From: Adineta vaga | Lineage: Eukaryota > Animalia > Rotifera | DNA length: 64,000 nt | Assembly: GCA_021613535.1 (NCBI GenBank) | Contig: CP075492.1 | Span: 992,001 to 1,056,000 of the forward strand | Direction of reading: 5' to 3' | In this document: in pieces, positions 1-64,000 of the stretch | How the letters are laid out: every line of letters starts with the position of its first letter | How positions within the stretch are numbered: the stretch's first letter is position 1 | The notes under the pieces: model-generated | The model's database searches: none | What the model was told of the DNA's origin: nothing | The model's input: the letters and a program-made list of their open reading frames with translations, nothing else | Made by a program: the position numbers and the translations under genes

Positions 1-6
1 GGAAGA

Positions 7-3000
7 ATGAATTCAACAGGATCATCTTCATCGATTTCATTTGCTTTATATGATTTTAATAAAGATAAACGATTAGATGCAATTATTATCAATAACGATA
101 CGGGAAGTATTGATATTCTTAAAGGTTATTTTGAAGGTTTTTCATCTCGTAGAACATTTAATGTTCAATATCCACCAATCTTTGTAACTGTTAGTGATTT
201 TAATAATGATGCAATATTAGATATAATACTTGTTAGTAACACGAATAATATAATGATGGTTCGACTTGGACGTAGTGATGGATCATTTGGAACTCAAAGA
301 ACATATTCAACTGGTACTAATCCAACTTCCATAGCTGTTGGTGATTTTAATAATGATACGAAAATGGATGCAGTTGTTACTAACGTTAACAGTGGAAATG
401 TTTATGTATTTCGTGGAAATGGTAATGGGTCATTTATAAGACAACAGATAATTTCAACTGGTTCTGGTCCAATTTCTGTAGTTGTTGCTGATTTGAACAA
501 TGACAAACGATTAGATATCGTTGTTGCTAATTATGGTGACAATACTGTAAGTATTTTATTAGGATTTGGAAATGGTTCCTTTGCAAATCAAATGAAATAT
601 TCAACGGGTTCTAGACCACGATCTGTTGCTGCAAGTGATTTTAATAATGATCATTATCTTGATCTAGTTGTTGCCAATTATGATAATAGAACTATTAGTA
701 TTCTTCTTGGTTATGGTAATGGAAGTTTTGCAAATCATTTCACATATCCAATTGGTTATAAACCGTACTTTGTAGTAATTGGAGATTTCAATAAAGATAC
801 TCAAATTGATATTGCTGTTGCCAATTATGGTAGTAGCACTGTGAGTATTCTGTTAGGATATGGAAATGGAAGTTTCACACAGCAAGTCATCTATGGAACA
901 GGCACTCAGCCAACATCTATAAGTATTGGAGACATGAATAATGATACACAATTGGATCTTGTTGTGGCTTGTGTCAGTGTGTTGAATGTTTATATTTTAT
1001 TTGGATACGGAAATGGTTCGTTTCATGATGCAATATCGTATAATACAGGCGCATATTCATATTCTGTTGCTATTGGAGATTTGAATAATGATACACGACT
1101 GGATATAATTGTAACAAATGAAAATAATAATTATATAAGTGTATTATTTCAATATAACAGAGGTGCCCTTCTAAATGAATTGACTTATGCAGCTGGTGGA
1201 GGTTCGAAATTACGATCGGTAGTCGTTGGTAATATAAATAATGATACTCGATTAGATATTATTGTTGCTAATTATGGTACTAATGATGTTGGTATTCTTT
1301 TTGGACAAGATAATGTTACTTTTCTAGATCAAATAATGTTTAATATGGGTTCGAATTCTCAACCATCATCCATTACTACTGGTCATTTTAATGATGATAT
1401 CTACTTGGATATTGCTGTAGCTCTTTCTGGTCCTAATCAAGTTGGATTATTACTTGGAAATGGCCATGGATCATTTACTCATCAAGCAACTTATCAAATT
1501 CCTTCCATATTTCCTCCGTTCATTGTCTCTGCTAGTGATTTCAATAATGATGGACAATCAGAAATTATTGTCGGATACGATGACAGTGATACTATTGATA
1601 TGTATGTTATATATAATACTGGATCGTTTACACTTCATGAAACATATCCAGTTGGTTTACGTCCAAGATACCTCTGTTTGGACTATATTAATAATGACAC
1701 TTACATTGATATTGTTGTTGTTAATTATGATTCTGATGATATAAATATTCTCCTTGGATATGGTAATGGTAGTTTTGCACAACCATTGACCTATTCAACT
1801 AGTGCTCGGCCATATTCTGTTGCTGCTAGTGATTTTAATAACGATAATCAAGTAGATCTAGTTGTTACTTATGGTGGTACGAATTATGTGACTATATTGT
1901 TAGGATATGGGAATGGTAGTTTTGCAAATCCAATGACATATTCAATTGACTCTGGCTCATCATCTTCAACTGTGGGTGATTTCAACAATGATACACAACC
2001 GGATCTAGTTGTGGTCGCTGGAAATGGCAACATCATTTTGTTCCAAGGATATGAAAATGGTACTTTCTCAAATGGAATTCAAATTGCAACTACCAACGAT
2101 CCACGATACGTGATTGCAGCTGATTTTAATAACGACAGCTGTTTGGATTTTGCACTTGCTAATTACGGTCTTGATAATGTAGGCATCTTTATTGGTTATG
2201 GTAATGGTTCTTTTGCAAAACAAGTAACATATTCAGTTGATTCCAATCCATTTGTATTAGCGGTTGGAGATCTAAACAATGATAATCGATTAGATATTGT
2301 TGTAGGTACATTAGGTCATCGTACCATTACTGTCCTTCTTGGCTATGGTAATGGTTCTTTTGCAAATAAAACAATCTTTCCAGCTGGTATTCTGCCAGAA
2401 TCCGTAGATATTGGTGATTTTAATCTTGACGGTTTTCCAGATATAATTGTTGCCAATCTTGGTGAGAATTCTGTCAGTGTATTGTTAGGATATGGTAATG
2501 GAAGATTTGCATCTCAAATTAAATATATAACTGGTTCTGGTCCACAATCTGTCGCTATTTTTGATTTAAATCATGATACTCAACTTGATATTGTCGTTGC
2601 CAATGCAGGTGATTGCAATGTAGTTGTCATGTTTGGTTCTCCAAATTTAGTCTTCAAAAATCAAACAAAGCTTTCAACGGGTAAAAGTTCACAATCACGA
2701 TCATTTGTTATTAACGATTTTAATAATGATAATTATAAAGATATTATCGTCGCTAATTCAGGTACTGATAATATTGGTGTTTTTCTTGGATATGGAAATT
2801 TCTCTTTCACAAATCAAACAACATATTCAACTGGTAATAATTCTTCTCCATATTCTATTGCAACTGGTCATTTCAATAATGACACTTATCTAGATATTGT
2901 TAGTGCAAATTCAAATTCAGACAATATTGGTATTTTTCTTGGTTATGGAAATGGTTCATTTACAAATCAAAGAACATATTTCACGGGTTCATCTTCATAT

Positions 3001-3258
3001 CCTTATTCTTTAGCTATTGCTCATTTTAATAATGATACGATTCTTGATATCATTGTTGTTAATTATTATAATAATAAATTTGGAGTCTTTCTTGGACATG
3101 GTGATGGAACATTTGATAGTATCATTTTCTTTTCGATGCCATATGGATCGAATCCATTCTCTCTCATTGTTGCTGATTTTAGTCAAGATGGAAAAATGGA
3201 TTTTGTGGTTGCAAATGTTGGTACAGACAATTTAAATATTTATCTACAAACTTGTTAA
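7..3258 (+). CDS. FG-GAP/VCBS repeat beta-propeller protein (probably 5'-incomplete at window edge)
   Basis: About 20 repeats of GDFNNDxxLDIVVANxGxxxVSILLGYGNGSF; long uninterrupted ORF. Confidence 0.9.
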   Translation: MNSTGSSSSISFALYDFNKDKRLDAIIINNDTGSIDILKGYFEGFSSRRTFNVQYPPIFVTVSDFNNDAILDIILVSNTNNIMMVRLGRSDGSFGTQRTYSTGTNPTSIAVGDFNNDTKMDAVVTNVNSGNVYVFRGNGNGSFIRQQIISTGSGPISVVVADLNNDKRLDIVVANYGDNTVSILLGFGNGSFANQMKYSTGSRPRSVAASDFNNDHYLDLVVANYDNRTISILLGYGNGSFANHFTYPIGYKPYFVVIGDFNKDTQIDIAVANYGSSTVSILLGYGNGSFTQQVIYGTGTQPTSISIGDMNNDTQLDLVVACVSVLNVYILFGYGNGSFHDAISYNTGAYSYSVAIGDLNNDTRLDIIVTNENNNYISVLFQYNRGALLNELTYAAGGGSKLRSVVVGNINNDTRLDIIVANYGTNDVGILFGQDNVTFLDQIMFNMGSNSQPSSITTGHFNDDIYLDIAVALSGPNQVGLLLGNGHGSFTHQATYQIPSIFPPFIVSASDFNNDGQSEIIVGYDDSDTIDMYVIYNTGSFTLHETYPVGLRPRYLCLDYINNDTYIDIVVVNYDSDDINILLGYGNGSFAQPLTYSTSARPYSVAASDFNNDNQVDLVVTYGGTNYVTILLGYGNGSFANPMTYSIDSGSSSSTVGDFNNDTQPDLVVVAGNGNIILFQGYENGTFSNGIQIATTNDPRYVIAADFNNDSCLDFALANYGLDNVGIFIGYGNGSFAKQVTYSVDSNPFVLAVGDLNNDNRLDIVVGTLGHRTITVLLGYGNGSFANKTIFPAGILPESVDIGDFNLDGFPDIIVANLGENSVSVLLGYGNGRFASQIKYITGSGPQSVAIFDLNHDTQLDIVVANAGDCNVVVMFGSPNLVFKNQTKLSTGKSSQSRSFVINDFNNDNYKDIIVANSGTDNIGVFLGYGNFSFTNQTTYSTGNNSSPYSIATGHFNNDTYLDIVSANSNSDNIGIFLGYGNGSFTNQRTYFTGSSSYPYSLAIAHFNNDTILDIIVVNYYNNKFGVFLGHGDGTFDSIIFFSMPYGSNPFSLIVADFSQDGKMDFVVANVGTDNLNIYLQTC

Positions 3259-3799
3259 TATTTTTTGTTTAGTTATTCTAATAAATCTTTGAAGCACAGT
3301 TGTATGATTATATAGATGAAATTTAATTCGAGTTGCAAATATCGAATTGATCATTGTTACATTTGATATAAAAATATTTCTGAACAATAGAATTTCGTTG
3401 AGATTCCAATTCAAGACTTTCAACTGATAAAACATGAGATCTATTACATTTTATATAATTTGAACCATTTTTAAATGAAACACAACTACCTGTATGAAAA
3501 ATATCGGTATTTGTAGATCGGTTTGATGATGTTGAAATTGCATTTAGAATTAGATCAGAAAATTCTACATTTATCGATCTATTTGTCACTGAGAAAAACC
3601 ACAGTGGTAGATTGATTATTGTTTCCGAAAAAATTTGTTCATTTCCATCAATTAATCGTGAACTAATATTTGATAAAAGACAAAACGCTGTTTTTCCTTT
3701 CTGATATTGAAGATCATCAAATATTTTAAGAATTTCTATTATCCGCATGTGTGTCCTAACTCTTTTTTGTGTAGATCGCACATGTGGTAAAAAAGAAAA

Positions 3800-4158
3800 A
3801 GAAAAGAAAATATTTATATAAAAAATTAAAGAAAGAGATTCTCATTCTTATATATTATTAAAAATGTGAATATTGTTTTGATAGAAATAATTATTAAAGA
3901 TAATGAATTTAAACGATTTGTCGACGATGAAAAACATGGTTGATTATTAATAATTGAAAACATCATAATACGTTCATTAATTCGATCACAAACATAAAGA
4001 TTTCCATTGTTATCAAATGTAATATCGTCTGGTTCATCGAATTGAGTAAGATTATCACCACGATCTAGTAAAAGAAAAATTCCCTTAATTATCTTTGTTC
4101 TTATTCTACATAATATTCATCTGCATACCTAATCCACCAGCAATAGTTTCACCAATAG
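3800..4158 (-). pseudogene. NHL-repeat protein, 3' fragment
   Basis: Manual translation IGETIAGGL-(intron)-DRGDNLTQFDEPDDITFDNNGNLYVCDRINERIMMF followed by a hydrophobic tail; no 5' part visible. Confidence 0.6.
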
Positions 4159-7100
4159 ATGAATTATATAGCCAACGTTGAATTCGTTGATTCGATGTAT
4201 CAACTATATATACAACTTAATCTCGATAGAGAAAAACAAATGATAAAACCATTCTTATCATCGAATTTCAATGATTCTTTATTTTATAATTCAAATCAAT
4301 CTACAAATATGATTAATTCATCAGTATCTCAATATGAAAATATCTCTACAAGTTAGTATTAAATAATAATAAATCAGTTGAATATTTTTCTTTTCTTAAA
4401 TAGATGAACAAATGAATATATCATTAATACAATTAAATCATTCTAAAGAAGAAGATTTTTTAGTTAAAATATATATTCCAAATTTACCAATGATTGATTT
4501 AAATATAAATCTAGAAGAAATAATAATTATACGATTAGATGATTTATATAAGATAAAAATATCTAAAATTGAATGTTTTACTGATATTGGTATTGGTATT
4601 ATATATGTAAATGAAAAAGAGAAATTTTATTTAGTTAATAAATTTCAAACAATTGTATTACAACAAGAAAATCAATTACAAATTCATTTTGTTGAACATT
4701 TAGAAATTATTTGTTATTTAATATTTGATAAATCAATTCAATTAACAACTAAAACAATTGCTCAACGATGGATGAATGTTTTTCAATCAGAACATTTACC
4801 TAAATGTGAAATTTTATCAATACAATTTTCAAATATTATTAAAATAACAATATGTTCTATTGAAGAACTTCAATTAGCATTAGAATATCGAATTATTTCT
4901 ATTGATGATGAAATTGGTCGAATATTTCTTCGAGTTGATTGTTGTTATTTAGAAGATATTCCTCGTTCAAATCCAAAAATAACATTAGAACAATTATTTT
5001 GTTATATTTTAACACAACTTCAAATGAATGATCGTTTACGAACTGATCGAAATTATTGTCAAGAAAAAGCTGATGAACTTTATAAACAATTTTCATCATT
5101 ATCAGATGAAATGAAGAAATTAAAATCATATTTTTATATTCAATATAATGAAGAAACATCAAATGCTGTTATTCTTGCATCAATAACAATATATAAATGG
5201 TTATTAATGAAATTTGTTAATATTAAAAATGAATTTATATTTAAAACAACAAATATTTCTTGTAAATTAATTATTAAATCTATACCAAATGATCTTTCAT
5301 CAACAACAATTCTTAATCATAAAATATTTCAAAATTCAATTAAACAAAATGATTACAAACGTATTAATGAAAATCTTATTATTGAAATAACTGATTCTCA
5401 TGTTTATGATAAATGTTTAAATATTCGTTTTATTGAAATAATTCATAATGAATATCAATTAAGATTACAAATTTTTCCATATACATCTATTGCAATTATT
5501 AATCCTGAAGATACTGATATTAATGAAGAGAATTGGTATAGTACTCGAATGTTTGATTATAAATCTGATATAACACAATTTGATCCACATCATCCATTAT
5601 TTCGTTATAAATGGAATTCAAAAATTTGGTTAGAACAATTTAAACAAATTACAATACAATTTGCGAAAACTAATGATACAAATGAACGACATAAATTAGA
5701 TATATCTCGTCGTATGCTTCGTGTTACAGTTATGTTAAAAACGATGGGAGTTATACAAGCTAAAAAATATGAACTTGAAGATACACCAACAAAAACAGAA
5801 ATTGAAATTCAATCACCAACACCACTTGTTACAATTGTTTATAATCATTAATCGAAATTAATTAAATCATCGAAAACAAATAGTGGATTATCATCATTCG
5901 AATCAACTAATGTTCGAGTAATAAATGAAGATTGTCTTATTTCATATGAAAAACAAGTAGCAAATGGTTATAAACCATTACTTCTCAATATGGCTAATGC
6001 TTTGACACCCGGTGGAGGTTATCGAAAAGGTGATGGTGCACAAGAAGAAAATCTTTTTCGTCGTTCAAATTATTATCTTAGTCTTGATCCAACACTTGCT
6101 TATCAACAAGATCAATTAGATAATTGTCAATGGTTTTACTGTTCAGAAACAACAGAAATGAAATCATTAGATATAAAACAACGATCATTATATCCAATAG
6201 ATGAATATGGTGGGATTTATACATCAGGTATAACTGTTTTACGAGGAATAGAAGCAAATGGTTACCCATTTTCATCAAAACCACTCTACAATGTTTGTTC
6301 ATTAGCAATTGCTGCCTTTCGAAATCCACCTGTTCATGATAATAATCGTCTCTCGTTAAAATATGCTATTGATACTCGAAAGAAAATTGAAAATTTCTTT
6401 GCAATTGCACATCAACATGGTCATAATTGTCTAATACTTTCCGCTCTTGGATGTGGCGCATTTAAAAATCCGTAAGTATTTTTCATTACAAATATTTACT
6501 CTATACTAATTCTTTCATATTTTTTTTGTTAGTCCTGAACATATTGCTTTAATTTTCAAATCAGTTATTATTCAATATGCTGGATTTTTTCAAAACATTA
6601 TTTTCTCAATTATTGATGATCATAATACTGGTAATCAAATGAATCCAAATGGAAATTTTCTTCCATTTCAAAAAGTATTAGATGGTTTTTCTGTTCGTCC
6701 AGTAATGAATCTAAGTATTGGAATGGCTATAGGACCTTATTATATAATAGAATCACAAAATAAAGATAAATCTGTACGTTTTGATCATATTAGTATACTA
6801 CATTTACCATTATGTGAATATGGTACAAAATGTCGAAATTTAAATGATTCTAAACATATCGTCAATCATATAGTCATCCACCATTATGTCCAATGGAATC
6901 GGAATGTATCGACATGAATAATGATGTTCATTTTCAATCATTCAGTCATCGTCTATTATGTCCTCAAGGTGGTCTCTGTAAATCTTTTGATGATCAACAA
7001 CATATAATTAATTATATTCATCCAAATTTTTGTGTTGAAGGTGGATTATGTACTAATATGAAAACATTCCATTTAGCAAAATTTCGACATGTATCATTAT

Positions 7101-8781
7101 GTCGAGATGGATTAGATTGTAAATTTAATTTACAAATGATAAAAGAACATCAATTGAAATATCGTCATTGTCAAAATTCATGTCGATTTGGTGGTAATTG
7201 TATTCATTTTCATGATCAAGATCATATTAAACATGAATCACATCCATTCAAAACACCTTGTCCTCAAACTCCATTTTCTTGTGAATTGTTTGTTGAATAT
7301 TTACAATCAAATGATTTACATCAAGATTATAATATGAATCGAAAAGAATTCAAAGATCTTGAAAATCATTGTCTTCATTATTCCCATGTATGTCCGTGGG
7401 GTCGTCAATGTACTGATACAACACCAAAACATTTATCAACAACAATACATATTGCACGAGAAATGTGTCCTGATGATAAAAAGTGTAAGTTTTTAACGAA
7501 TGAAGATCATCTGGAATCATTTACACATACTGATATACGAGATATTCGACTTGAATGTCGTTATTCAGCTGCTGATTGTCGAGATCTAAAGAAATCGTCT
7601 CATATGATTAAATATCGTCACAATTATCGACAAGATTTCCTTGGTGTTGCACAATGTTCTGGTTTGAATCGAACAACAGATTTCATATTCAATCAAGAAT
7701 ATATGATTAAAAATCTACAAGAATATTTCGAAAAAAAACATCATATCGAATGGTCAAATATTTCCATTTCAAATAATTTACTCCATTGGGTTCGAACTCT
7801 TCTACCAGTTCATCGATGTTCGCCAACTATTTTCGAATCTATTCTTGTTCATGGTCATATCATGAGTCGAGCACATATGGATCAATTACAGGAAGAAAAA
7901 TTTGTTGCACATAGTGTTAATCAACATAATAATGTACGTAAAATTGTTTCGAAACATGTAATTGCTGTACAAGATAATGTTCGTGATTTCATTGATGCAC
8001 TTGTCGAAATGGAATTTCATAAAAAAAACTATCAATTAAAAATGAATTACAAATACAATATCAGATTGATTCAAAAGAACAAGCAATACAAGTCGCACTT
8101 CAATCTAAAGAAATTAATGAAATTCGTAAGTGTGTAATTCAAGTAGTTAACGCATCATTTATACTTCAGTCAAATAAAACAGGTATTGGATTTGAGCGTG
8201 ATGTTGAACTAGGTACACATCATCATGTATTTGCTATTCTTGGTCCTCATACAGGTCATTATTATGGTGATATTGTTGTTGTGTTTAAACGTGAGATCAT
8301 GTTACATCCAGATTCAAACTTTACTATGCAAGCGGCTACAACATGTACACCATCAGAACCTGATAAACCACCTAAAGCTTATAAATTTCGTCCATGGCTT
8401 CAAGATCCTGGTAAAAACGAAGAACGATTGAAAATTTATCATCAAACAAAACTTCATTGTTCTGTACCAGGTTATGAAACTGTCACTGCATTGGAGCTTA
8501 TGGCTATTACTGGAGGACAAAAAAATCCAATGAAAGCTGATCTAAAAAATATAATTCAACGATGGAAAACCGTTGATTCTCATCAAGTTATTGAAACTCA
8601 TTTACCACAATTGATTCCTCTTAGTTATGTTGATCATATATACATGCCAAAAAATGTATTTGATTCATTGTCTCTTGTTGCTCAACGAAATGCAGAAGAA
8701 ATATTTGGAAAGAAATTAACTGTAACAGAACATATTGTTGATCTTACTGTTGAATTAATGGCTTTTGCTGAACCCGATTCA
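4159..8781 (+). pseudogene. Multidomain protein: microbial-type PARG (TIGR02452/DUF2263-like) + PBZ-like zinc fingers + putative DarT-like ART domain; disrupted
   Basis: LNMANALTPGGGYRKGDGAQEENLFRRS and LILSALGCGAFKNP PARG motifs; repeated C-x5-C-x6/7-H-x5-H fingers; in-frame TAA at 5849-5851; intron about 6472-6532; frameshifts near 6860 and 8030; cut off at about 8782 by a transposon end. Confidence 0.8.
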
Positions 8782-8804
8782 CAAGGGGGAAAGTACGGGT
8801 CCAA

Positions 8805-8880
8805 CACCTCCGCACCTTTTCGGCACCTCAGCACCTTTTCGGCACCTCTGCACCTTTTCGGCACCTCAGCACCTCAACAT
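8805..8880 (+). repeat. About 19-bp subterminal tandem repeat (CGGCACCTCAGCACCTTTT)
   Basis: 3-4 GC-rich copies immediately inside the CAAGG terminus. Confidence 0.85.
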
Positions 8881-9120
8881 CTTTTCAATATCTAAGCACT
8901 ATTCCAATACCTTTGCAGTATCTTTTAGCATCAAATATCTTAACTTTATAAGAAAATAATTCATATATAATAGTTTTTATTTTCAATCATTCGAACGAAA
9001 CATACTCTCAGATTTACATAACATGAGAGTTTTATGCTGCAAAAACAAATATTCTAGTTTTTCACAATAACTAATATAAAACCTAAAGACAGATATATAT
9101 CAAATGAAAATTTAACATTT

Positions 9121-11748
9121 CTATCCCGATGTTTTAACACGCTCTAAACGATCACTAGATAATCGACTTTTTGAGTCTGTTAATAACCAACATGCTGTTT
9201 GTTTGTGCAAGTATTTTACTGATGAACCTACTCGAATGCGAAAATATTTATGTATATATTGTGGATTTACTTTGTCATATATTCGACAACCTTGGAAATC
9301 TTGTCGTTCTATATCAGAAAGATTTGATATGATATTTCCTTCATCTTCTTCATCTTCATCATCTGTACCGTTCTTCGATAATGTTTCATCATCAAGCAAT
9401 TCTGAATCATTTTCTTCGTCATCTAATTCATCTTCATCACTATCTTGATCAAAATCAATATCTTCTGTATAATCAATTACTTTCGACCCTGATTTACTTA
9501 TATTAATTACTATGAATTGACTTAATGCAGGTAATGTATAAATATTTTTATTAATCAATAATGTGTTCATATTGGCCATTGTCACATATTTTTTTGCAGC
9601 TTCAAATGCATTTTCAATTATTTTTTCAATATCATACTCTGTCAAATTTAATTCTTTTATATAATTCATTGAATAATTATGAATTTCTTTATCAGTCTTA
9701 TGATGTTGTGGAAATTTAAAATTGTAATTATCCCCTTGTCCGCTACGAGACTTGATCGAATCAATAACTGATATTTTGTCACATCTTTTAATAAAAGACT
9801 TAACAGTAAAATTGCTGATTGATGAATAAGGACCTGATAAAGCACGTGCGATACGAAAAATATTCTCACATCCTTGTGAATTAAACAAAAATGTATTGAG
9901 TACATTAACAGGTAATCTATTATTTATTACTAAAAGAACCATATAAAGTAATGTATGAGCGTTTATTTCAATGCACCAGAATGTCGGTTTAGTAATGAAA
10001 CTATTTGCTTTTATCTTTTGAATTGAATCAGTAGTTTCATCATTAATAATATTCTTTATCTTCGAATTTTGTAGCCATGCCCACCACATTCTACAAGTAA
10101 AAACTGCGGTCCAAATATGATACAATCGTTGTTCGATTGTTGTTGATTTATCAATTAGTCCTTTTATAATTGAATTTAATAATGAAAGATATATGAATGT
10201 TCCAGTATAATTTTTATTGTTATTTAATAGGTTTAATACCATATCAGAAGAAATACGTCGACAGGAGACAAAGTTTTGCTTGTCTTTAGGACATACATCA
10301 CATTTTATTAAATTATGATCAAGTTTATTTTTTAGAGCAATCAAATTCATCAAATGTTGAATATCAATTCGATAATCTCCCATCTTCATCGATGCCACTT
10401 CTGAAAGGAGTCGATTTCGAAACTTGGTAGCTATATGGATTGAGTCTTGCATAAAAAGCAAAAGCTGTTGTCCTTTCATAAAAAACCAAGACCAACGATC
10501 AGGTATTTTTAAATGAAAATTATCTTTATGTTTAAATAAATTTAAATTAGGTAATTCGGCAAAAAATCGACTACATAATCTCATTGCACGAAGATAACGT
10601 GGATCTGCATCTGTACTAAAGCCTATAACACGTACATTTTGTGCTAGACATTGATTATAAATATATAGCCACCTCTTTAATATATCTGTAGCTGTCACCT
10701 TATTATCTGAGCCATATGCTGATAAAATGAATGGTGGAGTTGATGGTACCACTCACTGTATTACATGAATATTAATCAATTTTGATTTATTATAATTATC
10801 AAACCATATTTTTAATTCTTCATAATTATCTGTTCGAAAAAAATTTGGTTTAGGAACTCCATCAGTTAATGGTGATGATAAGCCGATGAAAGAGTTGATT
10901 TGTGCATCATAATCAATACGACAAATAGAATTAGTACAATCCTCTGAAGCAAATACATAATTACAATGATTTGATTGTGAATATTCTTTTAACAATTTAA
11001 ATCGAAATTGACCTTCAGTGATTTTAACTTCTGGATTTCTCAATAATGATTCTATATTGGATATATGTGGCAACGCCCCCGGTAAGTTTAATCTAAGAAA
11101 TTCATAGCAATTTCGTCCACCAAGAATAAGCAACAATAAAGCAAACTGCTGAACATGACTATCATATCTAAATTGATTCTTTGATTTCTTGAAATTTTCA
11201 AAAATGTTTTTTATCCAAGGAATAAGTATAGGAATATTATCTTCATTCGATGAACTAAATGATTGCTTCCATAATTTCGGTAAATTTTTTACGATGTAAT
11301 CTTCAATATGTTCATATGTTGGTTGAAGAGTATTAGTAGAGGGATTTTTCTTTGATCCGACTAACAACCATAAACGATCAAGTAAATTTCGAAAACCTAA
11401 TCGAAGATAAAACCTTCCATCAGCTGAAACAAATCCAAGTGCTTTTTTTAAATTATTTAGTTCGATAACATCAAAATCGAGAATGTGTATTAATTCGTCA
11501 ATTGTAATCGATGATAAAGAAGACATGTCTCGAATACCTTGTATCCGAAACAATTCGCATAAATCTTTATTTAAAGCTGCTTCTAAGAATTTGTAGAATG
11601 TATCATGACTTAATTTCATCATATCATCTGTTAATTCATGAATCTCAAATATATCCATTGCTGATAATGTGTGTTGTTTTTCGTTAAAAAAGAACCTATA
11701 TATAGTAAAGCTAAACATAAGAATACTATTTAAGTCAATTTGATTCAT
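9121..11748 (-). pseudogene. P-element/THAP9-like DDE transposase lacking an obvious THAP domain, with one in-frame TGA
   Basis: Motifs FASEDCT, FSTDADPRY, QDSIH (DxxH), DKQN, FNSQGCENIFR; ORFs 10753..11748 and 9121..10752 are in frame and separated only by TGA at 10753-10755. Confidence 0.75.
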
Positions 11749-12022
11749 AATAAGTTAATGGTTATTTATTTCAAATTAATATAGCTACAATCATAAAATT
11801 TTTAAATACAGAGATAATAATCTATTCTCCTTTCATCTCACTATGTATAATATATACAATAGAAAACGTGCATAATCTTTTTTAATAACCAAAACCAAAC
11901 ATTAAATATGAACAAAAATCATCGAAATATTAATATGAAACTGATCAGACAATAAAACTCGATATTATATCTTGATACATGTAAATCAAGATCAAACTTA
12001 AATAATTATTTGCGAACAAGTT

Positions 12023-12278
12023 TTAAATAACGTCTTGTGTTGATCCCTCTTCAGATAAATTCATTCTACTTGTCGATAAGATTTTCTTCTTTTTAACTAT
12101 ATCGGTGTTACTTTTTGAAGGTGTTGCTGATGGTGAATAAGCTCGCTTTGATGCAGTATTAGCTGATATTTTCTTGGATAACACATTTGATGAACCATTC
12201 GACGAATCATTCGATGAGTTTGATTGGCCTAAGACTAAACCTTCATCGTCAACAGCAGCATTTTCTTGTGCATGTTTC
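12023..12278 (-). CDS. Orphan terminal exon, Ser-rich with basic NLS-like KKKK (transposon accessory gene?)
   Basis: Polypyrimidine/AG acceptor (TTTTATTTTAAG) at about 12279; upstream exons not identified; the KDZ element TIR starts just beyond. Confidence 0.4.
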
Positions 12279-12482
12279 TTAAAATAAAAAACATGGAGTG
12301 GCAAATATCAAATTGGAACAAATTTTAAAGGTTGCGTGTCAAAATTATTAAAAATTTTAACTTTTAAAAACTTGAAAATTTTAAAAATTCTTATAATTTT
12401 TGCAAATTGAGTAAGTATAAAAATAAAAGTGCGTTATCACATGAATTATTAGTGTAAAACAAAAATCAATCTCTACTACAGT

Positions 12483-12626
12483 TAAAATTCAATCAGAAAC
12501 CAGAAATCTACCTTCGATGAAATTAAAATTCAATCAGAAATCAGAAATCTACTTTTGATATAACTAAAATTCAATCAGAAATCAGAAATCTACCTTCGAT
12601 GAAATTAAAATTCAATCAGAAATCAG
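12483..12626 (+). repeat. 41-bp tandem repeat, about 3.5 copies
   Basis: Unit TAAAATTCAATCAGAAATCAGAAATCTACCTTCGATGAAAT. Confidence 0.9.
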
Positions 12627-12733
12627 CAATTAGAACAATTATAATACTTTTTGTCAATCAAGAATCAACCAAAGAAGTGAATTTGCGAGATATATTTGTA
12701 AAGAAAAGTGGTAAGGATTAATAAAAAAAGTAT

Positions 12734-14820
12734 TCAAAGTGCTTGATCATATGAATCGATACCTGTAGTTTTACAGTTTTTTAAATGAAACAGAACTGTG
12801 AAGAATATGGTCGATTTTGGATAATTATATCCTCGAAAAGAATTTTTGAATTGCGACAGGTACGAAAACATTTGTTCAGCAACTTGTGTATTGATGGATT
12901 TAAAAACATCATGGTGAGATGAGTGATCAGGTCTCATTACTGTTTTACACATTTGTCTTGTATGGTTCTTAACATGAAAGCGGTCAATTGCCATGGTTAG
13001 ATCTGTTAGAAATTGGGTGAAATTTGTTGATTTCAAATCTTCCGTACCAAAATGTTTTTTTATAAACAATTTTAATGTGCACGCACAATCGTAACACATG
13101 GCGATGGGTAATTGACCAAACCGCTTTATTGTTAGAATATGATGAAGAACTCGTCGCACTATTATTTTATTATAGAGATGAAGAAATATGTTAATTATTA
13201 GCAAAATAAAACAAATCTTTACACCAACTTCCTTCAGAACATGGTAACTCTGTAAATCCAACTATGACAGCACAACTTAAGAATGTGGCTAAAAATCCGT
13301 AAGTACTGATTTTGCATTTAACATTTACTCCAGAGCGGAATACATTGCAAATTTTGTTATCATATTGGCCATCATCATTTATATAATCACTTAGCGCTAA
13401 TTTGTCTAATACTTGTTCTTTATCTTCGTTAATGATCTCTGGTGTCATATGAGTCATTCGATCATTTTCCTCTAATGTTGCTGGTTGATGATGCTGGCAG
13501 TATCTGTGGTCGATACCAGGTGCTATGATAAAAGCATTAATGAATACAATGATGTACAAATCCTTATGAAATATACCTCTCCTTAACGGTGAATACAAAC
13601 AACCCATCTGAATTGGACCTAACTCTGGGATGGTGCAATCAAACACATTCTTATACTGGCAAACCAATCTATTGGCTTTTTGATGACCATCAACAACAAA
13701 AATTTTTGAGCACGTTTCAGGATTGCATTTTTTCGTAAACCGTTGATGATTTGTCCAAAAAACAACAAAATTTTTATATAGATCATTTTTAATCAACAAA
13801 AAATATGGATTACATTCATCAATATCACGTACAGACATTGGTATTTGAACAATTTTGTCGTTTGTTGTCATGAATTTAAATTTTGCAATATTGATGAAAA
13901 GCCACACCATTTGGAAATTTTTTTCATTCAAAAGACTTCAAAAGAAAACAATCACAATGTACATATATGCAAAACAAAGTGATTATCATCTTACGAAATA
14001 CAACCACCATTTACAGTAGCAGCATTGTGACCTAGTCTCCTATTGATCAATTCAATTTTTGAGTTATAAGCGTTGGTATATCCTTCAAAAGATACTGTAT
14101 TTTGGATTAAGTTTTGATCAAAATCAATCAGCAAGTTTTGATCAAATATTTGGTTACCGTTTAAGTAAATAAACTTATCATTCTTAATTGATTCTAATGT
14201 AACAAACTTATTATTCTTTTGGATATAAAAATTTGGAAATATTTCAATATCACATGTTGCACAATAACAAGTGGCAATAACTGTCAATGAAAATTCTGGT
14301 TATTTATGCGTTATCAACAAACATTATGTGTTCACTTACGAGCTCTATATGTTCGTGTCAATGACATCACTGTCTTTGAACGATGAGCATATACAGGTTT
14401 CAATGATGTCTGGCATTCAATACATGTAGTAGTATATGGTTGTAAATATAATTCATGTGCATTTGCAGATTCGGCAATATTGTTGGCACTATATTTATCA
14501 ATCATTTCACGTATAGAATATTGCTGGAACATTGCATCAAATAATGGTTGTGTTGACATAAATTCAATTATTGTTCGTACAGTATGAACTTCATACGATT
14601 TACCGAAATGTAAACTAATAATATTCCGTATGTGCTGATACTTATGCGGCAATTCTTGTGGAAAAAATTTGTTCAAATTCATTACACACATAATCTCATT
14701 CAAACGCATTGTTCTCATCATCAATATTAAAGTATGTTCTTCATCGGTAATTTCAACAGGTGTACATGTTGGTATATCAGCAGAAGCTGTATTCATATTG
14801 TTATATTTATCTGAAAACAT
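12734..14820 (-). CDS. KDZ transposase with CxC5/CxC6-like cysteine clusters (multi-exon)
   Basis: LQPYTTTCIEC...CYCATC..FPNFY; VVDGHQK..RLVC...GC..SP..YCQHH; catalytic-core motifs YDCAC, IDRFHVKNH, NTQVAEQMF; splicing A|gttggt...atag|TG restores SEGMRRV. Confidence 0.85.
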
Positions 14821-15171
14821 ATGTAAAAATGTATTTTCTAGATAATATTTACGTCACATTTTCATGTAGTCGAATATCACACTCTCAAGGAATTGTTTAC
14901 ATCATCATGCATTTTAATGTATTATAATCCATCAAGATAAACTAATAATATTCATAAATACATGATAATTTAATAATTGGAGATATGAATATCGCTTCGA
15001 GTAAGACTTAATTCTTTTTATTTTTATTTTCCATATTAACGTAAGAAGTATATGCGGAAGTAAAAAAGAACTAAAAATATAAAATTTGACATGCATCAGG
15101 CATATTCGAATAAAAAAGTCAATAAAAAATGTCATTATTTAAAAGTTAATACTATTGTTGAATGAAGTTAA

Positions 15172-18100
15172 TTAATATTTTTTCTTCATTCTTCTTGGTT
15201 GTGTTCGTACTTCGTTTTCTTGATCATCAACTGCCCGTAGTTTTCGTTTTGGTCGTACAGTTAATGCCAATGTACTTGTAGTTTCAGCTTCTGTAGTTGC
15301 ATCGATTTGCAGCTGTTGTGTTAATTGGTGAGGTATGTCATCTGTTACACTCTTCTCACAAGGTAATGAATGTGATATTTGTGTCAACGGTAATTCATTT
15401 TCATTATTACTATCGATTTCTTTTAATACATCTGTTGGTCTGAAACGTTGGATGTCCCATCGAACATGTTCCACGTAGAAAGTATCTGATTGAAAAACCT
15501 TGATACATTCATCTGATAGAGTCCAATTATTATTGGTAAACACATTTTCTTTTTGATGTGGATAAAAACTCTTCATATACTCTTCAAGTGACATGTTTGC
15601 CTACAATAGAATCAAAACGAGATACATATTATCAATTAGAAATCGTGCAAAATGAAAGAAAGAGATGTGTTACATTTTTCTGCAATGATGCAATGAATTT
15701 GAATTTCGATGTGTTGGATTGTAATTGAGGAGCTTTTCTTTGAAAAAAGAATAAAAATAATTCGTGTTAGGAAGAAATATAGTTTCAGTTATTACTTGAT
15801 CCATCCCTCTCTTAAGGAACGCTTCGTATCTTTTTTGATACTTTTTTTTGATCGACTTGGTTCTATCCATAAGTCATCCTTCTGCTCGAGTAGCTCAGCT
15901 TCAATCAATCGTGTAATCGCTTCCAAACGTATTGATGGTCTATTACATATCTGGGTAAGATCTGTTTTGTATAAATAACAGATTTGCTACGTAATATATT
16001 ATTCATTACTCTTTTCACCGTTTGTTCAGAATGTTTATCATCTGTTTTTTTCACTATAGAGAATAATTTAACAAAAGTTCGAAAAAAAAGAAACAATCTA
16101 TGCGAACCTTCTTTGATGTTATATGATACTAATGTAGAAGAATGTGCATCATCAGTACTGCCGTTCAGTATTTCAGTTTCAATCTGATTACTACATATAG
16201 ATATAGAAGAATTATCAAGATCTTTCAATATTTGTGAACTATCAAGCTCAGGTGTTTCTAAATGCATAGGTGTAGATTATTGAAATTAAAAAATAGAAGA
16301 ACAAATACTATTATTGACGTCAACATGTTGCTCATATATCAGTTGCACATCTAAATCTTGATGTTGTTCTTCACAATCTTTTTCATGTGTATTACATGGA
16401 ACATTGACTACTGATTCTGTAGTTTTTTCCAATTGAATTGGAGAACTAGTTGTTGGTTTTGGCGGATTTGCTGCTTTACAATTATTATCTGATTGCTTTC
16501 GTCGATTGCACAATAGTAAATTTTCAATATCATTATAATCACAAGAGAATACATCTTCATTCGTAGTAACAAAGCATCCATCTTCGACTTCTTGTACACT
16601 ACCATTCTGAATATGATGTTGAATTACTGTTTCTAAATGATTTTTATAACATTTGTAATATGGCACAAGACAAGAACTGTATTTGAAAATTTCCAAAGAT
16701 AATGGTGACAATTTGTTATTTGGTGGAATGGAAGATATACGATAGACCGAATAATATTCATCAACATTTATGCCATGTTTGATCAATTTGTTTTTTACAC
16801 ATTCTTGAAGTTCATCGTTAGCTTTGGTTATTGGAATTTTCATATACGATTTTATTTTTCTATTTCGAGCATCCAGTAAAAAATAATTGAATTTCAACAA
16901 ACCATCATTGATCAATTCTTTTAATGCTTGTTCACCTAATGCAGGACGATTTTTAAGAATTCCGCTTAAAATAATAAATATGAGATGAATATCCGGTTAA
17001 ACAATTAGAGAGATGGCTACACTTACGTCTGTCCTGTTATAGGATGTTTGTCTGTCAACGTTGATAATGGAAAAATATTGAATTCACAGAGCATAATTAA
17101 TTCTTTTAGTCGTGTTTGTTCAGATACAGTTGATGAATGTTTAGTTACAGGTTTAGTAGAAAAATTGTAATCAATAGTAAACAAAGTTGTCACAACATCG
17201 AGTTGATGCTCGTACCATTTCCAAGCAGCCAACACCGCATCCTTGTGAACAATTATCATCGGATCCATTGTTGTTTGATCAACGTTCTTTTTTCGTGGTA
17301 AATATGTCACATCATAAACATAAAATTTACTTCTAATTATATTTTGTACATTTACGATGAACTTCTCATTTATGACAGAATCTTCATCATCTCCTTCTGA
17401 ATACACTACCGTTTCGTATACTTCACTCAATATACTCATTGCATTGTAATAGAGCTGAATCAAACAAGCAATACGTGGAATTGTATCTGCAGCTTTCCCA
17501 TAAAAATCCTTGATTTGTTGTTGTTGATCGAGTTTTTGATCATTTGACTCTTTTAAATCAATTATTAAATTACATAACGTATACATAGAGGAATGGTCAT
17601 TTTGAGATTGAGATTGTTCATCTGGTACACTCAACGATTGATCAAATGTAGCTACAATGACATGATAATGAGAAAGATACCAACATATACTCGATGCTTC
17701 AGTCATACATACCACCATAGATATTTTCTCGTTCAGATTCACTCATTTCGAACACATAACGGACTTTTTCAAATAAATGTGCAATAACACATAAATGATT
17801 AAATGATGGATTATTTTCAGAATATCTATTTCGACGAAAACTGAAAATGAATAATTTCAAGTTATTATATGTCTATTTATACTATGAATTCATTACTTTT
17901 GCGGTCTTGAATAAATCATCTTTGGCATAACCATATAAATAAACCTGTTATGGGAGCCATCGAATCCCGCACAATTGCTCCAGTTTTTCATATTTTTCAT
18001 TAATTTACCACCAGTAGTTGCAATGAAGATAGTCAAACGTTTATCATCGATCTTAATAATGGTTGTTCCGGTAGTTCGAAATGACTTTTTGAATCTTATG

Positions 18101-18861
18101 AAAAAAAAATCTGCTTTTATGATTTAGTTATTTTCTGTACTCTTTACCCATCATAACCACACAGAATTAAATTTCGTTCATGTTCTTTACCACCATCTGT
18201 GGCGTTATATAAACCATAGTTTTCAGCAATAATATCAGCATCATCGTTCAACAAGATTTTACAATTCGATGAGAGATGTTGTCTTAAGCCGATATGATTT
18301 GTATGACTAACGACAGACGATACATCTTCCTCTGTTAACGCTCCGCTGACCATTACCGGTTTCAGGTATGTAGATGGAAACATTTTTTCAGTTTTTGTGA
18401 TAGCTTTTTCCATTTGACGAAAAGCATGCGATTTACCACTTCCTTTAAGACATCAAAAAATAGTATATTAAAAAATCAACTTAAATGAAAGTTAGATAGA
18501 ATCTTAAGTTCTCTTTTTAGAGATGTATTTTGACTTAAATAAAAAAATCTTTTGTGCAACATCAATGATACTGACCGCTTGCACCCAAAACCCACATGTA
18601 CAACTGAACGGGTCGATGATCAGTGCCGACAAAATGAGTATAATATGATCCTCGAGCGAAGTGTGACATCATTCCCAATGACATAAAAAATGACAGGGAT
18701 GGATCATAGTTATACATTTGTTTGTAGCTATTAATCATTCCCATTTGTCGCTCACTCAAAATTTCATTGATATTGAACTTCATTTTTGAAACCACCGAAA
18801 TATTATGCAATATCATTTCAGATAACAGCTTCTCGTCAAGCATTGATCCTCGCTTAGCCAT
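15172..18861 (-). CDS. DUF3987/YfjI-like AAA+ P-loop ATPase with C-terminal winged-helix-like repeats (multi-exon; one 1-nt frameshift near 15966)
   Basis: Walker A LGASGSGKS reconstituted across intron about 18443-18575; Walker B-like ILLNDDAD; ERNLILCGYDG; LTIFIATTG; Arg-finger-like DGSHNRFIY; FYGKAADTIPRIACLIQL; short GT-AG introns join the ORF pieces down to 15172. Confidence 0.7.
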
Positions 18862-19720
18862 GTTACTATTAAAACAACATAATTAATCATGTATTTCATT
18901 CGTAAAAAAATAACTTTACCGAAAAAATTGAACTTTATTTCTATAAATTAGCAGACAATTTAACCAACAGTAACTTGAATTTTCGTTATATAAAATTAGC
19001 TGTGTACAGATGATATTTCTCCTTATTCGAAAAATCCTTTAAATAGGCCTCGCTCACAAAGAAATCCTATCAGTTTATTGCCTTGTTATAAAAAAAAAAG
19101 ATAAATAGTACTGATATCAACCAAATACAAAGAAAACATGATGACGTCTAGCGAAATCTTAACCAAAACCAGTCTTCTTTGATCGAAAATATATCATATC
19201 ATCTTGTGATATATCGTATACGACATACCCTTGGTACATCAGTAAGAATCGAAAACATTCTTCTTCAGCTGTGAACATATGATTACATCTGATATATCAT
19301 ATGACAAACCCTAGACAGAAAGGAAAGCAAAAAAATACAGCTGATGTCTGTCAGCTGTTCACAGAACGCAAAACCATATATACATCCATATATTTATCAC
19401 GTATATCATCCAGTTAAATAACAGAAAAGAAAAAAAACATCGTGACATAAAAATCACATATACAACCTATACCAAAACAAGGCTATTTCTTTTATTCGAG
19501 AAACTTTATCGAACATAGAAGCTTTCATACTAATCGCTTAAATATCAATACTAAAGCTTTCAATGCACTTTCTATAAAAATTAAACCAATTTAATCATCT
19601 ACTTACACCGCCGGATTCCAAAAAAACTCACAGCAACAAACCTAATCAACAACTAACATTTTCCTTCACCTTCCATTTCGTTTTTCCGTCTTAAAGCTTC
19701 ATACTCCTATATGATCATAA

Positions 19721-20205
19721 TGAATTATCTCTGTTATATATAGAAGAATTTTAAAATTTTATATTCGAAGTAAACTTCTGATTTCTTCTTTCCTATTTAC
19801 TGTAGGTGTTCATATACACATGATGAATTATCTTTGTTATATATAGAAGAATTTTAAAATTTTATATTCGAAGTAAACTTCTGATTTCTTCTTTCCTATT
19901 TACTGTAGGTGTTCATATACACATATGGTGAATTATCTTTGTTACATATAGAAGAATTTTAAAATTTTATATTCGAAGTAAACTTCTGATTTCTTCTTTC
20001 CTATTTACTGTAGGTGTTCATATACACATATGGTGAATTATCTTTGTTACATATAGAAGAATTTTAAAATTTTATATTCGAAGTAAACTTCTGATTTCTT
20101 CTTTCCTATTTACTGTAGGTGTTCATATACGCATATAATGAATTATCTTTGTTATATATGGAAAAATTTTGAAACTTAATAGTCGAAGCAAATTTCTGTT
20201 TTCTG
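19721..20205 (+). repeat. 103-105-bp tandem repeat, about 4.6 copies
   Basis: Units start at 19721, 19824, 19929, 20034 and 20139 (TGAATTATCTTTGTTAYATATAGAAGAATTTTAAAATTTT...). Confidence 0.95.
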
Positions 20206-20622
20206 TTGTCTACGGAGACGAGTGCGAGAGTAAATTTCTGCTGAAAATGCAGAAATCAGAGGTAGAACTTTGTTCAAAACTGGTTACAATTTGAGATTTG
20301 CCACGTCCTCTATTACTCTGCGCTGTTGTGAACGTACTGTCGCAGTATGGTGAAATGTGTATATATTGCGAAATATATTTTTCGTACTGATGGGAGAGCT
20401 GACAGTATAACTGCTTTCTCCTCTTTTCTTTCGTCACTATTTTGTTTTTTGTCATTCTGTTGGTAGTTCTATACATGTAAGAGGAACATTTAACTTGAAG
20501 AAAAAGAAAGCAATCTTTTTTTTGTGTGTTTTGGTTTTTCATATTTTCGGTCAGATAGTGCACGTTGGAGCTCTATTATTATTTTTTCGATTGACTTACT
20601 TAGTTTGTATGAAACAGTAAGT

Positions 20623-20692
20623 ATCTGGAGGATGTGAGTGAAAGCGTGGATAAAGTAGACGCATTACTCTCGCCTATCCTCACCCTCAAAAT
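20623..20692. repeat. Degenerate telomere-like palindrome
   Basis: ATCTGGAGGATGTGAGTG...CCTCACCCTCAAA. Confidence 0.55.
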
Positions 20693-20728
20693 ATTATAAA
20701 ATGAGAAATATATTTTTCTTGGATATGT

Positions 20729-20775
20729 CCGAGGGAAGAAAGCGGATCCAAAATAGTCCGCTTTTCCCTCCTTGG
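20729..20775. repeat. GC-rich imperfect hairpin
   Basis: GAGGGAAGAAAGCGGA-loop-TCCGCTTTTCCCTC. Confidence 0.7.
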
Positions 20776-21070
20776 TTCATATAAATAACATGCGTTTGAA
20801 GATTAAGTCATTTTAGAATGATAGAAACAGCTGATAAAAGGAAATGTGCTATAAAAGAATTAGTTGAATTCGACGGGGACTCGTAATACGTACGATGTAA
20901 ATACTGATTTTGAAATCGTATCGAAATGTAGCTTAATTGATGAAGTTGAATTAGTGGAAAGATTTTGAAAGCATTGATTAAGATTGTAAGAAACTTAGTA
21001 GTATTGAAATGATCGAAATTTTAGAATATTTTATTTATGAGGCTTTCAATCTTCATTTTTTTGGAAACAT
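20776..21070 (-). pseudogene. Decayed N-terminal paralog of the neighbouring F-box-like gene
   Basis: YNLNQCFQNL...LHFDTISKSVFTSY resembles FNLNQRFRSL...IHLGSMSKSTFTSY of 22486..23553. Confidence 0.55.
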
Positions 21071-21759
21071 TATGTAGCGCTTTATTCATCAAACGAAAGA
21101 AAACAATAAGTAGATCGTATAATTTCATGCGATCAAAGAACATAAGTCAAAATGGAGGTTTTTCCTAATGAGATATATTTTGTTAATCATAAAACGGAGA
21201 GGAAGGAAAATTTAAAACTAGTTTACGAAAACTATCATTTTTTAGATCATTGTTTATATTGAGCTTCTGTCCTCAACATAAGTAAACCGTATTTTTACAA
21301 TAGTTAATATACTCAGTCGACTTATTTTATAATAAAAGAATATTTTTATCTCCTATGTGTTTAAACATTCGTAAGAACTATGAATAGATATCGAATACAA
21401 ATTTGAAGTATGATCAGTATTGTTTGATAAAAAATATTCATTAATGATTAATATGAACAAGTATTTCACTTGCACGAAAAGAAGAAGAAAAAATTACATT
21501 TTCGAGATCTTTCAGTTTCAATCCTCTAATCTTATCATTTATGAAATTATTAAAAATTAATTTTATATTGTTGATTTTTATCAGTCAACAAACTATATCA
21601 GATTTATGCGTATCCTTTTTTCACTTTTATCAAGTGAATGGAAATATTTATTCTTTTGTTGGGAATAAAAAGACTCTTTGAAATCGATAATATTAATATT
21701 AAAAAAAAAAGAAAGAAAAAGTTTCTGTTCATTAATTGATTGTTTATGTTTGATTCCGA

Positions 21760-23553
21760 TTATCTCCATAAATGAATACCGTGATTTTCTTTGGTCATCC
21801 AATCAGTAAGTAGATTTTTTGATTGAATTAGATCATTTATGTTCTGCAAGAAAGGTTTATCAACATATGAAATCGATATTAAATGTAGAAATGAATTTTT
21901 CTTATAAGTTTCTGAGAATAAATTTTCTATAAATTTTATCGTACATTGATTGGATCTCGATATATAAAGATATTCTAATCGTGGAAAAAGATTTATTAAG
22001 AATTCGAATTGTTCAACCGAACGATGTGCCATCGAAATTGAGATATGTTTTATTTTGTTTGTAGCAGATACGAGTTGCAAAGTGGAATCGAATTTTATCA
22101 GATTCTCATCTAATTCATCAAATCCAGCTTGAGTTAGACATAACTTTTGAATATTTGGTAAAGAAACAAGAAGTTGTAGAAAATCTTTAAAATAACGATA
22201 AGAAACATAAGTATTTAGTACAGTAATTTGTTCCAATGGGAAAAGACGTTGAAGATTAATTGATGAAATGTATTTTTGTTCCTTAGAATAATTAATACAT
22301 TTCAAATTAACTTGTTTAACATTTGGAAAATAATTCGTCAAAATATCTGAGCAATTTTCATTTTGTAGATCAATATTTTGCACGGAATTCATTTGAAACT
22401 TTTGTTTCATAAATGGAGTTGTTCTCGTTATTGATTCCGAATCCAATGTAAAATGTTGTTTTCTTCGATAAACAACAAATTCCTATTATATTAATGAATA
22501 GAACAAATCGTACCTATATGGATCTGTTGAATAAAAATATATTTCACAAGAATCACCTGCTTCTTTCATATAATATGCAAAAAACCATTGATGTTCAAAC
22601 CAAAATGAAGATTGAAATTGTTTAATTAAGTTTAGATAACCTTTAACCGTTATCTTGGGACAATATCCATGTAGATCCATGTGAAATTTTTGTAAATATG
22701 GCATATATACTGGAATCAATAATTCCCATCGATTTGCATTTAAATATGATTGATTTGCCAGTGCCGAAATATGTAAAACTTGAGCATGATGAAAAACATA
22801 TTTTATCAAAGTTTCCAAAACATTAAAAAAGACTCCTGAATTATTTAAATAAATATGTGTTAATTGATTTGGAATAATTGAGTTGATAGTTAATGATTGA
22901 TGCCTATCTGATAATCTATCAATCGATAAATGATGAAGATGAGGAGCAACTGAAAGAAAAATAACCAAATCATTGATCTTAGTTATACCGTTAAGAATTA
23001 AATGTGTCAAAGAATGACTTATTTGTTGTATTTCAATAGGCAAATATTCATCAGTATTACACTTGCATGTTGTTAATTCGCAATATTTCAATGAAGGTAA
23101 TTGAAATAGTTTTTTATATATATAAATGCTTTTTTCAATAGAATATTTGTAAGTAATACTCAATGATGATAAATTCATTAAGATGGAAAGATCATCAAAA
23201 AGATTAGTTAAATATTTAGATGGAATGTCATTAACAATTAATCTTTGAAGATGAATAAACTTTGCAATAAGAGAAGTAGACGAAAAGAAGAATTGAATAA
23301 GAAATGGATTTGATAAATGAAGTGATTGAATTTGATGTGAATTTGGAAGAATTTGATTTTCATAATAGGATGTAAATGTTGATTTGGACATTGAACCAAG
23401 ATGAATATTCTTCGGATAAATTAAATTCATGAAAAGACTTCGAAAACGTTGATTAAGATTGAAAAAAACTTCATATGATTGGAAATGATCGAGATATTCA
23501 AATATTTCATAAAAAATTTCATTGGCAAAATCTTCAATTTGCATTTTTTCCAT
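21760..23553 (-). CDS. F-box-like/LRR (RNI-like) protein, 2 exons
   Basis: N-terminal IEDFANEIFYEIFEYL F-box-like motif; LxxLxL repeats; WELLI...LQKF and FWFEHQW motifs; intron about 22463-22513. Confidence 0.8.
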
Positions 23554-23768
23554 GCTAATATCAATAAAAGGATATTTAATTTATTTCAACTATTAGAAAA
23601 GTTAAGATAAGAAAATTGCAACGTACAATTGGTAAAAACCAATCTATGTGTGTTTTTTATCTTTTTCACACGTCCAAAGAAGACAAAAACAAAATTCTTG
23701 TTTTTCGTTTTTTTGTTGATAGTATATAAATCCTTATCTTGAAAGTATGCCGATCAAATTAATATAGT

Positions 23769-24572
23769 GACAGAACGGGAAAAAAATTTCATTCGCTGAT
23801 CATTTCAGCCAAGGAAAAGAGAAGAAATACATAGATGTCATATGAGAGCAGAACAGAACACATGAATATGTCACAACGTGAGCTGCTTTATCAATTAGCA
23901 TGATCTGTAATTGAAATAAGAGAACTATTCGATGCGAAAGATGAAGATAATCCAATAATAATCAGAACTTTTCGAAATAAATCTAATAATTATGAAATAA
24001 TATATGACATTATATATAAAGCCAGTATTTTCATTGAATTTCATAACATTTTTGTATAAATCATCATTATCATGGATACTAACATCAGTTACGACGATCT
24101 TCATACGATTAACAGCAGAACACTTCATAAACTAACATCTTCTAATGATTTTGTATAGGTTCTATCATACATTCGGATGAGTGGAAAGCCTACAATGAAT
24201 TAAAGAACACTAGAAACTTTTATTTGCATCGTACTGTAAATCATTCTCTTCATTTTGTTGACCCAACAACTCATGTACATACTCAGTTAATAGAAAACAC
24301 GTGGATGCGTTTGAAAAGAAAACAAAAAACACAATGTGGAATTGTTAGAAGTTTGTTACCTACATATTTAGAAGAATTTGTTTGGCGTCAGGATTTCGGC
24401 GATAAGCCATTTCAAAATATAATAATGCAAATTGTTGAAAATTATCCTGTTGCTTGACTATGTTCATTTATTTCTTAAATAAATATCACTTGTTCTCATA
24501 TGACATCTATGTATTTCTTCTCTTTTCCTTGGCTGAAATGATCAGCGAATGAAATTTTTTTTCCGTTCTGTC
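23769..24572 (+). mobile_element. Internally deleted Merlin (IS1595/ISXO2-like) DNA transposon
   Basis: About 80-bp near-perfect TIRs (GACAGAACGG...CATATGAGA); transposase C-terminus IHSDEWKAY...HRTVNHSLHFVDP..HVHTQLIENTW...YLEEFVWR at about 24160-24457. Confidence 0.9.
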
Positions 24573-24775
24573 GTTCTATTTCAATAGACGGTGTGTCTAA
24601 ACTGCACTTGTACCCAGTATTTTTCTGACTAATAAAACAATAAAGAAATGAAGAAGCATCGAATTTTATCCGAGAGAATGTGGATGAAACTGAAAATTAA
24701 TTATCTTCGAGCCAACATTCGCTAACAATAATACTTTAATAGAAAGCATCTTAGACTTAGACTATTAAATAAACT

Positions 24776-24836
24776 AGGGTGGGTGTGGGTGTGTAGATGT
24801 GCGTGAAGAAAATATAGCCACACCCACCCCTCAAAA
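24776..24836. repeat. Telomere-like palindrome
   Basis: AGGGTGGGTGTGGGTGTG...GAAGAAAATATAG...CCACACCCACCCCTCAAA. Confidence 0.8.
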
Positions 24837-25180
24837 CATGAAACTATAGGAAAATTAACTATTGAGCCTCGTAATAAGAAACATTTTGTTTCGTCATTGT
24901 TATTCTCATAGAAAGGATTTAATTTTTTAATAATCATAATAGAATGCACCGAGCTTTTAACATGAACCTTAAAATCTTTCCTAATAGTGACACAAAATAT
25001 AAGGGGACATTTCATGATGATAAAAATTACTACTGAAAAAAACACACATTTTCAAAATAGCTGACACTTCATAATTTCTAGATTTTGATTTTGATCCTTC
25101 AATTGAAAAGAGCGCATCGATTTGATAACAAAATGGTAGTTTATTTTTGTTTAAATTGCTTCTCTGGCAGAAATTCAGAC

Positions 25181-25289
25181 AGGTGTGAGAGTGTGGGTGA
25201 GGATGAAAAAAGTGTATACAATTGTCTCAATTTTATCCATAACCACCTATTCCTGTAGCCATAGTCTGACTCATACCCACACCCTCAAA
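25181..25289. repeat. Telomere-like palindrome (degenerate)
   Basis: GTGTGAGAGTGTGGGTGAGG...CATACCCACACCCTCAAA. Confidence 0.7.
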
Positions 25290-25573
25290 TTAATCGTCCT
25301 TCTCTTATCTATATTGATGATGAACAATCTGTTTATGTCACAGATTGGAAGAATCATCGTGTAATGAAATAGAAAAAAGATGCGAAAGAAGGAATTGTTG
25401 TGGCTGGAAGAAATGGTGAAGGAAAATATTTCAATCCATTATCTCATCCTGGTGATTTATTTATTGATCATCATGGTCAAATCTATGTATCAGATTGAGG
25501 AAATTATCGGGTAATGCGTTGGAGTGAAGACATGCGAAAAGGTGAAATTGTCGTTGGTGGTAATGGTCGATAG
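25290..25573 (+). pseudogene. NHL-repeat internal fragment
   Basis: YIDDEQSVYVTDWKNHRVMK*KKDAKEGIVVAGRNG...LFIDHHGQIYVSD*GNYRVMRW; bounded by palindromes on both sides. Confidence 0.8.
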
Positions 25574-25630
25574 AGGGAAGGATGGGTGTAAATGTGGGTG
25601 TCTCTTCTTCTCTCACCTACACTCTCATAG
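25574..25630. repeat. Telomere-like palindrome (degenerate)
   Basis: GGATGGGTGTAAATGTGGGTGTCTCTTCTTCTCTCACCTACACTCTCA; core matches the 58928 copy. Confidence 0.65.
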
Positions 25631-25726
25631 AACCCTAACAAAAAATAATACGATATAGAAGTTTATTTTAAAAGATTGATAATGAACAAAAAAACTAACT
25701 ATTACATATATTATAAATTATTTTGT

Positions 25727-26835
25727 TTATTCTTGGAATTTGATTGATTTAACATCTCGTATTAATGGACCAATTCGATTAGTTCGAGTTAATTGCGTTT
25801 GTTCTTGTATTCGAAGTTGAGTCATCCATCGTTTTGGAATGATTAATGAAAATAATTCTCGACGAAAACTTGGTGCTGTCAATGTGTAAACATAAAAAGT
25901 TAACTAAAATAATATGTGACAAAATACAATACAAAGTTATATAAAATATAAATTCTTACTGCATTGAATATAAATGTACCAAAACTACCCGTTGCTGTTA
26001 AAGCTAAACTTTCTGCTGCAATACGATATGATGATTTACCGGATTGTGGATCATATTGTGTTATTGTCATATAAACAAAAGTGCTTACAAATGGAAGTGC
26101 TGTTATAATGTATAAAATTACTTGTCCTATGAGCATAGTAGCAAGTTGAAGATCTCGATAACGTACATGAACTTTTTGACGACCAATTCGTGTTGAATTT
26201 TGTTTCAATCTCCATATAATCATTCCACTTAATGTACTCATTAGAATAGCTGGAGTTCCAAAATTAAATAAAAATAAAACTGTTGTATCAATTATTTTTC
26301 CTACTGGTGTTGAAGTTGTACATTGTCGAAGTTGAGGAAATGCATCATAAACTACTAAGACATAAATTGACAAACAAGCACAACTAGTAATAGTTATTAA
26401 CATAACTTTGAATGCTACACGTGTTCGACAGAATGATCGTTGTCGAACTGATTGTGAACATAATAAAAAACGATCTAAACATGCTAAAACTACACATGCT
26501 CGACTTGATAATTGAGAAGCAGTAAGTATATAGTAACGAATTTTACAATATACTGAATTGTATGTTAATGGATTAGTATTGGTAAAAAATGCAAGCATAC
26601 TAACAAATAAACCCCATGTTAAACAACATAAATTTGCCCATGAACTTGCATGAAAATAAATAGCACATGAATTTGTCCGCATTAAAGGACGAAGAAAAAT
26701 TGCAATATTCAATATACAACCAATCATACCAAATGTAAAAAGAATAGGTTGACCAAAGCGTTGTATTCCAACACGAGCAGTATTTAAATTAACTACAGCT
26801 GGATCGATGATTGTTGTCGTAAGATTATAATTCAT
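25727..26835 (-). CDS. Rhodopsin-like orphan GPCR, 2 exons
   Basis: 7 hydrophobic segments; GCILNIAIF, CKIRYY, LACLDRF; second exon FYVYTLTAPSFRREL; intron about 25904-25959. Confidence 0.85.
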
Positions 26836-27599
26836 ATTAAAGATTATTTAATTTATATTATAGATTGATTTTATATACGCCTGCAGAGTCAAACGATAAA
26901 ATGAATAGCTAAAGATTCAAAATATTAGAAAAAAAAGATTTTTCTAGAGGTTTGTTTTCTGTGGGTGTAGATGTTGTAAACAGATTTGAGATGCGCAAAA
27001 GATATTTTGAATATTTGTCTATATAACTTAATAAAACAAATTCTTATAAATACTTTGATACTATACTGATGAGTGTAAAGGAGTTTCGTACTTAGATTAA
27101 TGCACTTTAGAAGTAGAAACAAGAAAAAGAATGACTATTTTTACTTAATGAAAGACTCTTCGACTGAAGGAAATAATTATTAGCAAAGTTTGTGAATTGT
27201 GATTGATGCTATATTCAGTTGTAACTAATATGATAACTAATGAAATAAAAGGAAATAATTATTCTTTCATAATACTACCAATCAGTAAGTTGTGCAATGG
27301 AACGTAAAAGGTATAAAAAAACAAAGTTTTTTTCTTAAAAGTTTAAAATAAGGTGGAGAATCTACTCAAGTGCAATGAAGGAAATCTTTAAATGCGTATT
27401 TACATGTAACATTCTTTCTAATATAAGAAAAAGTAGGACATGTGAACAGTGTTAATTGAAAATGTTAACGTATTTAGGTGATTCTTTCATTAAAAAAAAG
27501 TGAGTAAAATGAAAAAATATTTTGTGAATAAGATTGTAGACTGATGATGATATTCACGATGATACTTACATCCTATATCTACAATAAATTATAAAAATA

Positions 27600-27925
27600 T
27601 ATTTCATCTAGCTGCTATGTTTGTACCGCAAAATATCTATTGTTAAAATCAATACCAATGCATTTAAATATTTTGCATTCAAATCAGATGTCGTTGTTTC
27701 TTGAAGTTGCTCATCTGAGTCAAATAAAGATATCATTTTTTCTTCTCGAGAAACTCATAATAAATTGTTGATTAGGTAATACAATAAGTCAACACTAACT
27801 GTCACAACCAAGATCAATATTGGTCTTTGCAATGATAATCATATCAATTGGATAACGTAATTCAAACCAATATTTATATTCACGATTGCTTTTTCGGCGT
27901 AGAATTACGCCAAGACGACTACCCT
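27600..27925 (-). pseudogene. Possible fragment of an ART-TPR family N-terminal region
   Basis: KMISLFDSDEQLQETTTSDLN resembles ICIFD...EKSSKDLS of the 39 kb gene; truncated at a palindrome. Confidence 0.3.
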
Positions 27926-27986
27926 ATCTTGAGGGTGTGGATGCGCATTTCTTCTTCATTGACGTCAACATTCATATCCACACCCA
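27926..27986. repeat. Telomere-like palindrome
   Basis: ATCTTGAGGGTGTGGATG...CATATCCACACCCA. Confidence 0.75.
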
Positions 27987-28840
27987 ATATATATTCGTGA
28001 AGAATCCCATATTAGAAGAGATTTTGTTTCTGTATCAGATATAATTTTGAATAATAATAAAAATTATTTATGAAAAAGAAAAACAACAATGTTAAATATA
28101 TATCAGTTTAATAGATAAAAAGTTAAATAAATTAATAACGTTTAAATACAGGTAATATATCAATTGATCATATTAATAAATATTCATAATTATTTGTTTA
28201 TCATCATCATCATCATCATAATCATTAACCAACGTATTTCTTCAGTTGTCTTAGTCATTTTGTAGTCACATAAATCTAATAACTAAATACCAGTAGTTTC
28301 CTGTTTTTGTACATGATATTGATGTTTAAATATGGTGTGACTCACATCGTTGTGTTGCCTTGATAGCAATTGTAATTCTTATACATAAAAACAAAGAAAA
28401 AAGACAAGAGTTAATCAAATTTCTTGTATGTGTATGTGTTTTTCTATTACTATATTTTTTCCTCATCATACCTCTAAATTTATTTGCATATGCCTTATTT
28501 CATCTCTTACTCTCTCGAGGAAGTAATGTTTTTCAAAATAGTTCGATTGACGTCAATACTTTTGGAATGGATTTTATCCATGTGCATATGGTTCGTGAAT
28601 TATTTATCCTGAATACAATTACATATTTGTTCTACTTCATTATTTTTTTTATCGGAGAGTTTTCTTCTTCTTCTAAATCGTTTTTTTTGTCCAAGATTTC
28701 TCTCTATACACTATTTAAAAAGATAATTAGTAACAATATGTTTACACAGAAAATGTTCTTTGACGTCATTGAAAAGAAAGAAGGATATAAAGTAAAGAGA
28801 ACTATCAATCTCATTTCATTTCTTCATATTTCTGACAAAG

Positions 28841-31800
28841 ATGTCAATTGGTGATTTGTTCTTATGGCTGATTCTGTTGAGTATTGGAGAAGCATCAAGT
28901 AAGTCATTGATTAGAAGAAGACTTCTTTGAGCAGTGCACATTATTGACATGAACTTTCATTCATGAGAAGTATACAAATGATCCCAGAAATAGCTGTAGG
29001 ACTAGATATCTTTTAGTTTCTACTTTAAGTTTCTGATGATGTATAAAAATGTATGTCTTATATAGATGTTTCATACAATCAACCAAAACTAGATCCTTAT
29101 GCAGTGTGGAATACAAATGCGCTTATTTTGACAAATTCAAGTATTGACAGCAATTTTACTCGTGGTCTTTTTGTTGATACGAATGACACAATCTATGTTG
29201 TTGATCTAACAAATAATCGAGTTGTGGTTTGGTTGAATAACAGTGTCAATCCAACAATAACAATATATGGCAATATGACCAAACCCTTAACTATCTTTGT
29301 AGCAACTAATGGCGACATGTTTATAAGTGATTTTGCTGTAAGTAATCAAACTCACAAATGGTCATTGAATGCAAATAGTAGTACTCCTGTGCTATCCCCT
29401 GGTTCAGCATGCTATGGGCTGTTTATTGATATCAATAACACGCTGTATTGTTCGTTGTATTTTGGGCATAAAATCGTTAAAAAATGGCTTGGTGACAATA
29501 ACGCATCATCAGTGATAACGGTTGCTGGAAACGGATCCAGTGGATCTGCGTTGAATCAGCTTTACACTCCTGAAGGAATCTTTGTCACTACTAATTTTGA
29601 TTTGTATGTAGCTGACTATAAAAACAACCGAATTCAGCTTTTTCAACCAGGTCAACTAGTTGGAACAACAATAGCAGGAAATTCATCGATAAATATCACA
29701 ATTACACTTAATGGACCTAATGCCGTCATCTTGGATGTTGATAATTATTTATTCATAACAGATGGTTCTAATAATCGAATTATCGGATCAGGGCCAAATG
29801 GTTTTCGATGCATCATCGGATGTTCGGGTTCATCGGGTAGTGAAATTAATCAACTGAAGGGTCCTTGGAATTTAGCTTTTGATAGTCATGGTAATCTATA
29901 TGCTAATGAATGGAGCACTAATCGTATTTTGAAATATACTTTATTGAATAACACTGCAGGTAAGAATTATTGAAAACTAAGAATAGATTATTCTTTCATC
30001 CTATTAAATCAACTTGTATAATCTTTGTTGAATTGTGATTTTCTATTTTTTAATGTTTTAGTGAAATCATATAACCAACCACGATTGTATGCAGATTCTA
30101 CGTGGAATCGAAAAGCAATTACGTTTGCTGATAGAAATTTAATTGGAAGACATCAATCAAACATTTTTATTGATACTAACAACTCAGTTTATATCGTTGA
30201 TAGACAAAATGGTCGAATTCAAATCTGGTTCAACAATACCACTAATCCAACACGCACAATATCGGCTGATTTACTCAATGCGAACTCTATATTTGTTGCA
30301 AATAATGGTGATATTTACATTGACAATGGCACTGTCAATGGTTCTGTTAATAAATGGACCATTACTACAAATAGTAGCATTCGCCCCATCATGTCTATTG
30401 ATTCATCTTGTCTTAGTCTCTTTATTGACAGAAGTGATACATTATACTGTTCATTATATGATCAAAATAAAGTTGTGAAAAAATGGCTCGGTGATAGTAC
30501 AATGATAGCAACAACAGTTGCTGGAAATGTTAATGACACCAGTGGAACATCTTCGTATGGACTATCTGGTCCACGCGGAATCTTTGTTAATGATAACTTT
30601 GATTTATATGTAGCTGATTCTAGAAATAATCGAATTCAATTGTTTCGATTGGGTCAATCGAATGGAATAACAGTTGCAGGAAAAACTTCAATAAATCTTA
30701 CAATTACATTGAATAAACCAACTGGAGTAACACTTGATATTGATAATTATTTATATATTGTAGACGGTGATAATCAACGGATAGTTGGATCAAGTCGAAA
30801 TGGTTTTCGATGTATAGTCGGATGTTCTCGCCGAGGTTGGTGGATGTGGCAATCATCATCAAAACCGGTTAGCATGGCTTTTGACAGCTGTGGGAATATA
30901 TATGTTGTCGATACAGGAATTGATTCTATTCAAACATATTCTTTATCGAAAACATCATGCAGTAAGTATAGTAAAAGTTGTTAGTCACTGCCGATAATGT
31001 TCATTATTACTTTTTTCTAGAACAAAACAAATGGATAACAACAGCTATGATAGCATCAACATCAAATCAAAGTAATTGTTTTCATATTACGAGAGATAAT
31101 AAAAACAAATCATTTATTTAAGGTTGTTCTGAACCAAATGTGACACTTATTCCTAATGCATCAATCATATCATCACCAAAACAATATCGTCGAAGTCAAG
31201 ATGTTTCTATTGTTTCATTTATCGAATTCAATTGTGATTATTCATTCACCATGATAACACAATGGACAATCAAAAATTGTACAAACATTTCATGTACACA
31301 TTCCATTTCATTAGATCCAACAATCAATACAAAAGCAAGTGAATTATACATTCCTGCAAATACACTTCCATATGGAATCTATAACTTCACTCTAACAGTT
31401 ACAATTCTTCACTTTTCGACAGTGTCATATGTTCTCATTGAGATAGTCAGATCTGACATTGTAGTTAATCTAATTCAACTAGGAACACCCATGATTACAA
31501 GTGGATATCAACAAAATCTTATCATTAATCCAGGAGCATATTCTCGTGATTTGGATGGATATACATTCAATGCTAGTGTGAGTTCTTCTCTATTTTTACA
31601 TAAATAATTCATCTCTATCTCTATGTGTATATTATTCGAACAGGAATGGAAATATAAATATTATTGTCGAATCTATGGTGTGTCAATGTTTCCACAATTT
31701 CAAAGTTCATTATTAACAATTGATGACATGAGAAATGATGCAATGAACCCATCATGTTTATCGAATCGAACAGGATGGAAATTTGATAGTTCAATCAATT

Positions 31801-34800
31801 CATCACTTCGAATTCTTTCTCATTCATTTCAATCGAATCGAACATATCAATTCATGGTCGTCATGGAAAACATTCAAAATCCATCAAGACAAGCAACTGG
31901 CTCTGTTCTTGTCAAAGTTGAGGAAACTCCTTCATCAACAATTGCTATTGGGTAAGTTTTTTTGCTATATGATTATGACTATGGAGATGAATATGTGATA
32001 TTTTAGTTGTGTAATATCGACAATGTGTGTTGCCAAGTCAGAATATCAACTTGTTAATCCTTCAACACAAGTTGCTCTCTATTCATTCTGTATAGAAGAG
32101 AATTGTTCCACGGTTGAAACTATACAATGGAAGGTGTATTATGGAATAAGAAATACATCAACAAATATCACTCAATGGTATTCCTTCAATCAAACAAATC
32201 TCTACGAAAATAGTTGGTTTTTCGGTACTAATACAATGAATTTTACATCAACAAATCAACTATTTTTAACATATTCTCAATGGACATTCTGGCGATTTGA
32301 AGTTGTCTACACATTCACATCAGGAATTAGTTCAAGTTCATTAGATTTTCTGATTAATCAGCCACCAAGCAATGGTTCATGCTCAATCGATCCTCTCAAT
32401 GGCATGACAACTACATTATTTGATCTGACATGTTCAGATTGGTTTGATAGTGATGGTATCAAAGATTATTTACTTTATAGTAAGTATTCATAAGACTATA
32501 TTGAAGAATTCCGTCTCCTATGAATATTTAGTTTGGACAAATGATCGATCAAAACAAACTCTCATTTTATATTCATCAATTTCAAGATTTCAAGTTCAAT
32601 TTCCATCTGGTGATGAGCCAACTTATGAAATTCATTTGATTATTGAAATTCGTGATGAATATGATTGTCTGACAACCTATAATATGACATCACCGATTTC
32701 AATTCAACCAGATTCGATTGAAATGAAAGAGTTTATCAATGGTGTTCAAAATACATCCAATTTGAATGTGTTCAATAATCTATTTGCTCAATCACTTGGA
32801 AGTGAAAATCAAAATGTTGTTGGACAAGTGATCACCTTAATTTCAAATGAATTCAACAAAATCAATGATGAACAAATAGCGAAAGCTATTTTTAGTAAGT
32901 TCTTTTCAATGAATTGTTATTATTATTATTATTGTTTTCTTTTGATTTAGATGGAATATCATCAACAAGTATTTCGATCTCGCCATTGGAAAATTCCAAT
33001 AATTCACAACAAGTAAATTACTTTCTTTTTGTTTTTATTTCAATAGAATAATCTATTGGTTTATCTCTGTCATAGAATTTAGTACCATTGAATGTGTCAG
33101 CGTTGAATGAGTACAAGGACGAAATCAATTCTTATGCACAAGTTCGAGAATATTTGATCGAGTTTATTCCAAATCTACCAATCACAACTTCGAAAAGTAT
33201 TCAACTACAAGCATCAGCAATTGTACAATTGACTAAAGCAACCAATCAATTAACAAGAAATACTTTAGTAAGATTCATTTTCTTTCAAAAATCTTCTATT
33301 ATTCAATTTATCCGATAATACAGACAATTGCAATAGATCGATGTCATCAGTTAACAAAGACACTATATTCATTGGCAAGACAAATATCACCAGAGGATAC
33401 TTATGCCGCTGCCACTCAGCTAATTCAATGTGCAACAAATTTGTTAACAGTAAGAAATTTATCTCGATCGTATATTAAATATAAATACATGATCTATTCT
33501 ATAGGCTGTGAATGGTCCAGCAAGAGAGAATGATAGTGTTAGATGTTGATTTTTCACGTGCAACATCCTTTCCTCAAGACTATGATACTGATTTAGAACT
33601 GCCATGGTCAAATCTGAGTGAGATTTCGATCTAGTTAAATTAGTCTTTTTTTTATTTTACTTTGTTCGTAGATCTATTTGCTGATGGAAATGACTTTTCA
33701 TGGTCAACTATCGAAAAGAATCGAAATCATTATTATCAACAACAACTATCGAATGACATAATTTCGAAAACAAACGAAATGATCTCTCTACTAACTTCAT
33801 GTTTGAATATTAATTTGAATGTTGAACAGAATTTTGTTGTTAACACATCACAAGTATTTATGTTATTGGAAAGAAAATCCTTTCAATCCCTATTGAACAA
33901 ACAAATCAAACCAGTTGCAAATGCACAAATCAATCTTCCATCAATTTTTCAAACCAATCTCAACAATAATCAAACAATTCTCATTCGAGTAAAGTTCATA
34001 CGTTTTCATTGATTTTTGAAATTCTGAATTTGTTGTTTGTAGTCAATGATGGAACCACTCTCACCTGCTGGTCAATCTCAATCGAATACAAATCTTTCTA
34101 CATCGATTTCATTGACAATTCTCGATGACAATGGACAAGATATCCCGATCAAAACAAGTGACAACAATTCCATTGAAATCATTATTCCTCGAGATGTAAA
34201 TCTTATTATGCCATCGATGATCTTATATAATGTCACTTCGATCAATACAACTGATGATTATCATTATCATCATCATCAACTATTTTATTATCATTATTTC
34301 AATATCACTACTTCTCTACCAATATCAGTTCATCTCGAAATTCATCCATTGAATATGAACTTGTCTTATTTATTAATTTCTAGATTTGATGGAATACCAC
34401 AATTGAATAGTTCAATCAATCAAATCGATAGTTGGACACTTCTCTGTCCTTCTGCTTTGACAAATCAAAATGTTTATACATATTTCTATGATAATCAACA
34501 AACATTCAATCATCATTCATTGGTCATTGGATTACGTGAACTTGATTCTATTAGTTATTGTTCAAATTCATTATTTATCAACCAACCACCGATATCTGAT
34601 GAAATGTACAATTTTACAGCAAATTATCAATTACGAGTGTACACATCTGGTTGTTATTATCTTGATAATACGAATGAATGGAAAGCAGATGGATTAACTG
34701 TTGGATTATTGACAAATCATTATCAAACACAATGTTATTCAAAACATTTGACTAAATTTACTGGTAGTTTCAATGTTTTACCTCAACCAGTCAATTGGCA

Positions 34801-37800
34801 ATATGTTTTTGCTAATGCTGATTTTACTCGTAATAAAACCATTTATTTAACAATCATTTGTGTTTCAATAATCTATATCATATTGATTATCTATGCTCGT
34901 CATTATGATAAGAAAGATTTACAAAAGTTAGGTGTAACACCATTACCTGATAATCATTCATCTGATCAATATTATTATCAAATCATTGTTTTCACGGGTC
35001 AACGTAAAGATGCTGGAACAAAGTCAAATGTTCATTTCATATTATATGGTATTGATGATCAAACATCAGTTCGAACATTTGCCGATCCTCATCGTCGAAT
35101 TCTTCAACGTGGTGGTATTGATGCTTTTATTATGTCGGTACCAAAGTCATTGGGTTTGTTGAATTGTATTCGTATTTGGCATGATAATAGTGGTAAAAGT
35201 TCAGCATCTTGGTTTCTGAAATATCTCATCATTCGTGATCTACAAACTATGGAAAAATTTCATTTCATTGCACAACGATGGTTTGCTGTAGAAAAAGATG
35301 ATGGAAAAGTAAAGTATCTTTCATTGTACAAATGTTAAATCGCAATTTTAATTTTTTATCATAGATCGAACATCTTTTACCAGTTGCTGGTGTAACAGAA
35401 AAAAGTGATTTTTCGTATATTTTATCGAAAAAAGCATATCATAGTATTTCGGATGGTCATTTATGGTTTTCAATCTTTTCTCGACCACCTTCGAATCGCT
35501 TCACACGTGTTCAACGATGTACTTGCTGCTTTGTTTTTTTGCTTGTGTCAATGTTTTTGAACATCATGTACTATGACTTACAGAATGAAGCAAAAATGAA
35601 CGCGAGCATATCATTCGAACAGGTAGATGCACTTTATTAATACATGATTTTGTAGAATAATATTAAATGATTTTAGATCATTATTGGTGTGATTGTCGAA
35701 GTGTTTTCATTGATTCCAAGTCTTTTATTGATACAAATCTTTCGTCGACTTCGTTCTCGTGATAGATCACTTTCACCATTACGCAAAATCTTCTACGAAA
35801 TTAATCCTTCGTTAATAAAGGAAGAAGCGAAAACAAAGACAAAAAAGCAACCATTTACATTTCCTTGGTGGTTTATATTTATTACCTATGGTCTGTGCTT
35901 TCTGTTAGTGATAACATCGATCTTCTTTCTCATTGTTCGTGGAATTGAATTTGGTGATGTGAAAACTCAGAAATGGTTAATATCGATTCTCAGTGGATTT
36001 TTCTCATCAATTCTGTTCACCCAACCATTGAAGGTAAGGTTGAAAAGTTGAAAAAAAAAGAAAATGTTGTTGATTATTATGTTGCGGTAGATTGTTGCAT
36101 TGATGATCGTATTTGCATTCTTCTGTCGAAAATCTCAAGATGATCGAGAAGCCATGGAATATTTAGATGAAAATGAGTTGTATCTTGATCGAGACGAAGA
36201 ATATCTTCATGACAACAATTCATTACTAATTGACCCTCGTCCAACAATCAAACATACACGTTTAACTGATACAGAAGTTGTATCGGCACGTCAACGTCGA
36301 TTGAAAGAAATACAAATGTGGTCAATTCTTCGAGAATCATTTCTCTATCTCATCTTTTTCTCTACTCTTTCTGTTCTAATTTATTCTCAAACTCAATTCA
36401 ACTCATTTCTTCAAGTAGATCATCTACGAAAATATCTTTTCAATTCACGACAGTCTGATCTCGATTATAATCAAGTTTGTTTGTTTCTATATTTATTTCT
36501 CTTCAATTGATATCATCAATAAAATATCTTTTAGATTTCAAGTCAATCAGACTATTGGTCATGGTTGAAAGAGAGTTTTGCTGAGAATATTCGTGCACAA
36601 CAATGGTACAATGATGATCCACCTCGAAATCTGAGTGGATTTATGAATGACAAAACAAATCGTTTACTTGGATGGATCACAATGCGACAATTACGTGTCA
36701 AAACTCATTTATGTTCACCAATGCGAAATCTCAATTTCATATGTCAATATGATTATAATTCTCAAACTGAACAAACCAATTCATTTGATCCCGGATGGAT
36801 CGATCAAACACAAATCAATTCCAATTCAATATTTAATCAAGCCTTTCAATACAAATCTAAAGATGACTTAGATACATATCCCATCAGTGGAAAATTCGGT
36901 CGATATGGTGATGGTGGTTATGTATATGAATTTCGTGGTCGATTATCTGATATTCAAATGAATTTAACAAAACTTCATGAATATCAATGGATTGATGATC
37001 AAACACGAGCGATTATAATTCAACTGAGTTTATACAATCCAAATGCTCAACTATTTACTTCAATTATTCTACTAACTGAATTTTTATCCACAGGTGGAGT
37101 TGTAACACAATCAACAATTGAATCTATTCAATTCTATGGTAACAACTTTCTTTTTTTCTATAATCGAATAATTCTTCTTATACTTTCATTTTAGCATTCA
37201 CATCATTGAGTCAATTGATTTGTTTGATTATTTTCACGATATTTATTCTATATTTGATAATCAAACAAATTCAACTAAAATGGAAAGCATTCACTCAATT
37301 CTGGTCAATAATTGATATTGTTATCATTATTTGTTCATGGGTAGGTGTTGGAATGTATATTTGGCGATATATTGAATATTGTCGTATTGGAAAATTATTT
37401 GCTAAAACTAATGGATATACTTATATTAATCTACAATTATTAACATATATTAATGAAATTATGAGATATATGTTTAGTTTTTGTTGTTTTTTTGGTACAA
37501 TCAAATTTATTCGTTTATGTCGATATAATTATCGAGTTTATTTATTCATTGAAACACTTCGAATAGCTGTAAAAGAACTGATTCCATTTTCAATGATGTT
37601 TTCAATAGTATTTCTGTCATTCAATTTCTTATTTTATTTCTTATTTGTATCGAAACTTGAAGCATGTGCAACATTTTTACAAACAACACAAATGTTATTT
37701 GAAATGATATTGATGCAATTTGATGGTGATGGATTAGTAAATGCAGCTGCCTTTCTTGCACCATTTTGTTTCAGTTTATTTATATTTGTTGTGGTATTCA

Positions 37801-38198
37801 CATGTTTATCAATGTTCTTAACAATTGTTAATCAAAGTTTCGCGAAGGCGAAACAAAATGGAGATAATGTTGAACATATTTATTCATTTATATTCAATCG
37901 ATTTTTACAGTGGACAGGTATAGGAGATGAAATAATGTAAAGAAAATGATTGAAGATTGATGTTGCTTTTAGGTTTGAAAGAATTAGATGATGTTGAAAA
38001 ATATGATGTATCACTACGACAAGAATATTTTGATCCAATTATACATTTTCCAGAGAAAATGGATCAGTTATTGGAAGCATTGAATCAGGTAAATATCTTT
38101 TGTTGATTTTGTTTGGTGTACATTGGAGAATCGTTTTTGTATTTTATTTTTAGGTTTATATGAGTCAAAAGACAGAAAAAGAAGAAATAATTATTTAA
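28841..38198 (+). CDS. Polycystin-1-like (PKD1L/REJ) protein with two N-terminal NHL propellers, REJ, GPS, PLAT and polycystin channel domains; multi-exon
   Basis: Signal-peptide exon MSIGDLFLWLILLSIGEAS; NHL repeats 29-31 kb; REJ (NQPPSNGSCSIDP..G); GPS TQCYSKHL/TKF; PLAT (TGQRKDAGT, IRIWHDNSG); FTRVQR; polycystin domain (WIDDQTRA, LYNPN); apparent 2-nt frameshift near 33520. Confidence 0.88.
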
Positions 38199-38817
38199 TT
38201 CTTTTTTTATCATTGTGTGTGTGTGTCGGTGAATTTAGTATTTGATATGTCTCATATATATATATTCATGCAGCTTGTTCACGTTTGTAAGTTTTTCCTT
38301 GTAATTACTTTTTAACTTAATATGTGTATTGTTACATATATTCTTGAATAAATTAATGTATTTAAAAATCATAATAAACATAAGGATCTATATGGTTTTC
38401 TATCCACTGAGAATATGGATGGATAAACACATTGACTTGCACTCATTGAAATCCAGCATCCTCTCCTCTTTGAAGCATTGATTATTTCTTCCAACTTTCG
38501 CGTCTTTTCGATACTTAAAACGAAGAAAAAGAACATTATCATCATACTTAGATGAGAATATAAATCTTTTATATATCAACTCATACAATGTTTTATGATG
38601 ACAAAAGTCAATGTTGATATGTCGTGTTTTCGGTAATAAAATGACAAAAGAATGTGCTTGATCATTTCTTAATCAAATGGACAATATTCTCTGTCTTGTA
38701 TATATAATATTATTTTGTTGATAATTCGATTTTTATCTTCTATAGTCACAAGAAATGTTATGCAAATGGTTTTTATTCAATCCAAAAAAAGATCAACTCA
38801 ACTTAATCAATCATTTA

Positions 38818-38884
38818 TATTTGAGGGTGTGAGTGTTGTCGTAATGGCCCTTCCGATCATTCACGCACACCCACCCTCAAGATG
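38818..38884. repeat. Telomere-like palindrome
   Basis: TTGAGGGTGTGAGTG...CACGCACACCCACCCTCAAGATG. Confidence 0.85.
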
Positions 38885-39035
38885 AATCCTATGTTCTTCA
38901 TCGAAAAATGATTTTTTTTATTTCTTTTCATTTGTTTCACCGTCAAAATAAAAATGTTTTTGTTTTAATGATAAGATAGTTAATATAAACTAACTTTATA
39001 ATCTATATATTGAATATACTGTATTATAAATTTTA

Positions 39036-41480
39036 GTGAAAACAATATCATTTATGGAAAGTACAGATCAATTGACGATAGTTACTGATGAATATACTTT
39101 CGAAGGTTTTGAAATTATTTGGCTAGATGTTTTAATCAATAAAACAAATTATTACTTGGATATACAGAAACAATTGTGTGCTATTGTTAATTCATTGACA
39201 ACATTCACAGATGTCAATGAATGTATTGATTATCTGACAGATAAACAAGAGAAAAAAATTCTTTTGATTATTTCTGACCCATTCGGCCGAATTGTCGTGC
39301 CATTGATCTCTGAATGGGTACAAATTAAATTCATATTCATTTTTTGTCACGACAAGTCAAAGAGCAAATTATGAATAACGGATTATTTAAAAATTATTGA
39401 TGTATTTGATGATAAAATTGAGCTTCTAGACAACTTAACTCGAAATATGAAAATAATTTGCAAACAACTTACATTACCAATATGTATCTTTGATATTGTT
39501 GGTATTGAAGAAAAATCATCGAAAGACTTAAGTACAGAACAATCAACATTCGTCTGGTTTGAATTACTAACAGATCTTCTATTTCGAATGAAACAAACAG
39601 AAAAATCTAAGTTAGACATGATTGAGCAATGTCGTTTGGTTTATAAAGATAATGAAAAAGAAAAAATTACTAAATTTCAAACAACTTATAAATCTGTCGA
39701 TGCAATTCGCTGGTATACAGATGATTCATTTTTATACAAACTATTAAATAAAGCATTTCGAACAGAAACTTTTGATATTATTTTTAAATTTCGATTTTTT
39801 TATCAAAGATTTACATGATCAATTAACAAAGTTACATTCTGAATATATTAAATTATTATTACAAAATCAAATACATGTTTTATCGGTATATTGTGGTCAA
39901 TTGATGTCAAATGAAGAATTACAAAAGATAAAAAAATAATATTAATCATTTTATTTCAATGAACAGTTTTTTATCAACATCAACAAACAAAAATGTAGTT
40001 TTACAATTCATAAATGATAATTTACTTAGTGACAATCTATGTTCAGTATTATTTCATTTCAAAATTCCTACAAATATTAATACAAAACCATTTGCTAAAA
40101 TCTATGAAAGTGGAGAAGAGGAAGTAATGTTCACAACTGGAACTATATTCTTTATCAAATCCGTTGAAAAAGTAAATTATATTTGGAATGTAGAATTACA
40201 AATCGCAAGTAAAGAAGAAAATATGCAATTGACTAAATTTTTGGATCATATGAAACATATATCGCTGTCTACAATGAATTTTTACAAATCTTCTTGCGAT
40301 GATGATTTTTATATTTATCTAGTAGGAATGTTTTTGATATTGATAGGTGATTTTGATAAAGCAATTCGATATTTCAAAGAAGTTCTCAAAGAAATTTCTC
40401 CACATGACAAACTTAGTAATTATATTCGTTTCTTTCTGGCATTATGTTATAATCAAATGAGTAATCTATCAGCAGCTGAGAAAACATTTCATGAAATCGA
40501 TTTTACTGCAATGATCACAAATGATTGGGGTCAACACCATTCATTTTTGATGAATATAATGAGCGCAGAAGCCTGTAGTAGAACAAACGATTATACAACT
40601 GCGTTAGCGATTATCATACTAAGTCGCTCGATTATTTACAAAAACAAAATAATAGTATTGATACGAATGTTATGCTGATATATACGTATAATGAACGTTG
40701 TGAACTCTATAGAAAAAATTGTGATTACATAAAAGCATTGATATGCATTCAAAATGCAATCAATTGTATCGAACAGCTCAAGGGATTGGATAGGCTTCTT
40801 TTTACCATGTTTCTACACTAAAATTAGTTCAATTTCTGCTGAAAATGGAAATTATGATACAGCATTATGGTTCCTTGAAAAATCAAGTGCAATCTTTCAG
40901 GCATCAGTACCATTATCAAGCGACATTTTTATACAAATATATGAAGATATGGCTCAGATTTATATAAAAAAACAAGATATAGTCAAGACACTCGAGAGCT
41001 ACGAGAAAGTTCTGAAATTACAATTGGAACGTCTACCATCGAACCATCTTAAACTAGCTCTAACCTATTCAGCTATTGCTGAATTGTTAGTACTCGAAAA
41101 AGATATGACGAAGCGTTAAAATGTTATGAAAAAACAGTAAATATATTACTGCGATGCGAGTCTCTATTAATCAGCAAGTCATCGATTGATGAACAATTTC
41201 ATTCAAATATAGTCACATTATATCGATTTATATCTTACAGGAAGATATTATGGCGGCGTCAATTTATTGTCAGAAACTAGCTGACATGAATATTTCAACT
41301 TCTCTAGATGGAATAAGACGTTTTTGGGTTACTGTCAAAGATAAGTTGTGGGTTCTATTGTATGTCCGATTGATTGACAATTCGAAACTTTTGCCATTAA
41401 AAAGATGGACCAAATATGTAGCATTGAATGATTTAGAAAAATTTTCATCGATAATGGATACAAAAATCCAACGGATATAA
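39036..41480 (+). pseudogene. ART-TPR (arginine-type mono-ADP-ribosyltransferase + TPR) pseudogene
   Basis: IIWLD receiver-like N-terminus; AIRWYTDDSFLYKLLNKAFR; FLSTST; EEEVMF; TPR helices; TGA at 39372, several frameshifts, and catalytic YRGQ reads YCGQ. Confidence 0.85.
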
Positions 41481-41589
41481 ATCAATTACATTCAACTCCA
41501 GTTTTGGTATTGCGAAATAAATGAAAAGTGAAATTAAAGTGAACATGAAGATGAGATTTTAAAAATAACTTCTGTGTATTTACTTATCT

Positions 41590-41654
41590 AGGGTGAGGGT
41601 GGGTGGGTGGGTGTGGGTAATACTCTTTTCTTCTCCACACCCACACCCTTAAAA
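41590..41654. repeat. Telomere-like palindrome
   Basis: AGGGTGAGGGTGGGTGGGTGGGTGTGGGTAATACTCTTTTCTTCTCCACACCCACACCCTT. Confidence 0.85.
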
Positions 41655-41822
41655 GGGATACAGATTTTTTTATCTTTCATTTTTTTTACACAAATATATT
41701 CATAGTATACGGTCATCTTTATATAAATGTGTGTGATAGGTAGACTGTATCAACCAATAGGTTTTCTTTTCTCCTGTTTACTGTTAATTGATATATGGTG
41801 TATATATACTTAAACAAAACAA

Positions 41823-42401
41823 ATGACGACTAATAATAAGATTGAAGAGTTAAAAGGTACTTGGGAATATGTATGATATTTATTTATTTATTGGAAATAA
41901 TAAATAATTTATTAATTTAGATTAATGCAAAAAATTTTGATGAACTATTGAAAGAACTTGGTGTTAATCAAGAGATACGTACGTTTACAACAGCTGAAAC
42001 ATTTAAACCTCGTGTTATAATTAATGAAAAAGATGGAAAATGGTCATTAAAATCAGAAAATACTTTTAAAACAACAACAGTTGAATTTACACCTGGAATT
42101 GAATTTGAAGATTTATCACCTGATGGACATCATATAACTGTTTGACTAATTTTTATTTAAATCTTATTCATATTTTTAAATTTATTTATCTTTAGATGAT
42201 TATTTATTTTGAAAATGGAAAATGGATTCAAAAAGTACGATATAAAAATGGAAAAGAAATGTTTGTAGAACGATGGATCAATGATCAAGATCAGTTAGAA
42301 GTCGTATGTTTCTTATCTAATTAAACAAATATATATTCTTTTATTAGATTATGAAATGTGGAAATGTTAAAGCATCTCAATTTTACAAACGTCTTATTTA
42401 A
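41823..42401 (+). CDS. Fatty-acid-binding protein (iLBP/FABP), 4 exons
   Basis: LKGTWEY|INAKNFDELLKELGV...SENTFKTTTVEFTPGIEFEDLSPDG...|IMKCGNVKASQFYKR; three GT-AG introns. Confidence 0.9.
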
Positions 42402-42617
42402 TTTTCAAAACGAAATATTTTCTTTCTTTCTTTACATATATACTACGTAATATTCGATCTTATCGTTGTCTAAATGAGTGAACTCTATTTGTGAATTAAT
42501 CAGACAAAATATTATTTTAATTTTAAGAAAATAAAATTTTATTCAAAATATATGATGAAGAGATTTTTAACAAAAAAATATATAAAAAAATAATCCAAAT
42601 TTCTGTTGACAACTTCT

Positions 42618-42672
42618 ATTTGAGGGTGGGTGTCGGTGTTAAGAGTATAACCTCATTCCTAATCATCCACTA
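42618..42672. repeat. Telomere-like palindrome (degenerate)
   Basis: ATTTGAGGGTGGGTGTCGGTGTTAAGAGTATAACCTCA...CATCCAC. Confidence 0.6.
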
Positions 42673-42944
42673 TTTTTATTATGAAAATAAATATAAATGT
42701 CGATGATCGATTTTCTTTCGTAATTTTTCTATTAGAATATGTAAATAAATGAAAGAGTTTATTATTGATAGAGTATAGATATAATTATAAGTATAAAAAG
42801 CACTTTTATTTATTTACATTATGAAAGATTTTGTATTAAAACTAACAAACTATTTTCATTTTATAATATTCTCAAAATAAATTTCAATGTTCAATAAGAT
42901 ATTACTTTTTCGATTGAATAAATTCAAATGTTTCGTCTATAGGA

Positions 42945-43110
42945 TATTCTATTACTGGTAAGTGAGAAAATATTAGTTACTGATGGACGTGATACTAAAT
43001 TTCTCAATCTTGTTAAATTATATGATCCATCAACAGAGACTTGAACAAATATTGCTAATATGAAGTATGCACGATGTTTACACACTGCAACAGTATTACC
43101 AAATAGAAAA
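42945..43110 (+). pseudogene. Kelch-repeat fragment
   Basis: KILVTDG...LYDPSTET*TNIANMKYARCLHTATVLPNRKV, ending directly in a palindrome. Confidence 0.75.
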
Positions 43111-43165
43111 GTGGGTGAGGGTGAGTGGGATCAAGTTATACTTACCACCCATCCACCCTCAAGAA
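43111..43165. repeat. Telomere-like palindrome
   Basis: GTGGGTGAGGGTGAGTGGG...ACCACCCATCCACCCTCAAGA. Confidence 0.8.
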
Positions 43166-44192
43166 GAAAAAAAATGGTCATAGCTTTCTTTTCTTATTTT
43201 GCTGATAAGAAGAAATGACTCATAGTTAGCACAAACGCATCTAACTGAAAATAATCACTGATTCGACACGCGATGCTATAGTAGAGTCATTTGCTGAAAT
43301 CTTCTATTAGATGAAAGAATTCGAAAAATTACCTATGATGTTGATAGAAGCTAAGATAACGAACGAAACAATCAATAGAAACATAACGGACATGCCGTCG
43401 TTCACAATGAATATTGTTTGTAATCGAAACAACAAAAATGATATTATAAAATAATGATTATTTCAAGTGACTAAGTAAAATCGTGAGTTGTACTGATAGG
43501 CGATTGTGTCAGAAATTTTCTATTTCTTATTCTGTTGTCAACAACAAATATTTTATTTATATATAAATAGGTTTATGTTAAGGCAACAATTAATCTAATC
43601 TTATCTCTTTGACAAACAAGTACAATCGTAAACGAACTATACGCTCAAATAAGAACGTTTTAATGCGATCGTACTTTCATCAAAAGTACGAATATTGATT
43701 TAAAATGATCGAAACATTGATGTGATAAGTAAATCATTTTTTAATATGAAATATAATAATTTTTCTTTTAAAACAAGGCTAATGCAAGGAATACTTCTAA
43801 ACTAAATCATTATTTCAAAATACATTCGATTTCTTTTGGCGCATTCATATGAATTCAGAAAATGTTCCTATTATTGTCATGTCTAAATTGATAAACGATT
43901 TGTTATAAACTAATTTCATTTATTGTGTATTTAGGAAATTCAAAGAGTAACTTTTAGTGATTTTTATTATAAAACGTATTTATTCATTTGTCTTTAGAAT
44001 ATTCGAAAAATTAAACATAATTTTCATATTTAGACCGATTTACAAATGTATGGTTTCTGTATCTCAAATGTTCCTATTTTTGACATATGGATGTGTACGA
44101 AGTCATTTTTAATGCAGTTTTTAAAAGAGTTTCGAATTCGTTACAATAAAGTGTGGAAATCCTTTTTGTTTTCAGTCTAAAGTATATCAACT

Positions 44193-44215
44193 CATCTTGA
44201 GGGTGTGTGTGTTTG
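44193..44215 (+). repeat. Half copy of telomere-like palindrome
   Basis: CATCTTGAGGGTGTGTGTG. Confidence 0.55.
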
Positions 44216-44789
44216 TACTCGAAATAATATCTCTTATATCTACTTACTAAACGGTGAGAATAACAGAAGGATAGTTCAATATCGGTTTTTAGTTAATGTT
44301 CTTTTTTTGGAGGTACAAAATGAATCGTAATCCATTGTTCAGCGAGAGTGCTGTCACAAAAATGAAAAACTATCAATGGTGGCACTATCGTCGAGCTAAA
44401 TCATCCGTATATATCTCTTGTTGTTCTAATGATAATTGTAATTATCCTTTCGCTAATATTAAAATTTGTTGTTTTTACACCGAAAAAATCCTGAAACCAC
44501 TACTACTACTACTATCATTATATCCATAACATTAGTGATTCTTCAACTTTTGTGATCGTATTTTTCGAGTCAATGAATTCATGATTAAGATCCTTCTGAT
44601 CCGTTGCTACTCCAGAACAATTTGTATTGAGCTTTTTATGGTCGAGTAAACGTGCGACTTGTATGTAGTACAAAGTTTACATTCAATACACATCTATAGC
44701 CTTGGAAGGATACCATGTGTTTTCCGCACCCTTTGATTGCCGTGAAGTTTATTCTTTTTCTTTTCCATCTAATCTAGCGTAACATTATA

Positions 44790-45022
44790 GTAATCTGATT
44801 AACGCACGATATCGACATGCATCATCAGTCTTAACCGATGGAAAAGTATTAGATGTGAGTGGAGAATCATTTCATAATTATGTAGATAAGGCTGAATTGT
44901 ATGATGGAAATTTGGATAACTACTGAAAGCATGAATCATATTCGAAGTGATCACACAGCATCTGTATTGACAAGTGAATATAGTCGAGGGGCCGTAATAA
45001 CTGCAGAACTATATGAATCACT
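44790..45022 (+). pseudogene. Kelch-repeat fragment
   Basis: ARYRHASSVLTDGKVL...AELYD...SMNHIRSDHTASVL...TAELY. Confidence 0.7.
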
Positions 45023-45468
45023 CTAAAAAAAGGTATTACTACAGATTATTTTTATTCCAAAAAAAACAAGACGAAATAATGAAATACGTGTATAGTTGTG
45101 TATTTCGATCGAATTATATTCACAAGTTCATTTTTTCAAAATAGACCTTTCAACTCTTTCCAGGAGTCATCATCAAGCATGTGTTTTATGGATGTCATAA
45201 GAGATACTCATATTCAACACCCTCACCCAAATATTTTTTTCTTGTATATAAAATTCAATAATTAGAAATTTATTTCATTATTTTCAATATAGACACAAGT
45301 TATCAATAATACTTTACAATTATTCTACTTGTTGTGCAATTACACATTTTACTTATTTTTCTATTATATAAAAAAACGCGCCTGATCATCGATACGTATA
45401 TTACTTGATTATATCATTTTTTGTCTCTTATTAATAATTTTTCGTTTTTACAATCTCTAAAAGAAGAA

Positions 45469-45980
45469 ATGAGTTGGCAAATGAATTTATTGATTGGATT
45501 CATTCGTTTATTCATTGGTTTGTTTATTATTCTTATGTTTATTGTTGCTTGGGATGAATTTGATAAATCAAATAATTATATCAAACATCAATGTCAAGTT
45601 AATACAGTTAATGCACAATACTACACTGCTATTTGGAGTGTAATTATTATGGGTGATACTCAAAGATATGATACAGTTTAAGATAATGAAGGAGTATGGC
45701 TTCGGAAATCATTAGCATTGTCAAAAGCAAAAAAATATGAGGTAATATTTCATTTTTCGACTTTGAATAGTTTTTTATTTAATATAGGTTGATCAAATTT
45801 ATACATGTTATGGTCCTCCATGAGATTTTCAGCCAAATCTGTAGATAACTGCTGATTTAAGATGAAAAAAACCAAGCAAATGGATGGCTTGTGGTTGTTT
45901 TTTATTTGCATCGATTCTTACTTTTAATTCAATACACTCTTTCTTAAAAGAACGAAATGAAAGAATTAATTCAGAATAAT
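45469..45980 (+). pseudogene. Small two-TM membrane protein pseudogene (TM-Cys loop-TM)
   Basis: Hydrophobic N-terminal helix, CQV...YTCY loop, intron about 45743-45787, second TM; multiple in-frame stops. Confidence 0.5.
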
Positions 45981-46325
45981 AATTTTATCGAAGATCTACA
46001 TAGTTGGTCAGTAACAATTCTTTTTAGTATTTATAGTTTATATAAGATCTTTTGATTTTAACTTACTGTATACAATCAAAGATTTGAATTCTTTTGTTTC
46101 ATATCATCGTTGTATCATTTGTTAGATATATTTTCTCGTAAGCTCACATTACATTTTTAAACTGAATGTATGGGTATTAATGAGAATATCTGCATTCAAA
46201 TCCACATCCTTCTTTTATCTAAAATAATATAACTATTTGTAACTCGAAGTGATAATAAAAGAAGATTATCATGCAACAATTGTTGTATAAATACATTAGC
46301 TAATATTTCACCTTTGAATACTATC

Positions 46326-47367
46326 ATGTCTACAATATTTTCTTCTAATCTATTTGATCTTTCCACGAAACTTGTTATCTATTATTTAACATCAATCTAT
46401 GTTATTGGAATTTTGGGAAATGTTCTCAATATTATCATTTTTTCTCATCGACGTTTACGTTCAAATTTATGTTCAGAATATTTAATTGGAATGTCAATAA
46501 TTCAAATTGTATTCTTCAATAGTTTAGCATTAACAAGAATAATAACCTATTTAACTAATTATGATCTTGGTCGAATATTTGTTTCACTTTGTAAAATTCG
46601 AGTATATCTTTACGTATTTAATCTTGGACTTCTTCGTCAATTTCTTTGTTTAATTACGATTAATCGATGGATGATAACATCAAAATATGAATCAATTAGA
46701 AAATTAAATTCACCATGTTTTACTCGTTGGAGCATGTGTCTAAGTACACTTTTTTGGCTAATATTTAGTAGTCATGCTCTTGTTGGTTATGAAATAACAT
46801 CAACACGTGGTTGTACGACTCCATTAGATTCTATTTATGCTTTATTCTATGTCATACAAATAACTATTTCATCAATTATACCATTTCTTATTCTAACCTT
46901 ATTCAGTATATTAACTTTGTATAATATTCGCGATTCTTATCATCATCGTCGAGTTCAACCAATTGTGCAAAATAATTCATCATTAATCATTGTTTTATTC
47001 ACTCAAAATATTAATCGTCGTCGTTATGAAAATCAATTAATTAAAATTTCTTTTATTCAAGTGATATTTTATGTTCTATTAAGTATGACATCAACAATGT
47101 ATCCACTTTATTCTCTTTTGACAAGTTCACAAAGAAAAAGTTCGGATCAAAATGCTATTGATGCATTTATCAATAATACTGGTTTACTTTTACTCTATAC
47201 TTATAGTGCGGTATGTTTTGTTCGATAATATCGCTTCATTAATTCGATATTATTTTCATTTTTAGATCACTTTTTTTCTTTATACATTGATATCAAAAAC
47301 ACATCGAAAAAAATTATTTCAAATATTTAACGAAACCATTCGATACATTCAAAGAATTCATTTTTAA
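46326..47367 (+). CDS. Rhodopsin-like orphan GPCR, 2 exons
   Basis: GILGNVLNIIIF, LCKIRVY, LITINRW; intron 47211-47265; terminal exon ITFFLYTLISKTHRKKL. Confidence 0.85.
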
Positions 47368-47926
47368 TTGAAGAAAAATACGAAATGATTGTCATTGTAA
47401 GAATATTCAGTAATAAAAAAAGCAACAACGCATCTTTTACTTAAAAAACTTCGAAAAACTAATGTTGAACTCAAGTTCGTTGATCTCGTAGACAGGACAT
47501 TTGCTGCAAGCTGATTGACTAGGATAAACAACAGAACGAACTTTCACGGGTTCCATCGAGTATATCATCTTTTCTTTAAGAAAACAGAAATAATCTTCAT
47601 AATCACAATAATAAAGATTGAACTTCAGGGTAAATAATATTAATCTCATTTCTTGTTCAATTATTGAAAGTATAATTAAATAATAGAAAATTACAAAGAA
47701 AAAACAAAAATTTGGTTTAGAAGATAAATTTGTTGAATTGAATTTATCTTGTTGTTTTAAAGTTCGAATGATTTTCGTATATTTAATGGTTTCAATTAAA
47801 TTAACATTTGAAACGTATTGTCGTTTAAATGTTGTAACTAAACGATAGTTTGTTTCAGATGCTAAATTCTCAAATCGATGATTATTTATCCAATATATTT
47901 CACTAAATACAGTTTCTATTCGTATC

Positions 47927-47955
47927 ATTGAGGGTATGGATGTGGGTGAAGAATG
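47927..47955 (+). repeat. Half copy of telomere-like palindrome
   Basis: TTGAGGGTATGGATGTGGGTGAAGAA. Confidence 0.6.
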
Positions 47956-48560
47956 TGTTTCAGTGTCCGTGTGCTGGTACACAAACCAGGCCTATTTTTG
48001 AACAGATGTGGATTGAGAATAATATGAATTTTTTGGTTGGAGACGGGAGTTAGAAGTGCAAAATACGCTACATCTTCGTCATGCAATAGAGCATATTTCG
48101 CTACCCGCTGGCCCAGAAATAGTAAAAAATTTCCATCATTCTTGAGATGAGACAATAACGTAAGATGCATATTCTGCGAAATATGGTACATAATTTCCAA
48201 CATCCTTGATCCGCAGATCATATGATATCGCTCGCCATAAAAAAAGACATAATCTCTATTATGTTTGAAGATTTTATTCTTATTTCAATAAATCAATCTT
48301 CTGCGAATTACAATAGATTTCTCAGAATGAAAGTTAAGTCATTAATGTCATCTTATCGAAACAACTATTATAAATACCTTTCGTCAATATTTTTCGCACA
48401 AATCAGTTTCAATAGACCAACGAGCATACAAGGTGAGAATAGATTATAACGTGTAGATAATATCAACGATATATATCGACATACACCCACGTCCACTTTT
48501 TAATTGCCAAGTTTTTTATCGTAGAAAATACAATTGACATATTATACTGTAAGTGATCAA

Positions 48561-49352
48561 ATGTCGGCATCGATGATATGCCTTGTTTTGATGTTCTTGG
48601 TGAGCGCAAATGAGATGGGTGTCGATGCTCAACACTATTATGACACCACTTGCAGTTGTAACTCAATGTTATCTAGTGGATGTATGAGTTATTCATGCAA
48701 ATCTACTTACAAAATGTCTTGCTTTGCTGGCTCGAGTCAAGTTACACTTGAAGATGGAACTTTTAAACTAATATCAGATGTCAAAATCAATGACCGAGTA
48801 CTTGTCGACAAACAAAACCTTTATGAACCGATCATCGGTTTCATTCATTCAAAGCGAGAAGGTCTTTTCGATTTTCTCGCGATCGATGTACAATCAGATG
48901 TGTCGAATGTGTCCACGACTATTTATGTGTCAGCAAACCATCTTATTTTTGATTTTGATTCTGATCAGGCTCGTTTTGCTGGAAATTTTCGTATTGGTGA
49001 TCAAATGAAACTCGTTCATCATTATCAAATCGTACCTGGTAAAGTAACGAATATTCGACTAATGAAACGGGAAGGTTATTATGCTCCAATGACTCCATCT
49101 GGAAAGATCGTTGTAGATGGAGTGCTCGCTTCGAATTATGCTACTGTGAGTAATCATGCTTTAGCTCATCAAGTAATGGGTATCTATCGTACTTGGATCC
49201 GTCTTGTGGGATCATCGACATCGAACGAGCAACTTTCATGGATGTTACAAATAATGATGTACGTTGAAAAAATATTCCAATGGTCTGGTGGAAATTCATT
49301 AATAAACAATCATATATATGATGGTAAATTCGAAGTTACAAGCATTATATAA
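48561..49352 (+). CDS. Secreted Hog-domain protein (signal peptide + short Cys-rich peptide + Hint + SRR-like region)
   Basis: CFAGSSQVTLEDG..KLISDVKINDRVL; YVSANHLIF; GYYAPMTPSGKIVVDGVLASNYA; HALAHQVMGIYR; intronless. Confidence 0.9.
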   Translation: MSASMICLVLMFLVSANEMGVDAQHYYDTTCSCNSMLSSGCMSYSCKSTYKMSCFAGSSQVTLEDGTFKLISDVKINDRVLVDKQNLYEPIIGFIHSKREGLFDFLAIDVQSDVSNVSTTIYVSANHLIFDFDSDQARFAGNFRIGDQMKLVHHYQIVPGKVTNIRLMKREGYYAPMTPSGKIVVDGVLASNYATVSNHALAHQVMGIYRTWIRLVGSSTSNEQLSWMLQIMMYVEKIFQWSGGNSLINNHIYDGKFEVTSII

Positions 49353-49530
49353 ATGCTGTACTTAAGAAAATAACTCTTTTATATCTCTTTGAATATCTTA
49401 TTGTCGAGATTTTTTTCCAGATTTGACTACTAATTCACTTTTCTTCTTTAGTATTTCATTCAAGATTATTTCTTTTTTTTATCTAAATCTAAATAAACCT
49501 TCTATCTTTTCAATGAAAATACTTACAAAG

Positions 49531-49586
49531 CATCTTGAAGAGTGAGTGTGGGTGAAGAAAAGAGTATTACCCACATCCCTCATCCA
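49531..49586. repeat. Telomere-like palindrome
   Basis: CATCTTGAAGAGTGAGTGTGGGTGAAGAAAAGAGTATTACCCACATCCCTCA; core is the reverse complement of the 41590 copy. Confidence 0.8.
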
Positions 49587-50420
49587 AATTTGCTATGTTT
49601 ATTGCAGGAGGTTTTGAACCAGGATGGCAAATAAGAAATTTAAGTCAAACTGTTTTATCTCAATGGGTTGAATCCTATTCTAAGGGGCAATCCTCATATT
49701 TAAATGCTAATTATAATCCATACAATGCTCCTGGTTTACCACCCATATTAATTGATTATTATGGTCTAACTGATGCATTATCAACGTGTATATTTCAATG
49801 TCCTGTCCGTCGAATAGCAGCTTATTTAGCGAATAATGGAAGTGGATCTGTATATTTGTATTCTTTTAATTATATTCCATTATCATCTCATTTTGCGGAT
49901 TTATCGCAATCAGTTCATGGTCAAGAATTTCCATTTGTATTTAATACAGCTAATTCATCAGCATTCATACATATTATATTTCCGGTTAATACTTTCAATG
50001 AAAATGAACGATTATTCGCATCAGCAATGAGTTTACTTTGGATACGATTTGTTGTTAATGGAAATCCTAATACGCCATTGAATGTAGAAGGAACTAATCC
50101 ATTAATAACTAAGTTAAATCAACTTGGCGGTTGGCTAATGTACACAGGCGAAAAAATGACTAATATTTCTTCGTATTTAATATTTTCTAATATAGCAATG
50201 GGAAATAGTAATGCGACTATTAGTTTAGCAACAAGTGGTTATCATCAACCGACATGTACTGCATGGGATGAAATTGTACTTAATCCAACCATAATAAAAC
50301 GATGTAATATTGGTTATACAGCGGTACTGATTGTTCAATAGATAGTGGTAGTAGATTAACTCTAGTTTCATTGCTACTTTTCAGTTTGGCTCTTACATAT
50401 ATTATGAACATTATTTTTGA
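49587..50420 (+). pseudogene. Type-B carboxylesterase C-terminal half with EGF-like/GPI-like tail; 5' half missing
   Basis: FQCPVRRIA, VYLYSFNY, HGQEFPFVF (catalytic His motif), WIRFVVNGNPN; no GxSxG region upstream. Confidence 0.8.
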
Positions 50421-50530
50421 ATAATTATGGAACTAGATCTTTTGCAACTTTTGAAAATGTGTTTTTTCTCTCATTTAGATGAAGTATTTTTAAGTTTTTC
50501 ATCCTCAGCTGAAAGGTATTAGAGAGGTAC

Positions 50531-50593
50531 CATCTTGAGGGCGTGGGTGTGGACAGACAAGAAACACCCATACCCACCCACACCCACACCCAA
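50531..50593. repeat. Telomere-like palindrome
   Basis: CATCTTGAGGGCGTGGGTGTGG...CACCCATACCCACCCACACCCACACCCAAG. Confidence 0.85.
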
Positions 50594-51024
50594 GCTATCT
50601 CGACGAATTATAATTATTTTTCTTCTATTTGGTCAATTCATGGTACAATTGCTTCGCTATTTTACGAAATAACACTAATACGAAGTTCTTCATCGAATGC
50701 AATTTATGATACAATATATGTTATAGTTATTAATGGTTGTATTTCAATCTTTATCATAAGTATATTTGGATGGTTATAGCTAATAGAAATATTCGTCAAA
50801 CACAAGTTCTTGCTAATAGACAAGTAGATCGTCAATTGACGAAAATGATTTTAATGCAATCGATTTTAATTGCAGTTAGTAATATAATATATGAGATTAA
50901 TAGTATTTATCGTTTTATTACTAGTGGAATTACTAAAGATATCGATAAACAAATCAAAGAGAATTTTGTTACAACAATCATGACAAGTATATCGTATTTT
51001 CATCCGATTGTATGCATAGAATGA
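50594..51024 (+). pseudogene. GPCR C-terminal fragment (TM4-TM7)
   Basis: ISIFGWL..RNIRQT...DRQLTKMILMQ...ITKDIDKQIKENF; begins at a palindrome. Confidence 0.7.
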
Positions 51025-51221
51025 TAAACAGCGATTATTATTTTATCGAAGATACAATCAAATAAATATAACTCAGAATTAACCATAAGAAAAATAAAAC
51101 ATGCTATGAATATAATAAGTGCACTACTCACATCCTTATTATTCACATATGATCGAAGCTAACGGACAAACATTATTTATTGTAAACATTATATTGCTTT
51201 CGTCTTACCAACATTCGCCAT

Positions 51222-51341
51222 TCATATAGGCTGCCAAAATCTCCACCATGGAGCACCGAAGCCACCGTCGAAATGATTTTCAAGTTCATACTCAGCGAAA
51301 GCACCTAATCCAGCATCAAAAAATGGGTGATGATGAGACAT
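51222..51341 (-). CDS. Small Gly/aromatic-rich peptide ORF (39 aa), possibly frameshifted
   Basis: MSHHHPFFDAGLGAFAEYELENHFDGGFGAPWWRFWQPI; GC-richer than flanks; ACAATG start context. Confidence 0.45.
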   Translation of the reverse strand: MSHHHPFFDAGLGAFAEYELENHFDGGFGAPWWRFWQPI

Positions 51342-51538
51342 TGTATTGATAATTGTTTAATAGTCATCGAATTAAATAGGAGTATTATTAACAAAAAAAA
51401 CTTTGCTCGTTGTGTTTATGTGTTTATATGTTTATTATGCGAATGAGATAGTCGAGAAGATAGGCGCAAGAAAAAAAAGTTCGAAGAACGTTGACACTGA
51501 TAAAAGGGTTCTCTTTTGCTAGCGATAAACGACACAAA

Positions 51539-52494
51539 ATGACTACACTCATCGAGTATCGCCCTGTTAGCATAAACGAACAACAACAAGCCATCGACTT
51601 ATGGCATAAAATATTTATTCAGTTTCCAGCAGGGTTCTTTTCACGCTACTATTCATCAGCGGCACCATCTTATCAATATGGTGATACATTAGGTGCTTGA
51701 TGTAATGGGTCTCTTGTCAGCACTGTACATATCTGTCGATTAACGTTATTTAATGGTAATGAAACATATGTGTGTGGTGGTATTGCTTGTGTAGTCACAT
51801 TACCTGAGTATAGGAAACGTGGTATTTCTCGCTATTTGTTAGAACCAGCATTTGATAAAATGAAAAATGAAGGTTTTCATCTATCCATACTGAACAGTCT
51901 TCGAAATTCACGTTATAAGTGTATCGGTTTTCAGGAATGTAGTTTAAGCAGACGGCTTTTAATTGATTTAAATGAAAATACTGACCAGGCATCTACTTCA
52001 CCTGATTGTGATTGGAAAACGGCTCAAGTTGATGAAGAAATTATTAATATTTACGCTAAACAATCAAGACATTTTCAGCTTGATCGCTCTCGTGAGTATT
52101 TTGAAGGGTGGGTCAATTGAAATTGGCAACAAGATAAAGCTATTCTTCATGTCATACCTGAAGAAGAAGGTTATATTGTCTTGAGCAAAAGCAATGATGA
52201 TTGTGTCTGTTCTGTATCTGAATGGCAAGCTAACAATCGAGAGATTGAAGAACAATTATTAGTAAGAGCATCATGTAAAGCTCAACAATTAAATTCAAAA
52301 CAAATTCGATTAGCAGCAACTCCGATTTTCATTGATCAACGATGGATTGAAAAAATCTGGGTAAAATTGTGACGATTGATGAGGATGGAATAACTATGAT
52401 TCGTAATATTAATCTCACAATCGATCAATTTGAAAAAATTAAAGCATTCTACACAACTGGTGAAGCAATTATGTGGCCTGCTGATTATTTTTAA
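51539..52494 (+). pseudogene. GNAT (Eis-like) N-acetyltransferase, intronless, disrupted
   Basis: CGGIACVVTLPEYRKRGISRYLL acetyl-CoA motif A; TGA at 51698 and 52118; 1-nt frameshift near 52355; ends MWPADYF. Confidence 0.8.
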
Positions 52495-52906
52495 ATAACA
52501 AGTTTTATTTCTTTTTTGTTTCTTTTCAAATGAATAATAGATTCTAATCATTGAGTGTTTACTTTTGGAAATTATTAGTACGAAATTTCAAACCCATCAC
52601 GTACAAGTGGCGATCTACATTTCAACATTTGCCAAAATATTTTGCACGCTGTAAAAAGTCTGTACAACAGCTAACAAATCTGGCAGGTTAGCCATGTGCG
52701 TAAACAGAGATGCTTATGATTACGGTATGCTGACGATGCAATTTTCTTCCTCTCGTTCTATTTCATTCGATCGTCGTCAATAAACGACAAAAGATTTCTC
52801 AACACTAGCAACCTGCCTGAGCTCGTTTCCCCTACCGAAAAGAAAAGGTATGTAGACATGATCTTATTGTTGTCACTACTGATCGATTCTTTCCATCAGG
52901 TAACCG

Positions 52907-54964
52907 ATGGGTAAAAAAAGTTCAAAATTAGCCATAAAACAATCCTGGACACAAGTGAATGAAGCTTCAAATAAAATCGAATTACAAAAAGCTTCAGAAA
53001 TTCACATCGTTGAAAACTTCGTTATTGTTTGGTTAGATGCAAATATCGATGAATCTTCAAGAGATTTCCAAAATTCAATTAAGCAACTTCGAAAAATTAT
53101 CAATTCGATCGCAACATTTACAGATGAAAATCAATGTATCCAATTCATCAGAGGAATTCAAGTCGAAAAAATCTTCCTAATTATGTCGGGTTCTCTCGGT
53201 GAACGAATTGTTTCTATTATCCATGAACTTATTCAACTCGATTCGGTCTATGTTTTTTGTCGTCAGAAATCTGTACATGAACAATGGGCAAAACATTATC
53301 ATAAAATTAAAGGTGTATTTACCGATATGAATCCCATTTGTCTTCGACTAAAAAAAGATGTCCAACAAACGAATAATGATCTAACATCAATAAGTATTGT
53401 ATCAAAATCAACAACAGTGAATTTAGATACACTCGATCCGTTATTTATGTATTCCAAATTAATCAAAGAAATTATTCTGGAAACGAAATATGATAAAAAG
53501 GTACCAGAAGAATTCATTGTGTTTTGTCGCGAACTGTATGCGGATAATAGCGATGTGGAAAAAGACATCGAAGTGTTTAAGGGAACCTATAGTTCACGTA
53601 AATCTATTGAATGGTACACTCGGGAGTCTTTCATCTATCCGATGCTCAATAGAGCATTGAGAACATTAGATATTGAAATTATTGATCAAATGGGCTTTTA
53701 TATTCGAGATCTTCTTGAGCAAATTAAACAAATTTATTTAGAAACAAATCCCAAATCTTTATTTATCGTCTGGCGTGGACAAGGTATATCAATTGAAGAT
53801 TTCAAAAAATTGCAAGCCAGTCAAGGTGGCCTCCTCACATTCAATAATTTCCTCTCAACAAGTACCGAACGATCTGTTTCCTTGAAGTTTGCTGAGCGTG
53901 CTCGAGAGAACAAAGAAATGAGAGCCATTCTATATCAAATTAAAATCGATCCATCAATTTCACGAACCTCATTTGCTAATTTACACAATATTGGCTCTTT
54001 TCAAGACGAAAAAGAAATTCTTTTCTCCATGCATACTGTATTTCGAATAGGTGAAATGGAGAAGATTTCCGATGATATATGTCAAGTCCATTTAACATTG
54101 ACCACAGACGACGATCCACAACTCAGACTTTTAACTGATTGTATGCGAAGAGAGATTAAAGGTGGAACGAATTTACACCGACTTGCCAATTTGATGTATA
54201 AGATGGGAAAGTTTGACAAGGCGAAAGAGATCTACAAGAAATTGCTGGATATGACATCCGACCATGATCATGAAGAAATGGCTTTTCTTCATAACCAACT
54301 TGGATCGATTGATTCTGAGAATGGCGCTTTGGAAAGCGCTCTCTCACATTACAAGGAATCACTTCGTTTGTACTCGATATGTCTATCGTCAGACAATCCT
54401 CGATTCTCTGCGACTTATTCCAATATAGGAATCATTTTTCAGAAACAAGGACAACTTAGTGTAGCGCTCGAATATTATCAGCGTGCTCTTCAGATCGATC
54501 TTGAAACTCCACATCCTAACCAGTGTAAGATTGCTACTCACTACAACAATATTGGTGGAGTACTTAAAGCTCAAGGTAAACTTGCTGAAGCCCTCAAAAA
54601 CTATGAAGATTCACTGAAAATTCGACTTGCTCAATATCCACCTGAACATCCGTCACTAGCTATTGCCTACAACAGTCTTGGTGGAATTCATTGTTCGATG
54701 AAAAATTACTCGAGTGCTCTTTCTTACTACGAAAAAACACGTGAAATTCGACAAAAATCTCTTCCACCCAATCATCCATCATTAGCCGTTACTTACAGTA
54801 ATATAGCTATGACGTTAGACGACCTTCATCGTTCGAAGGAAGCTATTGAATACGCAGAAAAAGCTGTTAATATTGCGAAGGCCAACTACGGTCCTGATCA
54901 TCCTCAAACACAAACATATGAGCGTCATCTTGCTAAACTTCGACAGAAAGTCGGAACACATTAG
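52907..54964 (+). CDS. NAD(P)+-arginine ADP-ribosyltransferase with TPR repeats (ART-TPR), intact
   Basis: VIVWLD N-terminal domain; R-S-E motifs VWRGQ, FLSTST, DEKEILF; about 6 TPRs (ATYSNIG, HPSLAIAYNSLG). Confidence 0.92.
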   Translation: MGKKSSKLAIKQSWTQVNEASNKIELQKASEIHIVENFVIVWLDANIDESSRDFQNSIKQLRKIINSIATFTDENQCIQFIRGIQVEKIFLIMSGSLGERIVSIIHELIQLDSVYVFCRQKSVHEQWAKHYHKIKGVFTDMNPICLRLKKDVQQTNNDLTSISIVSKSTTVNLDTLDPLFMYSKLIKEIILETKYDKKVPEEFIVFCRELYADNSDVEKDIEVFKGTYSSRKSIEWYTRESFIYPMLNRALRTLDIEIIDQMGFYIRDLLEQIKQIYLETNPKSLFIVWRGQGISIEDFKKLQASQGGLLTFNNFLSTSTERSVSLKFAERARENKEMRAILYQIKIDPSISRTSFANLHNIGSFQDEKEILFSMHTVFRIGEMEKISDDICQVHLTLTTDDDPQLRLLTDCMRREIKGGTNLHRLANLMYKMGKFDKAKEIYKKLLDMTSDHDHEEMAFLHNQLGSIDSENGALESALSHYKESLRLYSICLSSDNPRFSATYSNIGIIFQKQGQLSVALEYYQRALQIDLETPHPNQCKIATHYNNIGGVLKAQGKLAEALKNYEDSLKIRLAQYPPEHPSLAIAYNSLGGIHCSMKNYSSALSYYEKTREIRQKSLPPNHPSLAVTYSNIAMTLDDLHRSKEAIEYAEKAVNIAKANYGPDHPQTQTYERHLAKLRQKVGTH

Positions 54965-55096
54965 GACACTTGAAATGGAACTTCTGTAATGACGAATCAG
55001 TTTAAACAAAATAAAGAAAAACGCAAGTGATGATATTTCATCATTCATCAAAGAGTTTTTGTGAATAATAATGATAGAGAGTGACATTATAAGTGC

Positions 55097-55137
55097 ATGT
55101 GTGGGTGGGTGAATACAAGAGACTCCCATCCCCACTT
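55097..55137. repeat. Telomere-like palindrome (short)
   Basis: TGTGTGGGTGGGTGAATACAAGAGACTCCCATCCCAC. Confidence 0.65.
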
Positions 55138-55387
55138 ATCTCTTCATCATGATCAGACAATTGTCGATGAGGAAAAGAAGAAGCCAAAGTTTATTTTATA
55201 TTATAATGACACAAAAGGTGGTGTCAATCATATGGATCAGACGGTTCAAACATATTCTTGTAAACCAAAGACAAAACGATGGCCAATGACTTTCCTTTTC
55301 AGCATACTTGATGCTGGTGCTCTTGCTGCTTTTGTGGTATGGACAACAAAAAATCCTAAATAGAACGAAAAAAAAACTACCGTCGAC
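55138..55387 (+). pseudogene. piggyBac transposase internal fragment
   Basis: KKKPKFILYYNDTKGGVNHMDQ...YSCKPKTKRWPM..F..LD. Confidence 0.85.
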
Positions 55388-55449
55388 ATGGGTGTGGGTG
55401 AGGGTATGGGTGATGAAGATATATCCAGACACACATCCACACCCTCAAT
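55388..55449. repeat. Telomere-like palindrome
   Basis: ATGGGTGTGGGTGAGGGTATGGGTG...ACACACATCCACACCCTCAA. Confidence 0.85.
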
Positions 55450-56232
55450 AAAAAAACTTTTTGTCGATAAGAGAAGAGAAAAGCAATAATGCCATTATTT
55501 GCTTTGAGCAATTCAGTAGAGAATTATATACTTGAAAAGCAAATTCTCTCACTGGGAAAAAGTGAGATACTACTGACGACAGAGTTAGTACATAAGTATT
55601 CATATTCACGTCTATCATTTTATTTCATTAAGTGCTGCTTGGAAAAAAACAGAAACGTAAGTATTAAAAGTAGATGTCTTTCTTTTTACAAGATTTAAAA
55701 GAATCATGACATACAACACAAAAGTAACGATACTATATACTGACTCGCATTTTTCTTTGACATGAAAGAATAAATGTTACGATTCAGTAAGAAAAAGAAT
55801 TCTTAGATCAGATATTTTTCAATACGAGAGCGACTCCACGTGTCATTGTTTATGTACATATATCTTTGATAAGCACATATAAAAAAAAGAATTTTTTACT
55901 TTTATATTGTGCGTGATTCATATGTTAGGAAATGAAATAAAGAAAAAGAAAAAAAGTGATACAATAGCGTAGTCAATGTGCAATTTTTAAATTAATACGT
56001 CAGAAACATTTTGATACAAATCAGTTAAGTACAACTAAACATTAATGTATAAGATGTTTTAGTCGATTGTATCGCTATTTGTTTTTTTTTTGTAATTAGA
56101 AAATTTTCTCAAACACTAAATATATAGACAAGTACTGATTATTAAAATACGATGCTGCTGGTTGAAATATTTTAAATATTCGCTTTGTATTTCTTATAGA
56201 ATAACTTTTAAAATAAGACACTTCTTACGGAA

Positions 56233-56620
56233 ATGGCGTCTTCAACTGATCCGTCAATTTGGTCAACTGTCGATGTGATAGAATGGTTACGCAAATGCAA
56301 TCTAGAACAATATATGCATCATCGTTTCAAGGTTTAACTTAAGCGTTTTAAAAATAAAAAAAACAAACATCTTTTATGTTTGACTATTGTTAGAAAATGA
56401 CGTAGATGGTAGTCTACTTCTGGACGATGGATTTGATGATAACATGATCAAAGAACTAATCCCAATTTTGAAGCATAGAGTATTATTTAATAAGGAAAGA
56501 AAGAAATTAAAGTTATAATTTTTCATTTATAAATTTTTGCCAATTTAAAAACTTTATAGGGAAGTAATCGTATCGCGCACTGTTGAATTCGACAATCATG
56601 TTGCTGTACCTGAAATTCAG
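56233..56620 (+). pseudogene. SAM-domain gene, 5' exons only, with a 2-nt frameshift
   Basis: DPSIWSTVDVIEWLRKCNLEQY..SFQ|ENDVDGSLLL....MIKELIPILKHRVLF. Confidence 0.7.
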
Positions 56621-57002
56621 GTAAGGGTATTCATACTATGTACGATAAGGTAACTTCCATTGCGTTGATCAGCATCATCTGGTGAGATATGATAGTAGAT
56701 TTGGTGTAGATTCCACATAGTGATGTCAACAGATGAAAGCGTTCTAAAATGGAATCTCATTATAGTAGATCAATAACTTCTCAGATCGATCAATTCGATG
56801 ATCCGACAATATCCTATCGGATCCAATATCGGATTTGTCAACCTGGGTGTTTATTTCTATTAGTCACATAACTGTTATCAATATACCCATTGGAATCCGA
56901 GAAAATTTTAAAAACTATTTTTTTTCTATTAATCATAAAGTGATTTCAATTTCTTTAAAAATTCTATGATTAAAGGTGTATGTGTACGATAGACGTTTTC
57001 CG

Positions 57003-57971
57003 CTATGTTATAAATGTTGGTCTTCCTTGGTGTAATTGTGCCATTTCAATAGCCGGTTGGATGCGACGATTTCGAACGGAAAATAAACCTTTGATATTGT
57101 TACGAAATGATCTTGATGCAAATATGTAAGTATAGAAAGAGGCCCCAAAAGTACTAAAACTAAATAAACCTAGAATAGACGATAATAAGTTTTCTTGTGC
57201 TTGTCGAATAACACTTTTTGATACAGTTCTTGTCGATAGAGTATATATTTGATTGAATAAATTAGGTATTGTGGTCAGAAGAACTATAATAACTTGAGAA
57301 ATTAACATACGAGCTAAATTTTGATATAGATCTCCACGTTGTCCTAAACCATTCCGAACATTGTGCCATGTAAGCACTGATGATATTGTTAAAACAATAA
57401 CGGGTATTGAACTATAAATAATAAGACCTGTATAGGCAGTGAAATTGATATTAGTCGTAGTACAGATAGTAACATTTGCTGAGTTGGTTATATGTGTATA
57501 GAAGATGAATAATGGAATGAACATTAAATCGACAAGTAGTAACATTGAAAAAACAACTAATATGGCCAATTTACGAGTGATTAAATGACGTAAACGCACA
57601 ATAGGTGATGTAAATAGATATTGATTGAGGGCAGCTACACCAAGACTATTCAAAGCAATAGTACCACTTGTAAGGCCAACATAATATCGTAATTTACAAA
57701 GAAAAATCGATGAACTTAATGGATCATAACCACTAATTCGAAATATTAATTGAGGTAATAAAGCAAAGGTTAGAGTCAATTGACTGAAAATAAAAGATGT
57801 TACAAGAAAAATTGAAATTGGTAATTTATTAAATTGTGGGAGATGAATAAAAGCAAATAAATCAAGAAGATTGCCTATGGTTCCAAAAATAATTATTACC
57901 AATCCACCAGATGCAAAAATAAGTCGTGAGATAAAAGAGAGACGAGCGATTTCGTCAGACGAATCCGACAT
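57003..57971 (-). CDS. Rhodopsin-like orphan GPCR, intronless
   Basis: GTIGNLLD, LCKLRYY, FYTYIFASRSFR; 7 TM segments. Confidence 0.88.
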   Translation of the reverse strand: MSDSSDEIARLSFISRLIFASGGLVIIIFGTIGNLLDLFAFIHLPQFNKLPISIFLVTSFIFSQLTLTFALLPQLIFRISGYDPLSSSIFLCKLRYYVGLTSGTIALNSLGVAALNQYLFTSPIVRLRHLITRKLAILVVFSMLLLVDLMFIPLFIFYTHITNSANVTICTTTNINFTAYTGLIIYSSIPVIVLTISSVLTWHNVRNGLGQRGDLYQNLARMLISQVIIVLLTTIPNLFNQIYTLSTRTVSKSVIRQAQENLLSSILGLFSFSTFGASFYTYIFASRSFRNNIKGLFSVRNRRIQPAIEMAQLHQGRPTFIT

Positions 57972-58927
57972 TATCTGAAAATAAATATTCGTTTTAGATT
58001 ATCAATTATTTATTAATATTGTTATTTTAATTGTTTACAAGTCATTATATCTGATAAATTCTATCCTTTTTACTTCATCTAAACACAGATAATTCAATAA
58101 TCAATGATTTATTTTAATTACTACGAAAATTTCTCTGTTAAACTAATTATTTTATTGAGATATTTTATGTAAAGCAATAAATAAACGATTCAATATCATT
58201 TTTTTTTGTTCGCAAACTATTTGTCGCTTTGTCTTACCGTAAATTTTTTAGAATAAAAAAATCTTCTTCAAACTAATTACAATGTTTCTTGAATTATAGA
58301 AAAGATTAAAACAGATACGTCAGAAAAATATTTTCTAATGAATGTATTAACAAAGAATGACAACTTGAAGAAAAATATAAATTCTTTCATCTCATCAATA
58401 AATAATAATAAATATTCTTTGTAACTATAGTTTTCTATTATTATTGAGCATGACAAGAATTAAATGTGATAAACCCTCTTCATATCTCTTAATCGTTCTA
58501 TGTTTCACAATGTTTCATCAAATTTTAAATGTATTCTATTGTACTAAATTGGTCTACAAGTAAGAAAATATAGAATAAAAGTGTTTATAAATCTCTATTA
58601 TGACTTTAACAAATGAATTAACCTTTTATCTATGATGAAAAGATATCCAAATTTTATTATCTATCGAGACTTACCTATTGTAGAGATATTGCTCTTAGTG
58701 GCGTGTTCGGACACTGTCGTACCACTTCAGTAAAACTCATTCACAAAAATTAAAAATTTTCTGAGATTAACGTTGACTGACACATTTTTATTTTATCAGT
58801 GGCTGGATTAAGTCATCTCTGATTATCCTATTAGTTGTTTTATTAAGAGATAAAGATTGATAGATAAAAAAAATCTTTTATAACGAAAAGATCTTTTGTT
58901 AAAGATAATATTTCATTTCTCATTTAC

Positions 58928-58990
58928 ATGGGTGTGGGTGTGGGTGGGGTGTTTATCTTCTTCTCTTACCCACACCCACACCCTCAAGAT
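58928..58990. repeat. Telomere-like palindrome
   Basis: ATGGGTGTGGGTGTGGGTGGGGTGTTTATCTTCTTCTCTTACCCACACCCACACCCTCAAGAT. Confidence 0.9.
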
Positions 58991-59860
58991 ATTTGAACTA
59001 TTTTTGTAATGTTGATGATTGAAAAAATTGATGACCATAATAATGAATTATAATTCTCGAAAATATATATTTAGTGTCAGATGCGTTGCTTTGCCAAAAT
59101 GAGGATAATTTATCATTCTTTTCTACAAAAAAATATTCATATAATCATTTGATCTTCGATTAAATTTGATTTACTTGTTCTTCTAGATCATCATTCACAA
59201 ATTTAACTGTTAATAAACTGACTGATTTGATACTGTTTATATTTGATCCTAAATTATGTTTGAAACGAAGAATTAATTGACTTCAGTTCTTTCCACGTTT
59301 TCATTTTATTGTTATAATTTGGAGGAAAATAAAATTCAAATTTCTTTAATTGTAATGGATTTGTTTCAATAAATTGTTCCCATAACGATAACCTTCAGAC
59401 ATACAATTTATTCGTACATCAATAAGCTTTAGATAATTTAATGAAGGTGTTGATGAAAGAAACCATTCAAGTTCATCGATTTCAACACTCTAAAGTTTTT
59501 CAATAGTTAAAGATTGTAATTGTTGAAAAGTAATAGGATATTGGGATGTTGACTTATTAATAAGATTCGCTGAACAAAAGTCAGATTTTAGAATAATTGT
59601 ATGTAACTGTGAAGAACATTGAGATATTTGCCATAAATCATTCAAAGTCAGAGAAGAATCGATCGACATATATCGTATCATTGAAATAGATAGACAACTA
59701 GCTCTGAATAAGTCACGATAACTTAGCGATTAATGAAAATAATGTAAGTAAAGTAAGATTAAGATGTTTCGACAGAAAAATTCAATTGGTTTTCATCAAT
59801 GTCAATGAAATGACATTTTGTGGTTAATCAAAGAACACAGAAGATGGAAATGCTGTTGAG
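58991..59860 (-). pseudogene. LRR/F-box-like family decayed fragment
   Basis: FQQLQSLTIEKL..ELEWFLSSTPSLNYLKLI...WEQFIETN...LKKFEF with frameshifts; ends at a palindrome. Confidence 0.6.
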
Positions 59861-60399
59861 AAAGTGAGACACTACCAGAGGATTTATCTATTTTGAAATT
59901 TCTTTCTTCTGCTGGATTTATTCTTAGATTCACACACTTTTAAGATAGTATCGGATAGTCTATTGAAAACTTAATCAATAAAAGTGTTTCATTATACGGA
60001 CAGAAAAATTCTATTCGATTATTTATTAAATTCATTCTGTTTGTTTTTTATTTAACTTAAAATATTACTTGAAAGGATGAACATGAATGATATAAGCAAC
60101 AAAAAGACATGGATCTTCATAATATTTAACAATTTTCTATCGAATATTTTTTATTCAAAGAGCAATTGGATAGTTGTGAATGTTTGCTACAGGATTAGAC
60201 ATACAAAAATGCAAAAAAACAAAATTATGTTTTCGATTGTCGAAGGATTAGACAATTCACTGCAAATATAGTATTAATACAAAGAATACAGGTGCAATTT
60301 TATAGCAATATTCTTTTCATTTCAATTCAATTTACAATGAAGACAAAAATAACAATAGTTTGTTACTTCTTTCTTCTTTTGAGGTATTGAAATTTTCGT

Positions 60400-61997
60400 T
60401 TTTATCTAAATTATACTGAAAATCAACTTATTTCATTTTAGTTCCATAGGTTTGTTTAGCATTTCATATTGTATATTCATCTATAATATAAATATCTTGA
60501 ATAGAACATATGAACTAGTAAGATACTGGAATCATCTGGATCGAGTGAAATGTTTTGGATATGATAACATTCGTTGAAGTTGGATAGCGCTTCTTCATAA
60601 TGATGCAATTTATTATGGATAATTCCATAAAATAGCCAGTCAAAGATTGCTAGAGAGATTGTTTTTGCTAAGTGTATCATATGAATCTCTACAGCAATCT
60701 GAACATAATTTATTGCATCAATGAATTGCTCCAAATGGTAACTTGTGAAACCCATTTGACTAAAAGCATAACCGCGACTCAAGCTGTCTAGTGGAAACAG
60801 CATTGTTTCGATCTGCAAACATTCTTCGAGTACCGGTAGACTCTCTTCATATTTTCTTTGCGTGATCAATAATTTGGAAAACGCTTTCCAATGGTTTGCT
60901 AGTTCGATCAAAGACGTTGATTGATTTGTTATGGTTGAGCGAGACACCGATAAAGTTTGGTAATTACCATCTGACAAATCCGAAATAGATTTTAGCTGAT
61001 ATAAAAGTCTCTGAACTATTTGTTTATGGATCTCTGCGCAATCAGTCAGATTCGGTATCGACAAAGACCTCTGAATCTCTAACGAATGAAGGTATCATTG
61101 TTGTTCTTCTGGAGCCTATGAATATTACCCAATGTCCTCCAAATCCCCCCATGCTCGTGGATTCGTTTGAGATGAATGTTTAGAATGCATTGCACTTGCC
61201 TGTTGATAATTAACATGAGCTCCCATAAAATCGGATTCAATATGCAAAATTGAACCTATGGACCGATACACATTGCTCAACTTTGAGTAGTCTTGAGTTA
61301 TGGCATTTTTGAAATGTTCTAAGTATTTCATAAAAGCAGGTAATGCATCATCGAATTATTTGAGTTCAAAATAAATAGAGCCTACCATAAACCATAGCTT
61401 ACTTTTATCGTGATCCCCCGACGAAACCGACTCTTGTGATGTGTTCAGAGCCTTTTTATAGTTAATTAGTGCATCCGAATATTTCTCAAATGAGAACATG
61501 CATATGGCATGTTTGCAATAGCAATCTGTTCAGCGTTGTGATAACACTGTAATGCTTCGGACAGACTCTTCTTTTTAAGCTGACATTCAGCTTGAAGTAT
61601 ATAGACTTCGATTAAACGGATTGGTTGTAACGAATGATTTTCTAGTTCTAATGTAAGTAGTTGAGCAATAATTGAAAGCGCCTTGTCATACAACTTCTGT
61701 GATTTGTATAACGATGCTTGCTGGAATAATCGACGTGCAAAGCTACTTCTGTTTGCACATGTTTGGTTTGATTCGGATGATAGAGATTCGTTGTCATCAT
61801 GTGCAAGGAACTCGCCTAGGATACTAAGAAGAATTTCCTGTTTGTTTACTAACAAACTATCTGATAATATTGTTCTTCGTGTAATATTGATTGCTTGCTT
61901 TATAAACGGAAATGCTTTGTCATCTTCATTTCTTGATCTGTGAGCCATGTTCAACAGCTCAAGACAACCACTAATGATTATGGATGTAAAGATGGAA
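60400..61997 (-). pseudogene. TPR-repeat protein 3' portion, disrupted and 5'-truncated
   Basis: TPR helices (LSEALQCYHNAEQI, YEESLPVLEECLQI, YEEALSNFNECYHI) across broken ORFs; upstream part replaced by the large palindrome. Confidence 0.7.
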
Positions 61998-62248
61998 GAT
62001 GCTGAGGGTGTGGGTGTGGGTGGGTGTGGTGTGGGTGTGGGTGTGGGTGTGGGTGTGGGTGGGTGTGGGTGTGGATGTGGGTGAGGGTGTGGGTGTGTGT
62101 GGGTGTGGGTGTGTGTGGGTGTGGGTGTGTGTGGGTGTGGGTGTGTCTATGCGGTCCTCGCTCATATTCCCATTCACACCCACACCCACACCCACACCCA
62201 CCCACCCACACCCACACCCACACCCACACCCACCCACACCCTCAAGAT
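61998..62248. repeat. Large inverted telomere-like repeat (TGTGGG)n-spacer-(CCCACA)n
   Basis: About 140 bp of TGTGGG/TGAGGG repeats, about 28-bp spacer, about 65 bp CCCACA, ending CCCTCAAGATG. Confidence 0.95.
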
Positions 62249-62723
62249 GTTGTTTTCTTAAGTCAAAGATCGACGTATTCTATCCGTGCTTAGGTTTATT
62301 GTGACAAAAAGGGTGTATTACATTTATATCGTGACTTTCTTTTTAAAAAAATCGACACAGCCATCGCAGTCGAAGACTATCTCAATGACGTTGCTGAAGC
62401 TTCGTAGCTGTATTATACACACAAAAATCATGTTTGGTCTGATCAATGTTCTCATCGAGTCAGATAAACTCAACAGTACATTGGCCGATAAAATGATATA
62501 GAACTCAAGACAGTCTGACTTACTATTTCGTCTAACACTTCTCATAAGATCGTATTCTAAATGTCAAAAACTTATTAAATCATCAGTAATCAATCATTCT
62601 ATTAGAGATAATACACTTTGATCATTTATTTTATTTATTTAAAAATCAAATCACACAAATTTTGTAAATATTGAAGATTCATTGCAAACATAATACTCAT
62701 CGACAATACAAAGAACAAAATCA

Positions 62724-63387
62724 TTACCAATCATTAACATCGATATCATTATCTTCTTTTGTTACATAAAATTGATTGAACCAACGGCGTAGTTTCATTA
62801 CTGGACCATCATTTTTTACAAGAAATGGTGAACGTCTATGTATCTAAATTGAGAAAAAAAACAAACGTTCGTTCTTCTTAAATAAAACGTCGTTTTATTT
62901 TAATCTACTTTATTTTCCCAAACAAAAAGATCTCGTTGCCATTGTGCAATCCAATTTCCGACAATATACCAACTTAGAAATCTTGAAATTTTACTTTCTG
63001 CAAATACTCGAAAAACAACATTTAATTTCGTATACTCAGTTGGAGTGTTTGTATGAAATAAATATAATCTTCCGAATTCACCATCGAAACGAAATAATGT
63101 CATACTTCCAGGTCCATGAAAAATAATTGTTGCACTAACTTTAGTTGATTCATATTTTTTACCAAAGATTTCTAACAGTGCTGTATTGTAAAACAAAATT
63201 TTCCATGGTTCTTCAGCAAATGAAAACGATGGCGTATGATGAATATTAACAAATGGTACACGCCATTCCGTCCATGGAATTAACATTTGACCATGTAATG
63301 GACCAAAATGTTGAATATCAGCGGCATTTTCAGTGAATTCTTGAAGATGCATATTTATATTTGGATAACGATATGTGCCTCGAAAGA
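62724..63387 (-). pseudogene. Rieske oxygenase of Neverland/DAF-36 (cholesterol 7-desaturase) type, catalytic C-terminal half; 5' half not contiguous
   Basis: MHLQEFTENAADIQHFGPLH (E..D..H....H iron motif); QWQRDLFVWENK|IHRRSPFLVKNDGPVMKLRRWFNQFY. Confidence 0.8.
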
Positions 63388-64000
63388 GAACGTCCTTAAA
63401 GGACGTTCAGGCTAAAATATTAGTTTTTTCATCCTCCTTCCTGTCTGACGGTGCCTGTTGTTAATCGAACCCCCGGACTTGCAGATCAACTGAGCTGTGC
63501 CGGATAGTAATGCACGCCTCGACCATGTTAACCAAAAATCTTTGGAGAACGCGCTACGCTATCCCATGGTTTCAGACATGTTATAAGAAAACTAAAGAAA
63601 TGAATTACCATTTGTCCAATCTATCCAAGAAAGAAGTGTCCGGATGTATCCGCCTGTCCTGAGAAGCAGATGGATGCAAGTCTAGATAACACGTAAGTTG
63701 ATGGAAGTTCAGTTATCACATAAAATGACATGACTCCTAGTACAATAGCATGCACACTCGGATCGATGCTTACAGCATAAACAATGAGAATTATGAATGA
63801 ACACAGCTTACGACGGAGTTAAACATTAGTCAAGTTAACAAACTCATCGATCAATGCCTACTTTTGTTACAAAAATCAAGGTAGAACGATTAATCAAAAC
63901 GTTACTTGAAATGAACATCTAACAATGTAATTATTTTGTCGGGTTGATTTGATTAATTACCAAGATATCTAAAATCACAATACGTTGTGGCCTGGAAACT
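63388..64000. other. Unidentified GC-richer insertion starting with a palindrome, probably mobile-element derived
   Basis: GAACGTCCTTAAAGGACGTTC at 63388-63408 abuts the break in the Rieske gene. Confidence 0.35.

Follow-up and report, generated by a model that had tools for sequence, protein, structure and literature searches.

A decaying allele in Adineta vaga from a bdelloid-expanded gene family with RRM-like, PARG, PBZ-type finger and predicted ART-fold domains

Results

A pseudogenised member of an expanded gene family

Positions 4412-8781 (forward strand) of the window, the whole 64,000-nucleotide stretch of DNA analysed here, hold a pseudogenised allele from a gene family that has expanded in bdelloid rotifers, of which it represents a single member. 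The allele comprises four RRM-like domains, one PARG of microbial type, nine zinc fingers and a C-terminal domain of 350 aa, hereafter domain X (Table 1). Taken as a whole, the locus is probably best explained as a decayed copy from an RRM-PARG-PBZ-ART family of putative writers, readers and erasers of ADP-ribose. A first-pass annotation, made from the sequence alone, had proposed an eraser, reader and writer in one polypeptide. This overall interpretation is supported by the ART-fold model and by intact homologs in a single frame, with the functions remaining putative.

The gene is an animal one, as then proposed, the genome being that of Adineta vaga, a species noted for surviving desiccation and radiation. 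All motifs quoted in the first-pass annotation lie on the forward strand of the window. The pieces of the broken copy entered the searches separately. The first ATG of the gene frame is at 4412 and homology to paralogs starts at 4469. An earlier placement of the gene start at 4159 is unsupported. The open reading frame at 4159-4353 has neither homology to the paralogs nor a family match in Pfam and was therefore left out of the gene.

Table 1. Features of the pseudogenised allele and of the adjoining transposon (window coordinates)
Feature	Position	Strand	Basis or remark
N-terminal region	4412-5848	+	open frame; aligns with paralog N-termini
Four tandem RRM-like (beta-alpha-beta-beta-alpha-beta) domains	~4442-5488	+	
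Helical lead-in to PARG domain	from ~5591	+	
In-frame TAA stop	5849-5851	+	paralog homology continues through in the same frame
Microbial-type PARG catalytic domain, first exon part	5852-6471	+	PF10021 match
Intron, canonical, 61 nt, GTAAGT...TTAG	6472-6532	+	sequence; splicing joins frames
End of PARG domain (PEHIALIF...FSIIDDHNTGN)	6533-6635	+	alignment with paralogs
Nine PBZ-type C-x5-C-x6/7-H-x5-H fingers	6813-7621	+	regex positions
Finger 1	6813-6877	+	split by one-base frame slip near 6858-6860
Frame slip 1, one base, inside finger 1	near 6858-6860	+	
Domain X, ART-fold, unannotated family	7721-8781	+	alignments, predicted structure
VHRCSP, conserved His motif of domain X	7808-7825	+	
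Frame slip 2, in domain X	within 8023-8077	+	
VFAILGPH of domain X	8227-8250	+	
HPD of domain X	8305-8322	+	
VIETHLP, Glu-x-His motif of domain X	8587-8607	+	
Left part of P-element/THAP9-like DNA transposon	8782-10752	-	junction, transposase ORF
Transposase remnant ORF	9121-10752	-	P-element/THAP9-like

RRM-like N-terminus and PARG domain

The N-terminal region of the window has no Pfam match. In an AF2 model of the corresponding paralog region (pLDDT 85.5), all of the top 50 PDB matches are RRMs (Z 8.8-10.0, mostly at ~2 A rmsd), among them the PARP10 RRM 2dhx. The expected intron is present as a single canonical one. Its removal yields ...GAFKNPPEHIALIF..., in agreement with the paralogs, and produces the GAFKNPPEHIAL motif, which is uninterrupted in them.

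By HMM match and signature, the PARG domain is assigned to the microbial-type PARG family (PF10021 / TIGR02452). The window piece matches PF10021 with an E of 7.7e-19 and 69 bits (curated cut-off 23.5), and the paralog PARG domains score 71.7-77.7 bits. The microbial-type signature noticed at first pass, GGGYRKGDGAQEE, is located at 6011-6049 inside the PF10021 match, and its GGG-X7-QEE fits the catalytic signature GGG-X6-8-QEE. Paralog PARG aligns with the enzymes of D. radiodurans (5zdf, E 9e-13) and T. curvata (3sig, E 8e-12), signature included. Downstream of the intron, the product of the second exon part is 50% identical to paralog residues 672-705 and aligns with the C-terminal strand of the D. 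radiodurans enzyme.

PBZ-type zinc fingers

An array of about ten PBZ-like fingers had been proposed. The array is borne out with a count of nine, both of the fingers quoted at the time are present (7181-7243 and 7391-7450), and every intact paralog has the same nine. Built from 46 paralog fingers, a profile matches both APLF PBZ fingers from end to end (2kqb, E 1.3e-6) and also matches CHFR. Single paralog fingers reach 16.7 and 14.8 bits against PF10283, under the threshold of 22.7, and the window array has no Pfam match. Many members of the family carry a precomputed PF10283 annotation, and one from Naegleria exceeds the cut-off with 24.5 bits.

The likeness to PBZ lies in the spacing and in the APLF profile match, and is limited at the PAR contacts. 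As in the PBZ fingers of APLF and CHFR (PF10283), the spacing is C-x5-C-x6-H-x5-H, with a Gly before Cys2 (24 of the 46 paralog fingers) and an aromatic residue two before the last His (Phe or Tyr before this His in 37); the four ligands are invariant. The residues that contact PAR in APLF are Y381, Y386 and R387 (PMC6264785). Unlike in APLF, the ADP-ribose-binding Tyr and Arg after Cys2 and the Tyr after Cys1 are found in a minority of the 46 rotifer fingers: Cys1+2 is Tyr or Phe in 12 and His in 9 more, and Lys or Arg stands at Cys2+1 in 13 and at Cys2+2 in 13. Because the contacting Tyr and Arg are largely missing, the fingers are treated here as putative PAR readers. The rotifer arrays also differ from APLF and CHFR in number, with nine plus three fingers against one or two.

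Domain X adopts a predicted ART fold

The C-terminal region had been proposed to be an ART-like domain, and its predicted structure agrees. One of five AF2 models, built on an alignment of 11 sequences, is confident (pLDDT 86.5, pTM 0.84, against a pLDDT of at most 63.6 for the others). Compared by VIA with 48,161 PDB representative chains, this model has ADP-ribosyltransferases as all of its top eight matches (Z 9.8-11.5), four of them DarT structures. ART matches include CopC (7xn4, Z 11.5, 223 aligned), SopF (7dn9, Z 11.5), OspC3 (7wr5, Z 11.1), DarT (7omv, Z 11.0, rmsd 3.2, 174 of 210 residues aligned), DarT1 (8baq) and M. tuberculosis DarT (7yk3) with Z 10.0 each, T. africanus DarTG (7omu, Z 9.8) and Tpt1 (Z 7.4). 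Below the ARTs, the ranking holds only matches to the helical insert (Z <=6.8). Foldseek ranks SopF first (probability 0.95-0.96), with DarT, OspC3, CteC and PARP as weak matches after it. Shape neighbours in the Atlas include DarT, DUF3626, MuF-fused and RHS-toxin clusters; bacterial and phage clusters are among the neighbours.

Across 30 domain-X sequences of 21-48% identity, H59, S77, F202, G206, G214, H227, P228, D229, H313, E317, H319 and P321 are either fully conserved or conserved to at least 90%. The window copy retains all of the conserved motifs, with its last residues gone at the transposon insertion. H59, F202 (with Y212/Y213 nearby) and E317 lie on the predicted strands 56-61, 201-206 and 317-320. 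Domain X has a near-invariant His on strand 1, an aromatic and Gly-rich middle motif, and a Glu-x-His that starts a late strand, predicted to correspond to the one bearing the catalytic Glu in ARTs. Going by the position of the motifs and the predicted secondary structure, the His, the aromatic residue and the Glu may occupy ART catalytic-type positions.

Pfam finds no match in these 30 diverse sequences at E up to 10, including none that would assign them to OspC or to SopF-DUF3626. The domain-X profile meets only chance matches among PDB sequences (E >0.3), and the PF12294 (DUF3626) HMM has no match in the genome in a search run without a positive control. Judged on the model, domain X belongs to the ART superfamily as a sequence family of its own. 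In structure it comes closest to DarT and to the OspC/CopC/SopF type, and it appears to resemble the two equally well.

Intact paralogs and distant relatives

The A. vaga genome contains at least 12 paralogs, with 14 matches for domain X and 18 for PARG. Six paralogs are single open frames of 1790-2048 aa with all parts, and the fusion is therefore real. One intact paralog, an ORF of 1906 aa, has a best database match annotated as I4U23_011751. That one gene encodes the fusion, as proposed at first pass, agrees with the intact homologs, which have PARG, fingers and domain X in one frame in protists too. The intact order is four RRM-like domains, microbial-type PARG, nine PBZ-type fingers, domain X, a domain of ~250 aa and three PBZ-type fingers, for a length of ~1800-2050 aa. 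The ~250-aa domain gives only a weak lead to the FAMeT-type family PF12248 (score 0.87) and is kept here as unassigned.

A library of 1.84 billion proteins holds 408 cluster representatives of domain X, among them proteins from Pelomyxa, Gefionella, Naegleria and Kipferlia. The domain mostly follows PBZ-type arrays and is often fused to PARG. Members from Pelomyxa, Gefionella and metagenomic eukaryotes (21-30% identity) run from PARG through 5-15 PBZ-type fingers to domain X; the Naegleria, Kipferlia and ROCO-fused members have fingers and domain X. A word-based protein search with a broad domain-X alignment matched only rotifer and unnamed metagenomic proteins.

Lesions and the inserted transposon

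The breaks described at first pass, a TAA, two frameshifts and a transposon, were all found. The TAA aligns to an Arg codon of the paralogs, and the boundary between gene and transposon is sharp between 8781 and 8782. Nothing of the gene's 3' end, the part past paralog residue ~1400, is found anywhere in the window. The assembled allele is unable to make the protein because of the nonsense codon, the two frame slips and the loss of everything 3' of 8781. A shorter RRM-PARG protein may still come from the other allele, whose sequence after 8781 was not found in the window or the assembly.

The transposase remnant resembles P-transposase/THAP9-like clusters, with 0.96-0.98 by features and TM 0.70-0.73. 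The P-element-like transposon has ~20 or more decayed copies in the genome, and the DNA at its left end occurs once in the assembly. Searches for a terminal inverted repeat and for a right end came up empty. Reads show allelic differences in the TAA, in one of the slips and in the transposon. The locus records a heterozygous transposon-linked truncation.

Discussion

Alternative explanations

Homopolymer indels are frequent in long-read assemblies of AT-rich DNA, and the stop and slips might be assembly errors in an intact working gene. Some breaks are missing in some read sets: a contig of a 2013 DNA run has a C at 5849, giving CAA in place of TAA, and one DNA run has 16 extra nt after 8032 that keep the frame. 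Independent DNA runs of 2013, 2015 and 2021 nevertheless yield contigs that reproduce each break in its window version. No indel near 6860 is present in three independent DNA runs, and the contigs of all three contain the transposon junction together with an allele that continues with gene sequence past 8781. The 3' third of the gene is missing from both window and assembly, and one RNA run gives no real coverage, only two ~30-nt fragments with mismatching flanks. We give an intact gene scarcely any credence, and a pseudogenised allele remains the reading followed here.

The nature of domain X leaves more room. The first-pass annotation called the C-terminal region DarT-like, which stands for the fold and fails for the sequence family. 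A true, divergent DarT that modifies ssDNA thymidine, with the PARG in the place of DarG, would fit the matches to four DarT structures (Z 9.8-11.0, 167-186 of ~210 residues aligned), the N-terminal H..SIL..G..S and C-terminal Glu motifs that resemble those of DarT, and RRM-like domains that could hold single strands. Yet PF14487 is silent on the window piece (E up to 1) and on 30 domain-X members (E up to 10), while as a positive control it finds three other ORFs of the A. vaga genome as real DarTs (E 2.6e-18 to 3.4e-15). The rotifer-DarT motifs RFYFRP and QxEFLI are missing from domain X, and the protein-modifying CopC, SopF and OspC3 match equally well or better. Because hhalign of the domain-X family against a rotifer DarT alignment returns a probability of 0.6%, we reject DarT membership, in line with the lack of a PF14487 match, and a divergent DarT is very unlikely. 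Somewhat less remote, though still unlikely, is an ART-fold pseudo-enzyme, a sensor or scaffold that binds NAD+, ADP-ribose or nucleic acid and leaves the protein with eraser and reader but no writer. Inactive ART-like domains are common in eukaryotes, with TASOR and PARP13 as examples, domain X resembles no active ART family in sequence, and the conserved Glu is missing, replaced by other residues, in three of the 30 members (P0187, P0230 and P0200). Set against this are His59, Glu317, His319 and several Gly and Pro, conserved at 90-100% at only ~21-30% identity, and the recurrent fusion to a predicted ADP-ribose-removing hydrolase, which is the expectation for a writer/eraser pair.

Comparison with known systems

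In DarT-DarG, a bacterial toxin-antitoxin system that is fused in the DarTG of Thermosipho africanus (7omu), an ART-fold writer is paired with a hydrolase of the macrodomain superfamily; the rotifer protein would have such a pair in fused form. The rotifer hydrolase is a microbial-type PARG and not a DarG-type macrodomain, and the protein comes from a eukaryote and combines several domains, RRM-like and PBZ modules included. Besides its fold match, domain X shares with DarT a late Glu of catalytic type and an N-terminal His motif with SIL..G..S after it; unlike DarT, it lies outside the DarT sequence family and carries an extra helical insert of ~120 aa.

The best structural matches are the ADP-riboxanases OspC3 and CopC and SopF (Z 11.1-11.5, 215-223 aligned), with SopF also the top Foldseek match. 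CopC uses an H-F-E triad (PMC9239266), which the conserved His, Phe/Tyr and Glu pattern of domain X resembles. There is no sequence-family relationship between domain X and these proteins. Bacteria secrete them as effectors that calmodulin or ARF activates and that target host proteins, whereas the rotifer protein is endogenous and fused to PARG and fingers.

Vertebrate PARP14 is reported to write, read and erase mono-ADP-ribosylation (PMC10470015). Like PARP14 and PARP10, the rotifer protein joins RRMs, macrodomain eraser or reader modules and a C-terminal ART in one polypeptide. Its ART is not a PARP catalytic domain, its eraser is a PARG-type macrodomain and its putative readers are PBZ rather than macro or WWE domains. 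The rotifer protein is an independent (convergent) assembly.

An A. vaga PARG with several PBZ repeats was described by Perina et al. 2014, citing Slade et al. 2011 (PMC4245714), and this protein is of the same gene family as the window gene. The PARG and PBZ half of the fusion is thus already in the literature, and the ART-like domain apparently is not: the passage on the A. vaga PARG names PARG and PBZ only, with no ART-fold domain, RRM-like N-terminus or protist relatives. A literature search found no paper describing any of these three for the family.

A putative write, read and erase module

We suggest that domain X would use NAD+ to ADP-ribosylate a target, which could be a nucleic acid as for DarT, fitting the RRM-like modules, or, in the manner of OspC and SopF, a protein. 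The array of fingers might tether the enzyme to ADP-ribose, PAR or nucleic acid, and the fused PARG could trim or reverse the mark. Such a protein would be a self-limiting writer, reader and eraser, analogous to DarT-DarG and PARP14, with a probable role in the response to DNA damage or stress, or in defence. ADP-ribosylation genes are among those that A. vaga induces under desiccation- and radiation-type stress (PMC10809525).

A broader reading of the relatives seems to us about evenly balanced between true and false. Domain X would then be an undescribed, active ART family spanning Rotifera, Amoebozoa, Heterolobosea, Metamonada and malawimonads, an ancient module to write, read and erase, possibly on nucleic acids, that bdelloids amplified for stress tolerance or defence. 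In that reading, domain X is nearly always preceded by a PBZ-type array and often fused to a microbial-type PARG. Few eukaryotic ADP-ribose writers are known beyond PARPs and ecto-ARTs. The window copy, a decaying allele, is of interest chiefly because it leads to the family, in which an unannotated, predicted ART-fold domain is joined by fusion to a putative PAR eraser and PAR-type readers across very distant eukaryotes. As a eukaryotic parallel, the family may be compared with bacterial DarTG, and its intact paralogs provide a concrete gene set for testing a putative new ADP-ribosylation pathway.

A fused PARG-finger-ART family in bdelloid rotifers

The gene family represented by the damaged copy in the window combines an ADP-ribose eraser (PARG), PBZ-type fingers as putative readers and a C-terminal domain of about 350 aa, domain X, as candidate writer. 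A search of the A. vaga assembly (100.8 Mb, six contigs) recovered 14 matches to domain X and 18 to the PARG piece. At six loci all parts lie in one open frame (1790-2048 aa), which upholds the fusion in a single polypeptide proposed by the first-pass annotation. Bdelloids have many members of the family (Adineta, Rotaria and Didymodactylos). Precomputed Pfam annotation assigns most members only PF10021 and PF10283, with extra RING, RanBP2, ARF or PF01129 modules on some. The window copy shares only ~50% identity with its closest A. vaga paralog and thus represents a separate lineage.

A passage of Perina et al. 2014, citing Slade et al. 2011, already reports several PBZ repeats in A. vaga PARG (PMC4245714). 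A literature search of partial coverage turned up no account of the ART-fold domain, the RRM-like N-terminus or protist relatives. ADP-ribosylation genes of A. vaga are enriched among desiccation- and radiation-induced genes, with no link to the PARG-finger-X family shown there (PMC10809525). Within the ART superfamily the family appears to be new, as does its architecture.

The microbial-type PARG signature was recognized correctly from the sequence, as both the PF10021 match and the GGG-X7-QEE motif are present. A paralog PARG domain can be aligned to the solved PARGs of Deinococcus radiodurans and Thermomonospora curvata across this motif and the C-terminal GCGxF.N motif. The 333-aa region before PARG folds in the model (pLDDT 85.5) into four RRM-like domains in tandem, and its best 50 PDB matches are all RRMs, including that of PARP10. 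With such an N-terminus, the overall plan would parallel that of PARP14, which is described as uniting writer, reader and eraser in a single protein (PMC10470015).

The fingers, previously put at about ten and PBZ-like, number nine in the window and are PBZ-type as judged from spacing and profile. Every intact paralog has the same nine. Single fingers score under the Pfam threshold and the whole array is missed. With a profile of 46 fingers, the APLF tandem PBZ is matched across the whole finger (E 1.3e-6), and there is a weaker match to CHFR. Conserved in the fingers are the Zn ligands, the Gly and the aromatic residue before the last His, and together with the APLF match these argue for the PBZ type, but the ADP-ribose-contacting Tyr/Arg residues of APLF (roles in PMC6264785) occur in a minority of fingers. 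We infer that the array may bind PAR. Matches of the finger profile to Notch EGF are confined to the C..GG.C half.

Intact paralogs contain a further conserved domain of ~250 aa after domain X (residues 1400-1665; L025:8255-9052 at the locus of an intact 1906-aa ORF), absent from the window. For this domain the sole lead is the weak resemblance to FAMeT-type PF12248 clusters seen by a language model (0.87). Downstream of the domain come a disordered stretch rich in Ser and Pro and three additional PBZ-type fingers.

Features of the window copy, its surroundings and DarT ORFs elsewhere in the genome
Feature	Position	Strand and frame	Remarks
FG-GAP/VCBS-type ORF	7-3258	+	intact, 1083 aa
Five long stop-free stretches	4400-8892	+	frame changes between them
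Paralog-matching segment 1	4469-6472	+ frame 2	tblastn
Nonsense codon TAA, in frame	5849-5851	+	opposite paralog Arg; alignment to paralogs
PARG piece	5852-6472	+	PF10021, E 7.7e-19
GGG-X7-QEE motif	6011-6049	+	within PARG piece
Canonical intron, 61 nt	6472-6532	+	GTAAGT...TTAG; splicing gives GAFKNPPEHIAL motif, uninterrupted in paralogs
Paralog-matching segment 2	6534-6857	+ frame 0	tblastn
Nine C-x5-C-x6/7-H-x5-H fingers	6813-7621	+
One-base frame slip	near 6858-6860	+	within finger 1
Paralog-matching segment 3	6869-8077	+ frame 2	tblastn
Domain X	7721-8781	+
Second frame slip	within 8023-8077	+
Paralog-matching segment 4	8059-8751	+ frame 1	tblastn
End of paralog homology	8781	+	junction 8781|8782
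Transposase remnant, P-element/THAP9-like	9121-10752	-	at start of inserted DNA
DarT ORF 1	L031:1501-2067 = C1:10552398-10552964		PF14487
DarT ORF 2	L032:1501-2028 = C3:3141545-3142072		PF14487
DarT ORF 3	L033:1501-2100 = C1:10131884-10132483		PF14487

A predicted ART fold outside the DarT family

Pfam searches assigned domain X to no family, whether for the window copy or for 30 diverse relatives (E up to 10), and PDB sequences gave no match. From 11 paralogs, AF2 produced a model with pLDDT 86.5 and pTM 0.84 (remaining four models at most 63.6). The top eight of 48,161 PDB representatives are all ADP-ribosyltransferases: CopC 7xn4 and SopF 7dn9 (both Z 11.5), OspC3 7wr5 and 7wr3 (Z 11.1 and 10.2), DarT 7omv (Z 11.0, rmsd 3.2, 174/210 residues), DarT1 8baq and M. 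tuberculosis DarT 7yk3 (both Z 10.0), and T. africanus DarTG 7omu (Z 9.8). Tpt1 follows at Z 7.4, and beneath it are only helical-insert matches (Z at most 6.8). Foldseek placed SopF at the top (probability 0.95-0.96), then weakly DarT, OspC3, CteC and PARP. Shape neighbours in the ESM Atlas include DarT, DUF3626, MuF-fused and RHS-toxin clusters. In domain numbering, His59 lies on predicted strand 56-61, Phe202 lies on strand 201-206 with a YYG motif after it, and strand 317-320 opens with Glu317-x-His319. By their position on the predicted strands these conserved residues would fit an ART core, and the His, Phe and Glu may be comparable to the H-F-E triad of CopC (PMC9239266).

The C-terminus had been called a DarT-like ART. 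The predicted fold bears out the ART assignment, with DarT structures at Z 9.8-11.0, but membership of the DarT sequence family is rejected. PF14487 recognizes three true DarT ORFs at other sites of the A. vaga genome (E 2.6e-18 to 3.4e-15), a positive control, and has no match at all to domain X, while hhalign of the domain X profile against a rotifer DarT profile gave 0.6%. DarT-like is therefore a statement on fold alone, and by the model the OspC/SopF type suits domain X equally well. The three DarT ORFs (561-800 aa or more; PF14487 58.9-67.5 bits) carry the classical motifs YHxTH..N..SIL, RFYFRP and QxEFLI and are true animal homologs of DarT. Their long N-terminal regions are without Pfam annotation.

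Decay of the window copy

The copy in the window is a pseudogene in the course of decay and is heterozygous in part. To determine its layout, two intact paralog proteins were compared by tblastn with all of the window, and its segments were searched separately, without joining them. The four segments cover paralog residues 51-1398 collinearly, and these searches found no counterpart of residues beyond ~1400 anywhere in the 64 kb. The intron and all four lesions described earlier (a TAA, two frameshifts and a transposon) were recovered.

DNA runs from four studies yielded contigs that contain the locus stretch. Alleles were compared in Logan contigs of three DNA runs (2013, 2015, 2021), which do not phase variants. 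The transposon junction is present in all three, as is a contig of 8.9-9.4 kb that diverges from the window at 8781 into a paralog-like in-frame continuation (…SRKEYHEYIL). These contigs represent an allele without the insertion. Neither the window nor the six-contig assembly contains their continuation. The gene's 3' third is therefore missing from the assembled haplotype, which makes this a hemizygous structural difference. One of the three runs has CAA instead of TAA at 5849, and one has 16 extra nt after 8032 that keep the frame. Variant contigs point to allelic differences at three of the four lesions, namely the stop, the second slip and the junction. The slip in finger 1 seems common to alleles, with no indel near 6860 in any of the three runs. 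Almost none of the sampled words of the stretch were found in A. vaga RNA runs; one run examined closely showed two ~30-nt fragments only, the flanks of each not matching this locus.

The transposase remnant retains GTP-binding insertion and RNase H C-terminal parts and is missed by Pfam HMMs. The genome contains ~20 or more decayed relatives of the remnant. Most of its relatives there are in decay, and they cluster near the ends of contig C3. A search for the right end of the transposon did not find it. The ORF directly upstream of the gene consists almost wholly of FG-GAP/VCBS-type repeats (PF13517, 21 stretches, E 6.6e-141).

Relatives beyond rotifers

The domain X profile matched 408 proteins at E <= 0.001 (312 at <= 1e-10) among 1.84 billion cluster representatives. 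The named distant members (21-30% identity) belong to Pelomyxa schiedti, Naegleria gruberi, N. fowleri, Gefionella okellyi, Kipferlia bialata and a marine protist transcriptome. In the protist proteins P0258, P0177 and P0262, domain X is joined with a GBP-like GTPase and VWA (Pelomyxa), an LRR-Roc-COR module or a protein kinase (Kipferlia). Multidomain proteins of signalling or immune type typically show such combinations.

A finger array immediately upstream of domain X is nearly universal among relatives. The Pelomyxa protein consists of a GBP-like GTPase, PARG, nine fingers, X, four fingers and VWA, while Gefionella and four metagenomic proteins join PARG, 5-15 fingers and X, so that the PARG-fingers-X fusion also exists in protists. 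In N. gruberi a PBZ over the Pfam cut-off adjoins X, and other relatives link ROCO or kinase modules to fingers and X. The lasting linkage of domain X to an ADP-ribose hydrolase and PBZ-type fingers provides independent support for a putative role in ADP-ribose metabolism.
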